IMG/VR virus record: IMGVR_UViG_3300009365_003824
Coordinates: 32,001 to 96,000 of that record
DNA: 64,000 nt
Source of the DNA: a virus
Direction: 5' to 3' (one strand)
In this document: positions 1 through 64,000 of the stretch, one piece after another
How positions within the stretch are numbered: position 1 is the stretch's first letter
Layout of the letters: the number at the start of each line of letters is the position of its first letter
The notes under the pieces: generated by a model
The model's input: the letters and a program-made list of their open reading frames with translations, nothing else
Database searches by the model: none
What the model was told of the DNA's origin: nothing
Program-made: the position numbers and the translations under genes

Positions 1-18
1 TTCATTTAAAGTCTTCAT
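1..18 (-). CDS. partial CDS running off the window edge (MKTLNE...), probable capsid-targeting-like N-terminus
   Basis: ATG at 18 on the minus strand, 5 nt after a TAAATA box; reads MKTLNE to the edge. Confidence 0.4.
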
Positions 19-35
19 GCCTTTATTTATGAATG

Positions 36-464
36 TTACGAATTATTTTCAGAAACAAGAGTGAATTTAGGATGCACAGAGAAAAGACCCCCGCCCGATG
101 GTAGTTCAACCGGAGCATAAGCGGCCTGTTGTGCCCAGAGTAATTCAGTTCCAGCAGCATTGGTTACAAAGTACCCATAAATGTCTTGTGCTACTGTGAA
201 TGTAAATTCTTGTTCGGATGCATATTCAGCATATCCTTTGTTTAAACCATCGGTGCTTATTGCCCAGCTTCCAGAGGCAAGAGTCTTAGCAGCGTAGCCA
301 GTGCCGCCAGGACACTCTGTAAAATCAGCTAAAATGGTATCCCCATCCAAGGTCAATTCATTAGAATACAATCTTAATGCTACGTTAGATGCTGGATTAA
401 CATTTAAAATGATTTTCAGCATATTCAGTTCTGCTACATCGGGTACAATTAGGCTTTCAGACAT
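36..464 (-). CDS. probable virion structural/tail-associated protein
   Basis: LRLYSN..T..DFTE...GYA..TL....W pattern typical of small phage tail proteins; SD AGGAG. Confidence 0.5.
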   Translation of the reverse strand: MSESLIVPDVAELNMLKIILNVNPASNVALRLYSNELTLDGDTILADFTECPGGTGYAAKTLASGSWAISTDGLNKGYAEYASEQEFTFTVAQDIYGYFVTNAAGTELLWAQQAAYAPVELPSGGGLFSVHPKFTLVSENNS

Positions 465-479
465 ATTACTCTCCTGATT

Positions 480-1316
480 TTATGTAGTCCACGCCTCGAT
501 TCTTTTCCTTGCATCTTCCTTTGCGTCTTCTACCCAATCTATCATTTTTTCTAAATGAGGCGGGCTGTATAATTTGGCAGAAGTATAAGTTCTAGGGTGA
601 TCTATGTTTTCATCCAGGTTTCTACAATGGTTTTTTTCATTGCCTATAAACAAGGGTTCTATGCCACTTCGATTTAATATGTAGTTTCCAAGCACTTCCG
701 TATCGGGCCAATTAGGAGAATTGGGATCGGGTTTTCTGTTTTGAATTCCGGTTGTATTGCATAATCTTCTCAACGACCAACCGAAACCTATCTTATCCAT
801 AGTGAACATGTGATACATGGTGGCTGTATGACTCACCATGAATTCCCAATCAGCGTGTTCACGAGGAGTTAGTCGATAACCAACTACTGGTGATTCCTCT
901 TTGCATTTTTGCAAAAGGTCTTCTACAAAATCTCTTCTTTTTAGAAAACAGTCAGAATGAGTAGCAAATAAGTAATCTGTCCTACACATCGAAAATGCCA
1001 AATCCATTGCTATAGCAGGATAATCTGAAGGGTGAACAACACCATTCAAGCGAAGCGAATGCACTTCTACATCTTCATCCCTTAGTGACTCTATCTTTTC
1101 AAGTTCACTTTCACAGCTTCCGGTATCAATAATGACAATAAAGGGGCGAACTGTTTGTAGTTTCAACAATTGCACTACGAGTTCTAGGGTGTCATAAGTA
1201 TCCAAAACTGGAACAACAGCAGTGACTTCATATTCCCAAGGCTTCTTTTCACAATCTCCCTCCCAAGGTAATTCCGTTGTGGGACGCCCTTTCAAGGGTG
1301 AAATTCTATCTCTCAT
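480..1316 (-). CDS. glycosyltransferase family 2
   Basis: VTAVVPV..IIDTGS..HSDCF (DxD-like) GT-A motifs. Confidence 0.75.
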   Translation of the reverse strand: MRDRISPLKGRPTTELPWEGDCEKKPWEYEVTAVVPVLDTYDTLELVVQLLKLQTVRPFIVIIDTGSCESELEKIESLRDEDVEVHSLRLNGVVHPSDYPAIAMDLAFSMCRTDYLFATHSDCFLKRRDFVEDLLQKCKEESPVVGYRLTPREHADWEFMVSHTATMYHMFTMDKIGFGWSLRRLCNTTGIQNRKPDPNSPNWPDTEVLGNYILNRSGIEPLFIGNEKNHCRNLDENIDHPRTYTSAKLYSPPHLEKMIDWVEDAKEDARKRIEAWTT

Positions 1317-2359
1317 GCAATGGTGCCCTCGTAATTGATTTTTCGACTATTTGTAAATAAGTCATATGTCTTGTATTTTTTGTATAGCTCCCAATATTCT
1401 GGGTAGTTTATCAATTCCATTTCTAAACTTGCGATATGCGGTCTGGCGGCTTTAAGTTTCGCATCCTGGGGATGCCAACTCATTGAAAGAAGGTGTTCTG
1501 CCATTCTCTTTGGAATCAGTTTGTATCTTTCACTTTTGAGTTGATAAAACACCCAACTCCCGAAATCCTGGCTCAAACAGTCATACTCAAAATTTGCATC
1601 AAATTTTTCTGGGTATTTGGCAAGCAGTCCTTTGTAGAAACGACGGAATTCTTTTTCACTTAAATCTTTTTTGATGTTGAATTCTTTGTTTACGTGATAC
1701 CCTGTCCACCGCTCTTTAATTAACGCTTTTTTACATGTCACCATAGGTGTGTTGATATGTGGAAGGTTGAGTTTTTTGGCACCTTGGAAATTATAAGTTG
1801 ATACTATTGATCCTAAAATAGGAGGATTATAAACTGCTGCAACTTCTTCATTTTCAAGAAGTTGCATAGATTCCTCGGCCCATGCGGGGTTGGTGACAAT
1901 CATATCATCATGGAGCAATGTATATGCTTTTGTATGCACCCAAGGGATTGCCATTTCTATGGCTTCTCCATGACCAATTCGGCTCCAAACCCTAGCAATG
2001 GTGATGGGCATGTCCCTATCATTCCATTTTAAACTTCTTAGGTCTTCCAAAAACTCCTGTTTTGTATCTTGAACAGATGTGTCTCCTGTGCGCGAGTCTG
2101 GCCCATTAATGCAAACAATGAGATGTTCTAAATTCCCAGAAGATCGCAACAAAAGAGAAAAAACAGCCCACATCAAACAATCAATTTGACTTTGGTAGGT
2201 GGCTATGATAGCAGTGGTTTTGTCAGATACTAAGGACAAATCTTCACAAGCCTTGCGATTTAATATCATGTGCTTGTGAAAATCAGATTCTTCAAACCCA
2301 TCATCTATAACATTCTTGATGAACATTCTTTTCGATTTTTTGTCCATTCTCTCAGCCAT
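1313..2359 (-). CDS. glycosyltransferase family 2 (paralogue of 16793..17839)
   Basis: AIIATY, INGPD, LHDDM; ATGA overlap with the next gene. Confidence 0.7.
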   Translation of the reverse strand: MAERMDKKSKRMFIKNVIDDGFEESDFHKHMILNRKACEDLSLVSDKTTAIIATYQSQIDCLMWAVFSLLLRSSGNLEHLIVCINGPDSRTGDTSVQDTKQEFLEDLRSLKWNDRDMPITIARVWSRIGHGEAIEMAIPWVHTKAYTLLHDDMIVTNPAWAEESMQLLENEEVAAVYNPPILGSIVSTYNFQGAKKLNLPHINTPMVTCKKALIKERWTGYHVNKEFNIKKDLSEKEFRRFYKGLLAKYPEKFDANFEYDCLSQDFGSWVFYQLKSERYKLIPKRMAEHLLSMSWHPQDAKLKAARPHIASLEMELINYPEYWELYKKYKTYDLFTNSRKINYEGTIA

Positions 2360-3096
2360 TGTTCAAACTCCTCTTTGTTATAACTACCTTGTTTTTTTAA
2401 ATTAGTAACTGCTTTGCATGGTCTTAAATTTTCTAGGCAATTTATTATTCTCATGTCTGTGATACCATGATCAATAAAAGCCTTTATAGGAAAAACGTGA
2501 TCTAAGTGCCATTCGCTTTTTTTAAGTTGTGGCCAATCTGGGTGTTGTTCTACGTGTTCTTTTAATTCTTTGGAATCATACCCCAACAAATCTTTAGTAG
2601 GTGATGTTTTTGAGTTGTTGGTTGCATAAAGAGATCGATATAGTAAATTATAGCACTTCTTTCTAAACATTTCATTAAATCTTACTTCATTTCGATCTGG
2701 ATTCCATCTAGGATTACTCTCACCAGAAAGCCCACAGGCTTTGCATCTATGTCCTCTAGTGAAGTTTACAACAGTGGTTGTGCCTATGTGTCCTTTAGGG
2801 CATCGGTATTTTAACTTTTGAACACAGCTAGTGTAGCTGGAGTCTAATAGTTCGTATTCTTCTTTTTCAAAAATGGCTTTAACTTCTTGTAGATTCAAGG
2901 TTCTTCTTTTTTCTAATCCGCAAGCCACACATCTTTGTCCTATTAGGAAATTTTTCAATCTTGTCGAACCCTCATTACCACAAACACAAATGTAATTTAG
3001 GGGGGTTTTGTTGTTTTTGTAATCCTCAGATAATAATTTACAACCAGCATTTTCAAAAATGCCACTTACTTGTTCATAGGTGTATTTTTTAGGCAT
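2305..3096 (-). CDS. HNH homing-type endonuclease with two N-terminal zinc-ribbon repeats
   Basis: two GC.LL..Y......L.Y.C..G...RC..CG repeats; WHLDHVFP..NLRP....NLKK HNH core; start moved to MPKKY (3096) behind SD AGGAG. Confidence 0.8.
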   Translation of the reverse strand: MPKKYTYEQVSGIFENAGCKLLSEDYKNNKTPLNYICVCGNEGSTRLKNFLIGQRCVACGLEKRRTLNLQEVKAIFEKEEYELLDSSYTSCVQKLKYRCPKGHIGTTTVVNFTRGHRCKACGLSGESNPRWNPDRNEVRFNEMFRKKCYNLLYRSLYATNNSKTSPTKDLLGYDSKELKEHVEQHPDWPQLKKSEWHLDHVFPIKAFIDHGITDMRIINCLENLRPCKAVTNLKKQGSYNKEEFEQWLREWTKNRKECSSRML

Positions 3097-3124
3097 TTCG
3101 CTATTCCTCCTTAATATATATAGT

Positions 3125-3760
3125 ATGGCTATATACAATTCTAATGGAACAGTTTATAAATTGCAAGGCCCGAATCCCATGATGAAGAAGCAGAAAATAT
3201 GGGATGAGAAAGGCGAGTTTAAACTACACAACTGTAGTTGGGAAACTGAAGTGCTGGATGACAACCTCCCCCAGCCAGTCCCCACAAAAAGCGACTTTAC
3301 AATCAAAGAAGAGCCAGAACCGGAAGCAAAACCGGAAACAAAACCGGAAATGGAAATCAATGTTGTAGATAGGCATGAAGACGACGACATGCCAGAAATC
3401 ACAATAGTAGAGAGGAATGCCCCAACACAGCCACCAGAGAGGACTGTTCGTAAATTAGATGGCAAAGTGGTAATGCATTGTTTACAGGCGACCGCTACCA
3501 CAACAAGGGATGATTTTTATGATGAGAGCAGACCTAAAGTTGAATATGACAAGACATTTAACTTTGAGGCTATTATAGCATCCCAAAATGATATAAACAT
3601 GATGTTCTGGACTAACATTAAAATACCAGAACGATCTGTGGTTTATCCTCAAAACCAAGAGAAGCGATGGTGGGAAATAATAGATGTTCAAGAACGAGGC
3701 GGCGGCTATTTACATGTAACCATGCCAAGCACTGTTAATCCGAGTTTTGCCGAAAAATAG
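3125..3760 (+). CDS. hypothetical phage protein
   Basis: ORF; ATG 3125 directly after a TATATATA box (likely leaderless). Confidence 0.6.
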   Translation: MAIYNSNGTVYKLQGPNPMMKKQKIWDEKGEFKLHNCSWETEVLDDNLPQPVPTKSDFTIKEEPEPEAKPETKPEMEINVVDRHEDDDMPEITIVERNAPTQPPERTVRKLDGKVVMHCLQATATTTRDDFYDESRPKVEYDKTFNFEAIIASQNDINMMFWTNIKIPERSVVYPQNQEKRWWEIIDVQERGGGYLHVTMPSTVNPSFAEK

Positions 3761-4046
3761 GCTTGCACTCTGGACAAGACTCTTCCTGTTTGGCCTCTAT
3801 ATTTACATTGTATCCCATTTTATTTAATATGTCCCTATACTGATCGGTCGCAGCTATAAAGCCCATTTCATAGGAATCAATAAACATTCTGCCCAAAGCC
3901 TCTAAATCCCCATCCGTTCTAACGACATGAATTAATCGTTCAACCATATCCTCATGGTTTCCGTACCTATCTTTGAGAAGTTGGTATAGATATTGTTTGA
4001 GTGCTACGCCACGGGGATTTGCCCATGCTTCATATGGATTTGGCAT
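3735..4046 (-). CDS. hypothetical protein
   Basis: ORF coupled to the end of the 1156-aa gene. Confidence 0.6.
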   Translation of the reverse strand: MPNPYEAWANPRGVALKQYLYQLLKDRYGNHEDMVERLIHVVRTDGDLEALGRMFIDSYEMGFIAATDQYRDILNKMGYNVNIEAKQEESCPECKPIFRQNSD

Positions 4047-7000
4047 TCTCTATCTCTTTCTCTACTCTTTCTTTTAGTAATCTCTTGCGAATTTCTACAC
4101 TTTTATGGTTGAGATGCTCTTTAAGAGAGGTCCACTTTTGAATAGGCAAGCCATCTCCTTCACCCCCGGTGTCTTCTTTGGATCGTTTGGTGATTGGATC
4201 TTCTATTGGAGACAATCCACCCGTTCTACTTCCAGCAGCGCCCCATGCTTGTGCCCCTTTACGTGTAATTTCGCCTCTAATTTTGTCACTATATTTACCA
4301 TTGGGTAAATCTGGGTAGCCTATTGGCAGAGACATTTCCATGAATCCAAGTCGTTTAGATGCAGATTGAAGGATTTGGATTTGTTTTGCCAATCTTGGAT
4401 CTTCAGGATAAGCTGCCAGTAGGGCTGTTGGATTTGTTAAAATGCCTCTCAATTCTGCATTTGATTTTAGCAACTCTCTAGCCCTTGGTGCATTTTCATC
4501 ATTAGCTCTTAGGGATGCAATTACATCACCAACCATTGTTTTCCCTCTTTCTGTCGCAGGCGATCTGGCTGTTGTTGCTCTAGGAGAGGGTTGCGCTGCT
4601 GGCGCTGCGGGTTGACCTTGCGGTGAAACAGCATCAGGAGTTTTTGTTTTTGGTGTAGCACTAACCCCTGCACTTACTGAAGCTATCTTTTCTACAATTG
4701 CTGGGAAATATTTATGAAACTCTTCTTTGGGAACAAAAGCTCGTTCAAATTTACCCATCAACATACCAATCCAATGCTCTTTGCTTTCAACTGAGACCTT
4801 GGTGAGATCGATTTCTTTATTTTCTTTTTTGTTGGTTTCTTGGTCTAAAATGGGCACTACCATCATACCATCATCTGCCATTGCTTCTAATTCATCTATG
4901 GCATCTTGTTGGATTTCTAATTGTTCGCTATCTGGTCCTCTTGTTAAAGGATCAGTTTTCATGGTATCGGGGGTGTATTCTCGTGCGCGAGCTTGAATTT
5001 CGCCTGCCGGAGCGTTTTGCAACACTAATTTTTCATCCCTGATTGTTTGATACAAAGTAGCAACAACACTATCGCCTGATTTCAGTTGAATGCCCTTTTC
5101 TTTTAAATAAGATTTCAATAATGAGGCGGCTTTCCTTTCAGCCTCAGCACCAGATAGTGCTTTACCTTGAAGCGATGGATGTTTTCCACTTTGGATGGCT
5201 TCCAGAATTGTTCTATAAGAAGATTCTACATCGCCCCAATTTTCTTCCATAGTTTTCTTGTCTATTGTTTCCAAAGTTGCTGCTTGACGGGCACCTAAAT
5301 TAGACCCAAACCCTTGGGCACCGTAACGTCCAACGCCTTGGAATCTGTTTTTTCCACGTCTACTATGTCCCATTGTAGACAGGGCATCATCAGACATACC
5401 GCCATCTGCATCATCCTTCTGGGCCAAGTCTCCCAGTTCTGCTCCTGGTTCACCACTGCCACTAGGGTCAGCAGATTTATTTAATGAATCTGCTCCTATG
5501 CCATGTCTTTTTAGACGTGCAATAGATGCTTGGATTCTTTGTTTTAAGACTCCCACTCTAGCAGCTTGTCTTTTGCCGTTTTTGTGTTTCTTTTCATCAA
5601 GAACATAAACCTCTCGTCCAGCCGCAGCACTGGCTTTATCATCTATCTTCAGTGGAATATTGACTTCCTGATGAGCAGATAAAATCAAACCCATAACAGC
5701 ATTTTGCACTAAGGATTCGCCATAAGTGTTTATGATTCCACGATCTGCATCGCCAGACTTGGCCAGAATACTTTGCACGGCACCCCATGCCATTCTAGTG
5801 TATTCTTTGTATATTTCTGCCCAAACATCTTCGCCTATTGCTCTTTTGATTCTTTCTTCATCTTGTTTTTTATTTAGTGCGTAATCAGTTGAGGAGTTAT
5901 TGATACCACCAGTTACCCATATTGCTTGCAACTGTGTTTGACTTGGAGTTCCATAGTGTTGCACCAAATCAGGCAAAGCAATCCTGTTATCTCTGAGAGT
6001 TTGCTGATCTTCATCATGCAAAAGAGGTATACTTCTTGTGAATTGATCGATGTCTTCTCGCGGCCTTCCATTCCCAGGATATGCTTTGTAATTTATACCA
6101 AACCCTGCTTCTCCACCGAAAGCTCTAGGATTGGTTGCTCTGCATAAATTCATTATGCTGATTTTGCCCTGGAACGCTTCAGTGCCAGCCTTATCAATTA
6201 AATCATCAAGCAATACAATCCACTTATCTGATAATCTTAATTCTTCTTTACACGCACGTATGAACTTTTTAAGGTTTTCCTCATTTCTGGGTTGCCAATC
6301 TACATCTCTTTCTAAATTAGCATCAACAGGAATAGGCTCTATTGCCAAATCTCTAGCAGTATGATCTACTAAAGGCATTTTTCTCAATTGACCTATTTTT
6401 CCTTTAACGTCTAATTTATTGAATTGCCTAAGAATGAAATCATCTTTCTTTACTTTAATTGGTGGCTCGTGTCTTTTTAATTCATCGTTCCATTTTGCAA
6501 AAATGGTTCCTGGTAACAGCACTGGAATATAATAAGCCCCATTTGGAACCTGTCTTACTTCGCCACTTCTTTCATCAGCTATCTGGTATCCTGGTAGAGC
6601 GATCTTGATACAAGGCAGCTTATACTTTAAGGCTTTGCCTCCTGCCCACGGTCCACCTGCGGGCGGTTTGCCTGTTGGGTTTTTTCCAATACTTCCATCA
6701 ACCTGAACATTATCAACCCATTTAATAGGGTAACTTTTCCCATCTGGTGCTGTCCATTCATCAGGAACGTCTCCCTCAGCGAGTCTAAGTTCGTTCACCT
6801 TAGTCCATGCGCGAAGGTTTCTTCTAATTGCCTCTAATTGGGCTGTCTTGAAGCTCCTATTAAATACACTTGGGGGATCTCTAGCGACAATTGGCTCACC
6901 AGCAGTTGCACGGCCTTGTTGCACTTCTTCATCATCAGCTACATATATTGCTTCTAGTGGCTCTGTGAGATCGTAATCGTGGAGGCCATAACCTTGTCGT

Positions 7001-7500
7001 AAATACTGATCCCACTTATCCTTGTTTTCTCTCAGCCATTCAGGATCGATTTTCTTTTGTAAGTCTATCCACAAATCCTTGAGTCCAGTTCGGATGTTTG
7101 GAAAAGTGTAAGTGTGAGTGTGTTCTTCTTTTGGTTGTGTTGCCCACTTTTTAATAATGACATCTTCTCTGTCAGGATATTGAAAATCCTTAACCTCAGA
7201 GGTTCTGGTGTAGTCCTTTGACATATCTGGCCCAACATCGCCTTCACTACCATACTTGGCTCTAAGCATATCTTCACCACCTTGGTTCTCCCATGCTTGG
7301 GCCACTTTCAATAAACCAGAAGAATATCTCCACCACATAGCCATCATCCAACATTCGGATGGAAATTGTTGTAAATATTCCAGATCCTTTTTGTTGAACA
7401 CGATGGGAATTTTATAGTTATTTCCTTGATACATGGCCATTTCAAGGAAAACTTGGTTCTTTTTATCATTATTCAAGTAATCAGCAAACGTCAATCCCAT
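4030..7500 (-). CDS. 1156-aa hypothetical protein, capsid-targeting-like N-terminus, possible internal head protein
   Basis: long ORF; MGLTFADYL..FLEMA start; internal sigma-like patches (see findings). Confidence 0.7.
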   Translation of the reverse strand: MGLTFADYLNNDKKNQVFLEMAMYQGNNYKIPIVFNKKDLEYLQQFPSECWMMAMWWRYSSGLLKVAQAWENQGGEDMLRAKYGSEGDVGPDMSKDYTRTSEVKDFQYPDREDVIIKKWATQPKEEHTHTYTFPNIRTGLKDLWIDLQKKIDPEWLRENKDKWDQYLRQGYGLHDYDLTEPLEAIYVADDEEVQQGRATAGEPIVARDPPSVFNRSFKTAQLEAIRRNLRAWTKVNELRLAEGDVPDEWTAPDGKSYPIKWVDNVQVDGSIGKNPTGKPPAGGPWAGGKALKYKLPCIKIALPGYQIADERSGEVRQVPNGAYYIPVLLPGTIFAKWNDELKRHEPPIKVKKDDFILRQFNKLDVKGKIGQLRKMPLVDHTARDLAIEPIPVDANLERDVDWQPRNEENLKKFIRACKEELRLSDKWIVLLDDLIDKAGTEAFQGKISIMNLCRATNPRAFGGEAGFGINYKAYPGNGRPREDIDQFTRSIPLLHDEDQQTLRDNRIALPDLVQHYGTPSQTQLQAIWVTGGINNSSTDYALNKKQDEERIKRAIGEDVWAEIYKEYTRMAWGAVQSILAKSGDADRGIINTYGESLVQNAVMGLILSAHQEVNIPLKIDDKASAAAGREVYVLDEKKHKNGKRQAARVGVLKQRIQASIARLKRHGIGADSLNKSADPSGSGEPGAELGDLAQKDDADGGMSDDALSTMGHSRRGKNRFQGVGRYGAQGFGSNLGARQAATLETIDKKTMEENWGDVESSYRTILEAIQSGKHPSLQGKALSGAEAERKAASLLKSYLKEKGIQLKSGDSVVATLYQTIRDEKLVLQNAPAGEIQARAREYTPDTMKTDPLTRGPDSEQLEIQQDAIDELEAMADDGMMVVPILDQETNKKENKEIDLTKVSVESKEHWIGMLMGKFERAFVPKEEFHKYFPAIVEKIASVSAGVSATPKTKTPDAVSPQGQPAAPAAQPSPRATTARSPATERGKTMVGDVIASLRANDENAPRARELLKSNAELRGILTNPTALLAAYPEDPRLAKQIQILQSASKRLGFMEMSLPIGYPDLPNGKYSDKIRGEITRKGAQAWGAAGSRTGGLSPIEDPITKRSKEDTGGEGDGLPIQKWTSLKEHLNHKSVEIRKRLLKERVEKEIENAKSI

Positions 7501-7545
7501 GATGCACCTATTTTAATAAACACTCAACCTATATATACAGTTACT

Positions 7546-8430
7546 ATGGCAAATACAATTTTACTTAACACTCCATCACGCGATGCCCAAGGCAGAGCGT
7601 GCAGCAATTCTTGTAGTGGAGAACTCGGTCCTACCGATCCTCTGAACAAGAGCAAACTTGGTCCTCGTAAAGAACGAGAAAAAGTCAGAGAACAAATCAA
7701 AGACTTTGTATTATTAATGCTTGGTGCGCCCGTAATTGATGTAGAATTAGATGTTCAAAATTTAGATTTAGCTGTCGATCAGGCTCTAAAAATATTTGAG
7801 GAATATGCTCCTCGTGAATATTTCGATTATTATGTCTTTGCTACAACACCCGGTAAAAGTGTATATGAGATGCCCCCGGATGTGGGTTTGATAAGAAATG
7901 TTTTTTATAAAAAACATGGTAATTTCGCCTTCCAAGCATCGGATTTAGATGGTGCCATCCCGGTTGAATATTTCTATCCTGGTGGAGCTTATGCTAGTAT
8001 CCAAGGTGGTCTTATTGACCCAATTCAGCCCATTTGGGGACGTATGGGTGAGTGGGCACTGTATAAACAATATGAAATGATGTATTCTAGGCTTAGTTCC
8101 AACATCGGTGGATGGGAGTGGGTAGGAGGATTTCAACATGTTAAATTGTATCCTGCCCCAGTAGGAAACCAAAAAGTAATTGTTCACTACCTCCAAAAAC
8201 ACAAAGACTGGAACGAAGTTACTGAGTCCATGCAAGACGGAGCTTTGGCTTACGCCAAGCAAATGTTAGGCAGAATTAGAGGGAAGTTTTCTCAAATTGC
8301 TGGCCCAGGTGGCGGCGGAATGGCCACTGATGGAGAGCGGCTTTTGACAGAAGGCTTGGAAGAACTCAAAGAATGGAGAGAAAATCTCATAACTAGATAC
8401 GGTGACATTCTTCCAATCACTTTGGATTAA
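7546..8430 (+). CDS. neck protein, T4 gp13-like
   Basis: IKDFVLLMLGAPVIDVELD..LD.AVDQAL..F..Y and ALAYAKQMLGRIRGKF...GPGGG....GE.L..EG..EL, characteristic of gp13-family neck proteins; start moved to MANTI. Confidence 0.8.
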   Translation: MANTILLNTPSRDAQGRACSNSCSGELGPTDPLNKSKLGPRKEREKVREQIKDFVLLMLGAPVIDVELDVQNLDLAVDQALKIFEEYAPREYFDYYVFATTPGKSVYEMPPDVGLIRNVFYKKHGNFAFQASDLDGAIPVEYFYPGGAYASIQGGLIDPIQPIWGRMGEWALYKQYEMMYSRLSSNIGGWEWVGGFQHVKLYPAPVGNQKVIVHYLQKHKDWNEVTESMQDGALAYAKQMLGRIRGKFSQIAGPGGGGMATDGERLLTEGLEELKEWRENLITRYGDILPITLD

Positions 8431-8434
8431 AATT

Positions 8435-8908
8435 ATGAAGACATTTAAAGACTGGACATTTGATGCGTTGCTCAATGAAGAAACTCATACCACAAGGTAT
8501 AGTGTAGAAATCAATTATAGGAGCAATCTTAAGGAGGTCATGGAAGGCTTCGCTAAGATTGCTCTCGGTTTTGTAAGCGCATCTCTTAAAGCACAAGATT
8601 ACCACGTCAAGCAGGTTTTTGATGAAAAACCTCTGAGAATTCTATGTTGTCGTAGGAATTGGGACGATGGCGAGTGGGTTGGACTGGTCTCTTGGAACCC
8701 AGAACACAAGTGCTTTGTAGTATCTAAAGGGTTTTATAATAAGGATAGAAATACTGTCTCCGTTCAAAAAAGCCACCAAAGCGATGGCAAGTCAGCACAG
8801 GCAGTTGCCAGAGAAATAATAAATTTCATGCACGATCTGAAAGACAAGCCTGATAGACACCATCCTAAATTAAAGCCAGTCCCCCTCAAAAGAGGACCAA
8901 AACACTAA
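8435..8908 (+). CDS. hypothetical protein with capsid-targeting-like N-terminus
   Basis: starts MKTFKDWTFDALLNEE. Confidence 0.65.
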   Translation: MKTFKDWTFDALLNEETHTTRYSVEINYRSNLKEVMEGFAKIALGFVSASLKAQDYHVKQVFDEKPLRILCCRRNWDDGEWVGLVSWNPEHKCFVVSKGFYNKDRNTVSVQKSHQSDGKSAQAVAREIINFMHDLKDKPDRHHPKLKPVPLKRGPKH

Positions 8909-9393
8909 TGGCTGAACAGTATCACCGTATAGGCGCAGATGGAGGGTGTCGTTTCGGAAATCGAGGCGCTGGGATTCTGTTCACAGATGGCAAGAAGGTT
9001 TTATTACTTAAACGTGCGGCCCCTGGCGATCACCCAAATACATGGGGTCAACCCGGAGGTAAAGTAGAAAAAGGTGAAACCTATATTGATGCCGCTATTC
9101 GAGAAGCCAAAGAAGAATGCGGTAAGGTGAAAGGCCATCGTATAGCCCAATTTGAAGAAAAAGATGGACTACACAGATGGATGACCTATATTTATGTGGT
9201 AGAAAAACCATTTGAGTGTGAACTCAGCGATGAGCATAAAATGTGGAAATGGTATGATTTAGACAGGCTCGATAATGTAAACCTTCATCCTAAGTTCAAA
9301 GAGAACATGGATGATTACATTAGGTTAATTAGAAAGAAGCTCAATCTTCTCAAGCCGTTTCGGGAGTGGATCGTTCATCGAGAAAAGTTTTAA
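8908..9393 (+). CDS. Nudix hydrolase
   Basis: Nudix box PGGKVEKGETYIDAAIREAKEECG. Confidence 0.9.
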   Translation: MAEQYHRIGADGGCRFGNRGAGILFTDGKKVLLLKRAAPGDHPNTWGQPGGKVEKGETYIDAAIREAKEECGKVKGHRIAQFEEKDGLHRWMTYIYVVEKPFECELSDEHKMWKWYDLDRLDNVNLHPKFKENMDDYIRLIRKKLNLLKPFREWIVHREKF

Positions 9394-9667
9394 TATTCTC
9401 AATTACGGCCTGTCTGACGCCTTTCATTTGTCCTATTTCTTCAAGATCAAGTGGCCCACTTTCTACAAATCTCTTGGCCAGTTTAGGACCAATACCTTTT
9501 ATTTCTAGCCACTCTTCTTCGGTAAGTTCTATGGAACTTTGTGCAGGTTCCACATCGTCATCGTCATCTACAACATCTTCGCCTGATGCCCACTTTCTAA
9601 ACTCCTCTGCTTCTTCAAGAAAAGTAGGAGCTTGTTTTCGCCATTCGTTCCAGGTTTTAAGTGCCAT
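9350..9667 (-). CDS. helix-hairpin-helix protein with capsid-targeting-like N-terminus
   Basis: IKGIGPKLAKRF and MKGV HhH pair; starts MALKTWNEW. Confidence 0.75.
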   Translation of the reverse strand: MALKTWNEWRKQAPTFLEEAEEFRKWASGEDVVDDDDDVEPAQSSIELTEEEWLEIKGIGPKLAKRFVESGPLDLEEIGQMKGVRQAVIENIKTFLDERSTPETA

Positions 9668-10217
9668 TTAATTCTCCTAACAGGGGTTGCAAGTCTTCCC
9701 AAACCTTCTTTTTTTCCTTGGGATTCCTAAGTAAATACGCAGGATGATAAGTGCAAAGCACTTTCATCCCATTGTATTCATACCAACGACCACGCATCTT
9801 ACCTATAGGAGTATCCGTTCCTAATAAGTTCTGCGCAGCCGTCGCTCCCAGACATACTATATATCTAGGTCTTATGACTTTTAATTGTAGATCCAAGTAG
9901 GGGCGGCAATTCTCTGCCTCTTCTGCTTCTGGATTTCTATTGCTGGGTGGCCTGCATTTCACGATGTTGCAGATGTAAACACTCTCTCTTTCCAACCCAC
10001 AAGCCGACAATATACTGTTCAATAATTCCCCTGCACGACCTACAAATGGCACCCCTTGTTCGTCTTCATTTTTACCTGGACCTTCACCAATCAAGACGAT
10101 TTTGGAATTGGGATCGCCATCTCCAAATACTGTTTGTGTTCTATCTACAAGTTTGGGACACTTCTGGCATTCTGCCACTTTTCCAGCCAGGGTTTGCAAC
10201 ATGTCTTGTTTGTTCAT
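9657..10217 (-). CDS. udg: uracil-DNA glycosylase family 4
   Basis: CQKC, GEGPG..ED..G.PFVG.AG, KCRPP.NR.P, TYHPAYLLRNP. Confidence 0.95.
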   Translation of the reverse strand: MNKQDMLQTLAGKVAECQKCPKLVDRTQTVFGDGDPNSKIVLIGEGPGKNEDEQGVPFVGRAGELLNSILSACGLERESVYICNIVKCRPPSNRNPEAEEAENCRPYLDLQLKVIRPRYIVCLGATAAQNLLGTDTPIGKMRGRWYEYNGMKVLCTYHPAYLLRNPKEKKKVWEDLQPLLGELNGT

Positions 10218-10486
10218 ATTTCATATTCCGGTCTGTATTCGCTTCTATCCTCTTGGTAGATATAACCCCACATTAAATCCAGATACCAATTTCGCTCTGG
10301 ATCAATTAACGCACACGCCGGGTGTTTGCCTGGATAATGAAAGTTTTTAAGACCAAACTCCTCAAGGAGCCAAGTGCCAAACTGTTTTTTTGCCTTACCC
10401 ACAGGTGTTTGTTTCCACTCGATTATGGAGCCGTCTTTCTGTCTTTCTGTTCTAATCTCGTCAAACATGTTAATATCATAAACCAA
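10214..10486 (-). CDS. hypothetical protein
   Basis: ORF with ATGA overlap to udg. Confidence 0.55.
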   Translation of the reverse strand: MVYDINMFDEIRTERQKDGSIIEWKQTPVGKAKKQFGTWLLEEFGLKNFHYPGKHPACALIDPERNWYLDLMWGYIYQEDRSEYRPEYEI

Positions 10487-10534
10487 TTAATTATGAATTA
10501 CAAGACTAAATAATAGTAAATTCAAGGATGTGAA

Positions 10535-11458
10535 ATGGCACAAAAAAGCAACCCTAATCCAAAGAAACCAGTCGTTGAAAAAGAAATCAGCGAGAAGGAA
10601 ATCATCTTAGATGCCGTCCTACACAGTGCTTCCGAAGGTATTGTAATTGCCGATCAAGATGGCAAATTTATTTTATGGAATGATGCTGCTAGAGAAATCG
10701 TTGGAATGGGTTCCCAAGATGTAGATCCAGATAAATACCCAGCAATATATGGCACTTACAAAGATGAAGAATGCACCAATCTATTCAAAGCGGAAGAGTT
10801 GCCATTATTTCGGGCTATTCGAGGCGATGTATTCACCAATGTTGAAATGTTTCTAAAAAACGACCATGTTGACTTTCGTTGCATTCTGTTGAGTGGTCGC
10901 CCATATTTTGGCAAAAATGGAAAAAGAGGCGGCGTTTTAATGTTCAGAGACGTTACAGATGTATGTAAGGCTAAACAAATTGAACAATATTACAAGAAGT
11001 TTTACCATTCTGTTCCTATATCGTTTTTTACTACTTCAATAAAAGACGGAACATTTATCCGAGCCAATCCTTACTGTGTTCGTATGTTGGGATTTGAAAC
11101 ATTTGAAGAGATGGCCAGGAGGATAAAGTCCACAGATTTATATGTCGATCTTGATGATCGCAAAGTGCTGATTGAAGAGCTTCTAAATAACCATAAAGTG
11201 ACGGCTCATCCAGTGCATATTAAGTTGTTAAATGGAGAAGAAAGGTGGGTCGAAGTAACAGCCAGCCTTTGCAGGTGTGGTAAATTCCCTATGTGTGATA
11301 AAGGATGCGGTGCGTGTTTTGAGGGTTTGTTGTTTGATATTACCAAAAAGAAAAAAATGGAAGATGAGTTGTCGCAATTAAGAGAAGCTCGTGTGCGAGC
11401 TATGAAAGATATTAATTTAGCCATTGAAGAAAAATTAAAAACTTACCAAGGCAAATAA
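10535..11458 (+). CDS. tandem PAS-domain protein without output domain
   Basis: EGIVIAD.DGKFILWNDAAREIVG..GGVLMFRDVT; second PAS DGTFIRANP...MLGF..GEERWV..DITKKK. Confidence 0.85.
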   Translation: MAQKSNPNPKKPVVEKEISEKEIILDAVLHSASEGIVIADQDGKFILWNDAAREIVGMGSQDVDPDKYPAIYGTYKDEECTNLFKAEELPLFRAIRGDVFTNVEMFLKNDHVDFRCILLSGRPYFGKNGKRGGVLMFRDVTDVCKAKQIEQYYKKFYHSVPISFFTTSIKDGTFIRANPYCVRMLGFETFEEMARRIKSTDLYVDLDDRKVLIEELLNNHKVTAHPVHIKLLNGEERWVEVTASLCRCGKFPMCDKGCGACFEGLLFDITKKKKMEDELSQLREARVRAMKDINLAIEEKLKTYQGK

Positions 11459-12298
11459 ATGCTACACATTTTCCCAAATAATGCCAGGTTAAAGAATGGC
11501 AAAATAGCAGTGGTGTTTCATGGAATAGTGGGGGGATTAACAGACAGAAATGGTTTGGGAGAACTTATAGATGTCGAAATTTGTGCCAAAACATTCAAAC
11601 ATAATGTGCTATCGCATTACGATTGTGATATTTTTGCTCATTCTTGGACGATAGAAGCCAAAGATAAAATAAATGAAATTTACCGACCCACAGCTTCCCT
11701 TTTTCAGCCTCAAGAGTTCTTTGGTTTGAACAAAAACAACAACGACAAAGGGGTGGGAACTCTTCGATTTAGAACCATTAGCAGGTATGAAAGTTTACGT
11801 CGGGCCATGAAGTTAAAACAGGACCACGAGAAAAAACACAACTTTAAATATCAACTGGTTTTAATGGTAAGATACGATCTTGTGTTTTTTAAAAGGGTTT
11901 ATTTAGAAAGATTTCTTCCTAGTAGGTTTTACATCTGTGGAGAACCGTATTGGTATGATAATCCTGGTTATACACCTCGGAAAATTAACCCAAATAGACG
12001 AAACATCTGTCTCCACGATATTATTTTTGTATCTGGGTCAAAAAATGCAGATCGATTTGTCACAATGGTAGATGATATAGATTCAAAATATACACCAAAC
12101 CCCCACAGAATGCTATTTTATAAATTGCACGATATGTTTCCCAATTACCCAGATGCAGTTCATATAGGCTTTGATAGGTATATAGACATGGAAATTTATC
12201 GCATGGTTATGAATCCATCACAGAGCAAGCATGGATTTAAATTTGGCGGGAATGAAACCAAACAGAGATTGGAAGAACTGCTAAAGGAAATTAAATAA
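11459..12298 (+). CDS. glycosyltransferase-like protein
   Basis: KIAVVFHG..DIFAHSW..Y.LVLMVRYDL motif family common in phage glycan clusters. Confidence 0.6.
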   Translation: MLHIFPNNARLKNGKIAVVFHGIVGGLTDRNGLGELIDVEICAKTFKHNVLSHYDCDIFAHSWTIEAKDKINEIYRPTASLFQPQEFFGLNKNNNDKGVGTLRFRTISRYESLRRAMKLKQDHEKKHNFKYQLVLMVRYDLVFFKRVYLERFLPSRFYICGEPYWYDNPGYTPRKINPNRRNICLHDIIFVSGSKNADRFVTMVDDIDSKYTPNPHRMLFYKLHDMFPNYPDAVHIGFDRYIDMEIYRMVMNPSQSKHGFKFGGNETKQRLEELLKEIK

Positions 12299-13056
12299 TG
12301 AGGATAGAAATTGATTTTTTGGCATCCTTAGCACGATTTACCGAAGCTAAGACCATAGTTGAAGTGGGCGTCATGCATGGAGATGTGGCCGTTCATCTTT
12401 GCAAGGCCGCAAACCAAAATAATGGAAAATATTGCGGATTTGATGTCTGGCACAGGCATGGGTTAAAGTCACAATTCAAACAACTGGGTAGCAAAGAAGC
12501 TGTTAATAAAAGGTTGCTTCAAACAGGGTGTAAAGGCTTCACTTTAACAAAAATAGATACATTGAAAAATAGGAATGTATTTATCGATCACTTGAAACAA
12601 CAGTGTCCAAATGGAATTGATTTTGCATTCATAGATGCTTGTCATTCGTATTATGGTATAGCAAATGATTTTTTCGCAGTATATCCATTGTTGACACCCG
12701 CAGGTGTAGTTGCCTTTCACGATACTGCCAAAATAGATGGTTGTAGGGAGTTTGTCTTAGATTTAAGAACTAAATACAACGACGGAACCTTTGATGTTTC
12801 AGACTACCCATTTGGTTTGGGTAATCGTAGGTGTGGAGTCTCTATCCTGACTAAAAGATCGTATCCTGTATTAGATTTGGGCATTGATGAAGTCTGTGGT
12901 AGTGTCTCGTCCGCTGAAGAAATAGAGGCCAGAGAAATATCTTGGCATCAGCAAGAAATTAAAGATAAGCCCATTATGCCGACTAAATATGATGGTCAAA
13001 TGTTGCTTGATAAAATAGGCACATATAAACGAAGAAAATTAGGGGCGACAAAATGA
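12298..13056 (+). CDS. class I SAM methyltransferase (Methyltransf_24-like)
   Basis: IVEVGVMHG, DFAFIDACHSY, GVVAFHD. Confidence 0.85.
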   Translation: MRIEIDFLASLARFTEAKTIVEVGVMHGDVAVHLCKAANQNNGKYCGFDVWHRHGLKSQFKQLGSKEAVNKRLLQTGCKGFTLTKIDTLKNRNVFIDHLKQQCPNGIDFAFIDACHSYYGIANDFFAVYPLLTPAGVVAFHDTAKIDGCREFVLDLRTKYNDGTFDVSDYPFGLGNRRCGVSILTKRSYPVLDLGIDEVCGSVSSAEEIEAREISWHQQEIKDKPIMPTKYDGQMLLDKIGTYKRRKLGATK

Positions 13057-13397
13057 TAAGTCACACTGATAAACCTTGGGGATACGAAGAGCTTTTAGAG
13101 CACAATGATCACTATGTCCTCAAAAGAATTTTTATGAAAGAGGGCCACTGTTGCAGTTTGCAGTATCACAAGGAAAAACATGAAACGATATATATTGTAT
13201 CAGGAGAAATGAAGTTTGTTCATGGAGATGCTGAGGATGCATTGCAAACTGATGTTTTAGTCGAAGGTCAATTTCGTGCGGTGCCACCCAACAAAATACA
13301 CAGGATGTGCGGAAAAACGGATTGTCTTTATTTGGAGGCATCCACCCCGCAATTAGAAGATTTAGTTAGGGTAGAGGATTTTTACAATAGAAAATGA
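13053..13397 (+). CDS. cupin (mannose-6-phosphate isomerase C-terminal-like)
   Basis: KPWGYE..SLQYH.EKHET..HRM..EASTP. Confidence 0.85.
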   Translation: MISHTDKPWGYEELLEHNDHYVLKRIFMKEGHCCSLQYHKEKHETIYIVSGEMKFVHGDAEDALQTDVLVEGQFRAVPPNKIHRMCGKTDCLYLEASTPQLEDLVRVEDFYNRK

Positions 13398-14941
13398 AGG
13401 TATTAATTACTACAAGCGGCCTGGGCACTAGACTAGGCGACCTCACCAAATATACCAACAAGGCTTTAATTAAACTGGGCGATAAAGCTGTAATATCTCA
13501 CATAATTGACACATATCCTTATGCTGATTTTGTGATAACTTTGGGGTATTTGGGCGATTATGTAAAACAATATTTAGAAATAGCACATCCAGACAGGAAT
13601 TTTGAGTTTGTTTATGTCGATCCATATAGCGGCCCCGGAAGCGGTCTTATCAAGTCTCTGTCTTTTGCTAGAAATCTGCTTCAAACACCATTCATATTCC
13701 ACGCTTGCGACACCATAGTTAATTACAAGCCCAACCTCACTTCAAATTGGATGGCTTGCGTTGAATCAGAACAATCAGATGCTTTTAGAACCGTTCGCAC
13801 AACAAATAACAAGATTACCAGAATAAATGAAAAGGGTGAAATTGATTACGACTTTGCTTACATAGGTGTTGCTGGAATAATAGATTACCGCCTATTCTGG
13901 GAGATTGTGGATTCTCTGTTGACTGGCTACATTGAGGATTCTAGTGATTGTCATATTTTGATGGAAATGTTAAATACCGTTTCCATTAATTTAGTAAAAA
14001 TTGATGATTGGGATGATACGGGTGGTGTCGAAAGATTAAATAAAGCCAAACAAAAACACCCCAATAAATACAATGTGTTGGACAAACCCGAAGAGGCCAT
14101 ATATTTCGTAAACAATACAGTAATTAAGTTTTTCCGAAATTCCACTATTTGCAAAAACAGGGTAACGAGAGCATCTGCATTAAGAACACTGGTTCCAGAA
14201 ATAACATCCTCTACAGAAAACTTTTACAAATACCCCTTAGCTAATGGTGTTTTGTTAGCCAGCGACATCACACAAGAAAGGATTTCTAACTTAGTGGAGT
14301 GGGCCAAACAAAACCTTTGGCACCCGGTTTCTGTAGATTCTAAGACTTTCAAAGGCAAGTGTTATGAATTTTACAAAGAAAAAACAAAGGGCAGAATAGC
14401 CAAATTTATAAAAAACTCTAACATGCCAGATAGAGAGTGTGTGATCAATAATCATACAGTGCCTAGCTGTGAATCGCTATTAAGCCAAGTAGATTGGGAG
14501 TTACTATGTGAAACAGAACCAACTTGTTTTCATGGTGATTTCATATTAGACAACATCCTCTTCACACTGGATTCATTTGTTTTATTAGATTGGAGGCAGG
14601 ATTTTGCAGGAGACGTTGTAGCGGGAGATAAATATTATGATTTGTCTAAATTAAACCATAATTTAACGCTTAATCACGATATTTTGACACAGGGGTTGTT
14701 TACAATTGATATAACTGATAAAGCAATCAAATGCGATGTGCTTAGAAGCCACAACATGGTGCAATGCCAACAGTTTTATCTTGATGCACTGGCAGCAAAT
14801 GGTTTTAACCTCAACAAGATTGAGGTTCTTACGCCTCTAATTTGGTTGAACATGTCACCACTACACACCTATCCATTGAATAATTTCCTGTTTTATTTCG
14901 GCAGATATAATTTGTGGAGAGCATTATGCGGGAACAAATAG
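13394..14941 (+). CDS. NTP-transferase fused to a kinase/phosphotransferase domain
   Basis: SGLGTRL..LT....K N-terminus; HGDFILDNIL..LDWRQ..YYDLSKL C-terminus. Confidence 0.8.
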   Translation: MKVLITTSGLGTRLGDLTKYTNKALIKLGDKAVISHIIDTYPYADFVITLGYLGDYVKQYLEIAHPDRNFEFVYVDPYSGPGSGLIKSLSFARNLLQTPFIFHACDTIVNYKPNLTSNWMACVESEQSDAFRTVRTTNNKITRINEKGEIDYDFAYIGVAGIIDYRLFWEIVDSLLTGYIEDSSDCHILMEMLNTVSINLVKIDDWDDTGGVERLNKAKQKHPNKYNVLDKPEEAIYFVNNTVIKFFRNSTICKNRVTRASALRTLVPEITSSTENFYKYPLANGVLLASDITQERISNLVEWAKQNLWHPVSVDSKTFKGKCYEFYKEKTKGRIAKFIKNSNMPDRECVINNHTVPSCESLLSQVDWELLCETEPTCFHGDFILDNILFTLDSFVLLDWRQDFAGDVVAGDKYYDLSKLNHNLTLNHDILTQGLFTIDITDKAIKCDVLRSHNMVQCQQFYLDALAANGFNLNKIEVLTPLIWLNMSPLHTYPLNNFLFYFGRYNLWRALCGNK

Positions 14942-15914
14942 AAAAAACCAAATTGTTTTTAGGCCCAATGACAAAAAACATTGTTGATGGAGTTGTGGTT
15001 TGTAAAAACGTGGGCCTCATACCTTCAAGAAGACAGGTAGATCATACAGGTGGTTATGTAAACAACTGGACTACAGAAACTTTTAGTTCTTATGTTAGAA
15101 TTACGAATAAATCTACATTGATATGCAGGGATCACGGTGGAATAGGACAAGGTTCCGCAGGGATCACGGTGGAATAGGACAAGGTTCCGTTCCAGATTCG
15201 GGTGTAGATTCATTGTTATGTGATGCCAAAATGTTGGATATAATCCATATTGACCCGTGGAAATCACTAGGTTTTGAAGATAGCATTCAATATACCGTGG
15301 ATTTGATGGAAAGATGCAGCAACATAAATAATAGATGTCTGTTTGAAATAGGCACAGAGGAGGCCATCTTCCCAATGACAACTGAGATGCTTGAAGAACT
15401 TATCCGAAAAGTAAAAGAGTTGTCTTCTCATTATCCAAAAATAATTTATGCTGTTATTCAGTCGGGAACATCGCTGAAAAGTGGAATCAATACTGGCAAT
15501 TACGACAGGAATAGATTGATTAAAATGATCAAAATATGTTCTGATAATGGCCTGTTGTCCAAGGAGCATAATGGAGATTATTTAGAACCTAAGCAGATGA
15601 AAGAAAAATTTGAATTAGGATTGTCAGCCATTAACATAGCGCCTGAAGTTGCACACATAGAAACCGAGCTTATTCTCGATAGACTTTCTCCTAAAAAGAA
15701 ACAGATGTGGTTCGCCCTGTGTTTAGAACAAGGCAGTTGGAAAAAATGGTTTCCTGAAAATTACGATCCTGATGCCAATAAATATGAAGTGATAAGACTT
15801 TGCGGGCACTATGTTTTGAGTCGCCCCGAATTTAAAAAAATTTACGATATATCACAAGTTTCTGAAGATGTGATAAAAGATGTGAAAAACTTCATTAAAA
15901 AGAGGGTTCCATGA
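14926..15914 (+). pseudogene. GatZ/KbaZ-like (tagatose-phosphate epimerase/aldolase-like) gene frameshifted by a 32-bp tandem duplication
   Basis: GPMTKN..LIPSRRQVD..GYV..ICRDHGG in ORF 14914..15177 continues as RDHGG..IHIDPWK..EIGTEE..KEHNGDY..AINIAPE in ORF 15123..15914; removing one repeat copy restores a single frame. Confidence 0.8.
15125..15188 (+). repeat. perfect 32-bp tandem duplication GCAGGGATCACGGTGGAATAGGACAAGGTTCC x2
   Basis: read directly: 15125-15156 and 15157-15188. Confidence 0.95.
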
Positions 15915-16270
15915 TAGAAAGACCCAAGACTTTATTCGTTGACATTGACGGAACCTTGTTATTCCACCACGGTTGCGGCAATCTTCAAGCTAATACGCAA
16001 CCAGTGCTCTTAGCAGGAGTGCATAAAAAATTTGATGAGTGGGATAGAAAAGGCTATAGGATATTTTTAGTAACTGGACGTAGAGAAAGCGAACGCAAAA
16101 AGACAGAAGAACAACTGCAATCTGTAGGTATTGTGTATGATGGTCTAATTATGGGCATTGGTGGTGGAGTTAGAGTGTTAATTAATGATTTAAAAGAAGA
16201 ATCAAAAGACCCTACTGCGTTGGCAATTTGCATTGAACGCAACGAAGGCATAGAGAATATAAATGTTTAA
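15911..16270 (+). CDS. HAD-family phosphatase (capsule-biosynthesis type)
   Basis: FVDIDGTL, VTGR, INDL. Confidence 0.85.
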   Translation: MIERPKTLFVDIDGTLLFHHGCGNLQANTQPVLLAGVHKKFDEWDRKGYRIFLVTGRRESERKKTEEQLQSVGIVYDGLIMGIGGGVRVLINDLKEESKDPTALAICIERNEGIENINV

Positions 16271-16851
16271 TTATGGACAAATAGAACCCTGTTAATTTTT
16301 CCCACTCTAACATTTTCTTCTAAGACTTTATTAGCAAGCAACCAATCAGCGGCCACATCACCTGGGTCCAAACCACCAGCCCTTAAAACCAACTCTCTGC
16401 GTATAGCAAAAGCCCCCATGTCTATTCGTCCTATGGCCAATTCAGTGGTTAATTTTTTATATAGAAAATAACTATGCACCATGTCCCAATAGATAAAATC
16501 TAATTCGTGTTTAATCTTGTTGACTTCTGCTACGAAAGTAGGGCAATAATAATTGTCATGGCCTGAAAACACAATGAAGTCACCAGAGGCTTTTTCTAGT
16601 CCAAAATTTCTAGCATGATGTCCCCATTGTCCTTTGTAGGGTATGTGAAAATATTTAATTTTCTCCCGGTTGTCAGCCACATACCCATAAATTATATCAT
16701 CTGCTCTTTTGTCTGGCCCATCACATACCAAAATCAACTCCCAGTTTGGATCATTTTGGCATAACATGCAATTCACAATTATGTGAATACAGTTAATCCT
16801 TTTGTACACGGGGACGATTAAAGAAATCGGCATTGCCTCTACCTGTTCCAT
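16267..16851 (-). CDS. glycosyltransferase family 2
   Basis: ISLIVPVY, WELILVCDG, ARNFGL..ASGDFIVF..HDN. Confidence 0.85.
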   Translation of the reverse strand: MEQVEAMPISLIVPVYKRINCIHIIVNCMLCQNDPNWELILVCDGPDKRADDIIYGYVADNREKIKYFHIPYKGQWGHHARNFGLEKASGDFIVFSGHDNYYCPTFVAEVNKIKHELDFIYWDMVHSYFLYKKLTTELAIGRIDMGAFAIRRELVLRAGGLDPGDVAADWLLANKVLEENVRVGKINRVLFVHN

Positions 16852-17839
16852 TCTTTCTTAATTGTTTACTTTTGTCGCTGATTTTACTAACTGATCTAGA
16901 TACTAACTTAGCGTCACTGCCAAAATACCTTTTGTAAAACGCATGAACGTGTGGGAGCTTTTCTTCCATTTTTTGCTCAATCTGAGTCAGATGGTATGCA
17001 CCCAAACGAAGTCGTTCCATTCTAGCGTGTCGGTTAGGAGACTGTGTGAACACCCCGTAATGATATACACATTCTTCTTTGGTAACTTGACTTAATTTAA
17101 CAATTTTTTTATCTTGCTCTTCTAGTCTGCGTTTTAAGAAAGACCCTATTTCATAAGTAACAATATCAATCTGCCTAGCTTCTTCTCCTGCTACATGTTG
17201 GTCGCCACCGTTATATTCTAAATCTGCAAAACCCTCAACAAATGGACCTTCCATCCAGTAACCAGACCATCTATGTGATTCTTCTTTTTTTACTATCGTA
17301 AATTCGGTGCCCAATTTAGGAAATGTCAAATAGGTTTTATCTTTTATCTTAGACACCCTTAGCCTGTTTGTGTCTTCAAATCTAGGATCTTCATAAAAGA
17401 CCGCACCAACTGATGGCATATTAATTTCTTCTTTTACAGCACACCAGCTTGGATCTAGAATTAATACATCATCATGCATAACCAAATAGTCTTTTGTAAA
17501 AACCCAAGGATATGCTGAATCTAAGGCTTGACCTTGACCAATACGAGACCATGTTCTTTGAACGGTAATGGGAATATATTCTCTAATTTTTTCTAAGAAA
17601 ATCTGCTTCCTATCTTGGTTTACAAGATTTCCAGTCCTTTTATCAGGACCATTGATAGACACGATGATGTGTTTTAGATAATCTGTTGAATTTAAGAATA
17701 GACTCACAATGCTAAGAGCCAGCATTTGAGGCGGGCAATTATAAGTAGGAACAATGGCTGTAATGCCATCATTGGCATCTTCACTTATTGCCTTTTGCTC
17801 ATCAAAAAAGTGCAGTTTTTTACCATTTTGCTTTAGCAT
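16793..17839 (-). CDS. glycosyltransferase family 2 (paralogue of 1313..2359)
   Basis: AIVPTYN, INGPDKRTG, WSRIG, MHDDV. Confidence 0.7.
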   Translation of the reverse strand: MLKQNGKKLHFFDEQKAISEDANDGITAIVPTYNCPPQMLALSIVSLFLNSTDYLKHIIVSINGPDKRTGNLVNQDRKQIFLEKIREYIPITVQRTWSRIGQGQALDSAYPWVFTKDYLVMHDDVLILDPSWCAVKEEINMPSVGAVFYEDPRFEDTNRLRVSKIKDKTYLTFPKLGTEFTIVKKEESHRWSGYWMEGPFVEGFADLEYNGGDQHVAGEEARQIDIVTYEIGSFLKRRLEEQDKKIVKLSQVTKEECVYHYGVFTQSPNRHARMERLRLGAYHLTQIEQKMEEKLPHVHAFYKRYFGSDAKLVSRSVSKISDKSKQLRKNGTGRGNADFFNRPRVQKD

Positions 17840-17852
17840 ATCTTAAATAAGA

Positions 17853-17881
17853 AAGTCGCCCCTAAAAATTAGGGGCGACTT
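17853..17881. terminator. hairpin AAGTCGCCCCTAA/TTAGGGGCGACTT
   Basis: perfect 13-bp stem just downstream of the minus-strand RmlA gene. Confidence 0.7.
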
Positions 17882-17890
17882 CACCGTTCC

Positions 17891-18622
17891 TCAACTCTGA
17901 CGCTTCCAGTTAAAGACCTCGCAACATGTTTCCATATACACTTCTAGGCTTTCACCAGCATCTCGCCACCAACCATCAAGGAGATTAGCTTTTAACAAGC
18001 CATCTTTTAAATAAAGATTATTCAAATCAGTTATTTCCAGTTCCCCCCTGGCCGAAGGGCTTAAAGAATTGATATACTCCCAAACCCTACTGTCATACAT
18101 GTAAATCCCGGTGGCAATGAGATTAGACTTGGGGTTTTTGGGCTTCTCTATAATTGATAGAACATTTCCATCGTCATCTGTTTCTACTACACCATACCAT
18201 TCTGGATGTTCTACTTTAGTTAGAAAAATTCTAGCACCATTGGGATTGGTTGTAAATTCTTCTACAGCTTTTGGGAATGGATTTTCAACTAAATTATCTG
18301 CCAAAACAACACACATGGGATCATCTCCCACGAAACTTTCAGCATAAGATAGTGCGTCCGCAATCCCTCTGGGTTCATCTTGATAGGTGTAGTGGAGGCG
18401 TTTTAATCCAAACTCCTCCCCGTTTCCTAATATTCTAAGAAATTCTCCTGCTGCGTTGCCTCCGCAAACCAAGAGAATGTCGGTCACTCCACTTTCGACA
18501 AGTGACCTGATTGGATAATAAATCATTGGTTGATCACAAACAGGCAAAAGACATTTGTTTGTGACTTTTGTAAGCGGTTTAAGGCGTGTACCTAGACCAC
18601 CAGCCAGAATAATACCTTTCAT
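17891..18622 (-). CDS. rmlA: glucose-1-phosphate thymidylyltransferase (RmlA/SpsI-like)
   Basis: KGIILAGGLGTRL.PLT...NK.LLPV, EKP..PKSN, SARGELEITD. Confidence 0.85.
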   Translation of the reverse strand: MKGIILAGGLGTRLKPLTKVTNKCLLPVCDQPMIYYPIRSLVESGVTDILLVCGGNAAGEFLRILGNGEEFGLKRLHYTYQDEPRGIADALSYAESFVGDDPMCVVLADNLVENPFPKAVEEFTTNPNGARIFLTKVEHPEWYGVVETDDDGNVLSIIEKPKNPKSNLIATGIYMYDSRVWEYINSLSPSARGELEITDLNNLYLKDGLLKANLLDGWWRDAGESLEVYMETCCEVFNWKRQS

Positions 18623-18677
18623 TATTTTATCTCCGATTGCCTTTCAAAGCTCGAAGATAATATAGTTAGTAGTACAT

Positions 18678-18722
18678 AAAAAAAACCCACTCTACCCCGA
18701 CAGATGCAAGGGGCAGAGTGGG
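18678..18722 (-). terminator. intrinsic terminator
   Basis: CCCACTCTACCCC/GGGGCAGAGTGGG stem followed by T8 on the minus strand. Confidence 0.65.
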
Positions 18723-18741
18723 CCGACCATGAAAAGGTCTT

Positions 18742-18933
18742 CTATACGGCTACGGCGGCGTCTGTTGATGACCAGCCACGAGATACATCAATGACATATT
18801 CGCCCGATTCTAATTCATCTTGGGCCATTTCTTCCGCATCAGACGAAGAAGGGCAGCTAAACTGCAACTTTCTCCGTTTCGGCCTCTTGGTGTCCAGATT
18901 CTTCCTCTCCACGATCACTTGGTAGTTCGGCAT
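18742..18933 (-). CDS. small hypothetical protein
   Basis: SD AGGA; overlaps the end of the upstream gene. Confidence 0.5.
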   Translation of the reverse strand: MPNYQVIVERKNLDTKRPKRRKLQFSCPSSSDAEEMAQDELESGEYVIDVSRGWSSTDAAVAV

Positions 18934-19204
18934 CTTCCTTTTTTTCCTCCTCTATCACGTTATTTTGAGTTAGGAACTCCAAAATAACGCTTTCCACGAA
19001 CTCTAATTGGGCAACTGCCAATGCCTTGCTGAAGGGCATCTTCTTGCCTAGTTTCTCGCACCGCTCCCAGATTTGTTCACGATCTTCGCAGGCTAACACA
19101 GCAGCATCGGTAGTGTAAGAGTAGTCTCCTACCATGCCTCTACGGATAGCGTGCTCAATACGAACAGTAAGCGGGCGCACGTCGGAAGGTTTTATCTTAT
19201 CCAT
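18857..19204 (-). CDS. hypothetical protein (GC-richer)
   Basis: ORF. Confidence 0.55.
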   Translation of the reverse strand: MDKIKPSDVRPLTVRIEHAIRRGMVGDYSYTTDAAVLACEDREQIWERCEKLGKKMPFSKALAVAQLEFVESVILEFLTQNNVIEEEKKEDAELPSDRGEEESGHQEAETEKVAV

Positions 19205-19288
19205 TTGCGCAGACTCGCTATAAACACATTATTGGACATTACCAACATGTTAGCATAAATAGCGATAAAGTGAAGGAAAGAGCTTGAT

Positions 19289-19729
19289 TTAACCTAGAAA
19301 ATCCACACCATCAACGGGTTCTTCGTTCAACAGTACGTCCTCAGAAGATTCATTGCACTTATCATCACAGCAAGGAGTCTCATTGAGAGGCTTGGTTTCT
19401 GGTTTTACTACTACTTGCTCAACTTTGCCTTCTGTAGTCACAGTATCAGGTTGATCTAAGATTAATTTCTCTTCTTGCATTTTTTGTTGCTCCTCAGTGA
19501 TCAATGCTCTCACCAATCGAATTTCGTTCGTTTTTACCATTTCCATAAAGTAGGAATCACCTTGAAATTCTGCCCCTGGTGCTACTGTCTTGGTGCCATC
19601 GTCCAATGGCTTAGGTAGCATCAAGGTGGCATCATTGTGGTTCCTGTAGACATACACGCCAGTTCCTCTTCTGGCTTGTTCAATCTTTTTATGCCTGTAT
19701 TCTCTGGCTTCATACTTGTTTAGCTTCAT
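19289..19729 (-). CDS. hypothetical protein, possible prohead component
   Basis: strong SD AAGGAG; several (L/I)xE sites (LITEE, LNET, LNEE). Confidence 0.6.
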   Translation of the reverse strand: MKLNKYEAREYRHKKIEQARRGTGVYVYRNHNDATLMLPKPLDDGTKTVAPGAEFQGDSYFMEMVKTNEIRLVRALITEEQQKMQEEKLILDQPDTVTTEGKVEQVVVKPETKPLNETPCCDDKCNESSEDVLLNEEPVDGVDFLG

Positions 19730-19816
19730 GTTTTCTCCTTTTTGGTTTAGATTTTTAAACCAATCGTCTTAGTATATAGTAGTAGCTCGGCTAAATTATT
19801 AAGAAAGGATGTTAGT

Positions 19817-20137
19817 ATGAATAAGCCCCCTAAATGGTCGCAAATCTACCCACAGGGAACTGCGAAAGGAGACGAAGAGCAACACTTCTTTGTTGTTCTA
19901 TCAAGAGGCAAATACGACTTTCTGAGTATTGCCCAAATTGCTCAAGAATCTAAATTGAGCAAGAAGCGAGTGGAAGAAATCATAGAAAAATACTACACCT
20001 TAAATGTGGTGCTACAAAATCCAGAAAACGAAGATCAATGGGGATATTGGGAAAGATGTGAAAGTCTGCTGCCCGAAGAAAAGCCCAGTATCTCCCGAAC
20101 CGATAAAGAATCGAGAATCAAAAAGGCACGATTATAA
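19817..20137 (+). CDS. hypothetical protein, possible HTH
   Basis: SIAQIAQESKLSKKRVEEII HTH-like segment. Confidence 0.55.
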   Translation: MNKPPKWSQIYPQGTAKGDEEQHFFVVLSRGKYDFLSIAQIAQESKLSKKRVEEIIEKYYTLNVVLQNPENEDQWGYWERCESLLPEEKPSISRTDKESRIKKARL

Positions 20138-20142
20138 AGAAA

Positions 20143-20174
20143 AAAAGCAAGCCCGCGCAAGCGGGCTTGCTTTT
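20143..20174. terminator. bidirectional intrinsic terminator
   Basis: AAAAGCAAGCCCGC-GCAA-GCGGGCTTGCTTTT between convergent genes. Confidence 0.85.
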
Positions 20175-20198
20175 CTCATATTATAAAATCAATATTGC

Positions 20199-20420
20199 TT
20201 AGGCGTTCTTGCCGGTTAATTGGCCATCAGCCGTCGCAGATGTTGGGTTGAAATACTTGTGCGGATATTGTGCTCTAACATATGCGTCAGGATAGTTCTT
20301 GCTCGACCCGGCTCTATGGGTGTTTTCACTAGAATCCTCTGTGCTTTCTCCACCAGCTATGGTGTTCAGCAAATCTGTTTTAGCATTATCTTCTTCTACC
20401 CATTGGCGAAACGTTTTCAT
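20199..20420 (-). CDS. small protein with capsid-targeting-like N-terminus
   Basis: MKTFRQWVEE; SD GAGG. Confidence 0.7.
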   Translation of the reverse strand: MKTFRQWVEEDNAKTDLLNTIAGGESTEDSSENTHRAGSSKNYPDAYVRAQYPHKYFNPTSATADGQLTGKNA

Positions 20421-20565
20421 AATTTATCCTCTCTAAATCAACTGGGGATCTCAGTTCATTATATATAGCCCCCAGTTTCATTTTTTATTCGTTATTACCA
20501 ATCCATTTTTGTGCGCTCATAAGGATAAATATATTGGGGAGCACAATCAAAGGAGGATATTTATT

Positions 20566-20835
20566 ATGAAATTCGATAAAAACACACTAGCAATTATTGC
20601 TTTGGCATTGGGTGCTGTCTGTGCTTATTTCTGGATGCAAGACCAAAAAGGAAATACGCCACCGCCACAACAACCTAATGCACAATCTCCATTTGGTCAA
20701 AATTGGATGCCGTCGCAGCAACAGGTTCCACCGGGACAGCCGCCGCAACAACAGGTTCCACCACAGTCACCACCGCAACAGGGGCCTCCGCAGCAAATGC
20801 CACCGGAACAGCCTTTTCCACCGAGAGGAGGGTGA
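20566..20835 (+). CDS. membrane-anchored Gln/Pro-rich protein
   Basis: SD AGGAGG; N-terminal hydrophobic helix, then QQVPP repeats. Confidence 0.7.
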   Translation: MKFDKNTLAIIALALGAVCAYFWMQDQKGNTPPPQQPNAQSPFGQNWMPSQQQVPPGQPPQQQVPPQSPPQQGPPQQMPPEQPFPPRGG

Positions 20836-20892
20836 AAGCCTGGGTTTTACACTAATCACGGTAGTTTACTAGATTGGAAGATATATAATTAA

Positions 20893-21051
20893 ATGGCATG
20901 TGGAAATTGTGGAAAAAAAGGCACAGTCAGAATGAGAACTTATGACTGGGAAAAGAGTCGCAAACGGGCTAAAGCTATCATCAAGCGAAAGCGTGAGATG
21001 AGTCATTATCATGCTAAGGCCCGAATGGTTTTCAATAAAATGCATTTGTGA
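20893..21051 (+). CDS. small basic Cys-N-terminal protein (not in the ORF track)
   Basis: MACGNCGKKGTVRMRTYDWEKSRKRAKAIIKRKREMSHYHAKARMVFNKMHL, 52 aa, 5 nt after a TATATA box. Confidence 0.6.
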   Translation: MACGNCGKKGTVRMRTYDWEKSRKRAKAIIKRKREMSHYHAKARMVFNKMHL

Positions 21052-21061
21052 GGTAAAAATT

Positions 21062-21310
21062 ATGGGATGTGGTTGTAATAAAAGTGTTCGTAGTACTGGT
21101 AGTAGAACCAAAATGACTGTAGCCAGGGCCAGCAGAGTTGTGTCATCTTCTAAAAGCACTAGAGCCAGCAGGATGATCCCTCAATCAGTGTTGAAACAAC
21201 AAGCTGCCAAGCAGGCTGAATTAGAACAAGGAACTTCCGCACTAGAAAAACAACGCAAGTTGAGAGACATAAGAAGAAGAATTATTGCTCAAAAACTAGG
21301 ACACCATTAG
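21062..21310 (+). CDS. small basic Cys-N-terminal protein
   Basis: MGCGCNKS.. start with SD GAGG. Confidence 0.65.
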   Translation: MGCGCNKSVRSTGSRTKMTVARASRVVSSSKSTRASRMIPQSVLKQQAAKQAELEQGTSALEKQRKLRDIRRRIIAQKLGHH

Positions 21311-22137
21311 TTTTCTGCCATGTTTACGGTGTCTTTCATATATGGCATTACCCAGTTGTTTGGATCAACCACAAGGTTGACTGAGGTATTGCTAAAGGAC
21401 CAGTAGAGCGTTTTGTTTTCCTCATACCAACAAATCTTCATCTCTTTTGGAACCAAAAATCCGTTCACTGATTGAAAGCTCAAGACTTCTGAACTTGCTA
21501 TTCCATTATCAGATAAGTCCAACAAATAGTGTCCTATTATTGCTTTTTTCTCTGCATCAATGAGAGTTATTTTCTTAACCCAATTGCCCGTTGAAGCACT
21601 CACTTTTCTTTCTTCAACTAGGATATATTTCTCATTTCTCTTGATTTTATCTGGCAGTTCTATTACCCCAACATTTAGACATTCTATCATCCACAAAGGG
21701 TGAAACGGGGTTTTAAGGCGTGTCTTGTGAAGACTTGCGTGTTCTGAATAATACAGCGCAGGAGGCTTCATACGCCTTGACCAGAACCAAAATATGTTAT
21801 TAGTTGAGCCGACATCTAATTCTCTTCCAGTGATAGAATTAGCAAGCATCCTAAAATTAAGATCCTTTTCGTAGGCAATGGAACCTCTAAGATTGAAGGG
21901 GCTATCAACTATGTCTATGGCAACATCTGTTTTCATTGTCCTCAGCAGTTTATTGTGAGCATTTATTTCGTGAAATAATTGCAACACCTTTTGCTTCTCT
22001 GAGGTTTCTTGTGGCTCTAAATTGGCAACACCACCAGCACTCAAATAATGAGAAGAAGGTGGTGATCCCTGGAAATTAATATACCAGAAAAACACAATTG
22101 CCAAAATCATTATGGTTATTACTAAAATCTTCTGCAA
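21307..22137 (-). CDS. exported protein, LolA/lipoprotein-sorting-like fold (tentative)
   Basis: N-terminal TM/signal; ELDVGS...FWFWS and C-terminal VPKE.KI.W pattern. Confidence 0.5.
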   Translation of the reverse strand: MQKILVITIMILAIVFFWYINFQGSPPSSHYLSAGGVANLEPQETSEKQKVLQLFHEINAHNKLLRTMKTDVAIDIVDSPFNLRGSIAYEKDLNFRMLANSITGRELDVGSTNNIFWFWSRRMKPPALYYSEHASLHKTRLKTPFHPLWMIECLNVGVIELPDKIKRNEKYILVEERKVSASTGNWVKKITLIDAEKKAIIGHYLLDLSDNGIASSEVLSFQSVNGFLVPKEMKICWYEENKTLYWSFSNTSVNLVVDPNNWVMPYMKDTVNMAEN

Positions 22138-22547
22138 CGGTAGTACCTCACACCAAAACAGCCCAACAACCTTCGCAAGGGTCGTCTATGACGTATATAC
22201 TTAAATGGTCTACATCTATGACGAGTAACGCATGGTTTTTTAACACAAGTGGGCGTTTCCACGAAGGTATTACAAATTAACAACCCTTCTCCGTTTGAAG
22301 GGGTGAATTCCTGATAAGGGACATATTCGATGTATTCATCTTCATATTCCCTTAGTTCCAATCCAATTAAAGGTTCTTCATTAGGTTTCCTTGAAGAAAA
22401 ATCACATAATTCCAAACCCACGATTTGATGATTGGTGTTTGCCACAACCGCTCTTTTTGGCGGTATATTCAAAATATGTTCTGTAATATAAGGCAGGTTC
22501 ATCAATGCGGCCAGAAATACCGCAATTCCTGCGAGCGTGTTTTTCAT
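22122..22547 (-). CDS. hypothetical protein with signal-like N-terminus and Arg/Cys-rich tail
   Basis: SD GGAGG; hydrophobic N-terminus. Confidence 0.5.
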   Translation of the reverse strand: MKNTLAGIAVFLAALMNLPYITEHILNIPPKRAVVANTNHQIVGLELCDFSSRKPNEEPLIGLELREYEDEYIEYVPYQEFTPSNGEGLLICNTFVETPTCVKKPCVTRHRCRPFKYIRHRRPLRRLLGCFGVRYYRCRRF

Positions 22548-22623
22548 AGAGTCCCTCCCAAAAAATACGTTCGTTATTATATATATCCTTACTGAGCTTG
22601 GTTTTTACGTTGGAGAAAAAAAC

Positions 22624-23391
22624 ATGTTATCATACGAAAAATGGAAAGTGATTAGTGAGTCTATGGGTGGAGCAATTCCTCTTGGTATTAAAACTCCCGA
22701 AACTATCGGAGTGGTTGGAAATATCACAGAGCCAGTTGAGCCTCTTGACTTTGAAGCTGAACTTGAGGAAGCTAAGAAATGCCTTAAGAAAAAAATGGAC
22801 GGCGACGTTCCATCTCCTGATGATGAAGGTGGAGATAAGCCTCCTTTCCTTAAGAAAAAAGGAAGTCCAGATGATGCCGAAGCCGATGATGGCGGCGAAG
22901 AACCGGGCGGCGATGAAGATGAAAGCGGCGATGAGCCTTCAGGTGATGCTGATGCTGGTTCCGATGACTCTTCTGATTCCGATTCCGATTCCAGTGGTGA
23001 CGATGAAAAAGTAGATCCAAAAGCAAAACCCACTTTATTCCAAAAGAAAAAGCAAAAGAAGGGCATGAAGAAGAATATGAAAAAGGAAGACAACGAATTC
23101 CTTAGTCGCTTCAAAAGCCTGCATAAGCAATTGGGATATGATCCTAACCAAAGACATTGGGATGGACTTAGTGAAGATGCTGTATATCCCGAATCAGACC
23201 CGAATCAAGGTCTGGCTGATATACAACCGGAAGTACCAGACAATCCGCAGCCCGGTGAAGTAGGATTTTCTCCTTACAGTAAAGTGGCAGGTTTGGGTGC
23301 TGAATATGAAGAGTCTACAAAAAATCTTGTAGATGCCATACTCAACGACTCAAGAGTGCCAGAAGAAGTTAAAAATGATTTGCGTGGTTAA
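22624..23391 (+). CDS. acidic/basic low-complexity protein, probable internal head protein
   Basis: MLSYEKWKVISE start with SD GGAG; D/S/G-rich tract plus KKKQKKGMKKNMKK. Confidence 0.65.
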   Translation: MLSYEKWKVISESMGGAIPLGIKTPETIGVVGNITEPVEPLDFEAELEEAKKCLKKKMDGDVPSPDDEGGDKPPFLKKKGSPDDAEADDGGEEPGGDEDESGDEPSGDADAGSDDSSDSDSDSSGDDEKVDPKAKPTLFQKKKQKKGMKKNMKKEDNEFLSRFKSLHKQLGYDPNQRHWDGLSEDAVYPESDPNQGLADIQPEVPDNPQPGEVGFSPYSKVAGLGAEYEESTKNLVDAILNDSRVPEEVKNDLRG

Positions 23392-24305
23392 ATATAATCG
23401 CGTATTCCGTCCATAAGACTATACTCAGGGGAAAAGCCCAAGATTTCTTGGGCTTTTTTCATGTCTGTATGAACATTGTCTTGGTAGGTCTTTGGATCGG
23501 GATTTTCAACATATTCAATTTTCTTAAATGGCTCTCTGGGTCGTGGCATCTTCGTCTTTAAATGCAGTTGTAATGCCCCTACAACCTCATTGAAGCTAAT
23601 AGGATCGCCAGTTGCACAATTAAATATAGCAGTTCCATTGAATTCAGCAGCAAGCAGGTTGGCTCTTACCGCATCTTTCACATAAAGCCACTCTCTTTTT
23701 TCTTCCCCATTTCCGAACAATACAGGGGCTTCGCCTCGTTTTATTTTATTGGCCAGCTTTGTAATCATGCTCATTCTAGGCCCTTTGTGCTCTTCTCCTG
23801 GGCCATACACATTGCAGTATCTCAAACCTACAATTGAAATGTCGGGATGTCTTGAGGCAAATGATATTGCGTATTGATCTAGCCTATATTTGGACATTCC
23901 ATAGACATTCAGTGGATTACATTCGTCTGTTTCTTTGAATGGGTCGTGATCTTTGGTGAATCCTCTACCATAGACAGCAGTTGATGAGGCATAAACGAAT
24001 TTACAACAATTGCTGTTTAGTTTGAGTGCGTTAAAAAGATCCGTAGTTGCATATAGATTTGAACGCAACATTAAGTTATGATCGGTCTCTGTTGTCTTGT
24101 TGTTGGCGGCTTGGTGGAAACAAACATCCACCCCCTCGACACGTCGCCAATCTATGCCATTCAAATCGTGTGGCAAAAATTCGGTTCCTTCAGGAACTCT
24201 TTCAGGACAACTCCCAGTAACTAGAACCTCATGGCCTTGTTTTACAAGTTCTGAAGCTAAGTGGTGTCCAACGAAGCCCGTTCCGCCAGTAACTAATGCT
24301 TTCAT
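23388..24305 (-). CDS. NAD-dependent epimerase, ADP-L-glycero-D-manno-heptose-6-epimerase-like
   Basis: TGGTGFVG, YASSTAVYG, YGMSK, NVYGPGEEHKG.RMS (HldD-like). Confidence 0.8.
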   Translation of the reverse strand: MKALVTGGTGFVGHHLASELVKQGHEVLVTGSCPERVPEGTEFLPHDLNGIDWRRVEGVDVCFHQAANNKTTETDHNLMLRSNLYATTDLFNALKLNSNCCKFVYASSTAVYGRGFTKDHDPFKETDECNPLNVYGMSKYRLDQYAISFASRHPDISIVGLRYCNVYGPGEEHKGPRMSMITKLANKIKRGEAPVLFGNGEEKREWLYVKDAVRANLLAAEFNGTAIFNCATGDPISFNEVVGALQLHLKTKMPRPREPFKKIEYVENPDPKTYQDNVHTDMKKAQEILGFSPEYSLMDGIRDYI

Positions 24306-24341
24306 GATCGCCTCTATTTATGTTGGTTTAATAGAGGGAAG

Positions 24342-24494
24342 TTATTGTTTTTTTGAATGAAATACTTCGGGACGGGGTGCCCATTGGGGGCCTTTTCGCT
24401 CTTTTCCACCAACTCTGAGACGATCCATCTTGTCAGTTATTTCTTTTTTATTTATACTCTGTTCTTGGAGAGCTAACCATTGCTTAAAAGTCAT
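24342..24494 (-). CDS. 50-aa protein with capsid-targeting-like N-terminus (not in the ORF track)
   Basis: MTFKQWLALQEQSINKKEITDKMDRLRVGGKERKGPQWAPRPEVFHSKKQ; TAGATA box 5 nt upstream. Confidence 0.65.
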   Translation of the reverse strand: MTFKQWLALQEQSINKKEITDKMDRLRVGGKERKGPQWAPRPEVFHSKKQ

Positions 24495-24504
24495 ATGAGT
24501 ATCT

Positions 24505-25197
24505 ATGGACACAATCAAGCATTTTGAAAATTACATCAAAGCAGGGTTTCAAGTTATCCCTTTGCATCCCAATACTAAAATTCCAATTGGCAAGAAGTGG
24601 AATGAAAATTGGAGTGAAAGAGGCGCACGTAGTCTCTTTCAATTTCACGTTGGAGCCAATTTAGGAATTTTACTGGGAACTGTTGTTGATGTTGAAGGCG
24701 ATACCATTGAAGCTAATGAATTGATTGATGAACTGATCGGTGATTATCCTCACCCTTCATATCGGGGTTCCAAGTCAACTCACCACTTATTTCAGAATCC
24801 AGATAAGGGTTTGACTAGAATATCCAAAAATGGAATTGAATTCAGGGCTTTCAAGCACCAATCTGTCCTTCCTCCTAGCATCCACCCAGATGGCTCTCAA
24901 TACAAGTGGTTGACTGACTTTTTTCCTATACCACCAATGCCTCCCGCTCTATTGGAGCTATATGGTGAATTTCAAGCAGTACCAAAAACGTGTCCTCCGA
25001 GGAAGCCGAGACATGATTTAATCATAATCCAGTGTCCTTGTTGTCATAAGAAAATAAAGATGAATCGCACGCGGTATAAACGAGAAAAGGCCGCTTTTAG
25101 GGAGAGGCGGGAAGAGTGGTGTTGCTCTAAGTGTAGAAGATTTGATATTCGTCCTTCATGTAGAAGGATCAAAAAACAGATGCGACTTAATAAATAA
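24505..25197 (+). CDS. bifunctional primase-polymerase (Prim-Pol) domain protein with C-terminal zinc finger
   Basis: GFQVIPL...K.P, NLGILLG.VVDVE, HHLF, VLPPSIHPDG..Y.W; CPCC..CCSKC. Confidence 0.85.
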   Translation: MDTIKHFENYIKAGFQVIPLHPNTKIPIGKKWNENWSERGARSLFQFHVGANLGILLGTVVDVEGDTIEANELIDELIGDYPHPSYRGSKSTHHLFQNPDKGLTRISKNGIEFRAFKHQSVLPPSIHPDGSQYKWLTDFFPIPPMPPALLELYGEFQAVPKTCPPRKPRHDLIIIQCPCCHKKIKMNRTRYKREKAAFRERREEWCCSKCRRFDIRPSCRRIKKQMRLNK

Positions 25198-25201
25198 CAT
25201 C

Positions 25202-25498
25202 ATGGATTTCAAGACATTTTTTTATAAAATAGCCCCTTCTGAAAAAGAGAGGGCAGCGATACAGAAGTATCAACAAGGCACTCCAGTAATGGATATTGTT
25301 CAGGAGTTTGGATTTACTTCTATGGGTAAATTCTATGAGATGCTAAAGGAAAATGGCATTGGAGCTAATCGTTTAAAACAAAAACATGAGTTAATTGGCT
25401 ATTTCCACAATGGTGGCTATAACACGCACCAGATAGCTGATTTGGTTGATATGTCAGAACGAGCCGTTCGAGATTTTGTTCGCAAATTAAGAGACTAA
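25202..25498 (+). CDS. HTH DNA-binding protein
   Basis: MDFKTFF start; YNTHQIADLVDMSERAVRDF HTH. Confidence 0.7.
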   Translation: MDFKTFFYKIAPSEKERAAIQKYQQGTPVMDIVQEFGFTSMGKFYEMLKENGIGANRLKQKHELIGYFHNGGYNTHQIADLVDMSERAVRDFVRKLRD

Positions 25499-25499
25499 C

Positions 25500-26354
25500 A
25501 TGCCAATAAAAGAAGAGATAGTTTGGGTATTATCTGGTGGCCGCTCCAATCGTAATGTAAATGATTCCTTGGGCGGTGAGCCTTCTACTACAATCATAAT
25601 GGATGGATTAAATAATCTTTTTGATGATGTAACCCGCTTAGAGATGAAACGAGGTAATGTAGACTATCGTTGTTTTTATGTTAAAAATGGCTCTAAACAA
25701 ACTTGGCAAAACATCCAGGTTTACATCAAAAGTCAAGTAGAAGATGGGGCTTTTGGGTATTTGGGAGTAGGTTTAGCAGATGAAGAACAACAATTCAGCG
25801 TAATCGCTGATGCTGATGTTACAGGTGGTTATTTTACTTTTGATTTTGACACTGATCTTAATGTTCGAGTTGATCACGATAGTGATTTAGATACATGGGC
25901 TGCTAACTTTGAAACAGCCCTTAAAGGAATCAGGCAGTTAAGAGATGTTCAGGTTACTGGCCATTATTTCCCAGATCATTCTACTCCATATTATCAAAAC
26001 AAAACATTTTACACTTTTAGAATTTTATTTTTAGGTCGTGACGGCAAGAGAAATCAATCTCTAATTGAACCAAATCAAAACAATATCACTGGAATTAACG
26101 TTAATTTATCTTCAGATAAAGTCATTTCTGGTGCCCCTTGTAATTCTGTAGCAGTCCAAGTAGCGGCAGAAAACCAACGCCCTGATAATGTGGTTTTTAA
26201 CCTGACCAGTAGGGATGCACCTATCCAGTTAGGAGATTTAAAACCTGATGAATATGTGCCAATTTGGTTGATGCGTGAGAATTTTCCTGATGACACTGAA
26301 AAAAGAAATGATAAAATTACAGTTGCTATTCGAGGCGCATCGACTGTAATATAA
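25500..26354 (+). CDS. probable virion structural protein
   Basis: LSGG..N.....SLGG..S....L..LFDDV...E...G..DYRC.Y..N and GDL.P.EYVPIWL pattern seen in phage structural proteins. Confidence 0.55.
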   Translation: MPIKEEIVWVLSGGRSNRNVNDSLGGEPSTTIIMDGLNNLFDDVTRLEMKRGNVDYRCFYVKNGSKQTWQNIQVYIKSQVEDGAFGYLGVGLADEEQQFSVIADADVTGGYFTFDFDTDLNVRVDHDSDLDTWAANFETALKGIRQLRDVQVTGHYFPDHSTPYYQNKTFYTFRILFLGRDGKRNQSLIEPNQNNITGINVNLSSDKVISGAPCNSVAVQVAAENQRPDNVVFNLTSRDAPIQLGDLKPDEYVPIWLMRENFPDDTEKRNDKITVAIRGASTVI

Positions 26355-26379
26355 CTCTTTTAGTGTAGGAGAAATATAA

Positions 26380-26994
26380 ATGAAATGTCCAGTCACAGGG
26401 AAAATGTGTCCCAAGCCTAGAGTTTATCACGTTACTGAAATAGAAGATGGGACGGCATCTAAGCAATTAGATTTATGCCCTGATTGCTTTGCAGCCTATG
26501 TAAAGAAAGAACCAGTAGAGAAAGAACCAGAGCCACAACTTCCTGATTTGCCAAATTTAAAAAATCTCACTCCTCAAGTAGCAGATGAATTTGTGCAAGA
26601 CATGATGACGTTTGTAGAGAAAATCGTACAAAAACACCAACCTTTGGTTGTTCCACAAGATTTAAAAACATGCAAGTGCGGTTCAACGACCCTTGATATA
26701 GCTAAAACTGGAAAAATGGGATGTCCAGAGTGTTATAAAACATTTGAGGAAGAAATGCAGCCTGTGATATTCAATGCGCATTCTGGCCCTAATTCATCGG
26801 AACAAATTGAACACGTAGGGAAAAAACCCAAAAACTGGACCCCACCAGCACCACCACCTGAATCTCCAAAAATGAAAATGGTGAAACTGAACTATAAAAT
26901 GAAAATGGCCATTCAAGAAGAAGATTATGAATATGCTGCTAGGCTTAGAGATGAAATTAAAAAAATAACAGATGGACTAAAATCGGAAGATTAA
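26380..26994 (+). CDS. McsA-like protein (CxxC motifs plus UVR domain)
   Basis: HVTEI.DG....LDLCPDC, CKCG.T...I.KTGKMGCPECY..F, H.GK.P, AIQEEDYEYAARLRDEIK. Confidence 0.8.
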   Translation: MKCPVTGKMCPKPRVYHVTEIEDGTASKQLDLCPDCFAAYVKKEPVEKEPEPQLPDLPNLKNLTPQVADEFVQDMMTFVEKIVQKHQPLVVPQDLKTCKCGSTTLDIAKTGKMGCPECYKTFEEEMQPVIFNAHSGPNSSEQIEHVGKKPKNWTPPAPPPESPKMKMVKLNYKMKMAIQEEDYEYAARLRDEIKKITDGLKSED

Positions 26995-28040
26995 CCTTCT
27001 GGCAGTTCTTCTTTTAACTCCTCATCTTTGTGGGTCTCAATATATTTTAAAAACTCTCTTGGATCAATAATTCCAAATCCTTGGAAGAACTTTTTGCCAG
27101 CTTGATGTTTGTTGGCAATGTGAACTGTGTGTTCTTTCAGCAAAGCCCTGATGCCATCTACAGATTGTAACGCGCACTCTCCCTTAGCAATTAATTGACA
27201 ATCATCTCCACATATTTTGCAATCTAATTTTTGCTCTTTAGCATAAGACAACAATAATGCTGTGCATCCTACAGCAAAAGGAGCAGACTGTGAAGTGCCA
27301 GACATGACACCATACCAATCATCGGGAATACAACTTTGAATCTTACCACCTGGAGCCATGAAATCCAACATCTTACCAGTGTTGCTGAAATTAGAACGGG
27401 TGAAGTTTTTGTTAATTGAGCCTATGGCTATAGTTTCAGGATAGCGTGCTGGGTAATAAATCTCCTTGATTTTCCCAGCATTGCCTGCTGCGCAGAATAC
27501 GGGCACTCCTTTTTTTGTAGCATATTGAATAGCTTTTCTTACTTGTTGTAAGGGAAATGGTGCCCCTAGAGACATAGAAATAATATCTGCCCCATTATCT
27601 ACAGCAAACCTGATTCCTTTCGCTACATTAACAAGATCACCATCGCCAAATGAATCTAAAATCTTGACAGGCATTCCTTTAGCTTCTGGTGCGACACCTA
27701 TAATACCCACACCATTCTCGCCTGCGCACACAACCCCCATACAGTGCGTGCCGTGTCCGTTATCATCATGCGGCGGCTTTTTGGGATTAAGAATGTTGGC
27801 CCCTTTGGGCACGATTAAATTATCAACTAAATCAGGGTGATCTAGATCACAACCACTGTCTAAGATAGCAACGGTCACGCCTTTGCCTCTTGAATACTTC
27901 CATGCATTGGGAAGATCAAAGGCGGTTATTTGCCACCCTGGCCTATCCCCAGCTTGTTGTGCAGAAAGCGTCTCTACTATTTCAAAGGGAGGTAAAGAAC
28001 AGTGTCTTTTATTCGCCATCTCCTGCTTCTTCTTGTTCAT
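26991..28040 (-). CDS. subtilisin-family (S8) serine protease
   Basis: ILDSG, HGTHCMG, AAGN, SGTSQSAP catalytic motifs. Confidence 0.9.
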   Translation of the reverse strand: MNKKKQEMANKRHCSLPPFEIVETLSAQQAGDRPGWQITAFDLPNAWKYSRGKGVTVAILDSGCDLDHPDLVDNLIVPKGANILNPKKPPHDDNGHGTHCMGVVCAGENGVGIIGVAPEAKGMPVKILDSFGDGDLVNVAKGIRFAVDNGADIISMSLGAPFPLQQVRKAIQYATKKGVPVFCAAGNAGKIKEIYYPARYPETIAIGSINKNFTRSNFSNTGKMLDFMAPGGKIQSCIPDDWYGVMSGTSQSAPFAVGCTALLLSYAKEQKLDCKICGDDCQLIAKGECALQSVDGIRALLKEHTVHIANKHQAGKKFFQGFGIIDPREFLKYIETHKDEELKEELPEG

Positions 28041-28452
28041 CTTCCCTCCATAGACCATCTCGGTATTTTTGAACCATAAAATCTATCACATAGGAGATCC
28101 ACACGTAAATTATTAGATGCTTAACTCTCCCTGCTATTGGCTTTAGCCAAATTGGCAATACTTCTTTTATGACATGATCATATAGTATTTCTATTGCCCT
28201 TAACACCGTTGCTTTTTTATCTGGACTGTCTAAATCTACAAATTTATCAACTCTTAGAATTAATTCATCCACACAGTTGATTAAGAAAGAAACGGCCACC
28301 ATTAAACCATTGCGGCCCTTCTTCCAGAATTCCCACCATCTTTTTTGTGGTACGGGATTCTCCTCATTCCATTGCTCTGCTAACTTGAGAATCTCAGGTT
28401 CCAGCGCTGTAGTTGCCCTTCCAATAGGATTGGCTTGTGCTACTGCTTTCAT
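28009..28452 (-). CDS. hypothetical, possibly membrane-associated protein
   Basis: start MKAVAQ with SD AGGAGG; RWWEFWKK and hydrophobic C-terminal helix. Confidence 0.6.
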   Translation of the reverse strand: MKAVAQANPIGRATTALEPEILKLAEQWNEENPVPQKRWWEFWKKGRNGLMVAVSFLINCVDELILRVDKFVDLDSPDKKATVLRAIEILYDHVIKEVLPIWLKPIAGRVKHLIIYVWISYVIDFMVQKYRDGLWREDEQEEAGDGE

Positions 28453-28495
28453 AATGGTATCCTCCTGTGTGTATATATTATTATGAGGTTGTGAA

Positions 28496-29401
28496 ATGAA
28501 AATATTATTCGTTACAGGTGGGGGCATTGGCAACATCATTCAAGCCACCCCAACCATCAAAGCCCTTGCTATTGAAGGACATAAGGTGGATCTTCGGCTT
28601 CACTGTAATAGTGGCGCAGACATTCGAGAGGTTTTCAATATCCCCAGTGTTCGACAGGTTTTTATAGATAAAGAACCCAAAGGCAATTATGATTGTGAGA
28701 TGCGAGGGCTTTTCATTCCAAGCAGCCTTCATGGTGCTAAAAAAACAGTTAAATGCAAAATAAGCTACGCTCAACATATCCCAGAATCAGAAGTTTATTA
28801 CAGCCTTGCAAAACAAATCGGAATCAAAGCCCCTATGGGAGATTGCGAAATAAATGTAGGTCAAAATGGGCCTATCCCAGAACACAAACACACAGTTGCT
28901 ATTTATCCTGGTTCAAAATACAACTGGGCAATGAAAAGATGGGATAAATACGATGAATTAGCCAAAAAATTCAAACATGTAGCAGTGGTTGGAACAGATA
29001 AAGACATTAACACGCATGGGAATCCCACATGGATTACTCGTTCTTGGAAATGGCCTAAGCATGTGAGATTTGCAAAAGACCCTCAACTTGTGAATGTGGC
29101 TCATTTTATTTCTAAATGCGACATGTTTATTGGCAATGATGGCGGGTTGGCTCATGTAGCAGCCGCTACTGGGATACCCACCTTTGTCCTGTTCGGTCCA
29201 TCATCGGATGTTAAAAATAAACCTAAAGCCCACAAGGCACATGTGGTAGCCATCAACTTGCCTTGTCGCCCATGTCAGTTTAAGAAAAAAAATGGAAAGT
29301 CTATTTTTGATGGCAATATAGGCAATTGCTATTTAAACATGAAGTGCATGAATGATATGTCCGTTGATTTTGTATTGAAACAAATGCGTGCTCAAATGTA
29401 A
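28496..29401 (+). CDS. glycosyltransferase family 9 (heptosyltransferase-like)
   Basis: GGIGNII.ATP, PGS.....KRW, FIGNDGGLAHVAAA.G.PTFVLFGP, CRPC. Confidence 0.9.
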   Translation: MKILFVTGGGIGNIIQATPTIKALAIEGHKVDLRLHCNSGADIREVFNIPSVRQVFIDKEPKGNYDCEMRGLFIPSSLHGAKKTVKCKISYAQHIPESEVYYSLAKQIGIKAPMGDCEINVGQNGPIPEHKHTVAIYPGSKYNWAMKRWDKYDELAKKFKHVAVVGTDKDINTHGNPTWITRSWKWPKHVRFAKDPQLVNVAHFISKCDMFIGNDGGLAHVAAATGIPTFVLFGPSSDVKNKPKAHKAHVVAINLPCRPCQFKKKNGKSIFDGNIGNCYLNMKCMNDMSVDFVLKQMRAQM

Positions 29402-30015
29402 TTGTGTTTTTCTAGCCACCAACCAAATTCATCTTCTATTAAGTTTATAGATTCCTCGGAAAGCACATTTTTGTAACTGCTTGGCCTACCATTAGTTCCT
29501 TTGGTAATATGGTTGGGGTGCAACTGAGTGATTTGACTCATTTGTTTTTTAGGAATAATTAATCCTTCAACTTTCTTATGAACTTTTTTTGGATCAACAA
29601 TTAGGTCTAATTTTCTAAGAATTGAAGTGAGGGTTCTGACTTTATTGAAATACATCTTCTCGTATCTAATTTCTAAATGAGAGTATTTCTTCCAAGGAGT
29701 GTGTTCTCTATTAACTACTCGTTTTACATACTTAACAACTTCTTCAGGTGTGTTTTCGATTAATTTTCTACGAACTGCTGAAGCTGCTATGTCTCGTAAA
29801 TCTCTTGTTGTAGTGAAAATGCGATAGGCGTGTTTGTGTTGTTTTAAAAAGTTGTGAGTTTTAATGACATGGTATTCTTCTCTTCTTGTGGAATCATACT
29901 CATTGTGAAAGCAAGAATAGAAAGGGATTTGAGCTTCCCGCAAAGAAAGCCTCAATGCATTAAATAGCCAAGTGCTTCCCGAACGATGACACCCAGCACA
30001 GATTATTTTTCGCAT
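29392..30015 (-). CDS. sulfotransferase-like protein
   Basis: G.HRSGSTWL (5'-PSB), KTH, RDLRDIAAS (3'-PB), IRYE. Confidence 0.8.
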   Translation of the reverse strand: MRKIICAGCHRSGSTWLFNALRLSLREAQIPFYSCFHNEYDSTRREEYHVIKTHNFLKQHKHAYRIFTTTRDLRDIAASAVRRKLIENTPEEVVKYVKRVVNREHTPWKKYSHLEIRYEKMYFNKVRTLTSILRKLDLIVDPKKVHKKVEGLIIPKKQMSQITQLHPNHITKGTNGRPSSYKNVLSEESINLIEDEFGWWLEKHNYI

Positions 30016-31937
30016 TAGAAATTCAACTTTCCTTCATCAATTAATTTCTGAACTTGGGGAGGATGTTGTCCTCCAAATTCAGTCCAGTTTCCACCACCCA
30101 TTGGGTGTGTTTTCCCATTAACAGCATTCGGGTTTTTTCTCCATCTTAAAAATACATCATCAACATAACCTCTATTATCAACCCCTGATTGCTGTCTGTA
30201 GTATTCCATCTTGTGATAGATTTTCTCAAGTGGCCTTACCCATGAATAATGATAAAAGAGGCGCTCATTACCTCTCCATGTTTTGACTTTTTTGTTGACG
30301 AGAACACTATCGTGAGCAGAAACGTGCAAGTGGTTTTTTCCACGATAACCGTAACCCTCTCGCCATTTAACAACTCGTTCTTGGGGGTAATTGTCCCATT
30401 TGCCTGTCCCAATTGTGTTGACGTTATTCCAAAACAACCAGAACTGCATTATAAGCACTTCGTATTGCGTCATTAATTGCGTAACCCGCCACAGTTGATC
30501 CTCTGTATAGACCTCATCTCCATCGAGCATAAACATCCAGTCACCCGGTTTTAGTTTTGTGGCATAAGCATTTCTCATCTCTACTTTGTCTTTCCACAAT
30601 CTTCCCGGTGGTCCTATGACGGTGCCGTTGTGTGTGTTCGCTAATTCATGGGCTATTTCTAAAGTTTTGTCTATGGGGGTGCCATCTGGATTACACATGC
30701 CTGCTTTTTGGGCATACTCGTTTCCACCAATCACAAATATCCATTCATCTATTAATGGAGCAACACTATCCACAGACGCCTCTAAAAACTCTTCTTCATT
30801 TAGAGCAATTACACATCCTACGGTTTTACCTTTTTTAGCATCTTTAAGTCCATTTGGGATATGTAGCAACCCTGGTCTAGCACTGCAATGTTTATCTACT
30901 TTGTAATTGTTGACCCATCTTTCCATGAAAATCTTTTTGTTGTTGGACCTGTATTTGTGACCTCCTCCTTTTGATTGGCCTACTTTGTGGTATATCATAG
31001 ATTGAGGTTCATACCATATTTCCAACCCTGCATCCTTCACCTTCATACACAAGTCTGAATCTTCCCAGTAGCCAATTCTATAATCAAGATCGAATCCACC
31101 TATCCGATTAAACAGTTCTTTCCTAATTATAAAACATGCCCCAGTAACCATGTCTCTAGGTGCTGCTCGAAGTAAATCTCTAGGGGCTTTGTTGTATCTT
31201 ATTGGTTCTTTTAATTCACGATCTTGATAGATGTTTCGGCCTATATGGAGAAATGACTTTGATCTCCAACTCCAACGAGATCCAGCAGAATCAATATAAC
31301 CTTTGGGATTTAATTGTAGGTTGCCGACTAATCCTATTTTAGGATCAGATTTGAGGCGTTTTACTAAAGGGCTTATCCAGTTGGGTGTGACTACTGTATC
31401 TGCATTCAAGAAAATCAGATAATCCCCTGAAGCATGAGCGGCCCCTGTGTTACAAGTGGGTCCAAATCCGGCATTTTTAGAGTGTTTTACTATTTTGCCT
31501 ATTTTGAATGTTGGTCTGTTAGCTGCCCAAATGCTGGTGATTTGCGTGTATGTCTTATCAGGACAGCAATCATCAACGTAGATTATTTCTGTAGATATGT
31601 CTGGTTCTGGTTGAGACCATTTTTTAATTTGTTCTGTTATACAGGCTTTACTGCGGAAAAGAGGAACGATGATTGAAACATCAACTTTTTCAGAGGTTCT
31701 AAACCAATCAGGCGTGGGCAACTCTTGAGCTTTTGGATAAATAAATGGATCGAGAACAAAGACTTTATCTGCGGGCCGCTCTGGTGAGACTTTTAATTTT
31801 TTTCTCTTTTTTGAAGACTTACTATATATCTTGCCCTTGCGGTTAGGGTCATTTACAAGCTGTTGGATCTTCTTGTTATTTTCGGGATGCGAGCGCGTAT
31901 TTCTCTGTACCAGAATGTTTTTAAATTTAGATGCCAT
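30015..31937 (-). CDS. two-domain glycosyltransferase family 2
   Basis: VSIIVPLF..VDDC..NAGFG..CN.GA..FLNADT..VTGACF..EDSDLC; second GT2 NEEEFL..LDGDE. Confidence 0.9.
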   Translation of the reverse strand: MASKFKNILVQRNTRSHPENNKKIQQLVNDPNRKGKIYSKSSKKRKKLKVSPERPADKVFVLDPFIYPKAQELPTPDWFRTSEKVDVSIIVPLFRSKACITEQIKKWSQPEPDISTEIIYVDDCCPDKTYTQITSIWAANRPTFKIGKIVKHSKNAGFGPTCNTGAAHASGDYLIFLNADTVVTPNWISPLVKRLKSDPKIGLVGNLQLNPKGYIDSAGSRWSWRSKSFLHIGRNIYQDRELKEPIRYNKAPRDLLRAAPRDMVTGACFIIRKELFNRIGGFDLDYRIGYWEDSDLCMKVKDAGLEIWYEPQSMIYHKVGQSKGGGHKYRSNNKKIFMERWVNNYKVDKHCSARPGLLHIPNGLKDAKKGKTVGCVIALNEEEFLEASVDSVAPLIDEWIFVIGGNEYAQKAGMCNPDGTPIDKTLEIAHELANTHNGTVIGPPGRLWKDKVEMRNAYATKLKPGDWMFMLDGDEVYTEDQLWRVTQLMTQYEVLIMQFWLFWNNVNTIGTGKWDNYPQERVVKWREGYGYRGKNHLHVSAHDSVLVNKKVKTWRGNERLFYHYSWVRPLEKIYHKMEYYRQQSGVDNRGYVDDVFLRWRKNPNAVNGKTHPMGGGNWTEFGGQHPPQVQKLIDEGKLNF

Positions 31938-32299
31938 TACCTACCTGTTAAACTTGCAACGCCCTTATTGGCTCTGCCTTGTTGCCCTATAGTCATGCTG
32001 CCTAGAATTTGCAAGAAACTGGTCATTTCTTGTGGTGCAATAGCAATAACTCGTCTCAAGGCTTGAACTAACTTAGGGTCATATACCTGTTCCCCTGTTA
32101 TTCTTTGTATCAACCTTAAATAAGAAGCCACATCGCCTTTTTCAAGAGCATCACTAGGAGTTTCCAAACCAGCACTAGCAGTTACATTTGTATTTCCCAC
32201 CCCAGCTACATTTGTATTAACTGCATTACTGTTTCCCACCGCAGTAAGCTCAGTTTGAACTGCTTCAACTGTTTCTAACCACTCATTAAACTTCTTCAT
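31937..32299 (-). CDS. protein with capsid-targeting-like N-terminus
   Basis: MKKFNEWLE. Confidence 0.7.
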   Translation of the reverse strand: MKKFNEWLETVEAVQTELTAVGNSNAVNTNVAGVGNTNVTASAGLETPSDALEKGDVASYLRLIQRITGEQVYDPKLVQALRRVIAIAPQEMTSFLQILGSMTIGQQGRANKGVASLTGR

Positions 32300-32597
32300 T
32301 GTCTCCCCCTACTCCTCTTTTGAATCTTCCGGGGAATCCCATTGTTGAACCAGATCGAGAACCAATTTCAGGGCCTCTAACCGCCATATTAACAGCATCT
32401 ATCATTGCAGCGATAAGTTCATCATCGCTCTCAAAATCTTTCCTAAACCTCTTGGCTAAGGGTTTGAGTGCAGCTTCTATATCAGGCAGAGAGTCGTATG
32501 AAGTGCCTCGAAATTGATAAAATTTACTCCAATCAAGATCACTGCCATCTGCCGCTATTTCATCAATTTCTTCTTGCCACTCTTTAAACGTTTTCAT
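32286..32597 (-). CDS. protein with capsid-targeting-like N-terminus
   Basis: MKTFKEWQEE; SD AGGAG. Confidence 0.7.
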   Translation of the reverse strand: MKTFKEWQEEIDEIAADGSDLDWSKFYQFRGTSYDSLPDIEAALKPLAKRFRKDFESDDELIAAMIDAVNMAVRGPEIGSRSGSTMGFPGRFKRGVGGDNEEV

Positions 32598-32606
32598 TTT
32601 AATCTC

Positions 32607-33044
32607 CTATGGGGTGGGTCTGGTATCATTTGGATAACTTAATTGGGACTTCTCTTGATCGGGATCAGCAGCAGGCTCTTCTCCCTCACCATCCCCTGTT
32701 TGAAGCATTTTGTTTCTTCTGTCCTCGCCGTCTGTTTTTTGAACTTTAGCAAGGGCGTCCCTTATGCGGCTTGCCCAGTTGGAAATATCACTTGTAGAAA
32801 TATTCAACAAGTCAGCTAAGCCCTCAGAGTTGTTACAGATTTTCATAAAATGTTCCCAGAAATTAGGGTCCATACTCTCTCCAACACGAATCAACTCCAT
32901 AGCTTTAGAGTCTTCACCACTGTCTAATAATGGGCCATCGCCATCACTATCAACTGTGTGGGTGAATTTCTTGTCCGCATCTGCCGGAAGCATTTCACGG
33001 TTCTCCGTGATCATCCTGTCGTAAATCTTCCAAAATGTACTCAT
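32607..33044 (-). CDS. hypothetical protein, probable internal head protein
   Basis: MSTFWKIYDRMITE; TAAATA box 4 nt upstream. Confidence 0.65.
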   Translation of the reverse strand: MSTFWKIYDRMITENREMLPADADKKFTHTVDSDGDGPLLDSGEDSKAMELIRVGESMDPNFWEHFMKICNNSEGLADLLNISTSDISNWASRIRDALAKVQKTDGEDRRNKMLQTGDGEGEEPAADPDQEKSQLSYPNDTRPTP

Positions 33045-33054
33045 GCTTTATTTA

Positions 33055-33252
33055 TCACCTAGTCTTCATTTTGCGTTTCATTTTGCGTTTCATAAAACCC
33101 ATCTTCGGGTCCATTTCTTCGTCCTCTGGTGAATCTTCGTGTGCAGGCGCACCATGTTTGTGCCTTTTTAGTTTAGCACAGTATCCCGCATCTTCACTAT
33201 TAGGGCCACCGTGAACTTCACCCGCATCTTCTAGCCATTTTTTAAATTCCAT
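33055..33252 (-). CDS. small protein with capsid-targeting-like N-terminus and basic tail
   Basis: MEFKKWLE..MKRKMKRKMKTR. Confidence 0.65.
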   Translation of the reverse strand: MEFKKWLEDAGEVHGGPNSEDAGYCAKLKRHKHGAPAHEDSPEDEEMDPKMGFMKRKMKRKMKTR

Positions 33253-33284
33253 AACGTAGATATATAGGTAAAAGAGACATAACA

Positions 33285-33698
33285 ATGAAAAGTTTTTTGC
33301 AGTGGCTAGAAGCAGTCCAAAGCGACTACAGGTTGGGTAAAGACATCGAAGGGCTTGGAACACTTAATGTTATCAAGCATCGAGGGGCGAAAGTCCCTTG
33401 CGCTCGTGATCGCAATAATGGCATCTGGTATAGCTTAGATTTAGAGAAATGCGGGGGATCGCTAGAAAAATTAGCAAAGCACAGAAAAGAGACCTATTGG
33501 TGTCGCCTTGCAAATGGTGCTGGAGCCGACCAAATTAAAGCCAGCGAACTAGACCAATACAGAATTCAACAGCCCACATCCTATAATTATGAAGAAGTAG
33601 AGGGGGCTTTAGATATAGCCGCTCGTAATATAGCCACAGGAAAAAAACAAGCTGTTGTTCAAACGACTACAGTAATGGCTGTGATTCCAACCCATTAA
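33285..33698 (+). CDS. protein with capsid-targeting-like N-terminus
   Basis: MKSFLQWLEA. Confidence 0.7.
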   Translation: MKSFLQWLEAVQSDYRLGKDIEGLGTLNVIKHRGAKVPCARDRNNGIWYSLDLEKCGGSLEKLAKHRKETYWCRLANGAGADQIKASELDQYRIQQPTSYNYEEVEGALDIAARNIATGKKQAVVQTTTVMAVIPTH

Positions 33699-33703
33699 AA
33701 AAT

Positions 33704-33728
33704 AAAGCCCGCCGAAGCGGGCTTTTTC
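33704..33728. terminator. bidirectional intrinsic terminator
   Basis: AAAGCCCGC-CGAA-GCGGGCTTTTT. Confidence 0.85.
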
Positions 33729-33835
33729 ATTTCATTTAGAGATTTCTCTAATCCCCAGTCGTTCCTTCAACTTTCATTCTTTTAGTGGGCAACACACGCT
33801 CACCGCGAGCATCGCAATTATGTAGGCAGCACTGT

Positions 33836-34651
33836 TTAAAAATTCATCCAAATACACTCTGTCTTGTATTTTTTGGACTTTTGTTGTGATGAATGATTGG
33901 CAATTGCCTTCCTTTTGCAAGTCCAATTTTCATACAATCTGTTGTAAAGTTTTGAGGGATAACCACTTAGGATAACTTTGCCTTTAAAAGCAGACAAGGT
34001 TGCAGACAGCTTTATGTGGTCATCAGTGTTCATTTCGCTTTCATATACACTTGGCGTAGTCCTGGTTTCCGGTAGATATGGCGGGTCTAAATACAACAGG
34101 ACTTCTTCATTGTTGAAAGCCTTAATTACATCTAAAGCCGGTTTTTGCATGATGTAAACGCTTTCGATCCTGTTAGAGATAACAGGCAGTTCTTCAATTA
34201 TAGTTTTCCATGCATTCACATCACCGGGTTGCCCGCCTCGTTGTCTTGTAGACCAAGCTAGGTGCTTTTTGAGTCCCCCACGACTCATTCTCCTTAGTGA
34301 GAATTCATTTATGGCATGATTGATATAATCTGCGAATTCTCCCTCTTCAGCTTCTCGTTTCAAACGATCAAAGGTTCTTTGAGAGTATGTTAGCCTTTTG
34401 ATTCGTCTTATGAATTCCCCAGGCTCGTCTCTCAATGCACGGAAAATCTGGATGATTCCGAGATTTATGTCATTGATGCATTCTTCCCTGGATGGCTCTT
34501 TATTTAAAAGCACATTAGCACCACCACAATATGGTTCAACATATACCATATCTTGGTAGTTTTGAGGAAAATGTTCAATAATCCAATTACAGAGATAGTA
34601 TTTGCCACCGTGAGTTTTAATTGGTGGTCTGGTTTTTCTTTTTCGTGGCAT
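33836..34651 (-). CDS. DNA adenine methyltransferase (Dam/D12 class)
   Basis: HGGK, YVEPYCGGA, ECIND, YLDPPY, VILSGY. Confidence 0.9.
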   Translation of the reverse strand: MPRKRKTRPPIKTHGGKYYLCNWIIEHFPQNYQDMVYVEPYCGGANVLLNKEPSREECINDINLGIIQIFRALRDEPGEFIRRIKRLTYSQRTFDRLKREAEEGEFADYINHAINEFSLRRMSRGGLKKHLAWSTRQRGGQPGDVNAWKTIIEELPVISNRIESVYIMQKPALDVIKAFNNEEVLLYLDPPYLPETRTTPSVYESEMNTDDHIKLSATLSAFKGKVILSGYPSKLYNRLYENWTCKRKAIANHSSQQKSKKYKTECIWMNF

Positions 34652-34841
34652 CTTTTTTCTTATGAATCATGTGACCGCAATTATAGCACTCTACGTCCCA
34701 GTTCCCATATGTGCCTTCTCGCCATTCCCAGCCTTTACCAGATTCCTTTCCACACTTTAAACAGAGTGCTCTCATGTATTTTTCTTCATCAATATAAAAA
34801 TAACACGGTTCGCCTTGATGGATTTCCATATTTTTTTGCAT
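34617..34841 (-). CDS. small zinc-finger protein
   Basis: CLKC...CYNC; SD AGGAAGG. Confidence 0.6.
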   Translation of the reverse strand: MQKNMEIHQGEPCYFYIDEEKYMRALCLKCGKESGKGWEWREGTYGNWDVECYNCGHMIHKKKDATKKKNQTTN

Positions 34842-34884
34842 CCTTCCTTTATTGATAATATAGTTTAAACAAGGAGGAAGTCAT

Positions 34885-35439
34885 ATGAACGATAGAATTA
34901 TTTTAGTAGCACTTATCATAGTAATCGGGCTTGGGATTATGTATTATACTCAAAACAAGCCCCAACAACAACCTGTTCAGCAACAAAGTTTTACAAATCC
35001 TTACCCTCAAACACCGCAACAACCGCAACAACCGCAGCAGCAGCAACCGCAGCAGCCAGAATTTGAAGAATTTACGAGCTACACTGGCCCGTGGAATACG
35101 GTAAAAAATAGAAAATTAGATGGAATTCAAACTGCTGATGTTCATTATTTGGGGAATCATCAATGGGAAGGTAGGTTTCATGGAACGTGGCGCGGAGTTA
35201 GTTATTCTTACGATGTGACATGGGAAGGTCCACCCGATAATTTAAGAGGCGTAGCAACGATTGATGGTGCAAACTACACATGGGTAGGAAAAATTACGCC
35301 TGAAGTGTTTGTAGGTCAGTTTGAGAGTGGTAGATATACTGGGGACTTTAATCAGAAGAGAGACAGAAAAAGTGAAGAATCAAATAGAACGCAGGCGATG
35401 CTCCCAAAGGGCTGGCATAACCCAAGCATATCTCCTTAA
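34885..35439 (+). CDS. membrane-anchored protein with Gln/Pro linker and beta-rich domain
   Basis: SD AGGAGG; N-terminal TM helix, PQQ repeats. Confidence 0.7.
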   Translation: MNDRIILVALIIVIGLGIMYYTQNKPQQQPVQQQSFTNPYPQTPQQPQQPQQQQPQQPEFEEFTSYTGPWNTVKNRKLDGIQTADVHYLGNHQWEGRFHGTWRGVSYSYDVTWEGPPDNLRGVATIDGANYTWVGKITPEVFVGQFESGRYTGDFNQKRDRKSEESNRTQAMLPKGWHNPSISP

Positions 35440-35941
35440 TGTATTAGGAACGGAAACATCATCGGAGGTTCAAACACTTTGGATTCAAGCGAAAGAAGGG
35501 CTTCCTGATGGTGGGTCATTTATATTGTCATTAGATGGTGTTGAAACTGTCCCTATTTCATACGATCAGAATTACAATTATGTTGAGTCAACAATGAGAT
35601 TGGCATTATCCCCTCTTGCGGAAGTGGAGATAGTTGGCAGAAGCGCCACTCAATTTTTGATAAAATTCATAGGGGCTGATGCGGGTAAAAGGAAGTCAAT
35701 TCTTAAACTAGAAGAAAACAATTTAACACTTTCAGGAAGTCCTGCTGGTTTATTGCAAATTGCAAGGAAAAATGAAGGTGGTATACCAAGGACGCTGTTT
35801 AGTACACTACAAGATATACCACGAGACAAATGGGTTATCACAAGTTTTAACCCAAATAATCGAGAATTCTGTATTGCTGTAGAAAACGATGCTACAACTA
35901 CTTATTTGAGTGGAACCTTGCCAATAACCACTTTTACTTAA
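35372..35941 (+). CDS. hypothetical, possibly structural protein
   Basis: EVQT....GGSF.LS.DG.ET.PI.Y pattern, also seen in 25500..26354; start uncertain (GTG 35372). Confidence 0.5.
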   Translation: MKNQIERRRCSQRAGITQAYLLNVLGTETSSEVQTLWIQAKEGLPDGGSFILSLDGVETVPISYDQNYNYVESTMRLALSPLAEVEIVGRSATQFLIKFIGADAGKRKSILKLEENNLTLSGSPAGLLQIARKNEGGIPRTLFSTLQDIPRDKWVITSFNPNNREFCIAVENDATTTYLSGTLPITTFT

Positions 35942-36114
35942 ATATCAATGCCTTTTTTAGCTGCCCACTCTTTAAATACCTTTTCAACATGATTGTCAAG
36001 GTACGCATCTATTGCGCCACAATTGAATTCTTTTACATCTTCCAAAAGCTCTTGGATGTCTTCGACGGTGAATTTCTTTTTTCCCCACCAAAACTCTCTT
36101 TTTTGTTCTTCCAT
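35938..36114 (-). CDS. 58-aa hypothetical protein (not in the ORF track)
   Basis: SD AAGGAG; MEEQKREFWWGKKKFTVEDIQ..VFKEWAAKKGIDI. Confidence 0.55.
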   Translation of the reverse strand: MEEQKREFWWGKKKFTVEDIQELLEDVKEFNCGAIDAYLDNHVEKVFKEWAAKKGIDI

Positions 36115-36124
36115 AATAATCTCC

Positions 36125-36643
36125 TTATCGGTCTAGTTTAGCAGTTTTTAGCCAGAGAATAAAAGCGGCTTCGCCTTTATATCCCTTGCCAGATTTAATT
36201 TCTTTCTCGTTACCGTCCACAATCCTGTGTGCCGGAACGCCAGAGATACCATATTTGCTTGCTACGGCTTTCTCTTTGTCAACATCTACTTTATAAACAA
36301 TGTAGCTACTCAACTCATTCTGTACCCGTGGTGAAGAAAGTGTTTCACTCGAAAACTTCTTGCACCAACTACACCAACTAGCTGTAAAATAAAGGTAAAC
36401 CTGTTTATTTAATGCTCTTGCCGTCTCTATCGCATCCTCGTAACTATCTATCCTCTCAGGAGGCGCAGGTTGTTGCGGTTGCTGCGGCGGCTCCGGTGTT
36501 GTCGGAGGCACAGGTTGGGGTTGCCACTGTTGTTGCGGTATTTGTGGCGTGGGTTCTGGATTTACCGGGTTTAGATAGAAGTAAGCTATCGCCAACCCCA
36601 AAACTATCACCACCACTGTTAGGAGCGATCTTTTGTCGTCCAT
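36125..36643 (-). CDS. membrane-anchored thioredoxin-family protein
   Basis: TM helix, P/Q linker, FTASWCSWCKK, YGISGVP. Confidence 0.85.
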   Translation of the reverse strand: MDDKRSLLTVVVIVLGLAIAYFYLNPVNPEPTPQIPQQQWQPQPVPPTTPEPPQQPQQPAPPERIDSYEDAIETARALNKQVYLYFTASWCSWCKKFSSETLSSPRVQNELSSYIVYKVDVDKEKAVASKYGISGVPAHRIVDGNEKEIKSGKGYKGEAAFILWLKTAKLDR

Positions 36644-36742
36644 TTCCCCCCCTTTCGTAAATAGGGCCAATATTATTTATTCATTAGAGAGGTAAAACTA
36701 ATCGTGAATTATATATAGTAATAACTTAAGTGAGGGTTACAA

Positions 36743-37678
36743 ATGAGATCATTTAATAGTTTTGTTGAAGAGAAGCATGTTGGGGTTTTGGTTGAAAGAA
36801 CTGCCCGGATAATGGAAGAGCAGGGAATTGACCCTAATAAATACATGCTTTCTTATATCCAAGAGCATCATCCTGAAGCAATTGATGAAAACTGGTTCAG
36901 TAGATTAGGGTCTTCTTTAGGTAATACTTGGCAGACCATGAAATCGGGTTGGATGGCTAATCCCAAACAAGATTTGGCTACTATTAAAAAGCACTTAGAC
37001 CACTGGACAAATAATCTGGCCCAATATGATACAACAGGACAATTGAGCCAAGCAGCCACAGGGGCCATGAATGCATTAAAGGATCTTCCAATAGATCAAA
37101 TTTCAAAAGACGTACAAACTAGATATGTGGCTAAAAACCCTCAAGCTGCAAACCAACAACAAACTAATCCACAAACAGGAAACCAACCGCAGACCCCTGA
37201 CCAACAATACGGAGATGTAAAACCCGGTCCAGGCCCACGAGGCGCAGAAACAGGAACCGCAGCAAATCCAATTACGGCTGACGCACTTCCTAACCCGGAA
37301 GACGGAACTACACAAACCACAGTTCAAACACCACAATCTAATCAAGGTAGTGGTGTAATAGATGCAGCACCGCAAACAGGACAAGGCAATCAAGGTGGCG
37401 TGCTCGATGCAGCACCACAAACCCCACAGGGAACACAGGGAGTTGGCTCGCAGCAAGTCGGAGCACAGAATCCACCACAAGGAGTTACTCAAGCTACAGC
37501 CCAAGCCCAACAACCCAAGATGCCGCAATCACCTGAAGAATGGGAACAATTAAAGCAACAGAATCCTCAGTGGTATGATTATTTAAGAAACAATCAACCA
37601 CAAGTTGCCCACAACGAAATTGAAGGCGAAGTCATTCAGGAATGGGTAGATACAGCCAAAAGGATAGGTATTGGTTAA
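36743..37678 (+). CDS. Gln/Thr/Pro-rich protein with capsid-targeting-like N-terminus
   Basis: MRSFNSFVEE; LVE, IDE and IQE sites. Confidence 0.7.
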   Translation: MRSFNSFVEEKHVGVLVERTARIMEEQGIDPNKYMLSYIQEHHPEAIDENWFSRLGSSLGNTWQTMKSGWMANPKQDLATIKKHLDHWTNNLAQYDTTGQLSQAATGAMNALKDLPIDQISKDVQTRYVAKNPQAANQQQTNPQTGNQPQTPDQQYGDVKPGPGPRGAETGTAANPITADALPNPEDGTTQTTVQTPQSNQGSGVIDAAPQTGQGNQGGVLDAAPQTPQGTQGVGSQQVGAQNPPQGVTQATAQAQQPKMPQSPEEWEQLKQQNPQWYDYLRNNQPQVAHNEIEGEVIQEWVDTAKRIGIG

Positions 37679-37980
37679 ATCCAGCCGATTTTCGTAGCTA
37701 TAGCAAACTCTTGTATGGTGACTTTTCGCCCCACCATCTCTGATAGACTATCAATAAAATGTTGGGCAATGTCTCTTTGCGTAGCTGCAAATATCTCAGG
37801 GCCTTGTTTCTTAGCCCAATCAAAGGACTCTTCATCAATGCTCCAATCGAAATACTCACCATCAATGTAGATACACTTCTCAGTTAAATTGTCCTCGTCT
37901 GTGATTAAGCGAACCTCGAATTTCTTCTTGCCCGCCTCTCGCATTCTTGTCTCAATTTGTTCTTTTGTTTCTTCTTCCAT
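37675..37980 (-). CDS. hypothetical protein
   Basis: SD GAGG. Confidence 0.6.
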   Translation of the reverse strand: MEEETKEQIETRMREAGKKKFEVRLITDEDNLTEKCIYIDGEYFDWSIDEESFDWAKKQGPEIFAATQRDIAQHFIDSLSEMVGRKVTIQEFAIATKIGWI

Positions 37981-38024
37981 TTTGATACCTCACAATAATT
38001 GAGTTAGAAAAGATAAATATTCTT

Positions 38025-38549
38025 ATGGAGTTTCAATATTGGCTAAATGAATCATCTCTGAATGATCTGCATCAAAGTGCGGTTGCTGCCTTCCCAGGTA
38101 CAACGAGGCGACAGCACGCCACTCACCCTATTGAAATCTCAAATCTAAGGTGGACTCCATTTCTGGGCATGAGAACCTTAATGGTCAAAGCGGTAGCTAG
38201 AAACGAGGATCGAGAATACACTCCATTTATCGTTTTTAAAAATGTTCAATACCACAATGTCCGTGATATTTATGGATTGGTGGAAATTACAGCCAGTGAT
38301 GGTGCCCAATACCTCTTTGAACGCCTCTCAGTCAATGAAAATGATGTCCTAGTCAGATGTAATTGTAAGGACTTCTACTGGCGATTTAATTATTATGACC
38401 ACGTTGATCGCTCTTTGTATGGTCGGAAAAGAAGCCCATATGAGGCTATATTCAACCCAGGTTCCGCCAATCCCCAAGAGATGCCAGGGATGTGCAAGCA
38501 TTTAATGAAATTCGCTGAGGTTTTAGGGCACAGTGGCGTGATAAGTTAA
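38025..38549 (+). CDS. SWIM zinc-finger protein with capsid-targeting-like N-terminus
   Basis: MEFQYWLNE; VRCNCKDF..MCKHL. Confidence 0.8.
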   Translation: MEFQYWLNESSLNDLHQSAVAAFPGTTRRQHATHPIEISNLRWTPFLGMRTLMVKAVARNEDREYTPFIVFKNVQYHNVRDIYGLVEITASDGAQYLFERLSVNENDVLVRCNCKDFYWRFNYYDHVDRSLYGRKRSPYEAIFNPGSANPQEMPGMCKHLMKFAEVLGHSGVIS

Positions 38550-38617
38550 AAATTCGCTTGATTTTGGATTTAATTTTTAGTAAACTCCATCCTATCAGAT
38601 TTAACTTAAGGAGAGTG

Positions 38618-39427
38618 ATGATGAATGTTTGTGATGGATTACCCGTAATGCACCCGTTGATAAAGCCTAAACTTGTAGTGGATTATGATAAAGAAATGGC
38701 GTTTAAGGGTAGGTGTGAATATGCAACTGAACATGAATGGATCGAAGACCATTTAAATTTTGTGCTAAATAATCCAAGGCTTGTTGAAGACTCTGGTAAA
38801 GTTAGAGAATCGAGCAAACTCGCTGAGAGTTCACTGAAGTTTGATGAATATGTGTATTGCGACTATTTTAAGCCATTAGCGAGGCTTGAATCGTATCAAC
38901 ATCTGCATAAATATCCCAGCGTTCGGATAGCAGATGATGATCGGGACAACAAAGATTTAAACGAAAAGGGGGAGTGGGTCTACACTCTTACAACAAAGCC
39001 CTATCAATTGCCAAACTCTGAACGTAGAATTCTAAAAATAGGACTTACAACTAACGGAATAAAAGAAAGGTGGGGTTCGTATCAATCTGGTGTTTATACG
39101 AACAGGTTGCAAGAATTGGAAGCCTCGAAGAACAAGAAGAAGGGCAAAGCTAACTGTTCTATAACTAATTTTCATGTGTTACACACTGTTTTGCATCTTA
39201 TACATCACAACAATTTGGTTGAAATATGCGGATATAAATTGCCAGTCGTACCTGTTATTATACCTATGTATGGAGCTGATCGACGTGTGCTTGCAAGTGT
39301 GAGCCGCGAATTTGAATCCGAGGCAATTAGAGCATATGATGATCAAATAAGAGATTTAGGCATTACATCTCCTCTTCCAACCAATAGAAAAGATGGAGCG
39401 AAAAAGAAAATGAAAGTGGTGGTGTGA
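38618..39427 (+). CDS. GIY-YIG restriction endonuclease, Hpy188I-like
   Basis: EWVYTL..ILKIGLT..IKERWGSYQSG..CSITNFHVL matches the Hpy188I motif order as recalled; SD AGGAG. Confidence 0.7.
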   Translation: MMNVCDGLPVMHPLIKPKLVVDYDKEMAFKGRCEYATEHEWIEDHLNFVLNNPRLVEDSGKVRESSKLAESSLKFDEYVYCDYFKPLARLESYQHLHKYPSVRIADDDRDNKDLNEKGEWVYTLTTKPYQLPNSERRILKIGLTTNGIKERWGSYQSGVYTNRLQELEASKNKKKGKANCSITNFHVLHTVLHLIHHNNLVEICGYKLPVVPVIIPMYGADRRVLASVSREFESEAIRAYDDQIRDLGITSPLPTNRKDGAKKKMKVVV

Positions 39428-39430
39428 ACT

Positions 39431-40699
39431 ATTAATATAATTAACAATACCTATAGTGAACTAAAGAAATATTATGACGAAGTTTTAAATGTAGACAAAT
39501 CTACTTATCAGACTTCCAATGATGAAAACACGCCTATTGGTTGCGTTGAAGATATTTTATCTAAGATACCACCAAAGTTTTGGATGCGAAAAAATTTGAG
39601 AATTTTAGATCCTTGTTGTGGTAATGGAAATTTTCCATTAGTCGTATGGAATAAACTTCGTCCCCATCATGCTGAAGAAGATATATTTAACACTCTTGTC
39701 TTTAGAGACATGAATGAGATACGATTAAGAAATGTTCAAAATATCTTTCGAGGCAATTTTGAATTAGATGTTGCACAAGAGGATTTTTTTGAAGCTGAAA
39801 ATGCAGCTTATGATTTGATTTGTTACAATCCCCCATATGCTAAAATATTAGAGAATGGAAAAAGAGCAGCTAAAAACCACACTCTTGTGAGAGATTTTAC
39901 ACAGAAAGCACTTAAACTTCTTGCACATAATGGTTATTTAGCTTTCATTATCCCCGATAATTGGATGTCTCTAGCCGATAGAAACATAATTGTAAAAGAA
40001 GTGACAGATCAACAAATAATATGGCTGAACATACATGGAGCTAAAAAGTGGTTTCCTAAAGTTGGCAGTTCATTTACATGGTTGGTTTTGAAAAAAATCT
40101 CACCAGATACGGCAAAGCAACCCTTTGTGGTAGAATGTACGCTTAGGGGTAAAAAATACACATCTACTTTGGACTCTCAGCAAAGAGATTTTATTCCACT
40201 TCTTTATACAAAGGAAGTGCAATCTATCCTGTCTAAAACCATAGAGGCAGATAATGAGAAGTTTAAAATACAAACCTCCAGCGATCTTCACAAATACACT
40301 AAAGCAAATTTAATTTCAAAAGAGCGCGATGAAAAACACCCTTACAGACTAATTCACACCCCCAGACAAACAGTGTGGGCTAGTCGGCCTCATAAATTTC
40401 AACAGGGTCATAAGGTTTTCATTAGTACTACAGACAAATATAAAGTCTTCATAGATGCTGATTGTGGGATGACACAATCAATTGCTTTTATTTTATGTCA
40501 AGATAAAGCAGTTGCTCAACAAATAAAAAAACAACTAGATCACCCTCTTTATCGTTTTTTAAATAACATATGCCGATGGGGTAACTTCAACAACATTAGA
40601 ATATTACAAAAATTTCCCATACCAACAAAAGATGACGTATATCAATCATTTAATCTTGATAATGAAGAGATTGCGTTTATAGAAAGAAACAACACATGA
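39431..40699 (+). CDS. N6-adenine DNA methyltransferase (gamma/Eco57I-like); start uncertain
   Basis: ILDPCCGNGNF, YNPPY, FIIPDNW; open frame extends 52 codons upstream of ATG 39584. Confidence 0.85.
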   Translation: MNIINNTYSELKKYYDEVLNVDKSTYQTSNDENTPIGCVEDILSKIPPKFWMRKNLRILDPCCGNGNFPLVVWNKLRPHHAEEDIFNTLVFRDMNEIRLRNVQNIFRGNFELDVAQEDFFEAENAAYDLICYNPPYAKILENGKRAAKNHTLVRDFTQKALKLLAHNGYLAFIIPDNWMSLADRNIIVKEVTDQQIIWLNIHGAKKWFPKVGSSFTWLVLKKISPDTAKQPFVVECTLRGKKYTSTLDSQQRDFIPLLYTKEVQSILSKTIEADNEKFKIQTSSDLHKYTKANLISKERDEKHPYRLIHTPRQTVWASRPHKFQQGHKVFISTTDKYKVFIDADCGMTQSIAFILCQDKAVAQQIKKQLDHPLYRFLNNICRWGNFNNIRILQKFPIPTKDDVYQSFNLDNEEIAFIERNNT

Positions 40700-40737
40700 A
40701 AATGAAGACATTCGGCAAAGGGCAGTTATTTAAATAA

Positions 40738-41406
40738 ATGAAATATCAATCAGGCAAAATAATACTCAATCCAAAAAGCGATTTTTGTAATTATATCTAC
40801 GCTACTACAATGTATGATATGTGTGAGCAGTTATACAAAATATGTAGACTGTATCCACAAGGACGAGCATTTGAAGTAATGCATGAAAATGCAAGTTTAA
40901 AAGATGGTAAAATCGCAGATGCCGATAATGTAATTCAACCAATAGATGTAATAGTTGAAAATGTAAGGTATTCTTGCAAAACAGAATGTACAAAGAAAAC
41001 TAAATTCAACCAGCTTAACATGTCTAAATACATGGAATGCTGTCACATGAGAGAGCTAAATCCTTTAGAGATTGTTTCCATGTATTTGGAGCATTCTGAA
41101 AAATATGATCGTATAATTTTCATGCAAAGCCTAGCTTACAGAAAAAAATACAACATTCATCAATTGTTTGAAATTCCACTTTCTGTAATAAGACATGTAA
41201 AGCATTCAGACTTGACATCCATAAAGAGAAGTGATAAAGGATCGTTTGTCATTCATGTTGAAAAAAATAAAAAACAGTTGTATTGTATGAGAGTAGATGG
41301 ATCTGCTAGGAAAATAATGTTGTTAAAAATGCCTGCCGACATTTGTTTTTTACATGCTAGATTTATAATTCCAAAACCAAAAAAACGACCCCTACCAACG
41401 AGGTAG
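40738..41406 (+). CDS. putative PD-(D/E)XK restriction-like endonuclease
   Basis: GRAFE...IDV.....YSCKTE; lies next to an MTase. Confidence 0.45.
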   Translation: MKYQSGKIILNPKSDFCNYIYATTMYDMCEQLYKICRLYPQGRAFEVMHENASLKDGKIADADNVIQPIDVIVENVRYSCKTECTKKTKFNQLNMSKYMECCHMRELNPLEIVSMYLEHSEKYDRIIFMQSLAYRKKYNIHQLFEIPLSVIRHVKHSDLTSIKRSDKGSFVIHVEKNKKQLYCMRVDGSARKIMLLKMPADICFLHARFIIPKPKKRPLPTR

Positions 41407-41411
41407 GGGTC
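41387..41411. terminator. hairpin between convergent genes
   Basis: GACCCCTACC-AACGA-GGTAGGGGTC. Confidence 0.65.
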
Positions 41412-41449
41412 TAAGGATTATTGAACATGAAGCTAACTTAGTTCACAAA

Positions 41450-41863
41450 TTAAACAGCATCACCGACTTTAATTACAACCCAATCAATAACGTCAGTTCC
41501 AGTACCAGCAAGAGCAAAGCTCTTCAAGTTGGTATCAGTGTCATCACCATTGGTGGTTCCATCTGGATCACTATTGATTGTCGTGACTGTTACAGCATTC
41601 GCTGCGGTTGTTCGGTCATGCACCAAAATCACGTAATCTACTTCCGGTGTCGGAGGAGAAGCTGCGGCTGAAAGCGGAGTAACGCATGGAAGTGGTGTTG
41701 GGAAAGTGATGGTTAAAGCACCACCAACTAAAGCATCAACACCAGCCATCATAACTCGTGGGCCGATAAGTTTCTCTACGCCAACAAAATTTCTTTCTTT
41801 AGGCCCCTTGGCAGAACCTTCAGCAGAACCCGGACCTTTACCTGTTACACTTGTTGCACCCAT
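41450..41863 (-). CDS. probable small virion structural protein
   Basis: G/T/A-rich; strong SD AAGGAG. Confidence 0.5.
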   Translation of the reverse strand: MGATSVTGKGPGSAEGSAKGPKERNFVGVEKLIGPRVMMAGVDALVGGALTITFPTPLPCVTPLSAAASPPTPEVDYVILVHDRTTAANAVTVTTINSDPDGTTNGDDTDTNLKSFALAGTGTDVIDWVVIKVGDAV

Positions 41864-41989
41864 TTATAATCTCCTTTAAAATGTTCTATTTTCCAGGTGT
41901 TCATAGATTATGTATGAGTTTGTTAATATTTTTTCCCAAAAGTGTTCGCATATGAACCACAAAAAGTTCGTATCTGAACTACATAGAAT

Positions 41990-42544
41990 ATGCAATGGAC
42001 ACAACAACAAAGCCAAATCATCATAGGAACGATGCTGGGGAAAAGCTATATTACCAAACCAAAAGGTAAAACCTGCTTTCTGACCATCCCAGAGCAACAT
42101 GATTTGAACTGGCTGAAATATAAAGCCTACATCTTAGAGCCAAACAAAAAGACCTTGATAAAGAACGGTAATCGCACCCTATGGAGATCAAGTAGTGATC
42201 CTGTTTGGCATATTGTCAGAAGTCAATTTTATAACAATGACAACAAAATGGTTAAAATGGAACTGCTTGATCCCTGCACGGCTGAAGGGTTAGCTGTGTG
42301 GTTTCTTGATAAGGGATTTTGGAATAAAGGTAGAATCGGCCTTAGAACCACAGTTTACGGCGTAGAGGGAAACGCGATAATCCACAGATACTTCAATGAA
42401 GTAAATTTGCAGTGTGTAATAAGAAAAGATAGAGGAACAGCTAGGATTCTATTCACCAAAAAGGGAACAATAGCCTACCTTAAAACAATCGCTAATTATG
42501 TCCCTAAATTCATGCGGCCCCGCTTGGAACCAAACCCCATCTGA
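41990..42544 (+). CDS. LAGLIDADG_2-family protein with apparently inactivated catalytic motifs
   Basis: IIIGTMLGKSYI and GLAVWFLDKG. Confidence 0.75.
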   Translation: MQWTQQQSQIIIGTMLGKSYITKPKGKTCFLTIPEQHDLNWLKYKAYILEPNKKTLIKNGNRTLWRSSSDPVWHIVRSQFYNNDNKMVKMELLDPCTAEGLAVWFLDKGFWNKGRIGLRTTVYGVEGNAIIHRYFNEVNLQCVIRKDRGTARILFTKKGTIAYLKTIANYVPKFMRPRLEPNPI

Positions 42545-42939
42545 GCAGCCATTTTAAAGGTTCCCTTGTATTCTGAATAAGGGGCCAATGACCACAGATC
42601 ATTCAAACAAGTTCCAAATTCGTTGGCATATAATTTCTCATACTCATCTATGGAAAACATCTCAGCCTCGACTTCCTGCATATACATGAGTCTCGTATCT
42701 CGCCTATTTTGAATCAATCTGCCTTCATTAAATTGTTTAACATGACACAGTTCATGTAGTAAAGATAAGAGGCGAAGTTTACAAACATGACGATCTTTGA
42801 GCATAACTTCATACAGCAGCCAATTAAATGCAGCTTCCATGTCTTTTTGCTCTAACACAGACCTGTTAAAGTGTATTCTCAATGCACCCAATTTATAACG
42901 TTTTTTGAGTCTTTGGAATTCTCTATCAATTCTATACAT
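42496..42939 (-). CDS. HExxH metallopeptidase-like protein
   Basis: LLHELCHVKQ..EVEAE. Confidence 0.65.
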   Translation of the reverse strand: MYRIDREFQRLKKRYKLGALRIHFNRSVLEQKDMEAAFNWLLYEVMLKDRHVCKLRLLSLLHELCHVKQFNEGRLIQNRRDTRLMYMQEVEAEMFSIDEYEKLYANEFGTCLNDLWSLAPYSEYKGTFKMAAQMGFGSKRGRMNLGT

Positions 42940-43030
42940 TTCAATCCCTTTCGGGAGTAAAGTATAACAGAATCGAAGGGCAAATCAATATATAAAATCA
43001 CTGCTTTCGCGTTTACGGTACTAAAAAATT

Positions 43031-43059
43031 CCCTCTCCTATTTTCGGAGGGGGTTTTTT
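43031..43059 (+). terminator. intrinsic terminator insulating the MTase operon
   Basis: CCCTCTCC/GGAGGGGG stem followed by T6. Confidence 0.65.
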
Positions 43060-43061
43060 AT

Positions 43062-43090
43062 TTGACATATTAATTTGAACCATCTATAAT
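43062..43090 (+). promoter_or_regulatory. consensus sigma70 promoter
   Basis: TTGACA-17 bp-TATAAT; ATG 6 nt downstream. Confidence 0.85.
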
Positions 43091-43096
43091 CATAAA

Positions 43097-43876
43097 ATGA
43101 TCGAGTTAAATACCATCTACAATGAAGATTGTAGAGAAACCATGTTGAGGATGAATGATGGATTCTTGGATTTAACGGTCACTTCTCCTCCTTACGATGA
43201 TTTGAGAACTTACAAAGGGATCGCTGTATTCCCTTTTAAAGCAATTGCTGAGCAATTGTATAGAGTCACTAAACCGGGAGGCGTAGTGGTCTGGGTGGTG
43301 GGTGATGCTACACATGAAGGGTCGGAAACAGGAACATCTTTTACACAAGCCTTGTATTTCAAAGAAATCGGATTCAGGCTACATGACACGATGATCTATG
43401 AAAAGAACAATTTCTCCAATCCTTCCAAAAATAGATACCATCAAATCTTTGAATACATGTTTGTCTTCTCCAAAGGAACACCTAAAACCTTTGTCCCCAT
43501 CAAAGATAGAAAAAATAAATGGGGCGGAAAAGTAGGCTCATGGGGAAAAAATACCGTCAGACAAAAAGACGGAACCATGAAGGAGAACGCCAGAAAGGTT
43601 AATACGGAGTATGGTCAGAGGTATAACATTTGGAAATATAAAACATCCAAAAATGGGCAAGAAGATGAAATAGCCTACAAACACCCAGCCATATTTCCGT
43701 GTCAATTAGCAGTAGATCATATTAAATCATGGACCCATGAAGGTGACATTGTTTATGATCCTATGATGGGCAGTGGCACCACAGCTAAAGCTGCAATAAT
43801 CACCAATCGTAATTATGTAGGTTCCGAATTGGTGAAAGAATATTATAAGTTGTGTCTTGAAAGGGTATTGTTATGA
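43097..43876 (+). CDS. DNA methyltransferase, N4C/N6A beta class
   Basis: VTSPPY, HPAIFP, VYDPMMGSGTT. Confidence 0.92.
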   Translation: MIELNTIYNEDCRETMLRMNDGFLDLTVTSPPYDDLRTYKGIAVFPFKAIAEQLYRVTKPGGVVVWVVGDATHEGSETGTSFTQALYFKEIGFRLHDTMIYEKNNFSNPSKNRYHQIFEYMFVFSKGTPKTFVPIKDRKNKWGGKVGSWGKNTVRQKDGTMKENARKVNTEYGQRYNIWKYKTSKNGQEDEIAYKHPAIFPCQLAVDHIKSWTHEGDIVYDPMMGSGTTAKAAIITNRNYVGSELVKEYYKLCLERVLL

Positions 43877-44388
43877 GTTGTTTCACTTTTAAAGAACAAA
43901 AGAAAGTGGGGGACAGTGGCGAATCATCTTTATTGAACGAATTGTTGAAATACGGAATTGAAGGTGAAGTCGTAGATCAAAGCATAAAAGAAAATCGCAC
44001 TTTAGGAGACGTAAATTTTACTAATCGAAAAGGTGTTGATTTAAGTGTTGAAGTTAAAAACGATGAAACGAAATACACCAATATTTTCCTAGAAACCGTA
44101 AGCGTCAGAAGAAACGGATCAGAAGACACTCCGGGGTGGATTCACACATGTAGTTCTAATTTTTTCATGTATCGTTTTAAAAATAAGGTAGAAGGTCGCA
44201 AACCTTACTACATGTTTATGACTAAAAAACTCAGAGAATATTTTGCATCCAATGAATCGGAGTTTAGACGCAAATATCGAGAGCGACCCGTTCCAAACAA
44301 AGGGTATACCACGCTCGGTATCCCCGTTCCTATCGCCAGAATGGAAAGAGAATTAAGAATGTATACTCTGAAGGAGTTAGTGGGTTGA
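43873..44388 (+). CDS. PD-(D/E)XK nuclease-like protein
   Basis: G..GE, GDV......SVEVKND, NIFLET..PGW. Confidence 0.7.
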   Translation: MSCFTFKEQKKVGDSGESSLLNELLKYGIEGEVVDQSIKENRTLGDVNFTNRKGVDLSVEVKNDETKYTNIFLETVSVRRNGSEDTPGWIHTCSSNFFMYRFKNKVEGRKPYYMFMTKKLREYFASNESEFRRKYRERPVPNKGYTTLGIPVPIARMERELRMYTLKELVG

Positions 44389-45245
44389 AACCTATATTAA
44401 AGTGGTTAGGCGGAAAATCAAAACTCGTGGAAGGAATTTACAGTAGGTTCCCCAACGGCTTTAATGATTATTGGGAACCGTTCTTGGGCAGTGGGGCACT
44501 TGCTCTACATGTATTCAAAAACACCACCTGTCGCCTCTTTTTAAGTGATTGCAGTCCTTCTTTAATGAATTTCTACAAGGTTCTTCAAAACGATATAGAG
44601 AAAGTGCAGTTGTATGCAAACCTGATCGAGATAGCCAAGAAATTCAACGAGAATGAGGACTATTCACGAACCACGCTAGAGGACCAGGAGAAGATTTACT
44701 ACGATTACAGGTTGGAATACAATACTTTGGAAATGAGCACGATTCGCAAGAGTGCCATATTTTACTTTCTCAATAAAACCGCTTTCAATGGGGTAATGAG
44801 ATACAATTCCAAGGGCGGATATAATGTCCCCTTTGGCAAACGAGGTTTTCCCCTTGATCTGAATTTGCTGGACGAATTTGCTACATTCCTTAGCTCGCCC
44901 CGCGTCAAGATATATGAAGGCGATTTCCGGCACGCCAACCCTTGCGAGGGGGATATAGTATACCTAGATCCACCTTACCATCCCCTGACGGAGACGGCGA
45001 ATTTCGGCAAATACAATAGTGAGGGTTGGTCCGATGAAGATGAAAAGGAAATGCGGGAAAAATGCGATCTTTGGAGCCAATCAGGTGCCTTTATCTTGTT
45101 GAGCAATCACGATGTCCCCTTCATTAGAGACTTGTTCGCTGGGTATGATTTCTCTGAAATGGATGTTCGCAGGTCTGTAGGTGCAAACAGCAAGACCAGA
45201 AAAAAAGTTCCAGAAGTGCTTATCACTAAAGGACTTACGACCTAA
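44385..45245 (+). CDS. dam: Dam-family DNA adenine methyltransferase
   Basis: LKWLGGK, EPFLGSG, FNG.MRYN.KG.YNVPFG, YLDPPY, LSN. Confidence 0.9.
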   Translation: MKPILKWLGGKSKLVEGIYSRFPNGFNDYWEPFLGSGALALHVFKNTTCRLFLSDCSPSLMNFYKVLQNDIEKVQLYANLIEIAKKFNENEDYSRTTLEDQEKIYYDYRLEYNTLEMSTIRKSAIFYFLNKTAFNGVMRYNSKGGYNVPFGKRGFPLDLNLLDEFATFLSSPRVKIYEGDFRHANPCEGDIVYLDPPYHPLTETANFGKYNSEGWSDEDEKEMREKCDLWSQSGAFILLSNHDVPFIRDLFAGYDFSEMDVRRSVGANSKTRKKVPEVLITKGLTT

Positions 45246-45344
45246 CTTGCGAAAACTCGCTTCACAATGGTCATTATCCAGGTAGAATGGGCTTTAGCAG
45301 AGAGGGATTCTGGTTTCCTGTTCACCTTCGGAGGGTCATGGCCC

Positions 45345-46376
45345 ATGAGTAAGTCTTCCAAACCGTTTAGTGTCAAGCAGAGAGAAGCCGCCACAGAGGA
45401 AATCGGCCAATCTCGTCTCGCCGCCATTGAGAATTTGGCGATGGAGTTAGGAATTGAGTGGGAAAACTTCGTCCGCATTCCCGGCACTTCAATGTATATG
45501 GGAATACATGAAATTGACGAAGACTGTGCGCGTCGGTGGCTCGAATACAATATGGCCAACCGGAAACGCAAGGACCAAGCAATCAATCGTTACGCGAACG
45601 ATATGATTCGCAAATTCTGGAAACTGACTCACGAAGGTATTGCCTTTGGAATTGACGGCTACCTGAAGGATGGTCAAAACCGCCTCTTTGCCATCATCCA
45701 GTCTGGTGAGGCAATCAAGTTGTTGGTCTGTTTGGGGTTAGACCCTGAAGCGCAGGCGGCAATTGACCAAGGCGTGAAGCGGACCACCGCCGACGTGGCC
45801 AAGTTGCAGGGTATTGATACCACTGGTAGAAGAAATGCCACTGCCAAGATGATTCACGTAGGCATGAAAGGTCAACAATCCCATACTGGCATCACGACCG
45901 CCATCAATTTGGAGTTGCTGGAAACCTACGCCGAAGGGTTGGACTTCGTAGATGAAGCCATTCCTAAGCCCATTCCAGGTATCACCAAGGCACCCGTCTT
46001 GGGGGCTATAGCCAGGGCTTATTACGGCTGTCGCCACGACGAGAGGGCAGTGGATAGGCTCAAGCTGTTCTGCTCTGTTCTGAGAGACGGGCAGTATGGT
46101 GCTGACAAGAACATCGCCGCCCACACGCTGCGAGAGAGGTTGCTGGGAGTTGGAACCCGCAAGGCACCGGGACATGGGGCCAGAGGTTCCATTGAGTGCT
46201 ACGCTCTGACAGAAGGGGCTATTGTGGCCTTCCTCGATGAGAAAGTTTACCGTAAGTCCCACGCTGCCAAAGTCGAACAGTTTCCTTTCCCGCACGAGGA
46301 AAAGGAATCCATCGCAATGGTCGCCCAGAAAATCCGTGAGAGCCAAGAGGCACACGGAAAAGGCGAAAAGAAGTAG
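45345..46376 (+). CDS. ParB-N-like (DGQHR-type) DNA-binding protein, GC-rich
   Basis: NRK.....I..YA.DM....W......I.F...G.L.DGQNRL.AI. Confidence 0.7.
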   Translation: MSKSSKPFSVKQREAATEEIGQSRLAAIENLAMELGIEWENFVRIPGTSMYMGIHEIDEDCARRWLEYNMANRKRKDQAINRYANDMIRKFWKLTHEGIAFGIDGYLKDGQNRLFAIIQSGEAIKLLVCLGLDPEAQAAIDQGVKRTTADVAKLQGIDTTGRRNATAKMIHVGMKGQQSHTGITTAINLELLETYAEGLDFVDEAIPKPIPGITKAPVLGAIARAYYGCRHDERAVDRLKLFCSVLRDGQYGADKNIAAHTLRERLLGVGTRKAPGHGARGSIECYALTEGAIVAFLDEKVYRKSHAAKVEQFPFPHEEKESIAMVAQKIRESQEAHGKGEKK

Positions 46377-46405
46377 ACTCAATCGAGTCTAAAATTTGTA
46401 AACAA

Positions 46406-46432
46406 AAGCCCACCCCCGGTGGGGGTGGGCTT
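46406..46432. terminator. bidirectional terminator
   Basis: AAGCCCACCCCC-GGT-GGGGGTGGGCTT. Confidence 0.8.
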
Positions 46433-46446
46433 CTCGTATGCGCGGG

Positions 46447-47142
46447 CTATTTGTGTTTAGCCCATCTCACATCTACCTTGTGACGTGCGCATTGTTCTTT
46501 CCTTTTTCTTTCATTCTCTTCATCCTCGGCAAGAAGCGCCGCGTAGAACTCATCGAAGTCTTCTGGGTCGATAGGGAGACCTAGCGATAGGAGGGTATAT
46601 CGATCCGTGCCCAAAGATTCGTAAAATAAGTCCATTTCAGAGGGTTTACGCCTCGTTACCTTTCGCTGCCACAGTCCCTTAAACCATGACCATGCAGAAG
46701 AAGCCTTCTCGCCTGTATCGGGATGAATTCTGGGCTTGGTACCCTTGTTCCTTTTTTCCCACAAGATGCGGTCAAGGCTGATGAAGGTCTTGGGTGAGTC
46801 TTCATAGCCAGCTAAGTCGATGAAACCCGAAAAAGAGTAGTGATGAGAACCATCTTCGTCTATGACGAAAGTGTACGCGATGTGGTTTTCATCACAGTAT
46901 TTCACGACTTTACGCTCCACATCATCAATGAAAGTGGGTTCAAAAGTAACATGATAAGAATGAATTCGTCTATTTGTATCCACCAAAGCTGGTGAAAACG
47001 CTATCTCGTTCTCTCGACAGTATTTAAGAAACAAACGTTCTTTGTCGCTGATATACGAGCTAGACCTTATGCTAAAGCGATTGTCCACAAGGAAGTCCGT
47101 CTGGCTACCGATCGCATGTTGACGTGTTAGCTTCATGTTCAA
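46447..47142 (-). CDS. hypothetical protein
   Basis: ORF. Confidence 0.55.
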   Translation of the reverse strand: MNMKLTRQHAIGSQTDFLVDNRFSIRSSSYISDKERLFLKYCRENEIAFSPALVDTNRRIHSYHVTFEPTFIDDVERKVVKYCDENHIAYTFVIDEDGSHHYSFSGFIDLAGYEDSPKTFISLDRILWEKRNKGTKPRIHPDTGEKASSAWSWFKGLWQRKVTRRKPSEMDLFYESLGTDRYTLLSLGLPIDPEDFDEFYAALLAEDEENERKRKEQCARHKVDVRWAKHK

Positions 47143-47196
47143 TAACCCTTTCTAAGTTAAAGTGTTCAAATAATCCGTTTGTATGTATGAAAGTTA

Positions 47197-47619
47197 TTAA
47201 CTTTTTTTGCTACCAAATACACAACACCAGTAAATTTTTTTCCCGTGTTTTGCTGTGCCAATCCCAATGTGGGTGAATTTTGGGTTCAGGATGTTGGCTT
47301 TGTGTCCCTTAGATTCCAGCCAGCCACGCATGACAGCCTCGTTATTGATATAGTAAGCGGCTACGTTCTCTGCCACCATTCGCCACGGTTTCCCTAAAAA
47401 CGTTTTTAGGTTTTGGTGTTGCACCTTATCGTGCTTAGCCATCCAGTCGGCGTGCTTTACAGCCGCCTCTTCCAAGCGATCATTTATGGTCAAAGGTGGG
47501 GCTTGGGCCTTTTTTCTGGCTATATTGTGCATCTCGAACAGGTTTGGTTTAGGCTGAGGTTTGGACTTACCATGAGATGTGATTATAAAATTGGGCTTGA
47601 TCACGATGTTCTTTATCAT
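47197..47619 (-). CDS. CAP/SCP-domain protein
   Basis: HN.AR......L.....L..AA..HA..MA, AENVA, WLESKGHKANIL...FTHIGIG. Confidence 0.9.
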   Translation of the reverse strand: MIKNIVIKPNFIITSHGKSKPQPKPNLFEMHNIARKKAQAPPLTINDRLEEAAVKHADWMAKHDKVQHQNLKTFLGKPWRMVAENVAAYYINNEAVMRGWLESKGHKANILNPKFTHIGIGTAKHGKKIYWCCVFGSKKS

Positions 47620-47625
47620 AACTCA

Positions 47626-47631
47626 TATATA
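47626..47631. promoter_or_regulatory. representative TA(T/A)ATA late-promoter-like box; others near 3115, 7530, 19773, 20460, 20882, 22577, 28472, 33261, 36710, 48707, 60283
   Basis: recurs in short gaps between divergent starts; resembles the T4 late promoter TATAAATA. Confidence 0.6.
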
Positions 47632-47635
47632 GGGT

Positions 47636-48145
47636 ATGTTTGTGTTGCAATTCTCCGAATGGATGGAAGGTAAAATTCGCCTCGCGTGCGTAGGCGCAAG
47701 CGCTGATCCAAACAGCCAGGAGAGACAAACATATTCAGATAGTGACAGGTGGATGCTAAATGCTATTGCAGACTACATGATGAAGCACCATCCTGATGTG
47801 GATTTGGGAAATATAGAACCGGATTTTATTGACCTCAATGATGGCAGGGATTTCCTCAAGGAAAGTAAAACTTATGATATGGTGGCTTTGATGCGAGTGT
47901 TTCACCCTATGGGTGGAGACTATTCAGTTAGATACCATCAAAGACAAGGCCCCGGCCTCTTTAGGCTTTCTTCCGATCATACGGCAGAACACTGGAACAG
48001 GCGACTCAAAGGAACTGGGGCGAAATTAATTTTCGCATTTGGGGATTCAACAGATTGTGTTACAGGTGAATATGTTGGACCCATACAAGGTTATCAAGGC
48101 CCAATAAAAGGCAGCAGTGTTAGTGTTTGGACTCAAAATTCATAA
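47636..48145 (+). CDS. hypothetical protein with capsid-targeting-like N-terminus
   Basis: MFVLQFSEWMEG; possible Rossmann-like strands. Confidence 0.6.
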   Translation: MFVLQFSEWMEGKIRLACVGASADPNSQERQTYSDSDRWMLNAIADYMMKHHPDVDLGNIEPDFIDLNDGRDFLKESKTYDMVALMRVFHPMGGDYSVRYHQRQGPGLFRLSSDHTAEHWNRRLKGTGAKLIFAFGDSTDCVTGEYVGPIQGYQGPIKGSSVSVWTQNS

Positions 48146-48705
48146 TTAAACATTTCAATATCTTTATCATAAGCTCTGGCCACAAGGTCTCTTGTGTTTT
48201 TGTCGTAATAAGTCTTGTAATGATCGTGTTTGGATTTGTTGACATGAGGGAGTTGGCATTTTACGTTTATCTTCTTTTTGATTAATCTGAAGTCTTTATT
48301 TATTGTTTCGTATCTCCCTACAAAATCTACAATTATTTCTCCGCTTTCATCAGTCAGCCATTCTACCTGTTGCCAATTTCCTTTATGGAGATTTACCGAG
48401 CACTTTGTTTTGTATTCCAATAAAAACCATTTTGTGTAGCCTTTAAAATCATTCTTGAGGACAAATGGGTTTTTAAAACTTGGGTTATCTTCGTGTTGTT
48501 TTCTCTTAAAATGAAACAAAGAAACCATACGTGACCAAGGATTGCGAACATAAGCAAAAGAAAAACATTTTTGAAAATGTTCTAATCCATACTTTTCGAT
48601 AACCGTTCTAGCTGGAGCGTGCCTTAGAACTGTGGGGTGTAAAGCCTTTAGGATGCTCGAACCTGCGTTTTTAGGTATGTGTATGAAAATCACATTCTTC
48701 ATCAT
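48133..48705 (-). CDS. sulfotransferase family 2
   Basis: FIHIPKNAGSSI, VRNPWSRMVS, DFVGRYE. Confidence 0.9.
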   Translation of the reverse strand: MMKNVIFIHIPKNAGSSILKALHPTVLRHAPARTVIEKYGLEHFQKCFSFAYVRNPWSRMVSLFHFKRKQHEDNPSFKNPFVLKNDFKGYTKWFLLEYKTKCSVNLHKGNWQQVEWLTDESGEIIVDFVGRYETINKDFRLIKKKINVKCQLPHVNKSKHDHYKTYYDKNTRDLVARAYDKDIEMFNYEF

Positions 48706-48723
48706 AATAAATATATATGACAA

Positions 48724-48942
48724 ATGGCTATTGATACATTAGATTTACATGGGGTGCCTCACGCTCAGGTTGAGGCCAAAGTAGAGAATTTTGTATTGCT
48801 CAGTGTTCTACCTTGTAGGATTATCACTGGGAACAGTCCCGGTATGCAGTCTCTCGTCAATAATATATTAAAAAGGCACCAGCTTACGTCCTGTTACGAA
48901 AACGATTATAACCTTGGTGCTCTTATCGTTATAGAGAATTAA
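48724..48942 (+). CDS. stand-alone Smr-like domain
   Basis: LDLHG..IITGNS..N.GAL. Confidence 0.75.
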   Translation: MAIDTLDLHGVPHAQVEAKVENFVLLSVLPCRIITGNSPGMQSLVNNILKRHQLTSCYENDYNLGALIVIEN

Positions 48943-48966
48943 TTTTAAAATGAAAGGCAGGGATAA

Positions 48967-49596
48967 ATGGCCCATTTTTTTATCTTTTTTCATGGTCGAA
49001 GTGGCTCCACTCATTTGTGCAGCGCATTAAATTCACACCCCGAAATAATTTGTGAATACGAGTATTTTGGCAGAAACACCAACAATACTTTATATGACTT
49101 GCAGCAGCTTTTCAATTGGCACAACTCAGGTATGATTGTGGGGTTTAAATTAAAATATAGGTTTCAATATTTCGACAACCCTGATGTTTGGGAGTATCTT
49201 CTCGAAAACGATGTAAAAGTAATACGTTTGTTTAGGAAAAACGCACTTAAAACAGTAATCTCCCGAATTCGACACCACGATGGTGATAAAGGAGGAAAAA
49301 AAACAACAATACCTGTTGAAAATTTAATCAAAAAGATTAAAAAATGGGAACGAAAAAAAGCATTAGTAAGTCTGTCTGAATCGTTCACAAACAAACTGGT
49401 TATTTGCTATGAAGATATTTTATATGATGAACAGGCCACTTTTGCAAAAATCTTAGACTTTTTAGAAGTCGATTCCAATATCACCTTGACCAGTAGATGG
49501 AATAAAGTGACCTCTGATAACATTGAAGAAGCGGTTACAAATTATGATGAGATTGTTGATACATTGAAAGGCACTGAGTATGAAAGATTTTTGTGA
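48967..49596 (+). CDS. sulfotransferase (Stf0-like)
   Basis: GRSGSTHL...LNSHPEI, GFKL, R.N.LK..IS, YED, I...V.NYDE. Confidence 0.85.
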   Translation: MAHFFIFFHGRSGSTHLCSALNSHPEIICEYEYFGRNTNNTLYDLQQLFNWHNSGMIVGFKLKYRFQYFDNPDVWEYLLENDVKVIRLFRKNALKTVISRIRHHDGDKGGKKTTIPVENLIKKIKKWERKKALVSLSESFTNKLVICYEDILYDEQATFAKILDFLEVDSNITLTSRWNKVTSDNIEEAVTNYDEIVDTLKGTEYERFL

Positions 49597-49598
49597 TC

Positions 49599-50426
49599 TT
49601 ACAAATGAGTTATTTTCCTCAATGCAGTCTCTTTGTCTGTTTCTGGGAAGCTCAAGAGTTTGAATTTCACACCTTTCTTAATACAATCAGGTAGTTCTTC
49701 TAAATTGGTTTTTGTAATTATATTGGGTTGCCTAATTCTTTGTTGACCGACTCTCTCTGTGTTACAAAGAAATCCACATCGTTTACAATAATGTTCAGCT
49801 TGTTCGGCTATTTCTTCATCTGTTCTGTTAAATGGGTTTACGCCATCTTTTAATGGCCACCCATAACCGATGTCATAAAGCCAATCAAACGCACCAGCAT
49901 TTTGGCAGAAGTAGACCTTATTGTTGTAAATTATACCGTGACAATTGTTGTCATCCCACATCCCACAAAACTTCCTGGCATGTTGCCAGTAATTTTTTAT
50001 GAAAAACACATCACAAGGAGCCACCAGCGTAGGATGAAACCATCTCTGTTGTTTGCTTATGTGTTGCTGTCCTGCTGCATAATAGATGTTATTGTCATAC
50101 TTATGGACTTTATAACGATCAGTGCTAACTACAAAGCTGATGTTTTTTCCTGTGGGGTTGGTGTTGACATTGTAAGAAATCAATAATTTTCTAACTTTTG
50201 CCCATTGAGGGTGTTGTACAGGTTCGCCTCCAAATATGTGTATTAACTTGTAAAACTTAGCACAGAGATTGATGTTGTGCTCAAGTTGATCTAGAGAAAT
50301 ATCCCAGACTTTTTCTGGAGGTATAACATTGCACAATTGATTACAACCAGAACATGCCTTTTTACAACGATTAGTGACCAGAATTTTAGGGCCACGTCTT
50401 CTGAGACTGTTGGCGATTCTTCCCAT
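49599..50426 (-). CDS. radical SAM protein
   Basis: TNRCKKACSGC (CxxxCxxC), FGGEP..HP, C-terminal Cys. Confidence 0.85.
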   Translation of the reverse strand: MGRIANSLRRRGPKILVTNRCKKACSGCNQLCNVIPPEKVWDISLDQLEHNINLCAKFYKLIHIFGGEPVQHPQWAKVRKLLISYNVNTNPTGKNISFVVSTDRYKVHKYDNNIYYAAGQQHISKQQRWFHPTLVAPCDVFFIKNYWQHARKFCGMWDDNNCHGIIYNNKVYFCQNAGAFDWLYDIGYGWPLKDGVNPFNRTDEEIAEQAEHYCKRCGFLCNTERVGQQRIRQPNIITKTNLEELPDCIKKGVKFKLLSFPETDKETALRKITHL

Positions 50427-50485
50427 ATAAGTATTTACGTTAATAAGGATAAATACAGTAAGCAAGATAATAGAGGCGGGGTACG

Positions 50486-50668
50486 ATGGATTGTTTAGAC
50501 CCCTACATCAATCCATATGATAAATTGATGGAAATTATCTACGGACATGGTTATGCCGAGCGTAGAGCTAAGGAGCGTAGGTTTAAAGATACTATGCACG
50601 AACATCACGTTAAAATTGCCATGAACTTCCAAGTAGAGTTTAAAAAGTCTTCAGCTAAAGCAGCGTAG
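50486..50668 (+). CDS. small hypothetical protein
   Basis: ORF with SD-like GAGG and an upstream TAAATA box. Confidence 0.4.
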   Translation: MDCLDPYINPYDKLMEIIYGHGYAERRAKERRFKDTMHEHHVKIAMNFQVEFKKSSAKAA

Positions 50669-50674
50669 AACTTG

Positions 50675-51121
50675 TTACCCTCTTTCAGTGTTGTGTGGTG
50701 AATAAACCATTCTTCCACAACGAGAACACCTTTCAGAGCAAATCTCGTAACCATCTCTATCCCACGCATTGCCGCACCTACAAGAGTAGTGAGTGTTTTT
50801 GTTCACATTACGCAAATCTATAAAATCATTGTCTTCTGTAATGCGAATGACATTTTTAGGATCATCCCAGAAACCTTTTCCTTTAACATCTGGGATAGGA
50901 GGCGGTCCACTCTCTACTCCAAATTTAATGCAATTATACCATATTCTTTCGTGAAGATAGTAAATCACTATTTTGGCAAAGAAGTCTATTCCACAAATTA
51001 AACCTCCAACCCCAAGACTGCCAGTTAATGCCCAACCTGCTATTCCTGTAATAGTGCTGCCTATGATGCGGTAACTTATTGCTTTAGCTAGATGCCTCTT
51101 CCGGCTTATCTTTTTCTTCAT
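50675..51121 (-). CDS. DUF2061-like membrane protein with C-terminal zinc ribbon
   Basis: RHLAKAISYRIIGS..TG..KIVIYYLHERIW; CRCG..CSRCG. Confidence 0.8.
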   Translation of the reverse strand: MKKKISRKRHLAKAISYRIIGSTITGIAGWALTGSLGVGGLICGIDFFAKIVIYYLHERIWYNCIKFGVESGPPPIPDVKGKGFWDDPKNVIRITEDNDFIDLRNVNKNTHYSCRCGNAWDRDGYEICSERCSRCGRMVYSPHNTERG

Positions 51122-52055
51122 CTTTTTTAACCTGTATTAAGCCATAATACTTAGTGCCCATGCGTAATAATTTTTTCCCATAACGAGTTATCAAACCCTT
51201 TTTGGGATGAAAGGTGTCAGGATCTAGAATAACAGGAGTAAAAGTTAGCGGAACATAAGGAGAATATTGGTATCCCGCCTCGTAATACCAGAGGTTATCT
51301 TCATCATCTTCTTTTTCTCTGCCCCTTAATCCTATAAGCACAGTATCTTCGGGAAATTCCACATCAACATACAGTGGACAACCAATGTGGGATACAAAGA
51401 AAATTTCATCATCAGTTTCGGGAAATCTACCACTGTAATATTCTGATAGCATTTTTCCTATCTTGGGAGAAGTTAAAATCCAATAATCGCTACTTAACAG
51501 TGTTTTTCTGTGGATGACATCTTTTATTTCCTTGATTCTAAAATACCAACCCTCTCCATCTAACCCAGGATCAACAAGAGCTTTAGTTCCAACATTGTTT
51601 CGTAAATCTGTTGTGATTTCACGGGTTATTTCATTTGATATTTTGGCGGCTAGGTTTTCATCATCCCATTCTGTTTCTGTTTCTAGTCTTTTGGTCCTGG
51701 CAGCTATTTCTTCGCTATCTAAAACTAATTTAATTTCATCACCATCTTCTTTGAATGCAAGAAAATAAACAAGTCCTGCTGGGCCTAGAAGAGTTTGAAT
51801 AGAAACGAAATGCCTAGCCATGAGGTTAGAATAAATATCAAATACCAGTTGAAGGTCAATCTTACTATGTCCAGATGAGGTTTCGTTCATCAATCGTTGG
51901 TTTTCTAATATGATCGCCAACTGTTTTGCATATTCAGAATCTACTTTCTCAAAAGGAAAATGATCCTTCCACTTCTCAAGACAAGAGGCAGCTTCTTCAT
52001 CGTGCCTTTTTTTGGAAATCAAAGGGTCGAAAGGGTTTAGTTTCTTTTTGGCCAT
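51084..52055 (-). CDS. second gp23-family capsid protein (shortened paralogue)
   Basis: shares LENQRL.NE, LLGP.GLVY.L, SEE.AA.T..L, TDLRNN.GT, HRKTL, PYVPLT.TPV.LDP..F.P.KG..TRYGKKLLR with the MCP. Confidence 0.85.
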   Translation of the reverse strand: MAKKKLNPFDPLISKKRHDEEAASCLEKWKDHFPFEKVDSEYAKQLAIILENQRLMNETSSGHSKIDLQLVFDIYSNLMARHFVSIQTLLGPAGLVYFLAFKEDGDEIKLVLDSEEIAARTKRLETETEWDDENLAAKISNEITREITTDLRNNVGTKALVDPGLDGEGWYFRIKEIKDVIHRKTLLSSDYWILTSPKIGKMLSEYYSGRFPETDDEIFFVSHIGCPLYVDVEFPEDTVLIGLRGREKEDDEDNLWYYEAGYQYSPYVPLTFTPVILDPDTFHPKKGLITRYGKKLLRMGTKYYGLIQVKKDEEKDKPEEASS

Positions 52056-52245
52056 GTTGTTTCTCCTTACGTTTTTTTCTCCACACGGTTATTACATAAT
52101 TGCCAATAAACATGCCTGTCCAACTACCAAACAAACACCACGGGTTTCTCTCGGCATAACTATACCAATTCACCATAACATAACCCAAGACTACCGGCTG
52201 ACCACAAAGCTGTAAGTAATGGATCACATTCAATAAAATGATGAG

Positions 52246-53016
52246 ATGCCACACCCGCAATACAACAGATGGCAAACCCCGATAACATTCTCCTCTTATA
52301 AAGAGAGAAAGTTGATCAGAAGAATTGACAAAAAATTGGAGAAGATCGCAAGGTTAGACTATTGCGCAGGCGAGGGTGAAGTGCTTAATCCATTTGACAA
52401 ACATAGGTTTGCTACTCAGCCCGTATATCATACGAAAGCCCCAAAAATTAGGGCTAGAGGGCAAATTGTAGTTGCATATCGTGAAATCACTGGGCAATAT
52501 TCTATCCCATGTGATCGTGGTTATTGGACACTTTGTAACAAGCAACCTAATGTGGATGGTGCCGAAATCGTACAATTGGTGAAATGTGGGTTGTTGCAAA
52601 AAAAGCAGTTTTATGGAATCGACTATGATCTGAATGATGAAGGCATCATAGAATTCAACCAACAACAACATCCTGAAGCCAATTGGTTCAAAGGCGAGTG
52701 GTTAGAAGTCATTGAAGAAAACTACGAGTTGTTCAATCCTGGTCTAATCTATTTCGATTACACTCGCACAGTTGTTACTCCTGCTTGCCACTTGTATCTA
52801 GCTCGCACGATGAATATGTGCCCCCCCAAGACAGTCGTGGCAGCTAATCTTATGTTGTCGGATGGGCACTCTCGCCGCCGATTCGACCCAGATTTATTGG
52901 TCGAAAATCTGGGAATTCATTTAAGATCCCCCAGTAATTGGGATGTGTATGACAAGTATTATTCGTATAAATCTAGTCATACAGAAATGGCTACTTACAT
53001 CTTCGTGAGAAAATAA
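52246..53016 (+). CDS. SAM-methyltransferase-fold protein (tentative)
   Basis: FYGID....IIE.N....P..NWF.GE....IYFDY Rossmann-like strand order; no NPPY/DPPY/PC motif. Confidence 0.45.
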   Translation: MPHPQYNRWQTPITFSSYKERKLIRRIDKKLEKIARLDYCAGEGEVLNPFDKHRFATQPVYHTKAPKIRARGQIVVAYREITGQYSIPCDRGYWTLCNKQPNVDGAEIVQLVKCGLLQKKQFYGIDYDLNDEGIIEFNQQQHPEANWFKGEWLEVIEENYELFNPGLIYFDYTRTVVTPACHLYLARTMNMCPPKTVVAANLMLSDGHSRRRFDPDLLVENLGIHLRSPSNWDVYDKYYSYKSSHTEMATYIFVRK

Positions 53017-54891
53017 ATGCATTTACATCCAGCTAATTTTGACTACTACGATCCAAATTGGAAGCCCATTACGGCTAATATTGCGGTCTTAAAAGACACC
53101 GACCCCAAGGAGTTGGGATATGGTAATCGTGACTACCAAATTAGATGCTACGAAGCGTTTCAAGGAAAAAGAAGAACGATATTTATTTCTCCGACAGGCA
53201 GTGGTAAAAGTTTAGTGCAGATTTTTAATGCTGCTAGAGAGATTATTGAATCGGACTATGAACAAAAACAAGTGTTTATTGTCCCTCAATTGAATATTGG
53301 TGATGGTTTCACGGATTACAAACACAAAAAATTGCGGATCAATGGTGAAATTTATGGTTGGGAGGTTACTACAAATTGTTGTTTTGACAATGAGCAGTCT
53401 GTTAAAAGAATCAGAGGTTTCCTCCTGAAGGATCATCCATGTAAATCATATCGAGCAAACAAGGTACTAGGAGGTTGCACCGCTGTAGTGAGTTATTCGG
53501 CATTGTTGGCAGCTTTTAATAGTATGACTCCTAGAGAAAAAATGCGAGCTATTCAGAATACTTCATTTCGTCCCGATGAGGTTCATCATATCTCTGGCGT
53601 GGATGAAGGTGGTGTTGCACCAAACCGCTTAGGAGGATTTTGTAAATTCGTTTTGGACAATGACGGTTGCTTACACTTAACTACGGCGACATTCTTTCGT
53701 GGTGATCGGGGTGTAATTCTTGATGGTCATTATCTGGATGATTTTGAGGTTTTCCGTGTCCCATTTCTTGAACACTGGGCGACGTTAAGATTAAAAGAAC
53801 TTCATCAGGACTACCTTTGTTATAAAAATAGCAATGATCTTTTGAGACAAATTCTAACTGCTGTAGCGGCTGAACCAGATAAGCCACCAATCATCATCGT
53901 TCCAGCAGATGGACAAAAGTTCTTTAAACGCACAAACAAATGGAAGTGGGTTGAAAGACTCGTGGATGGTTTGACTGAGATTTATGGAGATAGAGTTCTT
54001 GATCTTGTTACGCCTGAACGTCAACAACGAGACAAAAAACGATTAACTGCTGATGTTCAAGATTTTTGTGCTGTTGTCACTTGTGCCATTGGAAGAGAAG
54101 GAACTGATTGGCCAGCATGTTCTCGTGTTCATAACACGGTATTAGATGCTAATACTCTGCAACCAATTCAGAAACTCGGAAGAGCTTTGCGTCAACACGA
54201 AGAAAAAACCGATATTAAAATGTTTAATTATATTGAGCATTTTAAGAAGTGGGACGATAGCCCTGATACTGTTCGTGAAAAGCTATCAGATCGTTTCAAT
54301 GCTGTTGTAATGGCCTCTATGTTGGATGATATGTTTTATCCCATCCTCATGCCAGCAATACCTCAAGATAAAAACCGCGTTTGCAATGTGACGCTTGAAG
54401 ATGTGTATGGAAGCAAACGAAATGAATTAGTTGAAGATATGATGCGACGATTACTGGCAATTCCCGCATCAAATAGAAACGCTGAAGCCATCAATGAACT
54501 TGTTGATGAGATCATTGAAGAATATGAAGACGACATGTTGGAGGATGTTTCACATGACACCCTCAGAGAACGATTGCGAAAAGAAATTCTCCGTCGCCAA
54601 AACCCTAGTAGTCCTAATCTTCGTATGGATGGGATGATTGTTGATTTTGTTCGTGAGCATGGTTGGGATAAGGTTATACGAAAATATATCGCCAAAAAAT
54701 CCCCCTTTGTAGGCGTTGCAGCAACTAAAGACCTTGAAAAATTGCAAAAGTTTTTAAACAAAGGCGATTGGCTAGAGAATGTTGAACAAATTAAAAAGAT
54801 AGGACTTGAAAACATACAAAAAGGAAGTCGGCTTTATCATTTCCTTTTAAAACAACGCCGAGATTTCAGAAAGGCAACGCACAGTGCTTAA
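53017..54891 (+). CDS. SF2 DExH helicase, YeeB/ResIII-like, with a truncated C-terminal HA-like domain
   Basis: RDYQ, SPTGSGKS, DEVHH, TATFFRGD, GREGTDWP, QKLGRALR. Confidence 0.88.
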   Translation: MHLHPANFDYYDPNWKPITANIAVLKDTDPKELGYGNRDYQIRCYEAFQGKRRTIFISPTGSGKSLVQIFNAAREIIESDYEQKQVFIVPQLNIGDGFTDYKHKKLRINGEIYGWEVTTNCCFDNEQSVKRIRGFLLKDHPCKSYRANKVLGGCTAVVSYSALLAAFNSMTPREKMRAIQNTSFRPDEVHHISGVDEGGVAPNRLGGFCKFVLDNDGCLHLTTATFFRGDRGVILDGHYLDDFEVFRVPFLEHWATLRLKELHQDYLCYKNSNDLLRQILTAVAAEPDKPPIIIVPADGQKFFKRTNKWKWVERLVDGLTEIYGDRVLDLVTPERQQRDKKRLTADVQDFCAVVTCAIGREGTDWPACSRVHNTVLDANTLQPIQKLGRALRQHEEKTDIKMFNYIEHFKKWDDSPDTVREKLSDRFNAVVMASMLDDMFYPILMPAIPQDKNRVCNVTLEDVYGSKRNELVEDMMRRLLAIPASNRNAEAINELVDEIIEEYEDDMLEDVSHDTLRERLRKEILRRQNPSSPNLRMDGMIVDFVREHGWDKVIRKYIAKKSPFVGVAATKDLEKLQKFLNKGDWLENVEQIKKIGLENIQKGSRLYHFLLKQRRDFRKATHSA

Positions 54892-55843
54892 AAAATGGCA
54901 AATATCGGCACTAGAAAGTATTGAAGGATGGGATGAATTCCTTGCTAATGCTAATAATGCTGCTGAAAAGAAGCAACTATTATTGGAAATGGCTAGGAAT
55001 GGAGAGCCAAGGCCACGATCACAAAAACATTATCTTGCGGGAGCACTAAATTCTTACATCGGTAAGTCAAATAATAGTTACGACCCAGAGTTTGATAAAA
55101 AGATTAGAAAATTAGCACCACACTGGTTCGTTAGTACTGCTGCTAAAAATAAAAAACTGCTGCTAGAAATGGCGAGGAATGGAAAACCACGACCAGTTCA
55201 AACAACACAATTGGGATCAGCATTAAACTCTTATACTAAGGGTTGTTGTGATCTTGTTTTCGACAAAAAAATTAGAGAACTGGCTCCACATTGGTTTGAT
55301 ACTACTGCTAGGAACAAAGAAGCCCTTCTCGAAATGGCAAGAAGTGGAGAACCACGACCAAATTGTAAAAAGAATCCATTGGGAAAAAGACTTGTGCGTT
55401 ATATCGGTAAGTCAAGTGGTTCTTATGATCCTGCTTTTGACAAAGAAATTAGAAAACTAGCCCCACATTGGTTTGTTGACACTGCTGCTGAAAAAAAACA
55501 ACTATTGTTGGAAATGGCCAGGAATGGAGAACCACGACCAACAAAAAACCCGCTAAAATCAGCATTAAATAATTATCTTTGCGAGGCAAGCGGCTGTTGC
55601 GACCCTGTTTTCGACAAAAAAATTAGAAAACTAGCCCCACATTGGTTTGTTGATACTGCTGCTGAAAATAAGAAACTATTGTTAGAGATGGCACGCAATG
55701 GTGAACCCAGGCCAAATAGCAAAAATGGATCTCTGGGGAATTGTCTTGTGCGATATACGAATAATACTAGCTCCTATGATAAAGAGTTTGACAAAAAAAT
55801 TAGAAAACTAGCTCCGCACTGGTTCAGGAAGAATCATGCTTAA
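54884..55843 (+). CDS. repeat protein A: 20-aa leader plus 5 HA-like repeats
   Basis: GTG start overlapping the helicase stop by 8 nt; repeats LLEMARNGEPRP..LG..L..Y..DP.FDK.IR.LAPHWF. Confidence 0.85.
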   Translation: MLKKWQISALESIEGWDEFLANANNAAEKKQLLLEMARNGEPRPRSQKHYLAGALNSYIGKSNNSYDPEFDKKIRKLAPHWFVSTAAKNKKLLLEMARNGKPRPVQTTQLGSALNSYTKGCCDLVFDKKIRELAPHWFDTTARNKEALLEMARSGEPRPNCKKNPLGKRLVRYIGKSSGSYDPAFDKEIRKLAPHWFVDTAAEKKQLLLEMARNGEPRPTKNPLKSALNNYLCEASGCCDPVFDKKIRKLAPHWFVDTAAENKKLLLEMARNGEPRPNSKNGSLGNCLVRYTNNTSSYDKEFDKKIRKLAPHWFRKNHA

Positions 55844-56867
55844 AAAATGGCAAATATCGGCACTAGAAAGCATTGAAGGATGGGATGAATTCCTCAATGA
55901 GGAATCGTCTTCTGCCAAAAATAAAAAACTGTTGTTGGAAATGGCAAGAAATGGAGAGCCAAGACCAAAAAAAAATAAACACCCATTGGGATCTGTACTG
56001 ACTGCTTATACAGGAAAAATGAGAGATTGTTACGATCCTGTATTTGACAAACAAATTAGAGAATTAGCTCCACATTGGTTCATTGCTGTTGTAGAAGAAA
56101 ATAAAAGACTATTATTGGAAATGGCAAAGAAGGGAAAACCAAGACCAAAACAAGGCAAACATCCGTTAGGAGGCAAATTGAGTGATTACACCAATGGAAT
56201 CCATCGTGGTTCTAAATTTGACAAGCAAATTAGAAGATTGGCACCACATTGGTTTGTCGAACAAACTATCGAACAGAAAAAACAACAACTCCTTGAAATG
56301 GCAAGAAATGGCGAGCCAAGACCATCTCAAAGGAAATATCCTTCACTGGGGTCTGCATTAAGTCGTTATACTGACAAAAACAAATCTTATGATCCTGACT
56401 TTGATAGAGAAATTAGAAAATTAGCACCGCATTGGTTTGTTGATGCTGCTGAAAATAAAAAATTGCTTCTTGAAATGGCTAGGAACGGAGAGCCAAGACC
56501 ATCTAAGGAAATCCCATTAGGAAGAATAATAAATTATTACTTTAGGTGCGATCCTGATTTTTACAAGAAGATCAAAGAATTAGCTCCACATTGGTTCGAT
56601 AGGAAAAGTCATAAGCAATCTAAAATTGCCAAGCAGAAAAAACAACAACTTCTTGAAATGGCTCGCAATGGAGAGCCACGACCAAAAAGAAAAAAACACA
56701 AATTAGGAATATCATTGGGTTGTTATACCAGTAAAAACAATAGTTCTTATGATCCTGCCTTCGACAAGCAGATTAGAAAACTAGCTCCGCACTGGTTCAG
56801 GAAGAATCATGCTTAAAAAATGGCAAATATCGGCACTAGAAAGTATTGAAGGATGGGATGAATTCCT
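55799..56867 (+). repeat. 96-bp direct repeat (1 mismatch) spanning the A/B and B/C gene junctions; the last ~58 bp also occur at 54885
   Basis: 55799-55894 versus 56772-56867, read directly. Confidence 0.9.
55836..56816 (+). CDS. repeat protein B: same leader plus 5 HA-like repeats
   Basis: SD AGGA plus ATG, 8-nt overlap. Confidence 0.85.
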   Translation: MLKKWQISALESIEGWDEFLNEESSSAKNKKLLLEMARNGEPRPKKNKHPLGSVLTAYTGKMRDCYDPVFDKQIRELAPHWFIAVVEENKRLLLEMAKKGKPRPKQGKHPLGGKLSDYTNGIHRGSKFDKQIRRLAPHWFVEQTIEQKKQQLLEMARNGEPRPSQRKYPSLGSALSRYTDKNKSYDPDFDREIRKLAPHWFVDAAENKKLLLEMARNGEPRPSKEIPLGRIINYYFRCDPDFYKKIKELAPHWFDRKSHKQSKIAKQKKQQLLEMARNGEPRPKRKKHKLGISLGCYTSKNNSSYDPAFDKQIRKLAPHWFRKNHA

Positions 56868-57249
56868 TAATGAAGAATCTTCTTCTGACAAAAAGAAAAA
56901 ACTGCTTCTTGAAATGGCACGGAATGGAGAACCACGACCAAAGAGTAAAAAACATCCGGGTGTAGCATTGAGTAATTACATCAGTAAGTCAAGTAATGCT
57001 TACGATTCAGACTTCGATAAGAAAATTAGAAAACTGGCACCACACTGGTTTGTTGATGCTGTTGCTGAAAAGAAAAAACTGCTTCTTGAAATGGCAAAGA
57101 ATGGTGAACCACGACCGAAGTGCGTCTTCGGCCAGAAAAGCAATCCATTGGGAAGGGCGTTAAGGGATTACATCAGTAAGTCAAGTGGCTCTTACGATCC
57201 TACTTTCGACAAGCAGATTAGAAAACTAGCACCGCACTGGTTCAATTAG
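56809..57249 (+). CDS. repeat protein C: same leader plus 2 HA-like repeats
   Basis: SD AGGA plus ATG, 8-nt overlap. Confidence 0.85.
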   Translation: MLKKWQISALESIEGWDEFLNEESSSDKKKKLLLEMARNGEPRPKSKKHPGVALSNYISKSSNAYDSDFDKKIRKLAPHWFVDAVAEKKKLLLEMAKNGEPRPKCVFGQKSNPLGRALRDYISKSSGSYDPTFDKQIRKLAPHWFN

Positions 57250-57837
57250 TGCCTGAGAATCCTTAGAGAGCTTTTTTAAAATTTTCCACTTGGTATCGGT
57301 TGCACACTCAATAAGCTGAATAGGCTTCCATATCATGTGATGTGGGCTTTTTAAATAACGCTGCTCAGCCTCTCCCTCTGTCATGTAGTCCAGACATGCC
57401 TCTTGAGCTAATAGCCTCTTAGTGTGCTTCTTAGCGTTTTTAATTAAATCTATGGCTTGAGGCATAGTCAAATGCTGAATTACATGCACACAACAAGCTA
57501 AATCAAACTGTCCTATGTCCCAATTATCCTCGACCAAATGGAATTTCACATTATCTGAGGCGTAATTTTTAGAGGCGTAATCCACCCTAGCAGCAGTGAT
57601 GTCAATTCCAACGTAGGATTTAAAAGGCAAGATGGCTGAATATCTGCCATATCCACACCCTATTTCCAGAATCCTTTTCCCTGCTGTCTCTTTTTTAAGC
57701 CATTCCACAGCGTCAGAATTGACCCCATCAAGGTGAGCATCATTATTAAAGAGGCGAACCACCCCATTCAGAGCTTTTTCAGTTCTTGCATTGAAGTCTT
57801 CAACTATGTCGTAGTCTCGACCTGTCCAAATACTCAT
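57226..57837 (-). CDS. class I SAM methyltransferase
   Basis: ILEIGCGYGR, YVGID, FDL...HVIQHL. Confidence 0.9.
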   Translation of the reverse strand: MSIWTGRDYDIVEDFNARTEKALNGVVRLFNNDAHLDGVNSDAVEWLKKETAGKRILEIGCGYGRYSAILPFKSYVGIDITAARVDYASKNYASDNVKFHLVEDNWDIGQFDLACCVHVIQHLTMPQAIDLIKNAKKHTKRLLAQEACLDYMTEGEAEQRYLKSPHHMIWKPIQLIECATDTKWKILKKLSKDSQALIEPVRC

Positions 57838-58310
57838 TGTTTAACCCACTTTTTATTGCCATCCCTTAAAAAAGGGAAATAGTCCGATTTGATGCCCAAA
57901 AATTCATACAATAATTGCAAGTATGGTTCTCTTAAAAAAAGGAATGTTTCGTAAGACCATATGAAACAATTTCTGGTTTCCATGAGTTTGTGCATCATTT
58001 GTCTTGCTGTTTCGTTGTGCTTTTGAATATCTTCAATAAGCTCAGAATGCTTTTTTTCTTTTGAAAGTGAAACGCAATTCATATCCCTAGTGCATAAAAT
58101 GAATTTGCAAGGCTCTTTAAATTCATCTAATGGGGGGTAGTGCTTCTCTTTTCCACCATACGGCAAAGAACGATGACAAACCTTGTCGCCCCTTTTATTT
58201 GATTTACTCCAGAAACGACCATTGTAATCTTTGACCCCTATCGCTGTGGCGATTGTCTTGGCAATTAAAGTACTGCCACTACTCTCTGGACCTAAAACTA
58301 CGAAATTCAT
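57834..58310 (-). CDS. sulfotransferase-like protein
   Basis: VLGPESSGS..I, CTRD, WSYE, LYEFLG, DGN.K. Confidence 0.65.
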   Translation of the reverse strand: MNFVVLGPESSGSTLIAKTIATAIGVKDYNGRFWSKSNKRGDKVCHRSLPYGGKEKHYPPLDEFKEPCKFILCTRDMNCVSLSKEKKHSELIEDIQKHNETARQMMHKLMETRNCFIWSYETFLFLREPYLQLLYEFLGIKSDYFPFLRDGNKKWVKQ

Positions 58311-58630
58311 TAAAATAAATTGCCTTGAACAAATTTAGGGGCGGGAGGAGCTTCTGGTTGTTCTGCGGGTGGGGGCGATCCTGCTGGTTCGGGTTCATCT
58401 CTTGGTCCTTCAAGTAAATACGTGCCACTCATTTTTCTCATTTTGGCAAGTGCTCTACCAGGAGCACGTTCCGCCCATGCCCTGAATCTGTGATTTGCGT
58501 ATGTAAAAGCAGCATCAGTGGCGTAGACGTATCTTTCTCCACGGATATAAACTGTCACCCGACCATCACTAGACCATGATGCAAAGACTATTGGTGCCCG
58601 CGCCTCTAAAAACTGCTTGAATGTTCGCAT
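58310..58630 (-). CDS. protein with capsid-targeting-like N-terminus
   Basis: MRTFKQFLEAR. Confidence 0.7.
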   Translation of the reverse strand: MRTFKQFLEARAPIVFASWSSDGRVTVYIRGERYVYATDAAFTYANHRFRAWAERAPGRALAKMRKMSGTYLLEGPRDEPEPAGSPPPAEQPEAPPAPKFVQGNLF

Positions 58631-58849
58631 TTATTTCTTCAACAACCTCAATAGTCGCTTTAACAACCTGTTGTTTTCTTTCAATAATTTGTTGTGTTCT
58701 TCTAGTAGCTCTAATAATTCTGATTTAAGATTTGGCATTTTAAATTCAGTTTCGGTTGGCTTTGCTGATTCCATTTTTGTAGATTCTAAGAGTTCTAAAG
58801 GTGATTTTAATTGCTTCAATGGCGATTGTGTTATATTTGTTATATTCAT
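58631..58849 (-). CDS. small coiled-coil protein
   Basis: ATGA-coupled to the endonuclease; leucine heptads. Confidence 0.5.
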   Translation of the reverse strand: MNITNITQSPLKQLKSPLELLESTKMESAKPTETEFKMPNLKSELLELLEEHNKLLKENNRLLKRLLRLLKK

Positions 58850-60309
58850 GCAGTATATATCAAACCACACAAAACTTCTGACTCCGTAATTTCTAATTTA
58901 TCACGACATGCCTGCCGTATTGCTTTATACTGATTTACTTCTTTTGGTGGTTCTGAGAAAGATGGAGTTTGTCCACTGAAAAAACTGTCAAGAATTTCAG
59001 GGATGCGTTCCTGATCCCAAAAAGGAATATAAAGGATAGGAATATTACGTTGTTTTAGATATTTAAGTTTGCGGTGGTCACGTTTGATATATGAATAAAG
59101 GTTTTTGTACTTGGTGTTGTGCTTGCCACCAAAATAAACAGGAATGTAATGCGGTTCTCCTTGATACTCAATCAATCCTTTTTCGGTAGCAAAATCAAAT
59201 CGTAAATTTCCAATTGAAGATTTTTTAAATCTGAATTGTGGTTTGAATATGATTTGGTTTTGTTCAAGGTATTCATAAATTATTTTTTCATTTCGAGATG
59301 TTTTACATTTATGACACCTCTTACCTTGTTTAAAATTACTAAAACGAATCTCTGATTTATTGCCGCACTTACAAATATAAGGCATAGATGTATTATTGCC
59401 AATATACTCCGTAGCAAGTAGTTTACACCCCCCATCAGCAAAATATTGTTTGACATATTCAAAGGAATGTTTCAATGATTTTGCTATTTTATTATTACCA
59501 CAATTCCTGCACCTATGACCTACCTTAAAACTACCAAAACTAATTTTTGATTCATTACCACATTCACAAATATAAGGCATTGGAGCATCTTTGCCAGTAT
59601 ATTCTGTGGCAAGTAATTTACATCCATGATCCTCAAAATATTGTTTGACACACTCAAAGGAATGTTTATTTAATTGGCTTAGCCTCCTATTGCTGCATTT
59701 TTTACACCTTTGACCTTGTTGCAAATTATAGAATCTAATTTTTGATTCATTACCACATTCACAAATATAAGGCATGGAAGTACCACTGTTTTTATATTCC
59801 GTAGCAAGAAGTGTACATCCACGATCTTCAAAGTATTTTTTTACATATTCAAGGGAGTGTTTTTGTGATTTGACCATCTTTTTAGTGCCGCACTCTCTGC
59901 ACCTATGACCTGCCTTAAAATTACTAAAACGAATTTTTGATTCATTACCACACTCACAAATATAAGGCATTGGTGTACTCGTGTCGATATATTCGTGTTT
60001 CTCAACAAGAAGTGTACACCCTTGGTTTATGAAATGTTGTCTCATTTCTTCAAAAGATGTTCTGCGTGCAAGACCACTCTTTTCAATTCCACAGAGTTTA
60101 CACCTTTTCCCATGTTGAAAATTGTTGAAATTGATTTCTGATTTATTGCCACATTCACAAATGTAAGGCATTGAAACATTAGCATTAATATATTCCACAG
60201 CAAGAAGTTCACATCCATGATTCTCAAAATATTTTTTTACATATTCAAAAGTTAATTTTTTCAAAATCCACACTTGCCTCACTATATAAATTATGGTAAA
60301 ATACGCCAA
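58846..60309 (-). CDS. homing-type endonuclease: five ~65-aa zinc-ribbon repeats plus a Vsr/DUF559-like nuclease
   Basis: 5x Y...GC.LL..EY.....MPYICECGN.S.I.F..F..G.RC..C; S..EK.I..QFRF..LRFDF..LIEYQG..H; start uncertain. Confidence 0.8.
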   Translation of the reverse strand: MAYFTIIYIVRQVWILKKLTFEYVKKYFENHGCELLAVEYINANVSMPYICECGNKSEINFNNFQHGKRCKLCGIEKSGLARRTSFEEMRQHFINQGCTLLVEKHEYIDTSTPMPYICECGNESKIRFSNFKAGHRCRECGTKKMVKSQKHSLEYVKKYFEDRGCTLLATEYKNSGTSMPYICECGNESKIRFYNLQQGQRCKKCSNRRLSQLNKHSFECVKQYFEDHGCKLLATEYTGKDAPMPYICECGNESKISFGSFKVGHRCRNCGNNKIAKSLKHSFEYVKQYFADGGCKLLATEYIGNNTSMPYICKCGNKSEIRFSNFKQGKRCHKCKTSRNEKIIYEYLEQNQIIFKPQFRFKKSSIGNLRFDFATEKGLIEYQGEPHYIPVYFGGKHNTKYKNLYSYIKRDHRKLKYLKQRNIPILYIPFWDQERIPEILDSFFSGQTPSFSEPPKEVNQYKAIRQACRDKLEITESEVLCGLIYTA

Positions 60310-60323
60310 AAGGAGAAATTACC

Positions 60324-61484
60324 ATGTATTTACAAGAACTGAACGGTATTCTACCCGCTCAAAAAGTAAAAATCAAGTATGACTGCAATGGTGGATTTGA
60401 ACGTTGTGGTCAAGAGTGGGAGCTTAAATTAAAGGATGCTCAAAAGAATTTTAAGAAGAATGAAGGAAAACACATTTGTCGAAAGTGTACGCTACGACAA
60501 AAAAATCCGATGTTCGACAAAAAGAACGTTGAAAAGATCAAAAAGACTAATTTAGAAAGGTATGGAACTGAACACCCGCTAAATTCTGAAGAACACATCC
60601 AAGAACGCCGGGAACAACTCAAAGATCCAGAATTCAAGAAGAAATGGTTGGCAAAACACCGGCAAACATCACTTGAGAAGTATGGTGTCGAACACCATAT
60701 GAAGAGTGAAGTCTCAAAAGAAAATCAAAGAAAATCAATGAGAGAGAAGTATGGTGTAGATTACCCATATCAATCCGAAGAGATTATGGCCAAAATGAAA
60801 AAACGTAATTTGGAAAAGTATGGAGTAGAAAATGCAGCATCTCGACCAGAAGTTCAAATTAAAATGGCAAAGACGAGATTAGAAAAATATGGAGTAGAGC
60901 ATTATAATCAATTACCAGAAATGAGAGAATATTTAAGAGAACACTGTACAGAATGGCTGGCTGAAAGTTATAAAAATCCGTGGGCCAAAGGAATTACGAG
61001 GCCAGAGGAATGGAATCAGAAACAGAGGGAAACGGTTGCTAAACTTATTACCGAAGGCAATTGGCCAGGAGGATTTGTGTCTAATTGTCGAGGAAGATAT
61101 AAAGCAAAAAAATGTAAAAAAGAAAACCCTCGGTTTCTATCTGGTTTAGAATTGCAAATGCACTTTTTTTTAGACAATCATCCAGATGTAGAATGGTATA
61201 ATTATGAGTCTTTTGCTATTCCCTATTTAGATCAAGATGGCAAACAGCATCTATACTTTCCTGACTTTTTAGTTAAATATAAAAATGATCCATTAGAACA
61301 CATTATTGAGACTAAAACATGGAAAGATAAGGATTCAATTACTGTGAAGTTAAAACATGACGCAGCAGTTGATTATGCAAATGAACGGAGCATGACATAT
61401 ACAATTTTATTTGATGAAGATGTGCAAGAATTGGGAATAGATTTAGAAAGTGTTAAAAATTTACCAGTAGTTGAATTATATTAA
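60324..61484 (+). CDS. homing-type endonuclease: EKYGV repeats plus a TnsA-N-like nuclease
   Basis: repeated (L)EKYGV(E/D); S.LE..YESF.IPY...H.Y.PDFLV..IIETK. Confidence 0.8.
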   Translation: MYLQELNGILPAQKVKIKYDCNGGFERCGQEWELKLKDAQKNFKKNEGKHICRKCTLRQKNPMFDKKNVEKIKKTNLERYGTEHPLNSEEHIQERREQLKDPEFKKKWLAKHRQTSLEKYGVEHHMKSEVSKENQRKSMREKYGVDYPYQSEEIMAKMKKRNLEKYGVENAASRPEVQIKMAKTRLEKYGVEHYNQLPEMREYLREHCTEWLAESYKNPWAKGITRPEEWNQKQRETVAKLITEGNWPGGFVSNCRGRYKAKKCKKENPRFLSGLELQMHFFLDNHPDVEWYNYESFAIPYLDQDGKQHLYFPDFLVKYKNDPLEHIIETKTWKDKDSITVKLKHDAAVDYANERSMTYTILFDEDVQELGIDLESVKNLPVVELY

Positions 61485-61516
61485 AAAAAGAACCCCAGCA
61501 TTTTGCTGAGGTTCTT
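61483..61516 (-). terminator. terminator after the major capsid gene
   Basis: AAGAACCCCAGCA/TGCTGAGGTTCTT stem with a T-run on the minus strand. Confidence 0.8.
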
Positions 61517-61557
61517 ATTATTTATCGTCGTAAGTCCTTGTCTAGCAAGGAGTTCCG

Positions 61558-63033
61558 TCAAATCACAAAATTGGCAATCGAGAGGCGTGCGTAGAATTTA
61601 GCACCTTCTCTCAAAAGTTTTTTACCATATCTCGTTAAAATACCTTTTCTTGGGCAAAAATTCTCTGGGTCCAGAACCACTGGGGTCTGTGTCAGGGGGA
61701 CGTATGGTAGGTAAAAATACCCAGCATCCATATAACTGTCGCCCTTGTAACCCATTAAAATCTGCCCTTGCGGGAAGAGCGGATCTTTGTATAATCTCCA
61801 GCGAGAATTTACTGTTCCGACGTATTGAATACCCAAGGAACTTGTGAATGTCTCGGAAGGAGCGGGTGCGAAACCAGCAGTTGCGGTTTCAAAAATGGAG
61901 GCTACTTCAGGAGAAGTTACCAACCAGTTGCAACCACCACGCAGAGTTTTACGGTGAACAACATTTGAAACTTCTACGACCTTGACATACAAGGATTCGT
62001 ATTTTTCTTTAATTGTGTCACCAAGCGCGGTATTGAAATCCCAGGAGGAAATTGTGCCAGCGTTGTTTCTCAGGTCAGTGAGAACTTCACGGTCGATTTC
62101 CAAGTTAATTTCCTGAGCCAAGATAGCAGTTAATTCTGCTTCGGCGTCAAGATTGTGCTGAGATCGCAGGTCTTGCTGAGCTTCGTAGCTCCAAACGGCC
62201 TTCAATTTACGAGTCTTGGCTGCAACTTCTTCGGATTCGATAACCATGTTGATCTCAGGAAGATCAGGGTTACATTCCATGTTGTACTCATAATTTACAA
62301 GCACATAGTTTTCGCCAGGACCAGCCCCGCCACCACCAGTGTCAGACCACTGGACAACAACTTCACCCGTTGTAAGGTCCATTGAGGAACCTGTAGCAAC
62401 TGGGGTATAGTCGGGGGAGCCAATTGTTGTAAATGTAAACGCACCATTTTCACCAACACCAAAAGTAGCGACTGCGGTTGTGCCATCAAAGACGGTACCT
62501 GTCATGCTACCAGCGAGGATTGGGGTGTGTTCAAGCGGAGCATAAACACTAACCATATCCAAGCCATCATCCTGAGAGCTAGTCTCGTTCTGGATGAACT
62601 GGTGGGAGTAGTAAATATCCAAGTTTGCATCACCAGATGCCAACTGTTGGAGGGTGTTTACATCGTCATCTGGATAGCCAGCGTTATTATCAGCACCACG
62701 GGTGGCACCTTTATTGCTGGAGTATCTAAATCTCAGGTAGTAAACCAAACCAGTTGGGCCAAGTAGCGGTTGAACGGAAACAATTTTATTTGCGATCAAC
62801 TGCGGATAAATTCTACGGACCAACGGAATAGAAATTCTTTTGAACTGGGCGATGTCGCCAGTATCAGTAGAGACTTCGTTGAACAATCTCTGGTTTTCCA
62901 GAAGAACAGCAGTGCAAGAGCGGGTATAGTCATCATCTAAATCGCCTTTGACGCTCTTCAGCAAACCTGTTTTGTTCCAGAAGCCTTCGCATTCTTTTGC
63001 TTCGTTAAGAAGCCTTGAATTGCCACTAAACAT
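61558..63033 (-). CDS. major capsid protein, T4 gp23 family
   Basis: IPLVRR.YP.LIA..IVSVQP..GPTGL, AKTRKLKA.WS.EA.QDL...H.LDAEAEL..IL..EI..EIDRE, DAGYFY.PYVPL, P.KG..TRYG. Confidence 0.95.
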   Translation of the reverse strand: MFSGNSRLLNEAKECEGFWNKTGLLKSVKGDLDDDYTRSCTAVLLENQRLFNEVSTDTGDIAQFKRISIPLVRRIYPQLIANKIVSVQPLLGPTGLVYYLRFRYSSNKGATRGADNNAGYPDDDVNTLQQLASGDANLDIYYSHQFIQNETSSQDDGLDMVSVYAPLEHTPILAGSMTGTVFDGTTAVATFGVGENGAFTFTTIGSPDYTPVATGSSMDLTTGEVVVQWSDTGGGGAGPGENYVLVNYEYNMECNPDLPEINMVIESEEVAAKTRKLKAVWSYEAQQDLRSQHNLDAEAELTAILAQEINLEIDREVLTDLRNNAGTISSWDFNTALGDTIKEKYESLYVKVVEVSNVVHRKTLRGGCNWLVTSPEVASIFETATAGFAPAPSETFTSSLGIQYVGTVNSRWRLYKDPLFPQGQILMGYKGDSYMDAGYFYLPYVPLTQTPVVLDPENFCPRKGILTRYGKKLLREGAKFYARLSIANFVI

Positions 63034-63065
63034 ATTTAATATCTCACTTATTTGCTAAGAAGAAA

Positions 63066-63980
63066 TCATTTACTAATGCCAGCCAACTTTTGGGCAAGCT
63101 CTAGATCCATGTCAAAGTCTTCATTTAATTTTTGTTGATCATCTTCGTTTACGGCAGGTACTTCCGGTTCTCCACCTTCGCTGATAATCTTTTCGTCGTT
63201 TTCAAGAACGACCTGTCCTCTCCCCGTTGCATTCGCTGCCTGTTCAACTCTTTCTTTCTGTTCATTTAGCGTACGTGTATCCCGAAGGAGTCCCGCCGCC
63301 TCATTTAACTGTGATTGCATCTTGGTGTTTTCAGTTGAAAGGCGAATATTTCGACCTTCCATCATCTTCACCTGTGCTTTAAGTTTCTCAGCCTCAGACT
63401 GAGATTCTTCTAACTTTTTGCCAGTGGCAAATTGTATGTCTTCCTCAGATAAGTAATCTGATGTTAAATCTACAATCTTATCGAGAACAACTTTATGCTC
63501 GGCCATCAACGGATCGTTGGTAGCGTCTCTGTATGCTTGTTCGTAAATTTCTCGACCCTTAAGTTGCAGGAATTGATCAACTTTCTCTACGATATAAGTC
63601 TTCATATCGTTGAGTTTGCTTTCATATTCCTCATACATTGTGGATTCTATATCACTGTTTTTACCGCGTTCTTCGAGAATCATCTTGTAGGCTTCTTCAT
63701 ATTGTTCCTCAAGCATACCCTCGAATTCTTCGCGCATAGCTTCTTGTCTGTTTTGTTGTTCTTGAATGACTGCCCAAGCCTCACGGTAGCCTTCTTCAGC
63801 TACTTTTTCAGCTTCAGCAAGTTCTTTCGACAACTGCGTATATGCCTCATCCAAGTTCTTCTGGTATTCTGCCTCAAGTTCTTTTTTGGACTCATCTAGC
63901 ATTTCTTGGACAGCAGAAGCTACGTCCTTTACTTGATCTTCCGGTAGAACTTTTTTAAGAGCTTCTTGTATCTTATCCAT
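63066..63980 (-). CDS. prohead core scaffold protein, T4 gp22-like
   Basis: acidic coiled coil immediately upstream of the MCP; many LNE/ISE protease-type sites. Confidence 0.75.
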   Translation of the reverse strand: MDKIQEALKKVLPEDQVKDVASAVQEMLDESKKELEAEYQKNLDEAYTQLSKELAEAEKVAEEGYREAWAVIQEQQNRQEAMREEFEGMLEEQYEEAYKMILEERGKNSDIESTMYEEYESKLNDMKTYIVEKVDQFLQLKGREIYEQAYRDATNDPLMAEHKVVLDKIVDLTSDYLSEEDIQFATGKKLEESQSEAEKLKAQVKMMEGRNIRLSTENTKMQSQLNEAAGLLRDTRTLNEQKERVEQAANATGRGQVVLENDEKIISEGGEPEVPAVNEDDQQKLNEDFDMDLELAQKLAGISK

Positions 63981-64000
63981 CGAATAACCTCGCTTTAAGT

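What the first reader, a model, noticed from the sequence alone, without database searches (positions are those of the whole stretch)
52246..57249. Candidate new system: MTase-fold protein, YeeB-like helicase and three modular HA-repeat 'specificity' proteins
Seen: five co-oriented, abutting or overlapping genes. The SF2 helicase has intact motifs and no visible nuclease domain. It is followed by three genes made only of an identical 20-aa leader plus 5, 5 and 2 copies of a ~55-60-aa repeat. Known: HA (PF03457) three-helix repeats normally sit fused to helicases and are thought to bind nucleic acid; YeeB-type helicases work with an MTase (YeeA) and a nuclease (YeeC) in defence loci. The YeeB resemblance (VPxxxIGxxF, NRLG, FRGD, DWP) is from memory. 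Inference: a phage-encoded ATP-driven DNA-targeting machine whose specificity comes from separate, interchangeable repeat arrays, analogous to HsdS or TALE arrays, used against host DNA, rival phages or for self-modification.
Basis: partly seen in the sequence, partly recalled or inferred. Interest (0 to 1): 0.9.

Follow-up and report, generated by a model that had tools for sequence, protein, structure and literature searches.

The report
Phage helicase with plug-in repeat arrays
A large marine T4-like phage carries a conserved, uncharacterised gene set: a methyltransferase-shaped protein, a nuclease-free helicase that ends partway through a small three-helix domain, and three basic repeat proteins that each begin with the missing helix, so one motor probably takes alternative nucleic-acid-binding tails.

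Summary
In detail: five co-oriented, abutting or overlapping genes, an intact SF2 helicase with no nuclease domain, and three paralogues with an identical 20-aa leader and 5, 5 and 2 copies of a 53-67-aa repeat.

- **Gene 1.** It has a class I SAM-methyltransferase fold but matches no Pfam family. Its real start is probably GTG 52381, which gives 211 aa.
- **The repeat.** Pfam HA does not detect it. It folds confidently as a three-helix unit. When fused to anything, it sits C-terminal to SF2 helicases. In related loci it occupies the position taken by canonical HA or INT_rpt arrays.
- **The junction.** The helicase tail supplies HA helices 1-2 and each leader supplies helix 3. In other phages the tail ends after helix 1 and the leaders carry helices 2-3.
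- **Linkage.** The three parts are linked in dozens of viral and metagenomic loci. In some they are fused into one protein (helicase-arrays, or helicase-arrays-gene 1 domain).
- **Docking.** Leader-to-tail docking got only weak support from complex prediction.
- **Untested or unsupported.** The DNA target, methyltransferase activity and a specificity code are untested. The YeeB and defence-system readings have no support.

This scan has already followed up the same module on other DNA several times, and those notes agree with this report. I found no publication describing it. I class it as a new variant of helicase plus HA-repeat architectures.

The parts
52381..53016 (+). Gene 1: class I SAM-methyltransferase-fold protein of an unnamed viral family. 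The longest ORF starts at 52246; the likely true start is GTG 52381.
   Evidence: AF2 model has pLDDT 78. All top Foldseek PDB hits are SAM methyltransferases at E about 1e-6. VIA-align gives Z 11-13, e.g. 4qdj at Z 13.0, rmsd 3.5 over 180 residues. No Pfam, PHROG, PADLOC or NCBIfam family matches. Homologues are about 211 aa. GTG is preceded by GAGGGTGA.
53017..54891 (+). SF2 helicase/translocase of 624 aa (DExH type) with no nuclease domain.
   Evidence: ResIII 31.5 bits; Helicase_C 17.1 bits, below its cut-off. phrog_16 'DNA helicase' at E 2.7e-16. A family profile hits archaeal XPB/Rad25 best in PDB, E 5e-8. It is the only ResIII gene in the 106-kb record.
54766..54888 (+). Helicase C-terminal tail (residues 584-624, DWLENV...KQRRDFRKATHSA), read as helices 1-2 of an unfinished HA domain.
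   Evidence: Joining tail and leader in a script gives one alignment across the junction to an HA profile built from 16 Pfam-verified HA units: 9.9 bits, profile positions 37-68. The tail alone gives 1.3 bits, the leader alone 5.7, and shuffled leaders 3.6 or less. The same layout occurs in L008, L021 and L028.
54884..55843 (+). Repeat protein 1 (319 aa, GTG start): leader at 54884-54943 followed by 5 PRP units.
   Evidence: Units lie at 54944-55129, 55130-55297, 55298-55474, 55475-55648 and 55649-55825. pI 9.75.
55836..56816 (+). Repeat protein 2 (326 aa): leader at 55836-55895 followed by 5 PRP units.
   Evidence: Units lie at 55896-56081, 56082-56255, 56256-56438, 56439-56597 and 56598-56798. 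pI 9.97. 262 homologues at E<=1e-3.
56809..57249 (+). Repeat protein 3 (146 aa): leader at 56809-56868 followed by 2 PRP units.
   Evidence: Units lie at 56866-57051 and 57052-57243. The two-unit AF2 model has pLDDT 95.7, with three helices per unit. pI 9.66.
55760..55984 (+). Duplicated junction cassette (last unit, stop/start overlap, leader). The second copy lies at 56733-56957.
   Evidence: the repeat finder family D8: 225 nt at 85% identity. Family D7: three copies of the 131-nt leader region at 80-82% identity.

Best explanation
This is a three-component module of large T4-like phages: an SF2 ATPase motor, a methyltransferase-fold partner, and several alternative repeat-array subunits.

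Shown:
- The helicase stops after the first two helices of a helicase-associated (HA) three-helix domain.
- Each of the three array proteins starts with the 20-aa helix that matches HA helix 3.
- The arrays are strongly basic tandem three-helix units.
- The three components are syntenic across many viral contigs and are fused in some.

Inferred:
- The leader completes the unfinished HA domain in trans. One motor can then carry any one of the three arrays (5, 5 or 2 units) as a detachable nucleic-acid-binding tail.
- The motor most likely translocates on double-stranded DNA, because its nearest solved relatives are of the XPB/ResIII type.
- The arrays hold or select the substrate.
- The methyltransferase-fold protein acts on that substrate or on the complex.

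My guess for the biological role is a phage DNA transaction (modification, remodelling or repair) rather than a restriction-like defence.
For: Gene set and repeats.

The HA signal sits in the leader.
- Relatives P0028 and P0069 reach 29.3 and 31.6 bits against Pfam HA (cut-off 28.4). The match is at their N-termini and covers profile positions 25-64 only.

The split point varies, but the two halves stay complementary.
- Where the tail has helices 1-2, the leaders start at HA profile position about 53, at residue 2. This holds for the window (3 leaders), L006 (3), L019 (3), L021, L008, L010 and L028.
- Where the tail covers profile positions 5-21, the leaders start at position 23-24. This holds for L036 (4 leaders) and L038 (3). 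L029 and L030 are intermediate.
- Helicases with non-HA tails (L016, L018) go with a different leader type.

The leader is shared by different cargo.
- PRP units follow it in the window.
- Canonical HA x5-6 follows it in L038 and L036, E 1e-46 to 1e-56.
- INT_rpt follows it in L018, L028 and L034.
- A fourth repeat type follows it in L021.

The leader-bearing genes lie upstream of the helicase in L006 and L019, with intergenic gaps in L006. They are therefore independent proteins.

Fusions.
- L014 and L032 are helicase plus PRP units.
- L011 and L013 are helicase plus PRP units plus a C-terminal domain homologous to gene 1 (hhalign P 7.5e-5 over 165 columns).
- 8 of 9 long PRP-bearing representatives tested have an N-terminal ResIII/DEAD helicase.

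Complex prediction (helicase 480-624 with repeat protein 2, residues 1-85).
- ipSAE 0.57 (three runs 0.54-0.59); best of 3 controls 0.00. The tool's verdict is 'weak support'.
- The mark was reached by 58 of 80 solved complexes and 2 of 110 mismatched pairs.
- At 0.60 or under it was reached by only 7 of those 80, and by both mismatches that passed.
- The runs agree in at least 94% of contacts, and the partner's pLDDT is at least 77.

Other points.
- The arrays have pI 9.7-10.
- An HA domain is cited as binding DNA in Mills et al. 2013, as quoted in PMC12191111.
Against: - No binding, ATPase or methyltransferase data exist.
- In the window itself the HA signal is weak: 9.9 bits against my own HA profile, and no Pfam HA hit at E<=10 anywhere in the record.
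- The complex score lies in the range the tool calls weak.
- PRP units are not demonstrably HA. Pfam hits 0 of 99 units. hhalign gives P 0.019 local and 0.062 global. The best structural match to 2kta is Z 4.1, tied with unrelated helical proteins.
- Gene 1 lacks the Gly-rich SAM loop (YWTLCNKQPN), so it may be inactive or may not use SAM.
- DNA versus RNA as substrate is not resolved. Many of gene 1's fold neighbours are RNA methyltransferases.
- The loci compared are related phages, so the co-variation counts are not independent events.
Confidence: 0.6

Rival explanations
1. The module works on RNA. The motor would be an RNA helicase, the basic three-helix arrays would bind RNA as PUF or PPR arrays do, and gene 1 would be an RNA methyltransferase acting on phage or host transcripts, tRNA or rRNA.
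For: Many top fold neighbours of gene 1 are rRNA or tRNA methyltransferases, including RlmO 4dmg, RlmI 3c0k, the RsmD-like 3p9n, KsgA 3fut, ErmC' 1qam and TrmN 3tma. RIG-I and Dicer-related RNA helicases appear among the weak PDB sequence hits.
Against: The class I fold does not discriminate between substrates. The best helicase hits are XPB/Rad25 DNA translocases. The only HA domain studied is reported to bind DNA. PHROG and ResIII relatives are annotated as DNA helicases.
Confidence: 0.17
2. The module would be a restriction-modification-like or anti-defence targeting system: a YeeB-type helicase plus a methyltransferase, with the arrays as sequence-specificity subunits (HsdS- or TALE-like) aimed at host or rival-phage DNA or at self-modification.
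For: The layout has separate, variable, multi-copy array genes beside a motor and a methyltransferase-fold protein. Variable positions cluster on the post-PRP loop and the exposed face of helix 2. There are weak PADLOC hits to PbeA and an NCBIfam hit to the helicase part of a Dnd restriction enzyme.
Against: - There is no nuclease anywhere in the module.
- No defence-system model reaches a convincing score.
- Gene 1 lacks a DPPY/NPPY-type motif.
- Units are mostly closest to other units of the same genome (9 of 12). This points to local duplication rather than a conserved positional code.
- The module sits in the structural-gene region of the phage, between a gp23-like gene and the major head gene.
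- The gene 1 family is nearly absent from 185,579 species genomes, with one hit on a 2.2-kb MAG contig. It is therefore not a cellular defence island gene.
Confidence: 0.12
3. The helicase and the first array are made as one polypeptide by programmed +1 frameshifting at the GCT-TAA/GTG-CTT-AAA overlap, so the HA domain is completed in cis. The other leaders would be relics of duplication.
For: The HA domain is cut exactly at the gene boundary, with an 8-nt overlap and an A-rich run, CTTAAAAAATGG. Fused helicase-array proteins exist in relatives.
Against: - All three array genes keep an intact, identical leader.
- In L006 and L019 the leader-bearing genes lie upstream of the helicase. Two junctions in L006 have intergenic gaps of 5 and 132 nt.
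- In L036 and L038 the genes are separated by 1-2 nt in another frame.
- Fused forms (L014) lack the HA junction altogether.
- No recognised +1 slippery site is present: the P-site codon would be GCU, re-pairing to CUU.
Confidence: 0.06
4. The shared leader is a sorting signal, for example a capsid-targeting peptide for packaging or injection as in T4 internal proteins. On this view the repeat proteins are cargo unrelated to the helicase.
For: Other notes on this genome list many proteins with short conserved N-terminal peptides. The module lies among head genes.
Against: The leader matches HA helix 3, and its length co-varies with what the helicase tail lacks. It has no (L/I)-x-E cleavage motif in register. 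Array units are fused to helicases in many proteins.
Confidence: 0.05

Closest known systems
SF2 helicases with C-terminal tandem HA domains (Pfam PF03457, 'Helicase associated domain'). The solved example is PDB 2KTA, a domain of Bacteroides vulgatus A6KY75; I identify it from memory with the BVU_0683(627-691) structure of Mills et al. 2013, cited in PMC12191111.
   Same: A ResIII/DExH motor of about 620 aa is followed by tandem three-helix units of about 60 aa. The junction domain is a true HA relative. Orthologous phage loci carry canonical HA arrays in the same place.
   Different: - The arrays here are separate genes.
- The junction HA domain is split between two polypeptides.
- Pfam HA does not detect the units.
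- A methyltransferase-fold gene is an obligate neighbour.
- The function of HA helicases is itself unknown.
INT_rpt (Pfam PF14882, 'Integrase repeat unit') arrays fused to or following phage helicases.
   Same: They take the same position behind the same leader in L018, L028 and L034. A viral Atlas cluster of proteins of about 1059 aa combines ResIII with INT_rpt.
   Different: It is a different repeat family and is absent from this window.
T4 UvsW / UvsW.1. From my own knowledge: an SF2 helicase whose small helical C-terminal part is a separate gene in T4 and is fused in other phages.
   Same: A ResIII-type phage helicase encoded near the head genes, with a naturally split helical C-terminal piece.
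   Different: A profile search hits UvsW (2oca) only over motif I-Ia, E 1.2e-4, which is weaker than the XPB hit. tblastn of the phage collection found only 2 records (a Tunturiibacter and a Ralstonia phage), no T4-like phage among them. UvsW has no repeat arrays and no methyltransferase partner.
Type I and type III restriction-modification systems (HsdR/HsdM/HsdS; Res/Mod).
   Same: A motor, a methyltransferase-fold protein and a separate variable subunit.
   Different: There is no nuclease and no DNA-methyltransferase motif. PADLOC gives no convincing hit. The variable subunit is a repeat array docked on the motor, not a TRD protein bound to the methyltransferase.

Membership tests
HA domain (Pfam PF03457), applied to the 12 repeat units | Match to the Pfam HA model at or above the gathering score of 28.4 bits | tested here: not met
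   No HA hit on the three proteins at E<=0.1. No hit in the whole record at E<=10. 0 of 99 units hit at E<=1.
HA domain (Pfam PF03457), applied to the 12 repeat units | Three-helix unit of about 60-65 aa | tested here: met
   The AF2 two-unit model has pLDDT 95.7, with helices 6-19, 32-39 and 48-62 in each unit.
HA domain (Pfam PF03457), applied to the 12 repeat units | Occurs in tandem copies C-terminal to SF2 helicases | tested here: met
   Fused forms occur in L014, L032, L011 and L013. 26 of the best 150 representatives are 700 aa or longer, with units in the C-terminal part. 8 of 9 tested have an N-terminal ResIII/DEAD domain.
HA domain (Pfam PF03457), applied to the 12 repeat units | Profile-profile or structural similarity to bona fide HA domains | tested here: inconclusive
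   hhalign against 16 Pfam-verified HA units gives P 0.019 (local) and 0.062 (global), in the expected register. Against HA-type leaders the probability is 0.2%. 2kta ranks 4th of 48,161 chains but only at Z 4.1, rmsd 5.4 over 70 residues, tied with unrelated helical proteins. Foldseek finds nothing at E<=0.001.
HA domain (Pfam PF03457), applied to the junction (helicase tail plus leader) | Sequence match to HA spanning the two polypeptides | tested here: inconclusive
   In the window: 9.9 bits across the junction, against 3.6 or less for shuffled leaders. Homologous longer leaders pass the Pfam cut-off (P0028 29.3 bits, P0069 31.6 bits). In L036 and L038 the tail covers profile positions 5-21 and the leader covers 23-69, at 45-61 bits.
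Class I SAM-dependent methyltransferases (gene 1) | Rossmann-like seven-stranded methyltransferase fold | tested here: met
   All top 50 Foldseek and VIA-align hits are methyltransferases, at Z 11.3-13.0. The Atlas structure search gives TM 0.54-0.63 to methyltransferase clusters.
Class I SAM-dependent methyltransferases (gene 1) | Glycine-rich motif I (E/DxGxGxG) after strand 1 | tested here: not met
   The window has YWTLCNKQPN with no Gly-rich loop (alignment). The fused homologues have FWTLGG. The acidic residue after strand 2 (G124-x-D126) and D171-x-T173 after strand 4 are invariant.
Class I SAM-dependent methyltransferases (gene 1) | Match to any curated methyltransferase sequence family; SAM binding or activity | tested here: not met
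   No Pfam, NCBIfam or PHROG family matches. SAM binding and activity cannot be tested with these tools.
SF2 helicases (ResIII / DExH group) | Walker A, DExH, motif III and motif VI; match to ResIII and Helicase_C | tested here: met
   The motifs are visible in the translation and invariant in the family. ResIII scores 31.5 bits against a 22.5 cut-off. Helicase_C scores 17.1 bits, below 23.5.
YeeB-type helicase / YeeABC-like locus | Sequence kinship to B. subtilis YeeB, with neighbouring YeeA methyltransferase and YeeC nuclease | not testable with these tools
   No YeeB reference or model was available. PADLOC and NCBIfam gave no such hit. No nuclease gene lies in the module.
Type I/III restriction-modification or other known defence systems | Nuclease domain, DNA-methyltransferase motif IV, and a match to defence-system models | tested here: not met
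   There is no nuclease. The best PADLOC hit is PbeA at E 4e-6, covering helicase motifs only. Gene 1 has D-Y-T in place of (D/N)PP(Y/F).

The most novel reading that the evidence does not exclude
One ATP-driven motor exchanges DNA-reading tails by split-domain complementation. The tails would be modular three-helix arrays whose variable helix-2 face encodes sequence or structure preference. Together with the methyltransferase-fold subunit, this would form a naturally re-targetable nucleic-acid-modifying machine of huge phages.
Probability: 0.12. Interest if true: 0.85.

Novelty: new variant of a known kind. Interest (0 to 1): 0.6.

Why it matters
HA and INT_rpt repeats are widespread but have no assigned function. 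Here they appear, with a third unmodelled repeat family (1,282 representative clusters), as interchangeable subunits. They are clipped to one phage helicase through a domain split between two polypeptides, always beside an unclassified methyltransferase-fold protein. If the docking holds, it is a simple natural way to give one motor several substrate-binding tails. It would also give a handle for finding out what HA-type helicases do. The module recurs in many uncultured large phages, so it probably serves a general step of their biology.

Tried and rejected
- Megablast of the 5-kb region against phage records found nothing. tblastn with the helicase found only two phage records.
- A single-sequence scan of viral contigs with the helicase found nothing.
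- Tunturi_5 gp99 shows no significant BLASTP similarity to the PRP arrays. By eye it resembles the L021 repeat type.
- A PRP profile against PDB sequences gave nothing below E 0.25. P0069 against PDB gave nothing relevant.
- Foldseek of the repeat model found no match at E<=0.001.
- hhalign of PRP units against HA-type leaders gave a probability of 0.2%.
- I could not obtain canonical HA sequences by naming a genus. I used Pfam-verified HA arrays from L036 and L038 instead.
- Mills et al. 2013 (PMC3637686) is not held. A paper search for '2KTA' found nothing. That 2KTA is the HA structure rests on the entry title, on my own knowledge and on earlier notes of this scan.
- Promoter and terminator scans gave nothing above the shuffled expectation. 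The T4 late-promoter motif TATAAATA is not upstream of the module.
- Sequencing runs: the stretch is held by two marine metagenome runs of one study, and no RNA holder is listed. I did not lay reads.
- Literature searches for PF03457, PF14882 and helicase-associated-domain phage repeats found no description of this module.
- I considered UvsW orthology because of the position near the head genes. The sequence signal is weak.

Full report
**Setting**

The window is part of a 105.9-kb IMG/VR virus record. CheckV estimates it as 21% complete, and the same proteins occur on a contig of 219,975 bases. It is a large T4-like phage. The major head protein lies at 61558-63033 (phrog_138, E 8.5e-79) and a head-closure gene lies next to it. 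A second, shorter gp23-like gene at 51084-52055 lies just upstream of the finding. The DNA is held by two marine metagenome runs of one study.

**The observation**

One search confirms five + strand ORFs that abut (53016/53017) or overlap by 8 nt. The helicase/array-1 overlap reads GTGCTTAA; the other two read ATGCTTAA (family D3).

- The helicase (624 aa) has intact Walker A, DEVH, TAT and QxxGRxxR motifs. It matches ResIII above the cut-off and has no nuclease domain.
- The three downstream proteins begin with the identical 20 residues MLKKWQISALESIEGWDEFL. They contain 5, 5 and 2 units of 53-67 aa.
- The unit consensus is KKxLLEMAxxGxxRP-x6-LGxxLxxYT-x6-YDxxFDxxIRxLxPxWF. I call it the PRP unit.
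- The last unit, the junction and the leader form a duplicated cassette of 225 nt at 85% identity.
- Gene 1 most likely starts at GTG 52381, giving 211 aa. Its homologues are about 211 aa and start MLNPFDKH. A GAGGGTGA box precedes the GTG. The extra 45 residues fold with low confidence.

**Gene 1**

- No Pfam, PHROG, NCBIfam or PADLOC family matches.
- An AF2 model from eight homologues has pLDDT 78.
- All top Foldseek and VIA-align hits are SAM-dependent methyltransferases. Foldseek gives E about 1e-6 and VIA-align gives Z 11-13. The ESM Atlas model agrees.
- The fold assignment is therefore sound.
- The Gly-rich SAM loop is replaced by YWTLCNKQPN. G124-x-D126 after strand 2 and D171-x-T173 after strand 4 are invariant.
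- Activity and substrate remain open.
- The family has about 40 clusters, all unnamed. It appears in one of 185,579 species genomes, on a 2.2-kb MAG contig. It is essentially viral.

**The repeat**

- Pfam HA does not see it.
- A two-unit model built from 46 unit pairs is very confident (pLDDT 95.7) and shows three helices per unit.
- Foldseek finds nothing.
- An exhaustive VIA-align search gives only Z 4.1 at best. The HA NMR structure 2kta is among the four tied top hits of 48,161 chains.
- hhalign against 16 Pfam-verified HA units aligns in the expected register (helix 1, the Pro, LG-helix 2, the terminal Trp). The P-values are 0.019 local and 0.062 global.
- The unit is widespread: 1,282 representative clusters at E<=1e-3.
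- When fused, it sits C-terminal to SF2 helicases. This held for 8 of 9 long representatives.
- I conclude that it is a helicase-associated three-helix repeat and probably a divergent HA relative. I put this at about 70%. It is not a demonstrable member of PF03457.
- The proteins are basic, with pI 9.7-10.
- Conserved positions are the hydrophobic core. Variable positions are the loop after PRP, the x positions of LGxxLxxY and the following loop.
- Nine of the twelve units are most similar to another unit of the same genome. The arrays therefore turn over by local duplication.

**The junction**

A first-stage note on this genome (e1-6043515) suggested that an HA domain is split across the helicase/array boundary. 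I tested this.

- Homologues of the array proteins with longer leaders hit Pfam HA above the cut-off. The match is at their N-terminus and covers profile positions 25-64 only.
- I built an HA profile from the canonical arrays of L036 and L038. The window's helicase tail joined to a leader gives a single alignment across the junction. It scores 9.9 bits over positions 37-68. The tail alone scores 1.3, the leader alone 5.7, and shuffled leaders 3.6 or less.
- Across loci the split point moves, but the halves stay complementary:

| Helicase tail | Leader | Loci |
|---|---|---|
| HA helices 1-2 | starts at profile position about 53, at residue 2 | window, L006, L008, L010, L019, L021, L028 |
| profile positions 5-21 only (helix 1) | starts at position 23-24 | L036, L038 (L029 and L030 intermediate) |
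| no HA-like sequence | a different leader type | L016, L018 |

- In L006 and L019 the leader-bearing genes lie upstream of the helicase. Completion in cis by recoding cannot be general.
- Complex prediction of helicase 480-624 with residues 1-85 of array protein 2 gave 'weak support'. ipSAE was 0.57 (runs 0.54-0.59), and the best of three controls was 0.00.
- For calibration, the mark was reached by 58 of 80 solved complexes and 2 of 110 mismatches. At 0.60 or under it was reached by only 7 of the 80 and by both passing mismatches. The runs agree in at least 94% of contacts, and the partner's pLDDT is at least 77.

**Linkage**

- Gene 1 lies next to the helicase in every locus long enough to show both. 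This covers more than 20 distinct viral or metagenomic contigs, some up to 572 kb. It is usually immediately upstream.
- Array genes follow in most loci, but their content varies. I found PRP units, canonical HA x5-6 (E 1e-46 to 1e-56), INT_rpt, and a fourth type in L021 that resembles Tunturi_5 gp99/gp98.
- Fusions tie the parts together. L014 and L032 are helicase plus PRP units. L011 and L013 are helicase plus PRP units plus a C-terminal domain homologous to gene 1 (hhalign P 7.5e-5 over 165 columns, all motifs in register).

**What it is not**

- The helicase is a generic ResIII/XPB-like SF2 enzyme. The best PDB profile hit is archaeal XPB at E 5e-8. UvsW matches only over motif I.
- No defence model fits.
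- I could not test the YeeB resemblance.
- There is no nuclease in the module.

**Reading**

The most economical explanation is one motor with detachable, alternative nucleic-acid-binding tails that dock by completing a split HA domain. An obligate methyltransferase-fold partner works with it.

- Shown: the anatomy, the conservation, the fusions and the complementary split.
- Inferred: trans docking (weak computational support), nucleic-acid binding (charge and the HA precedent), DNA as the substrate, and any enzymatic role of gene 1.

**Novelty**

Helicases with HA repeats in cis are a known, uncharacterised architecture. Three things are not described in any paper I could find. These are the split junction, the multi-gene swappable arrays including an unmodelled repeat family, and the constant methyltransferase-fold neighbour. 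This scan has already followed up the same module on other genomes several times, with concordant conclusions. Those notes are not independent evidence.

Noticed in passing
window 58846-60309 (-): A 487-aa protein with five tandem copies of a unit of about 60 aa carrying a zinc ribbon (MPYICECGNESKIRF...C..C), followed by a homing/HNH endonuclease domain (phrog_559, E 8.6e-73). This is another repeat-array DNA reader, here fused to a nuclease.
   Followed up: partly
window 60324-61484 (+): One ORF matches both homing endonuclease families (residues 110-273) and a head-closure protein (residues 257-351). It may be an endonuclease inserted into or fused with a structural gene, just upstream of the major head gene.
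   Followed up: no
window 51084-52055 (-) and 61558-63033 (-): There are two gp23-family genes: the full major head protein (491 aa) and a 323-aa paralogue matching only the C-terminal half of Gp23. The short one recurs next to the helicase module in L006-L009, L011 and L017.
   Followed up: partly
L018 10616-12172 and 12169-13239; L028 4276-6628; L034 4488-5555: Proteins with the same type of leader as the local PRP proteins but carrying INT_rpt (PF14882) repeats instead. This shows that the leader is a portable module.
   Followed up: partly
L005 (Tunturiibacter phage Tunturi_5) 7854-9709: gp99 and gp98 are annotated 'DNA helicase' but have no helicase domain in Pfam. They follow the homologous helicase gp100, and their repeats look like those of L021. 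They are probably array subunits that were mis-annotated.
   Followed up: partly
window 57226-57837 (-): A conventional class I methyltransferase (Methyltransf_12/25/11) converges on the module and overlaps the end of the third array gene by 24 nt. A P-loop-like gene follows it at 57834-58310.
   Followed up: no
L011 12349-13194: A gene with a CxxxCxxC radical-SAM-like motif directly follows the fused helicase-array-methyltransferase-fold protein. I did not see it in other loci.
   Followed up: no

What the first reader, a model, noticed from the sequence alone, without database searches (positions are those of the whole stretch)
54765..54945. An HA domain split across two genes: the shared leader looks like a docking helix
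Seen: the helicase ends DWLENVEQIKK..RLYHFLLKQRRDFRK..* and each downstream protein begins MLKKWQISALESIEGWDEF. Known HA consensus is roughly W...L..Y..G..LG.W...QR..Y.KG.L...RI..LE.I.GW.W. The helicase tail supplies helices 1-2 (W.. and QR..K), and the leader supplies helix 3 (QI.ALESI.GW). Inference: the domain was split, and the same helix now heads three different proteins, so each can complete and dock onto the helicase's half-domain. This would be a natural split-domain plug-in interface.
Basis: partly seen in the sequence, partly recalled or inferred. Interest (0 to 1): 0.85.

Follow-up and report, generated by a model that had tools for sequence, protein, structure and literature searches.

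The report
Split HA domain joins helicase, partners
A marine T4-like phage helicase stops two-thirds of the way through a small three-helix (HA-type) domain, and each of the three repeat-protein genes after it begins with the missing helix; relatives keep this split with a shifted break point, which suggests, but does not prove, a natural plug-and-socket joint between one motor and several interchangeable partners.

Summary
The SF2 helicase (53017-54891) ends in a two-helix tail. ORFs A, B and C each start with the same 20-aa leader, and each start codon ([A/G]TGCTTAA) overlaps the preceding stop.

The split is not an assembly error. It recurs in eight loci and at all three junctions here. Each junction has its own Shine-Dalgarno sequence and start codon.

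New here:
- Homologous cargo proteins elsewhere start with a longer module. It matches only the C-terminal half of Pfam HA (up to 27.1 bits, E 5e-6).
- The window's leader aligns in register with the last helix of that module.
- Six loci have a helix 1+2 helicase tail and helix-3 leaders.
- Two loci, including the cultured Tunturiibacter phage Tunturi_5, have a helix-1-only tail and cargo that starts with helices 2+3.
- Covalently fused helicase-repeat proteins have neither piece.
- The leader also heads unrelated cargo, for example a ParB-like protein.

Binding itself is not shown. The complex prediction gave only weak support: ipSAE 0.38, best control 0.00. The fused reading reaches only 13.4-13.9 bits against HA, below the 28.4 cut-off.

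The scan had reached the same reading on other genomes (e1-5785151, e1-5327109, e1-5818506). This report links the two break points. Verdict: the split origin is well supported and docking is plausible. It is a new variant of a known kind.

The parts
52246..53016 (+). Gene X (256 aa, no family hit). Its stop abuts the helicase start. It is the conserved first gene of the module.
   Evidence: ORF. No Pfam, PHROG or PADLOC hit. Homologues occupy the same position in L081, L091 and L094.
53017..54891 (+). SF2 helicase, 624 aa
   Evidence: ResIII 2e-07 plus weak DEAD and Helicase_C. phrog_16 DNA helicase 2.7e-16. XPB/RIG-I-like motif matches in PDB. 148 homologues. AF2 model mean pLDDT 77.
54757..54891 (+). 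Helicase C-terminal tail (residues 581-624). It forms two helices (585-595, 605-623) behind a low-confidence linker (530-582). Proposed to be HA helices 1 and 2, the 'socket'.
   Evidence: AF2 secondary structure and pLDDT. Conserved in 34 aligned homologues. Helix 2 aligns in register with positions 7-26 of the truncated-HA profile: window 4.1 bits, p 0.02; relative P0048 12.7 bits, z 6.
54868..54874 (+). Shine-Dalgarno-like AGAAAGG, 9 nt before the GTG of ORF A, inside the helicase coding sequence
   Evidence: Sequence.
54884..54891 (+). Junction 1: GTGCTTAA. The ORF A start overlaps the helicase stop, +1 frame.
   Evidence: Contigs of runs X1 and X2 cross it without change.
54884..54943 (+). 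Leader of ORF A (20 codons). Proposed to be HA helix 3, the 'plug'.
   Evidence: In-register match to positions 27-42 of the truncated-HA profile.
54884..55843 (+). ORF A, 319 aa: leader plus five ~58-aa three-helix repeats
55826..55831 (+). Shine-Dalgarno AGGAAG, 4 nt before the ATG of ORF B
55836..55895 (+). Junction 2 (ATGCTTAA, 55836-55843) and leader of ORF B
55836..56816 (+). ORF B, 326 aa: leader plus five repeats
56799..56804 (+). Shine-Dalgarno AGGAAG, 4 nt before the ATG of ORF C
56809..56868 (+). Junction 3 (ATGCTTAA, 56809-56816) and leader of ORF C
56809..57249 (+). ORF C, 146 aa: leader plus two repeats. AF2 gives mean pLDDT 89, with leader helices 4-11 and 16-21 and each repeat as a three-helix unit.
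   Evidence: The nearest ESM Atlas clusters are all PF03457 HA: score 0.89 with 189 shared features; structure TM 0.53 to an HA-bearing helicase cluster.

Best explanation
The helicase tail and the 20-aa leader are the two pieces of one HA-type three-helix domain that gene fission has split. The helicase keeps helices 1 and 2 on a flexible tether. Each downstream cargo protein starts, from its own start codon, with helix 3. Most likely the pieces re-associate non-covalently. Any leader-bearing protein (here three arrays of HA-like, probably nucleic-acid-binding repeats) can then be clipped onto the single helicase motor, and paralogues compete for one socket. The overlapping stop/start with its own Shine-Dalgarno sequence couples translation, so the first partner is made next to the new helicase tail. 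Shown: the sequences, their conservation, the complementary break points, the fused forms, and the leader on unrelated cargo. Inferred: physical binding, competition between partners, DNA binding by the repeats, and the biological target.
For: (1) The split is conserved. The same tail/leader arrangement, always with an ATG or GTG overlapping the stop in the +1 frame, occurs in L091 and L089, whose helicases are 52-59% identical to the window's. Leader-bearing genes lie within a few kb of the helicase in L081, L087 and L092.

(2) The leader is portable. It heads four cargo types: the window's repeats, a different repeat in L091, an unknown protein, and a ParB-like protein in L089 (phrog_12047, 4.4e-15). 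L2 and W16 are invariant and Q6 nearly so.

(3) Cargo homologues start with a truncated HA module. Pfam HA matches only profile positions about 30-64, at the extreme N-terminus, in 8 of 9 proteins tested (27.1, 25.0, 24.2, 21.0 bits and lower) and in two cargo proteins of L094. At least 18 of 126 stand-alone representatives have this module.

(4) A profile of that module aligns every leader in register at positions 27-42. The top 15 of 4300 six-frame pieces are all leaders.

(5) The break points are complementary in 8 of 8 loci. Six loci have helix 1+2 tails with helix-3 leaders. Two loci (Tunturi_5 gp100/gp99/gp98 and a Paludibacteraceae MAG contig) have helix-1-only tails with cargo that starts with helices 2+3.

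(6) Fused helicase-repeat proteins (P0019, P0020, P0024, P0060, P0124, P0187) have neither tail nor leader.

(7) Complex prediction of helicase 568-624 with ORF C 1-83 gave ipSAE 0.38 (runs 0.38, 0.38, 0.37), best of 3 controls 0.00. This mark was reached by 58 of 80 solved complexes and 2 of 110 mismatched pairs. At 0.60 or under it was reached by only 7 of those 80 and by both mismatches that passed, so the pass is weak. The runs agree in at least 85% of contacts, and partner pLDDT is at least 72. My own alignments were used, so the counts hold only roughly.

(8) The AF2 helicase model shows the tail as a two-helix hairpin behind a low-confidence linker.
Against: - Binding has not been measured, and the complex pass is of the weak class, which the tool rates as more often wrong than right without a good prior.
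- The fused reading is far below the Pfam HA cut-off (13.4-13.9 against 28.4 bits). The fused readings of L091 and L089 give no HA hit.
- The tail's match to HA helix 2 is marginal: 7 of 34 tails at p<=0.05, and joined tail+leader beats shuffled tails in only 3 of 6 lineages. Helix 1 could not be tested.
- No unsplit helicase-HA-repeat ancestor was found.
- Fission at two sites would by itself give complementary pieces without continued binding.
- In the ORF C monomer model the leader is already confidently helical (pLDDT 76-83), so it might pack on its own first repeat. The coordinates could not be inspected.
- The near-identity of the three leader copies in DNA also fits recent duplication or gene conversion.
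Confidence: 0.6

Rival explanations
1. Fission relic with another role. The domain was split, but the pieces no longer bind each other. The leader survives as an N-terminal cap of the repeat array, as a contact for another partner such as gene X, or as a self-association helix. The helicase tail has its own role.
For: Complementary pieces follow automatically from fission. The leader is confidently helical in the monomer model. The tail is kept in helicases with no adjacent leader gene (L081, L087, L092). The complex pass is weak.
Against: A third or two-thirds of a three-helix bundle is unlikely to fold alone. Yet both pieces are conserved across helicases of 30-80% identity, and the leader is copied onto unrelated cargo. 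Both pieces vanish together when the cargo is covalently fused.
Confidence: 0.2
2. The leader is kept mainly at the nucleotide level, as a recombination or gene-conversion anchor and translational-coupling cassette that lets cargo genes be duplicated, swapped or lost. The peptide it encodes is incidental.
For: Leader DNA is 59/60 identical among the three copies, against about 80% elsewhere. At junctions 2 and 3 the identity extends upstream of the start. A truncated leader remnant lies between two cargo genes in L081 at about 4921.
Against: Between lineages the DNA differs freely while the amino-acid pattern (L2, Q6, L10-E11, W16, F/L19) is kept, for example CTA against TTG for Leu10. No RNA structure lies at the junctions (z -1.1 to +0.7). 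This role is compatible with docking rather than an alternative to it.
Confidence: 0.1
3. Programmed +1 frameshifting or read-through at xCT-TAA yields a single helicase-cargo fusion protein, so the domain is made contiguous on the ribosome.
For: The cargo frame is always +1, and the junction xCT TAA A recurs in three lineages. The read-through translation gives the HA hit.
Against: - Every junction keeps an ATG or GTG with a Shine-Dalgarno sequence 4-9 nt upstream.
- Leader genes stand free of any helicase stop in L081, L087, L092 and L094.
- GCU or ACU cannot re-pair on CUU, and no stimulatory RNA structure is present.
- A shift at GCT-T would skip the invariant Leu2, which aligns with the conserved Leu of HA 'GkL'.
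Confidence: 0.04
4. The leader is a T4-type capsid-targeting sequence, and the variable cargo are internal head proteins packaged and injected with the DNA.
For: The locus lies between gp24-like and gp23-like head genes. A shared N-terminal leader on polymorphic tandem genes recalls the T4 internal proteins (own knowledge).
Against: The leader lacks a consistent (L/I)-x-E protease motif; it reads ALE, KLE or LLE (motif from own knowledge of T4 gp21). Another protein of the same genome has a much more T4-CTS-like start, MQGFAEFFITE. The leader's homologues are HA modules linked to a helicase, including in a bacterial-MAG contig and a non-T4-like jumbo phage.
Confidence: 0.04
5. Assembly or sequencing indel that artificially breaks one long helicase-repeat gene.
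For: An A6 run lies at the junction.
Against: The stop TAA precedes and uses the first two A's, so a change in run length cannot remove it. The same junction occurs three times here and in independent assemblies. Contigs of two runs show no indel.
Confidence: 0.01

Closest known systems
SF2 helicases with C-terminal HA (helicase-associated, Pfam PF03457) repeats fused in cis; one HA domain solved by NMR (2KTA, Bacteroides vulgatus BVU_0683; Mills et al. 2013, cited in PMC12191111)
   Same: An SF2 motor is followed by small three-helix modules. The cargo repeats are nearest to HA clusters in the ESM Atlas. Cargo N-terminal modules match the HA profile. 2KTA appears among tied weak fold matches: Z 3.9, rmsd 5.7, 72 residues aligned.
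   Different: Here the first HA-like domain is divided between two polypeptides, and the repeat arrays are separate, duplicated genes. No piece reaches the Pfam cut-off. The repeats are not detected by the Pfam HMM at all.
Fused relatives of this same helicase (P0019, P0020, P0024, P0060, P0124, P0187)
   Same: The helicase core is homologous (33-56% identity for P0019, P0020, P0024 and P0060), and the same LLEMARNGEPRP-type repeats are present.
   Different: The repeats follow directly after the LQxFL helix. These proteins have no two-helix tail and no leader.
Tunturiibacter phage Tunturi_5 gp100-gp99-gp98 (PP885688), all three annotated 'DNA helicase'
   Same: A helicase (30% identity) is followed by two translationally coupled cargo genes that share an N-terminal module. 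Its cargo repeats are homologous to those of L091 (E 3e-50).
   Different: The break point lies one helix earlier. The helicase ends after helix 1, and the cargo starts with helices 2+3 (33.2 and 18.4 bits to the truncated-HA profile). gp99 and gp98 have no helicase motifs.
Phage T4 UvsW helicase and UvsW.1
   Same: In T4-like phages an SF2 helicase is followed by a small helical protein encoded as a separate ORF. That ORF was once read as the helicase's C-terminus and is regarded as its potential DNA-binding partner (PMC1524935, PMC7824862).
   Different: UvsW.1 is a whole small domain, not a fragment of one. There is one partner, not a family with a shared leader. The present helicase is not detectably a UvsW orthologue: UvsW is not among the PDB sequence matches.
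Protein-fragment complementation in general (split inteins, S-peptide/S-protein, engineered split tags); own knowledge
   Same: Two fragments that cannot fold alone are proposed to reconstitute one fold.
   Different: Here the split would be natural, would lie in a 60-residue helical domain, and would serve as a one-socket, many-plugs interface. No catalysis or splicing is involved.

Membership tests
Pfam HA (PF03457), for tail + leader | Sequence reaches the curated gathering score (28.4 bits) | tested here: not met
   No hit on the helicase or on ORFs A-C alone. The read-through translation scores 13.4-13.9 bits, E 0.07-0.1, profile 30-62 of 64. Read-throughs of L091 and L089 give no HA hit. 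PF03457 was not found in a six-frame scan of the genome.
Pfam HA (PF03457), for tail + leader | Third helix motif L-x3-(R/Q)-I-x2-L-E-x-(I/L)-G-(F/W)-x-W | tested here: met
   The leader reads LKKWQISALESIEGWDEF. It aligns in register with the last helix of HA-positive N-terminal modules of homologous cargo (profile positions 27-42). All top 15 of 4300 six-frame pieces are leaders.
Pfam HA (PF03457), for tail + leader | Second helix motif LG-x-W-x3-QR-x2-y-x-G | tested here: inconclusive
   The tail LYHFLLKQRRDFRK aligns in register with profile positions 9-24 at 4.1 bits, p 0.02. Relative P0048 gives 12.7 bits, z 6. Only 7 of 34 tails reach p<=0.05, and only 3 of 6 joined sequences beat their shuffles.
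Pfam HA (PF03457), for tail + leader | First helix (W-x6-L-x2-f-x3-hG) | not tested
   The tail has DWLENVEQIKKIG, predicted helical at 585-595. No profile that includes HA helix 1 was available outside hmmscan, which gave no hit for this part.
Pfam HA (PF03457), for tail + leader | Located C-terminal to an SF2 helicase core | tested here: met
   The tail begins 10 residues after the last core helix. Fused relatives carry repeats at the same point.
Pfam HA (PF03457), for tail + leader | Nucleic-acid binding (proposed for 2KTA) | not testable with these tools
   Needs EMSA or NMR titration.
Pfam HA (PF03457), for the ~58-aa cargo repeats | Profile match or shared fold | tested here: inconclusive
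   No Pfam hit. The ESM Atlas nearest clusters are all HA (0.89, 189 shared features; structure TM 0.53 over 131 residues). 2KTA scores Z 3.9 in the tie zone. hhalign of tail+leader against the repeat unit gives probability below 1%.
Programmed +1 frameshift site (prfB/RF2 type) | Re-pairing P-site codon, Shine-Dalgarno sequence 3 nt upstream, no need for a start codon | tested here: not met
   The site reads GCT/ACT-TAA. The Shine-Dalgarno sequence lies 4-9 nt before a conserved ATG or GTG. Free-standing leader genes exist. No RNA structure is present.
T4 capsid-targeting sequence (internal proteins) | N-terminal ~10 aa ending in an (L/I)-x-E cleavage site (own knowledge) | tested here: not met
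   The leaders read ALE, KLE, LLE or IK-. Only L089 fits L-x-E. A better CTS-like start sits on another protein of the genome.
T4 UvsW / UvsW.1 pair | Helicase orthologous to UvsW | tested here: inconclusive
   The profile of 34 homologues against PDB sequences lists XPB, RIG-I, Dicer-related and RadD helicases, but not UvsW, at E<=0.01.

The most novel reading that the evidence does not exclude
This is a natural one-socket, many-plugs protein interface. A helicase carries an incomplete three-helix domain on a flexible tether. A portable 20-45-residue N-terminal tag, the rest of that domain, lets unrelated DNA-binding proteins (HA-repeat arrays of different kinds, a ParB-like protein) clip onto it interchangeably. 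Evolution has moved the break point between helices while keeping the sum constant. The pair would be a ready-made small heterodimerisation tag.
Probability: 0.5. Interest if true: 0.8.

Novelty: new variant of a known kind. Interest (0 to 1): 0.72.

Why it matters
HA domains and helicases that carry them are common, but their function is poorly understood. If the split is a working joint, it shows how a phage can give one motor several exchangeable nucleic-acid-binding subunits by duplicating short cassettes. It would also be a rare natural case of fragment complementation within a domain of about 60 residues, with the break point shifted in evolution. It corrects database annotation: Tunturi_5 gp99 and gp98 are labelled 'DNA helicase' but have no helicase motifs. 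Tunturi_5 is a cultured phage in which the idea can be tested. The tail/leader pair could also serve as a small natural docking tag.

Tried and rejected
- The search for related loci with the helicase, or with its alignment, picked generic helicase motifs and returned unrelated helicases. The C-terminal alignment and my DNA pattern found only one IMG/VR relative. megablast to phages found nothing.
- hhalign of tail+leader against the 42 cargo repeat units gave probability below 1%, so the tail+leader is not shown to be a diverged copy of the cargo repeat.
- BLASTP of the read-through against the Tunturi_5 N-termini gave no alignment. My leader and fused profiles gave nothing significant there. 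Pfam on those N-termini gave nothing. Only the profile built from the long modules linked them.
- PDB sequence searches with the read-through and with the ORF C alignment did not return 2KTA.
- Foldseek on the ORF C model found nothing at E<=0.001. VIA-align gave only tied helical matches with Z below 5.
- ESM Atlas on the helicase tail alone gave no usable hit. For the same reason it was not sent to AlphaFold2.
- PADLOC gave only weak PbeA-like motif matches for the helicase.
- No RNA holder was listed among the sequencing runs. The contigs laid are probably from the source sample.
- Searches of cultured phages with ORF C and with P0189 found no match.
- Literature searches found no description of a split HA domain, and found no paper on Tunturi_5.
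Full report
**What is in the window**

The window comes from a 105,941-base IMG/VR record. It holds T4-like head genes: a gp23-like gene at 61558-63033, a gp24-like gene at 51084-52055 and a scaffold-like gene at 63066-63980. The DNA is held by marine metagenome runs.

On the + strand five genes abut or overlap:
- gene X (52246-53016), with no family hit;
- an SF2 helicase (53017-54891), with ResIII at 2e-07 and phrog_16 at 2.7e-16;
- ORFs A, B and C.

The helicase ends ...DWLENVEQIKKIGLENIQKGSRLYHFLLKQRRDFRKATHSA*. Each of ORFs A-C begins (M)LKKWQISALESIEGWDEFL and continues with 5, 5 and 2 copies of a ~58-aa repeat, LLLEMARNGEPRP..LG.AL..Y...YDP.FDK.IRKLAPHWF.

All three junctions read [A/G]TGCTTAAAAAATGG, so the start overlaps the preceding TAA in the +1 frame. 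A Shine-Dalgarno-like sequence lies 4-9 nt upstream.

**Not an artefact, not recoding**

The TAA uses the T and the first two A's of the A6 run, so a change in homopolymer length cannot open the frame. Contigs from two runs, probably the source sample, cross the junction without change. More importantly, the same arrangement is found in independent assemblies (below).

Four points argue against a +1 frameshift:
- every junction keeps its own start codon and Shine-Dalgarno sequence;
- leader-bearing genes stand free of any helicase stop in four loci;
- the junction RNA is not more structured than shuffles, with z from -1.1 to +0.7;
- a shift at GCT-T would skip the invariant Leu2.

**Relatives**

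The helicase has 148 homologues at E<=0.001. Most are 620-645 aa and carry the same two-helix tail. About 20 end in ..NA*..HA*..DA* or ..NAR*, which is the footprint of an overlapping ATGCT start.

- In L091 and L089 the helicase stop is again overlapped by an ATG in the +1 frame. This ATG opens MLNKRQLQKLESATDWHDF... and MQLKQWQTNLLEKLDGWHEL....
- The proteins behind these leaders differ from the window's: a different 57-aa repeat in L091, and an unknown protein plus a ParB-like protein (phrog_12047, 4.4e-15) in L089. Each locus has a second leader-bearing gene after the first.
- In L081, L087 and L092 the tail-bearing helicase has no leader gene after it. Instead, two to three leader-bearing repeat genes lie just upstream, after gene X.
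- Across 14 leaders, L2 and W16 are invariant and Q6 nearly so, while the codons differ between lineages.
- No other leader copy occurs elsewhere in the 106-kb genome.

**Is it an HA domain?**

Direct evidence is weak.
- Pfam HA hits neither protein alone.
- The read-through translation scores 13.4-13.9 bits (E 0.07-0.1) over profile positions 30-62 of 64, which spans the junction.
- The read-throughs of L091 and L089 give no hit.
- The tail+leader is not detectably a diverged cargo repeat: hhalign gives below 1%.

Indirect evidence is much stronger.
- A profile of leader plus first repeat finds 885 cluster representatives at E<=0.001.
- Some of the stand-alone proteins among them have, in place of the 20-aa leader, an N-terminal module of about 45 aa of the form ..W...QRkayRdGkL(s/t)k.QI..Le..GF.fE.
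- Pfam HA matches this module in 8 of 9 proteins tested. The match is always at residues about 3-46 and always to profile positions about 30-64: 27.1 bits (E 5e-6), 25.0, 24.2, 21.0, 18.2, 18.1, 14.2 and 14.1 bits. It also matches two cargo proteins of locus L094, at 24.2 and 19.9 bits.
- These scores fall short of the cut-off because only half the domain is present.
- A profile I built from nine such modules finds at least nine more at the extreme N-terminus, at 18-39 bits.
- Searched against all 4300 six-frame pieces of the genome and the related loci, that profile puts leaders in all of its top 15 places. All are aligned in register, LtkeqIkklesipgWv against LKKWQISALESIEGWD.
- MAFFT independently aligns Leu2 of the leaders with the Leu of GkL.

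The leader is therefore, with good confidence, the last helix of an HA-type domain.

For the helicase tail the signal is marginal. Helix 2 aligns in register with profile positions 7-26. The scores are 12.7 bits (z 6) in P0048, z 4.6 in P0011 and 4.1 bits (p 0.02) in the window, but only 7 of 34 tails reach p<=0.05. Joining the tail to the leader beats shuffled tails in only 3 of 6 lineages. Helix 1 could not be tested.

The cargo repeats themselves are nearest to HA clusters in the ESM Atlas: score 0.89, 189 shared features, all ten best family-bearing hits HA, and structure TM 0.53 to an HA-bearing helicase cluster. That tool counts as a lead, not a proof.

**Complementary break points**

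This is the main new result.

In Tunturiibacter phage Tunturi_5 (PP885688, a cultured 309-kb phage) a 30%-identical helicase, gp100, is followed by gp99 and gp98. Their repeats are homologous to the L091 cargo (E 3e-50). A Paludibacteraceae MAG contig (L094) has gene X, three cargo genes and then the helicase.

In both loci the helicase ends right after helix 1, and every cargo protein starts with the helix 2+3 module: gp99 at 33.2 bits, gp98 at 18.4 bits, L094 as above. In the other six loci the helicase has helices 1+2 and the cargo has only helix 3. The roughly 25 residues missing from one partner are present in the other in 8 of 8 loci (alignments A9 and A10).

When the same repeats are covalently fused to the helicase (P0019, P0020, P0024, P0060, P0124, P0187), they follow the core directly, and neither tail nor leader is present. 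No form with an unsplit HA domain between core and repeats was seen.

**Structure predictions**

AlphaFold2 on the helicase (34 sequences, mean pLDDT 77) gives tail helices at 585-595 and 605-623, with pLDDT about 84 to 68. They sit behind a segment of pLDDT below 50 (530-582), so the tail looks like a tethered hairpin.

ORF C folds with mean pLDDT 89. The leader forms helices 4-11 and 16-21 (pLDDT 83 and 76), and each repeat is a three-helix unit. I could not inspect whether the leader packs on repeat 1.

The complex prediction of helicase 568-624 with ORF C 1-83 gave ipSAE 0.38 (three runs, 0.37-0.38), against a best control of 0.00. This mark was reached by 58 of 80 solved complexes and 2 of 110 mismatched pairs. 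At 0.60 or under it was reached by only 7 of those 80 and by both mismatches that passed. The runs agree in at least 85% of contacts, partner pLDDT is at least 72, and my own alignments were used. The tool's verdict is weak support.

**Most likely mechanism**

An ancestral helicase-HA-repeat protein was split inside its first HA domain, at two different places in different lineages. Both fragments have been kept for a long time, the plug has been copied onto paralogous and unrelated cargo, and both disappear when a covalent link exists. The simplest reading is that the fragments still reconstitute one three-helix bundle and so attach cargo to the motor.

Overlapping stop and start codons would couple synthesis of the first partner to that of the helicase. 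What the module does for the phage is unknown.

I put the split origin at about 0.8 and docking at about 0.6.

**Rivals**

The rivals are listed with their tests in the Rival explanations section: a relic without binding, a nucleotide-level cassette role, frameshifting, capsid targeting and artefact. The near-identity of the three leader copies in DNA (59 of 60 bases) most simply reflects recent duplication or gene conversion, and I do not count it as selection on the peptide.

**Relation to what is known, and to this scan**

The closest known kinds are helicases with HA repeats in cis (PF03457; 2KTA) and the T4 UvsW/UvsW.1 pair, a helicase followed by a separately encoded small helical partner (PMC1524935, PMC7824862). 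Full-text searches found no description of a split HA domain.

Other agents of this scan reached the same reading on other genomes: e1-5785151 for the helix 1+2 | 3 type, e1-5327109 for the helix 1 | 2+3 type, and e1-5818506 for the cargo-upstream order. These are unchecked AI notes, not independent evidence. I reproduced each pattern on my own loci. I add the link between the two break points, the Pfam evidence for truncated HA modules, and the cultured-phage example.

Noticed in passing
window 58846-60309 (-): A 487-aa protein with five tandem ~65-aa repeats. Each repeat holds a CxC...CxxC zinc-ribbon (MPYICECGN..RC..CG; Pfam Zn_ribbon_SprT 4.9e-07). A distinct C-terminal domain follows. It lies between head genes.
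   Followed up: partly
window 60324-61484 (+): A protein with DUF7487 (1.5e-25) and a TnsA-like endonuclease N-terminal domain (9e-10). It may be a mobile nuclease inserted next to the gp23-like capsid gene. A related gene sits beside the capsid gene in L091 (6650-7789).
   Followed up: partly
window 51084-52055 and 61558-63033 (-): The gp24-like and gp23-like capsid genes are separated by about 9.5 kb of non-structural genes: the helicase module, a methyltransferase, the zinc-ribbon repeat protein and the TnsA-like gene. This is unlike T4.
   Followed up: no
genome C1 ~99903 (-), about 3.9 kb beyond the window end: A 294-aa protein starts MQGFAEFFITE, which resembles the T4 capsid-targeting sequence. 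I confirmed only the N-terminus.
   Followed up: partly
L081 ~4921-4950: A truncated leader remnant (MLKKWQITAL then stop) lies between two cargo genes. It is a trace of cassette decay or recombination at the junction.
   Followed up: no
L095 27-1052 and 2143-3165: Two cargo paralogues share yet another ~40-aa N-terminal module (M.TRS.LSKI..G.RFL..LKKNYPGLLDKYFPVIDTAAENKK). No helicase is present on the 10-kb contig.
   Followed up: no
proteins P0128, P0130, P0145, P0156, P0261 and others: A recurrent N-terminus, MLHKVKxxHxDILKGLPEL, has the same length and spacing as the leader (L2, K4, G15, E18) and may be a diverged leader class. Many other cargo representatives start inside a repeat (for example M.ESEYLPVKKP..), either from further splits or from miscalled starts.
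   Followed up: no
L093 (PP885688 75742-77597): Tunturi_5 gp99 and gp98 are annotated 'DNA helicase' but have no helicase motifs or Pfam helicase hit. They are repeat-array proteins. The record has four places similar to gp99.
   Followed up: partly
proteins P0073-P0108: A ~750-aa class of the same helicase family, including records named as Tepidisphaeraceae, carries a different C-terminal ~60-aa repeat (..EIHDGIR.FHERTGKRPT....L..SA.AVDK.CRR.YGTTLA.EVR.VLG). Other members carry two further repeat types (P0031/38/39 and P0033/34/51).
   Followed up: no
window 57226-57837 (-): A class I SAM methyltransferase (Methyltransf_12/25, about 3e-10) converges on ORF C, and the 3' ends overlap by 24 nt. 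A terminator-like hairpin lies on the + strand at 57327-57346.
   Followed up: no

Follow-up and report, generated by a model that had tools for sequence, protein, structure and literature searches.

The 12 repeat copies in a huge marine phage fragment are interpreted, with moderate confidence, as divergent HA-like modules, made as three proteins coupled to an SF2 helicase and acting as multivalent DNA or RNA binders of low specificity. The copies span positions 54962-57246 of the window, i.e., the whole 64,000-nt stretch of DNA that was analyzed, and translation and alignment (A1) gave units of 54-61 residues. Both bore out the original prediction of 12 repeats with nearly invariant flanks. 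The 12 copies are not part of a single protein; they are divided among three overlapping genes (54884-55843, 55836-56816 and 56809-57249) with 5, 5 and 2 copies. The SF2 helicase gene lies immediately 5' of these genes. The features of the locus are as follows (repeat coordinates from A1 and, for repeats 1-10, hmmsearch):

52246..53016, plus strand: methyltransferase-like gene, 256 aa, class I SAM-methyltransferase-like fold; its stop codon abuts the helicase ATG
53017..54891, plus strand: helicase P0004, a divergent SF2 helicase of 624 aa
54763..54888, plus strand: helicase C-terminal tail, about 42 aa, missing from fused relatives
54884..55843, plus strand: repeat gene A (P0001), GTG start, 319 aa, leader and 5 repeats
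54884..54946, plus strand: leader copy 1, in which residues LKKWQISALESIEGWDEFL follow the start codon
54962-55135, 55142-55303, 55307-55480, 55487-55654 and 55661-55831, plus strand: repeats 1-5
55836..56816, plus strand: repeat gene B (P0002), 326 aa, leader and 5 repeats
55836..55898, plus strand: leader copy 2, with AGGAAG 4 nt 5' of the ATG
55914-56087, 56094-56261, 56271-56444, 56448-56603 and 56631-56804, plus strand: repeats 6-10
56809..57249, plus strand: repeat gene C (P0003), 146 aa, leader and 2 repeats
56809..56871, plus strand: leader copy 3, with AGGAAG 4 nt 5' of the ATG
56887-57057 and 57064-57246, plus strand: repeats 11-12

At every gene junction, start and stop overlap by 8 nt ((A/G)TGCTTAA). 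Gene A uses GTG as the junction start, and genes B and C carry AGGAAG 4 nt before ATG. Each of the three genes is shifted by +1 in frame relative to the preceding gene, and the junction reads GCT TAA AAA. A programmed +1 frameshift linking the helicase and genes A, B and C was dropped as a general mechanism, since the frame steps differ in the related contigs L008, L010 and L012. It is also disfavored by the start codon with an AGGAAG or AAAGG Shine-Dalgarno-like motif and by the relatives, which are called from MLKKWQI. Transcriptional slippage at the A6 run was ruled out: the TAA stop is located before the run, so indels in the run are unable to remove it.

Within the unit, K4, LLEMA, G, PRP, Y, F, I and LAPHWF are constant in all 12 copies. 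The central segments are all distinct (12 of 12), as had been predicted, and the predicted L-G-x-x-L-x-x-Y face was recovered, with LG retained in nine copies and L (or I) and Y in all 12. AlphaFold2 (AF2) modeling of the repeat at 56887-57057 gave a three-helix module (pLDDT 92.0, pTM 0.73). The model of gene B likewise showed three helices per repeat (pLDDT 91.4), the geometry between repeats being uncertain at a pTM of 0.54. Helix 1 (LLEMA) and helix 3 (F..I..LAPHWF) belong to the scaffold, together with the G-x-PRP turn and the core-facing residues L, L and Y of helix 2. The hypervariable central helix of the original prediction is thus present in the models, but it comprises only eight residues, and the loops on either side, both with indels, make up most of the variable segment. 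Due to these loop indels, units are 54-61 residues long here and the start-to-start spacing is 54-66 residues across the family. Tandem Repeats Finder (TRF) did not find a DNA tandem repeat in the array because synonymous sites are saturated among the 12 copies (pS 0.65-0.75). Cysteines are frequent, but their main columns, 29 and 38, showed no positive association, and disulfide or metal pairing was therefore rejected.

A profile of the 12 copies was searched against 1.84 billion representatives and returned 1029 proteins at E<=1e-3, 408 of them at E<=1e-30, so the repeats stand far above chance expectation. These proteins are 50%-identity clusters, each annotated as 'hypothetical', and they form a large, unnamed family, so far found only in large phage contigs and metagenomes; it appears to be confined to very large phages. 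No match was found among 50,697 deposited phage genomes, and motif patterns matched none of 185,579 prokaryote genomes; a further prokaryote scan was also empty. The P0002 locus did not occur in viral_contigs, and the nearest proteins are no more than 61% identical. Orthologues of single repeats were mostly not recognizable in the nearest phages.

The link to the helicase recurs in the relatives. First, ResIII/DEAD helicase domains were found in 17 of 96 family members. Second, in P0008, P0010, P0013, P0017, P0046, P0063 and P0072 the helicase is N-terminal and 4-10 repeats follow at the C-terminus, beginning immediately past the helicase core. Third, a helicase together with several repeat genes also occurs in L008, L010, L012, L013 and L014, viral contigs of 60-364 kb, and arrays are distributed over 3-5 polypeptides with 2-7 units each. 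P0004 itself matched ResIII (E 2e-7), DEAD and Helicase_C (both weakly) and PHROG 16 'DNA helicase' (E 2.7e-16). Its residues 5-582 share 55% identity with P0008, which combines the helicase and eight repeats in one protein. T4 UvsW is an SF2 helicase of a T4-like phage; its small helical C-terminal piece (UvsW.1) has its own downstream gene in some phages but is fused in others. The repeat module is similarly found both fused to the helicase and as separate downstream genes; unlike the phage arrays, UvsW.1 is one small domain without a repeat array, and no sequence similarity to UvsW/UvsW.1 was found.

HA domains are among the least understood helicase accessory domains. They share with the phage repeats a three-helix unit of about 60 residues, tandem copies C-terminal to a ResIII/DEAD-type SF2 helicase (as observed in the fused relatives) and the pattern W ... 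helix ... G..P ... LG..(aromatic/L) ... helix ... W. They differ in that HA has LGxWxxxQR where the phage repeats have LGxxLxxY, and the strict G-x-PRP turn and the LAPHWF end are features of the phage repeats. In addition, the phage arrays are encoded by separate genes that are coupled and share a leader, and the Pfam model is blind to the window repeats: PF03457 did not match P0001-P0003 (E<=1), single repeats (E<=10), the whole 106-kb record (E<=10) or five related phage records, and the repeats do not reach its gathering score of 28.4 bits. Among relatives, PF03457 was detected at E<0.01 in 6 of 96, P0114 scored 18.3 bits at its N-terminus, and precomputed matches exist for 4 of 120.

Neighbors annotated as HA were obtained by independent methods, with moderate scores. 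The top four Atlas feature neighbors of gene C are all HA-domain clusters (score 0.89, 189 of 256 features shared), and the top Atlas structure neighbor (TM 0.53) is a cluster of actinobacterial DEAD helicases, 100% of whose members carry HA. In a Foldseek search of BFVD, ranks 1, 3, 4, 5, 6 and 9 (E 1.8e-5 to 5.8e-2) were taken by SF2/ResIII helicases and 'Helicase associated domain' proteins from giant viruses and phages. The PDB fold matches were uniformly weak, and none stood out from the others (best Z 4.1-4.7). The single-repeat model aligned over 56 of 57 residues with 2kta, the solved HA domain of Bacteroides vulgatus BVU_0683 (Z 3.5, rmsd 3.4 Å), at rank 11, tied with unrelated helical domains; the five-repeat model matched it weakly (Z 4.1, rank 10). 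Foldseek found no PDB entry at E<=0.001, and a PDB sequence search gave chance-level matches only. The helicase context, the ESM Atlas neighbors, the viral HA helicases found by Foldseek and the weak Pfam relatives all point to HA-likeness, and from this we infer homology of the repeats to the HA domain.

The helicase tail is kept in L008, L010 and L012 (alignment A5). When the tail was joined to the leader of the next gene (X at the break), the best Pfam family was HA, matched across the junction at a sub-threshold E of 0.015, and the equivalent tail and leader of L010 gave an HA match at E 0.046, also below the Pfam threshold. Neither the tail alone nor the leader alone matched Pfam HA. In its sequence, the tail thus looks like the opening part of an HA-like domain. 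All three repeat genes open with the common 21-residue leader, and the repeat proteins of relatives likewise start at MLKKWQI. The three leader copies share 92-97% nucleotide identity and agree at 18-20 of 20 third codon positions. Prediction of a complex between the leader and the helicase tail gave a score of 0.30 (mark 0.32).

Variation within the repeats is concentrated on one face. Among 1163 repeats, entropy was 3.3-3.9 bits at positions 18-20, 26, 29, 30, 33 and 37, and 2.8-3.2 bits at additional positions. On a helical wheel, the x positions of LGxxLxxY fall between 140 and 240 degrees, facing away from the conserved L/L/Y core; exposure was deduced from helical periodicity and the AF2 helix boundaries. 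The variable positions had been predicted to be rich in R/K/N/S/D. S, R, N, K, Q and C are indeed abundant there, but D and E are scarce, with 1-6% acidic residues at the helix positions and 1-12% at positions 18-23, 26, 29, 30 and 33 (>1100 repeats). In helices 1 and 3, the acidic fraction at the exposed positions 8, 14, 42, 44 and 53 is 44-53%. The pI is 9.7-10, and repeats carry a net charge of +5.9 on average. For a solved HA (PF03457) member, DNA binding is reported in the title of a paper (reference 64 in PMC12191111). The acid-poor variable face, the charge of about +6 per repeat and this report for the HA class make a surface facing nucleic acid plausible. The predicted location of the variation on an exposed face opposite the hydrophobic core is supported, but the recognition role assigned to that helix is unsupported.

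The repeats probably hold nucleic acid, as judged from composition and context. According to this model, the phage would make HA-like three-helix modules as three small proteins, with translation coupled to the SF2 helicase gene; relatives carry equivalent modules joined to the helicase C-terminus. Each module combines a conserved hydrophobic scaffold with one acid-poor variable face, made up of the outer side of helix 2 and the loops on both sides of it, the first of which follows PRP. The arrays would most likely bind DNA (or RNA) multivalently and with little regard to sequence, holding the helicase on its substrate or loading it there, and the N-terminal leader may dock each array on the helicase tail.

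Low acidic content could also be compatible with contacts within or between proteins. The arrays might then bind host or phage proteins in order to recruit or sequester them, for example as adaptors or decoys in defense or counter-defense, with an interface under changing selection. Helical repeat arrays commonly bind proteins, the repeats are replaced rapidly and vary in number, the module adjoins methyltransferase-fold and nuclease-like genes, and P0004 is weakly similar to the helicases of defense systems (PbeA and the Dnd restriction enzyme). The extreme basic charge and the uniform scarcity of acidic residues in more than 1100 repeats, however, suit a polyanion better than varied protein partners. 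The strict helicase link, including the fusions, and the HA-like neighbors indicate a nucleic-acid substrate, and PADLOC gave no match for the repeats. Such a protein-binding role is therefore considered unlikely.

The original prediction went further: each repeat would read a few bases through its variable helix, and arrays may be programmable. Such arrays would be sequence-specific and would aim the helicase at particular sites. The clustering of variable residues on one exposed acid-poor face would fit this, as would arrays that differ entirely between related phages, mutual information above that of shuffles for positions 26-30 and 27-30, and a weak similarity to the ETS recognition-helix region that is not significant (E 0.53). 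TALE, PPR and PUF proteins are built from units with a fixed length of about 34-36 residues; their specificity resides in 2-3 positions that use a small residue alphabet, and the repeats form a single continuous superhelix. The phage repeats share with them tandem helical repeats, a conserved scaffold and variable exposed residues, with nucleic acid as the proposed substrate. Unlike them, they have a period of 54-66 residues with loop indels, i.e., no fixed length or register. More than ten positions vary broadly at near-maximal entropy, with no small alphabet in place of 2-3 specificity positions. The arrays are cut into several polypeptides, and the helix has just two turns.

Diversifying selection, on which the prediction relied, was not found either. 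In a tree-based count over 117 repeats from eight loci, a sample of low power, dN/dS was about 0.5-1.2 at variable sites and 0.01-0.3 at conserved sites; no site was significantly above 1 (smallest p 0.18). Even the closest repeat pairs have a pS of at least 0.26. Neutral evolution of the variable sites had been named in advance as refuting the prediction, so the result counts against it despite the low power. A base-reading code is thus highly improbable, and its programmable form is speculation. At least as improbable is the version in which the arrays are modular sequence readers whose unit faces prefer certain bases, several arrays serving one helicase through the leader and being exchangeable as cassettes. 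If true, targeted DNA binding would have gained a natural scaffold of a new type. A sequence preference of the variable face would have larger consequences, but nothing in the analysis supports one.

In the model of low-specificity binding, the variability would reflect weak constraint on exposed residues that stay non-acidic, and units would be gained and lost by recombination between the conserved flanks. A contig of run X2 lacks exactly one 174-nt unit (55446-55619), with the reading frame preserved. Contigs of two runs break at leader copy 2, where shared word depth is about double. A mutagenic mechanism (a diversity-generating retroelement) or an assembly artefact of a repetitive region, suggested by the strikingly different segments and these contig breaks, can hardly be the explanation, since RVT_1 had no match in the 106-kb record (21% complete), synonymous divergence extends over the whole unit (pS about 0.7) rather than being limited to adenine-templated codons, two runs gave identical sequence with 0 differences, and P0002 is present on 3 contigs.

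The family, which comprises about a thousand 50%-identity clusters missed by the Pfam model and apparently specific to very large phages, offers a clean system to ask what HA-type arrays do, with fused and separate forms and a common leader. In the same modules, the conserved scaffold is clearly set apart from the variable basic face. Many huge-phage genes would be annotated by a new Pfam or PHROG model based on the repeats.

The helicase/repeat module also has a conserved partner, the methyltransferase-fold gene. Its 256-aa product had no match in Pfam, NCBIfam or PADLOC, and its Atlas structure neighbors are class I methyltransferases (TM 0.54-0.63). In L008, L010, L012, L013 and L015, a homologue is located immediately 5' of the helicase or of the repeat module.

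The twelve copies with a fixed scaffold and a differing centre, as described in the original prediction, were confirmed: all copies share K4, LLEMA, G, PRP, Y, F, I and LAPHWF, and no two of the twelve central segments are alike. The array is not a single protein. It is divided among three proteins (5+5+2 repeats), encoded by genes A, B and C at the end of a row of five genes.

Features of the locus (coordinates, strand where given, description)
52246-53016, + strand, 256-aa gene, first in the row of five
53017-54891, + strand, SF2 helicase gene (ResIII, E 2e-7; PHROG 16 'DNA helicase')
54884-55843, + strand, repeat gene A, 5 repeat copies
55836-56816, + strand, repeat gene B, 5 repeat copies
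56809-57249, + strand, repeat gene C, 2 repeat copies
61558-63033, T4-type major capsid gene (Gp23 match, E 1e-82)

A profile built from the twelve copies recovered 1029 representative proteins at E<=1e-3 (408 at E<=1e-30), so the unit is well beyond a chance pattern. Named family members are 'hypothetical protein' in every case. The repeat family is real, large and unannotated. ResIII/DEAD helicase domains were present in 17 of 96 members, and there the repeats follow directly C-terminal to the helicase core. The family relative P0008 is 55% identical to the window helicase over residues 5-582 and then carries 8 repeats. The split layout of helicase and repeat genes recurs in the nearest phage loci: in L010, the helicase is followed by genes with 7, 7 and 1 repeats; in L012, a 6-repeat gene precedes the helicase and genes with 5, 4, 5 and at least 2 repeats follow; and in L008, four genes (19 repeats) precede the helicase. 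Family-wide, cysteine is unusually frequent at repeat positions 38 (25%) and 29 (13%), with window examples at 55142-55303 and 55487-55654; no pairwise association between these two columns was seen. Repeat positions 13-35 (e.g., 55343-55411; G..RP......L..aL..Y) showed a weak, non-significant likeness to the helix-2/recognition-helix region of an ETS domain (PDB 4irg, E 0.53).

The window belongs to a 106-kb IMG/VR record and is present in two marine metagenome runs. Since the capsid gene is of T4 type, its closest relative (75% identity) is from a 595-kb uncultured phage, and viral contigs bearing related loci span 34 to 572 kb, the setting is that of a huge marine phage. In five related phage loci, the 256-aa gene is likewise found immediately ahead of the helicase or the repeats. 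The gene product has no sequence family, but its predicted fold resembles that of class I methyltransferases (TM 0.54-0.63), and the 256-aa gene, helicase and repeats look like one three-part module. At a distance of 9 kb from the full-length major capsid gene, a second, shorter Gp23-like protein is encoded (51084-52055, - strand, 323 aa, E 2e-21). It aligns with the capsid model over the C-terminal half only, and L009 and L010 have homologues close to the module. In the same two loci, the repeat genes are closely followed by a gene with 47% identity to that at 60324-61484, which encodes DUF7487 and a TnsA-like endonuclease N-terminal domain.

AlphaFold2 modelled a single repeat with a pLDDT of 92.0 and the gene B protein with one of 91.4. 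In these models, the unit comprises helix 1 (residues 2-13), helix 2 (25-32) and helix 3 (41-50), after which the chain makes a short turn through HWF. With a pTM of 0.54 for the five-repeat model, it is uncertain how the array runs. Fold matches in the PDB were weak and tied (best Z 4.1-4.7); among them was 2kta, a weak match with 56 of 57 residues aligned (Z 3.5). To judge by its PDB title and the title of reference 64 in PMC12191111, 2kta is the solved helicase-associated (HA) domain of Bacteroides vulgatus BVU_0683. The Pfam HA model (PF03457), the defining test for this class, gave no match to the window repeats. In the ESM Atlas, the best four matches by features were HA clusters (0.89, 189/256 features), and the best match by structure was a helicase cluster with HA in all members. 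Foldseek against viral models placed SF2 helicases or 'Helicase associated domain' proteins of giant viruses and phages at ranks 1, 3, 4, 5, 6 and 9 (E from 1.8e-5), and a few relatives match PF03457 at E<0.01. Because these lines converge, together with the helicase architecture, the repeats probably belong to an HA-like class, as a divergent branch outside Pfam coverage. Most likely, they form an HA-like accessory array that would serve the huge-phage helicase, with predicted nucleic-acid binding and a variable surface that is basic and weakly constrained.

Position-by-position counts were based on 1163 distinct repeats from 217 fetched family proteins. Variability was highest (3.3-3.9 bits) at positions 18-20, the loop after PRP, at 26, 29 and 30, which are x in LGxxLxxY, and at 33 and 37. 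On a helical wheel, variable positions 26, 29, 30 and 33 fall at 140-240 degrees and conserved positions 24, 28 and 31 at 340-40 degrees, from which we infer that the variable residues lie on the outer face. Acidic residues account for only 1-12% on this face, but for 44-53% at those positions of helices 1 and 3 that are exposed. A repeat carries a net charge of +5.9 on average, and the pI of the three proteins is 9.7-10. Some constraint does act on the variable face, which accepts nearly everything but negative charge. Given the link of the module to a helicase, this pattern is best explained if the face lies close to nucleic acid.

Diversifying selection on the variable sites, as originally proposed, was not supported. 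Among the twelve copies, synonymous sites are saturated throughout (pS 0.65-0.75), which makes the denominator unreliable for the dN/dS of 0.04-0.07 in the flanks and about 0.2-0.3 in the centre. When changes were counted by parsimony on a tree built from 117 repeats of eight loci, dN/dS was 0.01-0.3 at scaffold sites and about 0.5-1.2 at variable sites, and at no site did it exceed 1 significantly (smallest p 0.18). In the paralogue pairs that have diverged least, the central dN/dS was about 0.6-1.3. The variable-site values fit the prediction of relaxed constraint. Given the saturation and the lack of close orthologues, they are also compatible with diversifying selection. For most window repeats, an orthologue in the nearest phages was unrecognisable: variable-site identity was 0.08-0.44 (random-pair mean 0.16), and three pairs only exceeded the 95th percentile. 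That the variable face is a programmable recognition code, a possibility raised in the original prediction, is unsupported and very improbable, as the repeat period is not fixed (54 to 66 residues), indels occur in both loops, more than 10 positions vary with broad residue usage, arrays are split into pieces of 2-7 units, and helix 2 has two turns only. TALE, PPR and PUF repeats read with a fixed register and few positions, and the helicase-linked phage repeats match none of that logic.

Every repeat-gene junction reads (A/G)TGCTTAAAAAATGG, with a start/stop overlap of 8 nt, and AGGAAG lies 4 nt upstream of the ATG of both genes B and C. The same 21-residue leader opens all three genes.

Leaders of 63 nt (92-97% DNA identity; 18-20 of 20 third codon positions the same)
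54884-54946, leader of gene A
55836-55898, leader of gene B
56809-56871, leader of gene C

Because frame steps are non-uniform among L008, L010 and L012 and relatives also begin with MLKKWQI, the junctions are read as translational coupling rather than programmed frameshifting. Third positions are nearly identical in the leaders, whereas the adjoining repeats are saturated at synonymous sites, which suggests gene conversion or constraint at the nucleotide level. When the helicase tail was joined to the gene A leader (54763-54946) with an X marking the break, HA came first among Pfam families (E 0.015), with a match spanning the junction; the L010 tail and leader, joined likewise, behaved in the same way (E 0.046). 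Neither tail nor leader alone matched Pfam HA. The HA-like N-terminus is fuller in some relatives (P0114, E 0.003), and fused relatives are without the helicase tail. All HA matches of the joins and of P0114 are under Pfam's threshold. Tail and leader may be one domain split over two genes, and, hypothetically, each array could be docked on the helicase via its leader.

In the two runs, from one marine study, contigs reproduced the locus with 0 differences and were broken at the repeated leaders, whose common word had about double depth. Run X1 contained the full form of gene A. In a contig of run X2, 55445 was joined to 55620, so that 174 nt (55446-55619), exactly one unit, were absent in frame; the depth was 9.5 for the joined form versus 1 for the skipped part. 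This may be a real allele of gene A with four instead of five units. Alternatively, it may be an assembly path, since the skip crosses an identical 34-nt stretch in the conserved flank, longer than the assembler word length, which we take to be 31.

The last repeat of genes A and B ends with HWFRK instead of HWFVD (55799-55843 and 56772-56816), its RK codons being the AGGAAG ahead of the next ATG. The protein tail seems to share these bases with the ribosome-binding site of the gene that follows. In 191 repeat-only relatives, the final WF is mostly followed by KK, RK or KR.
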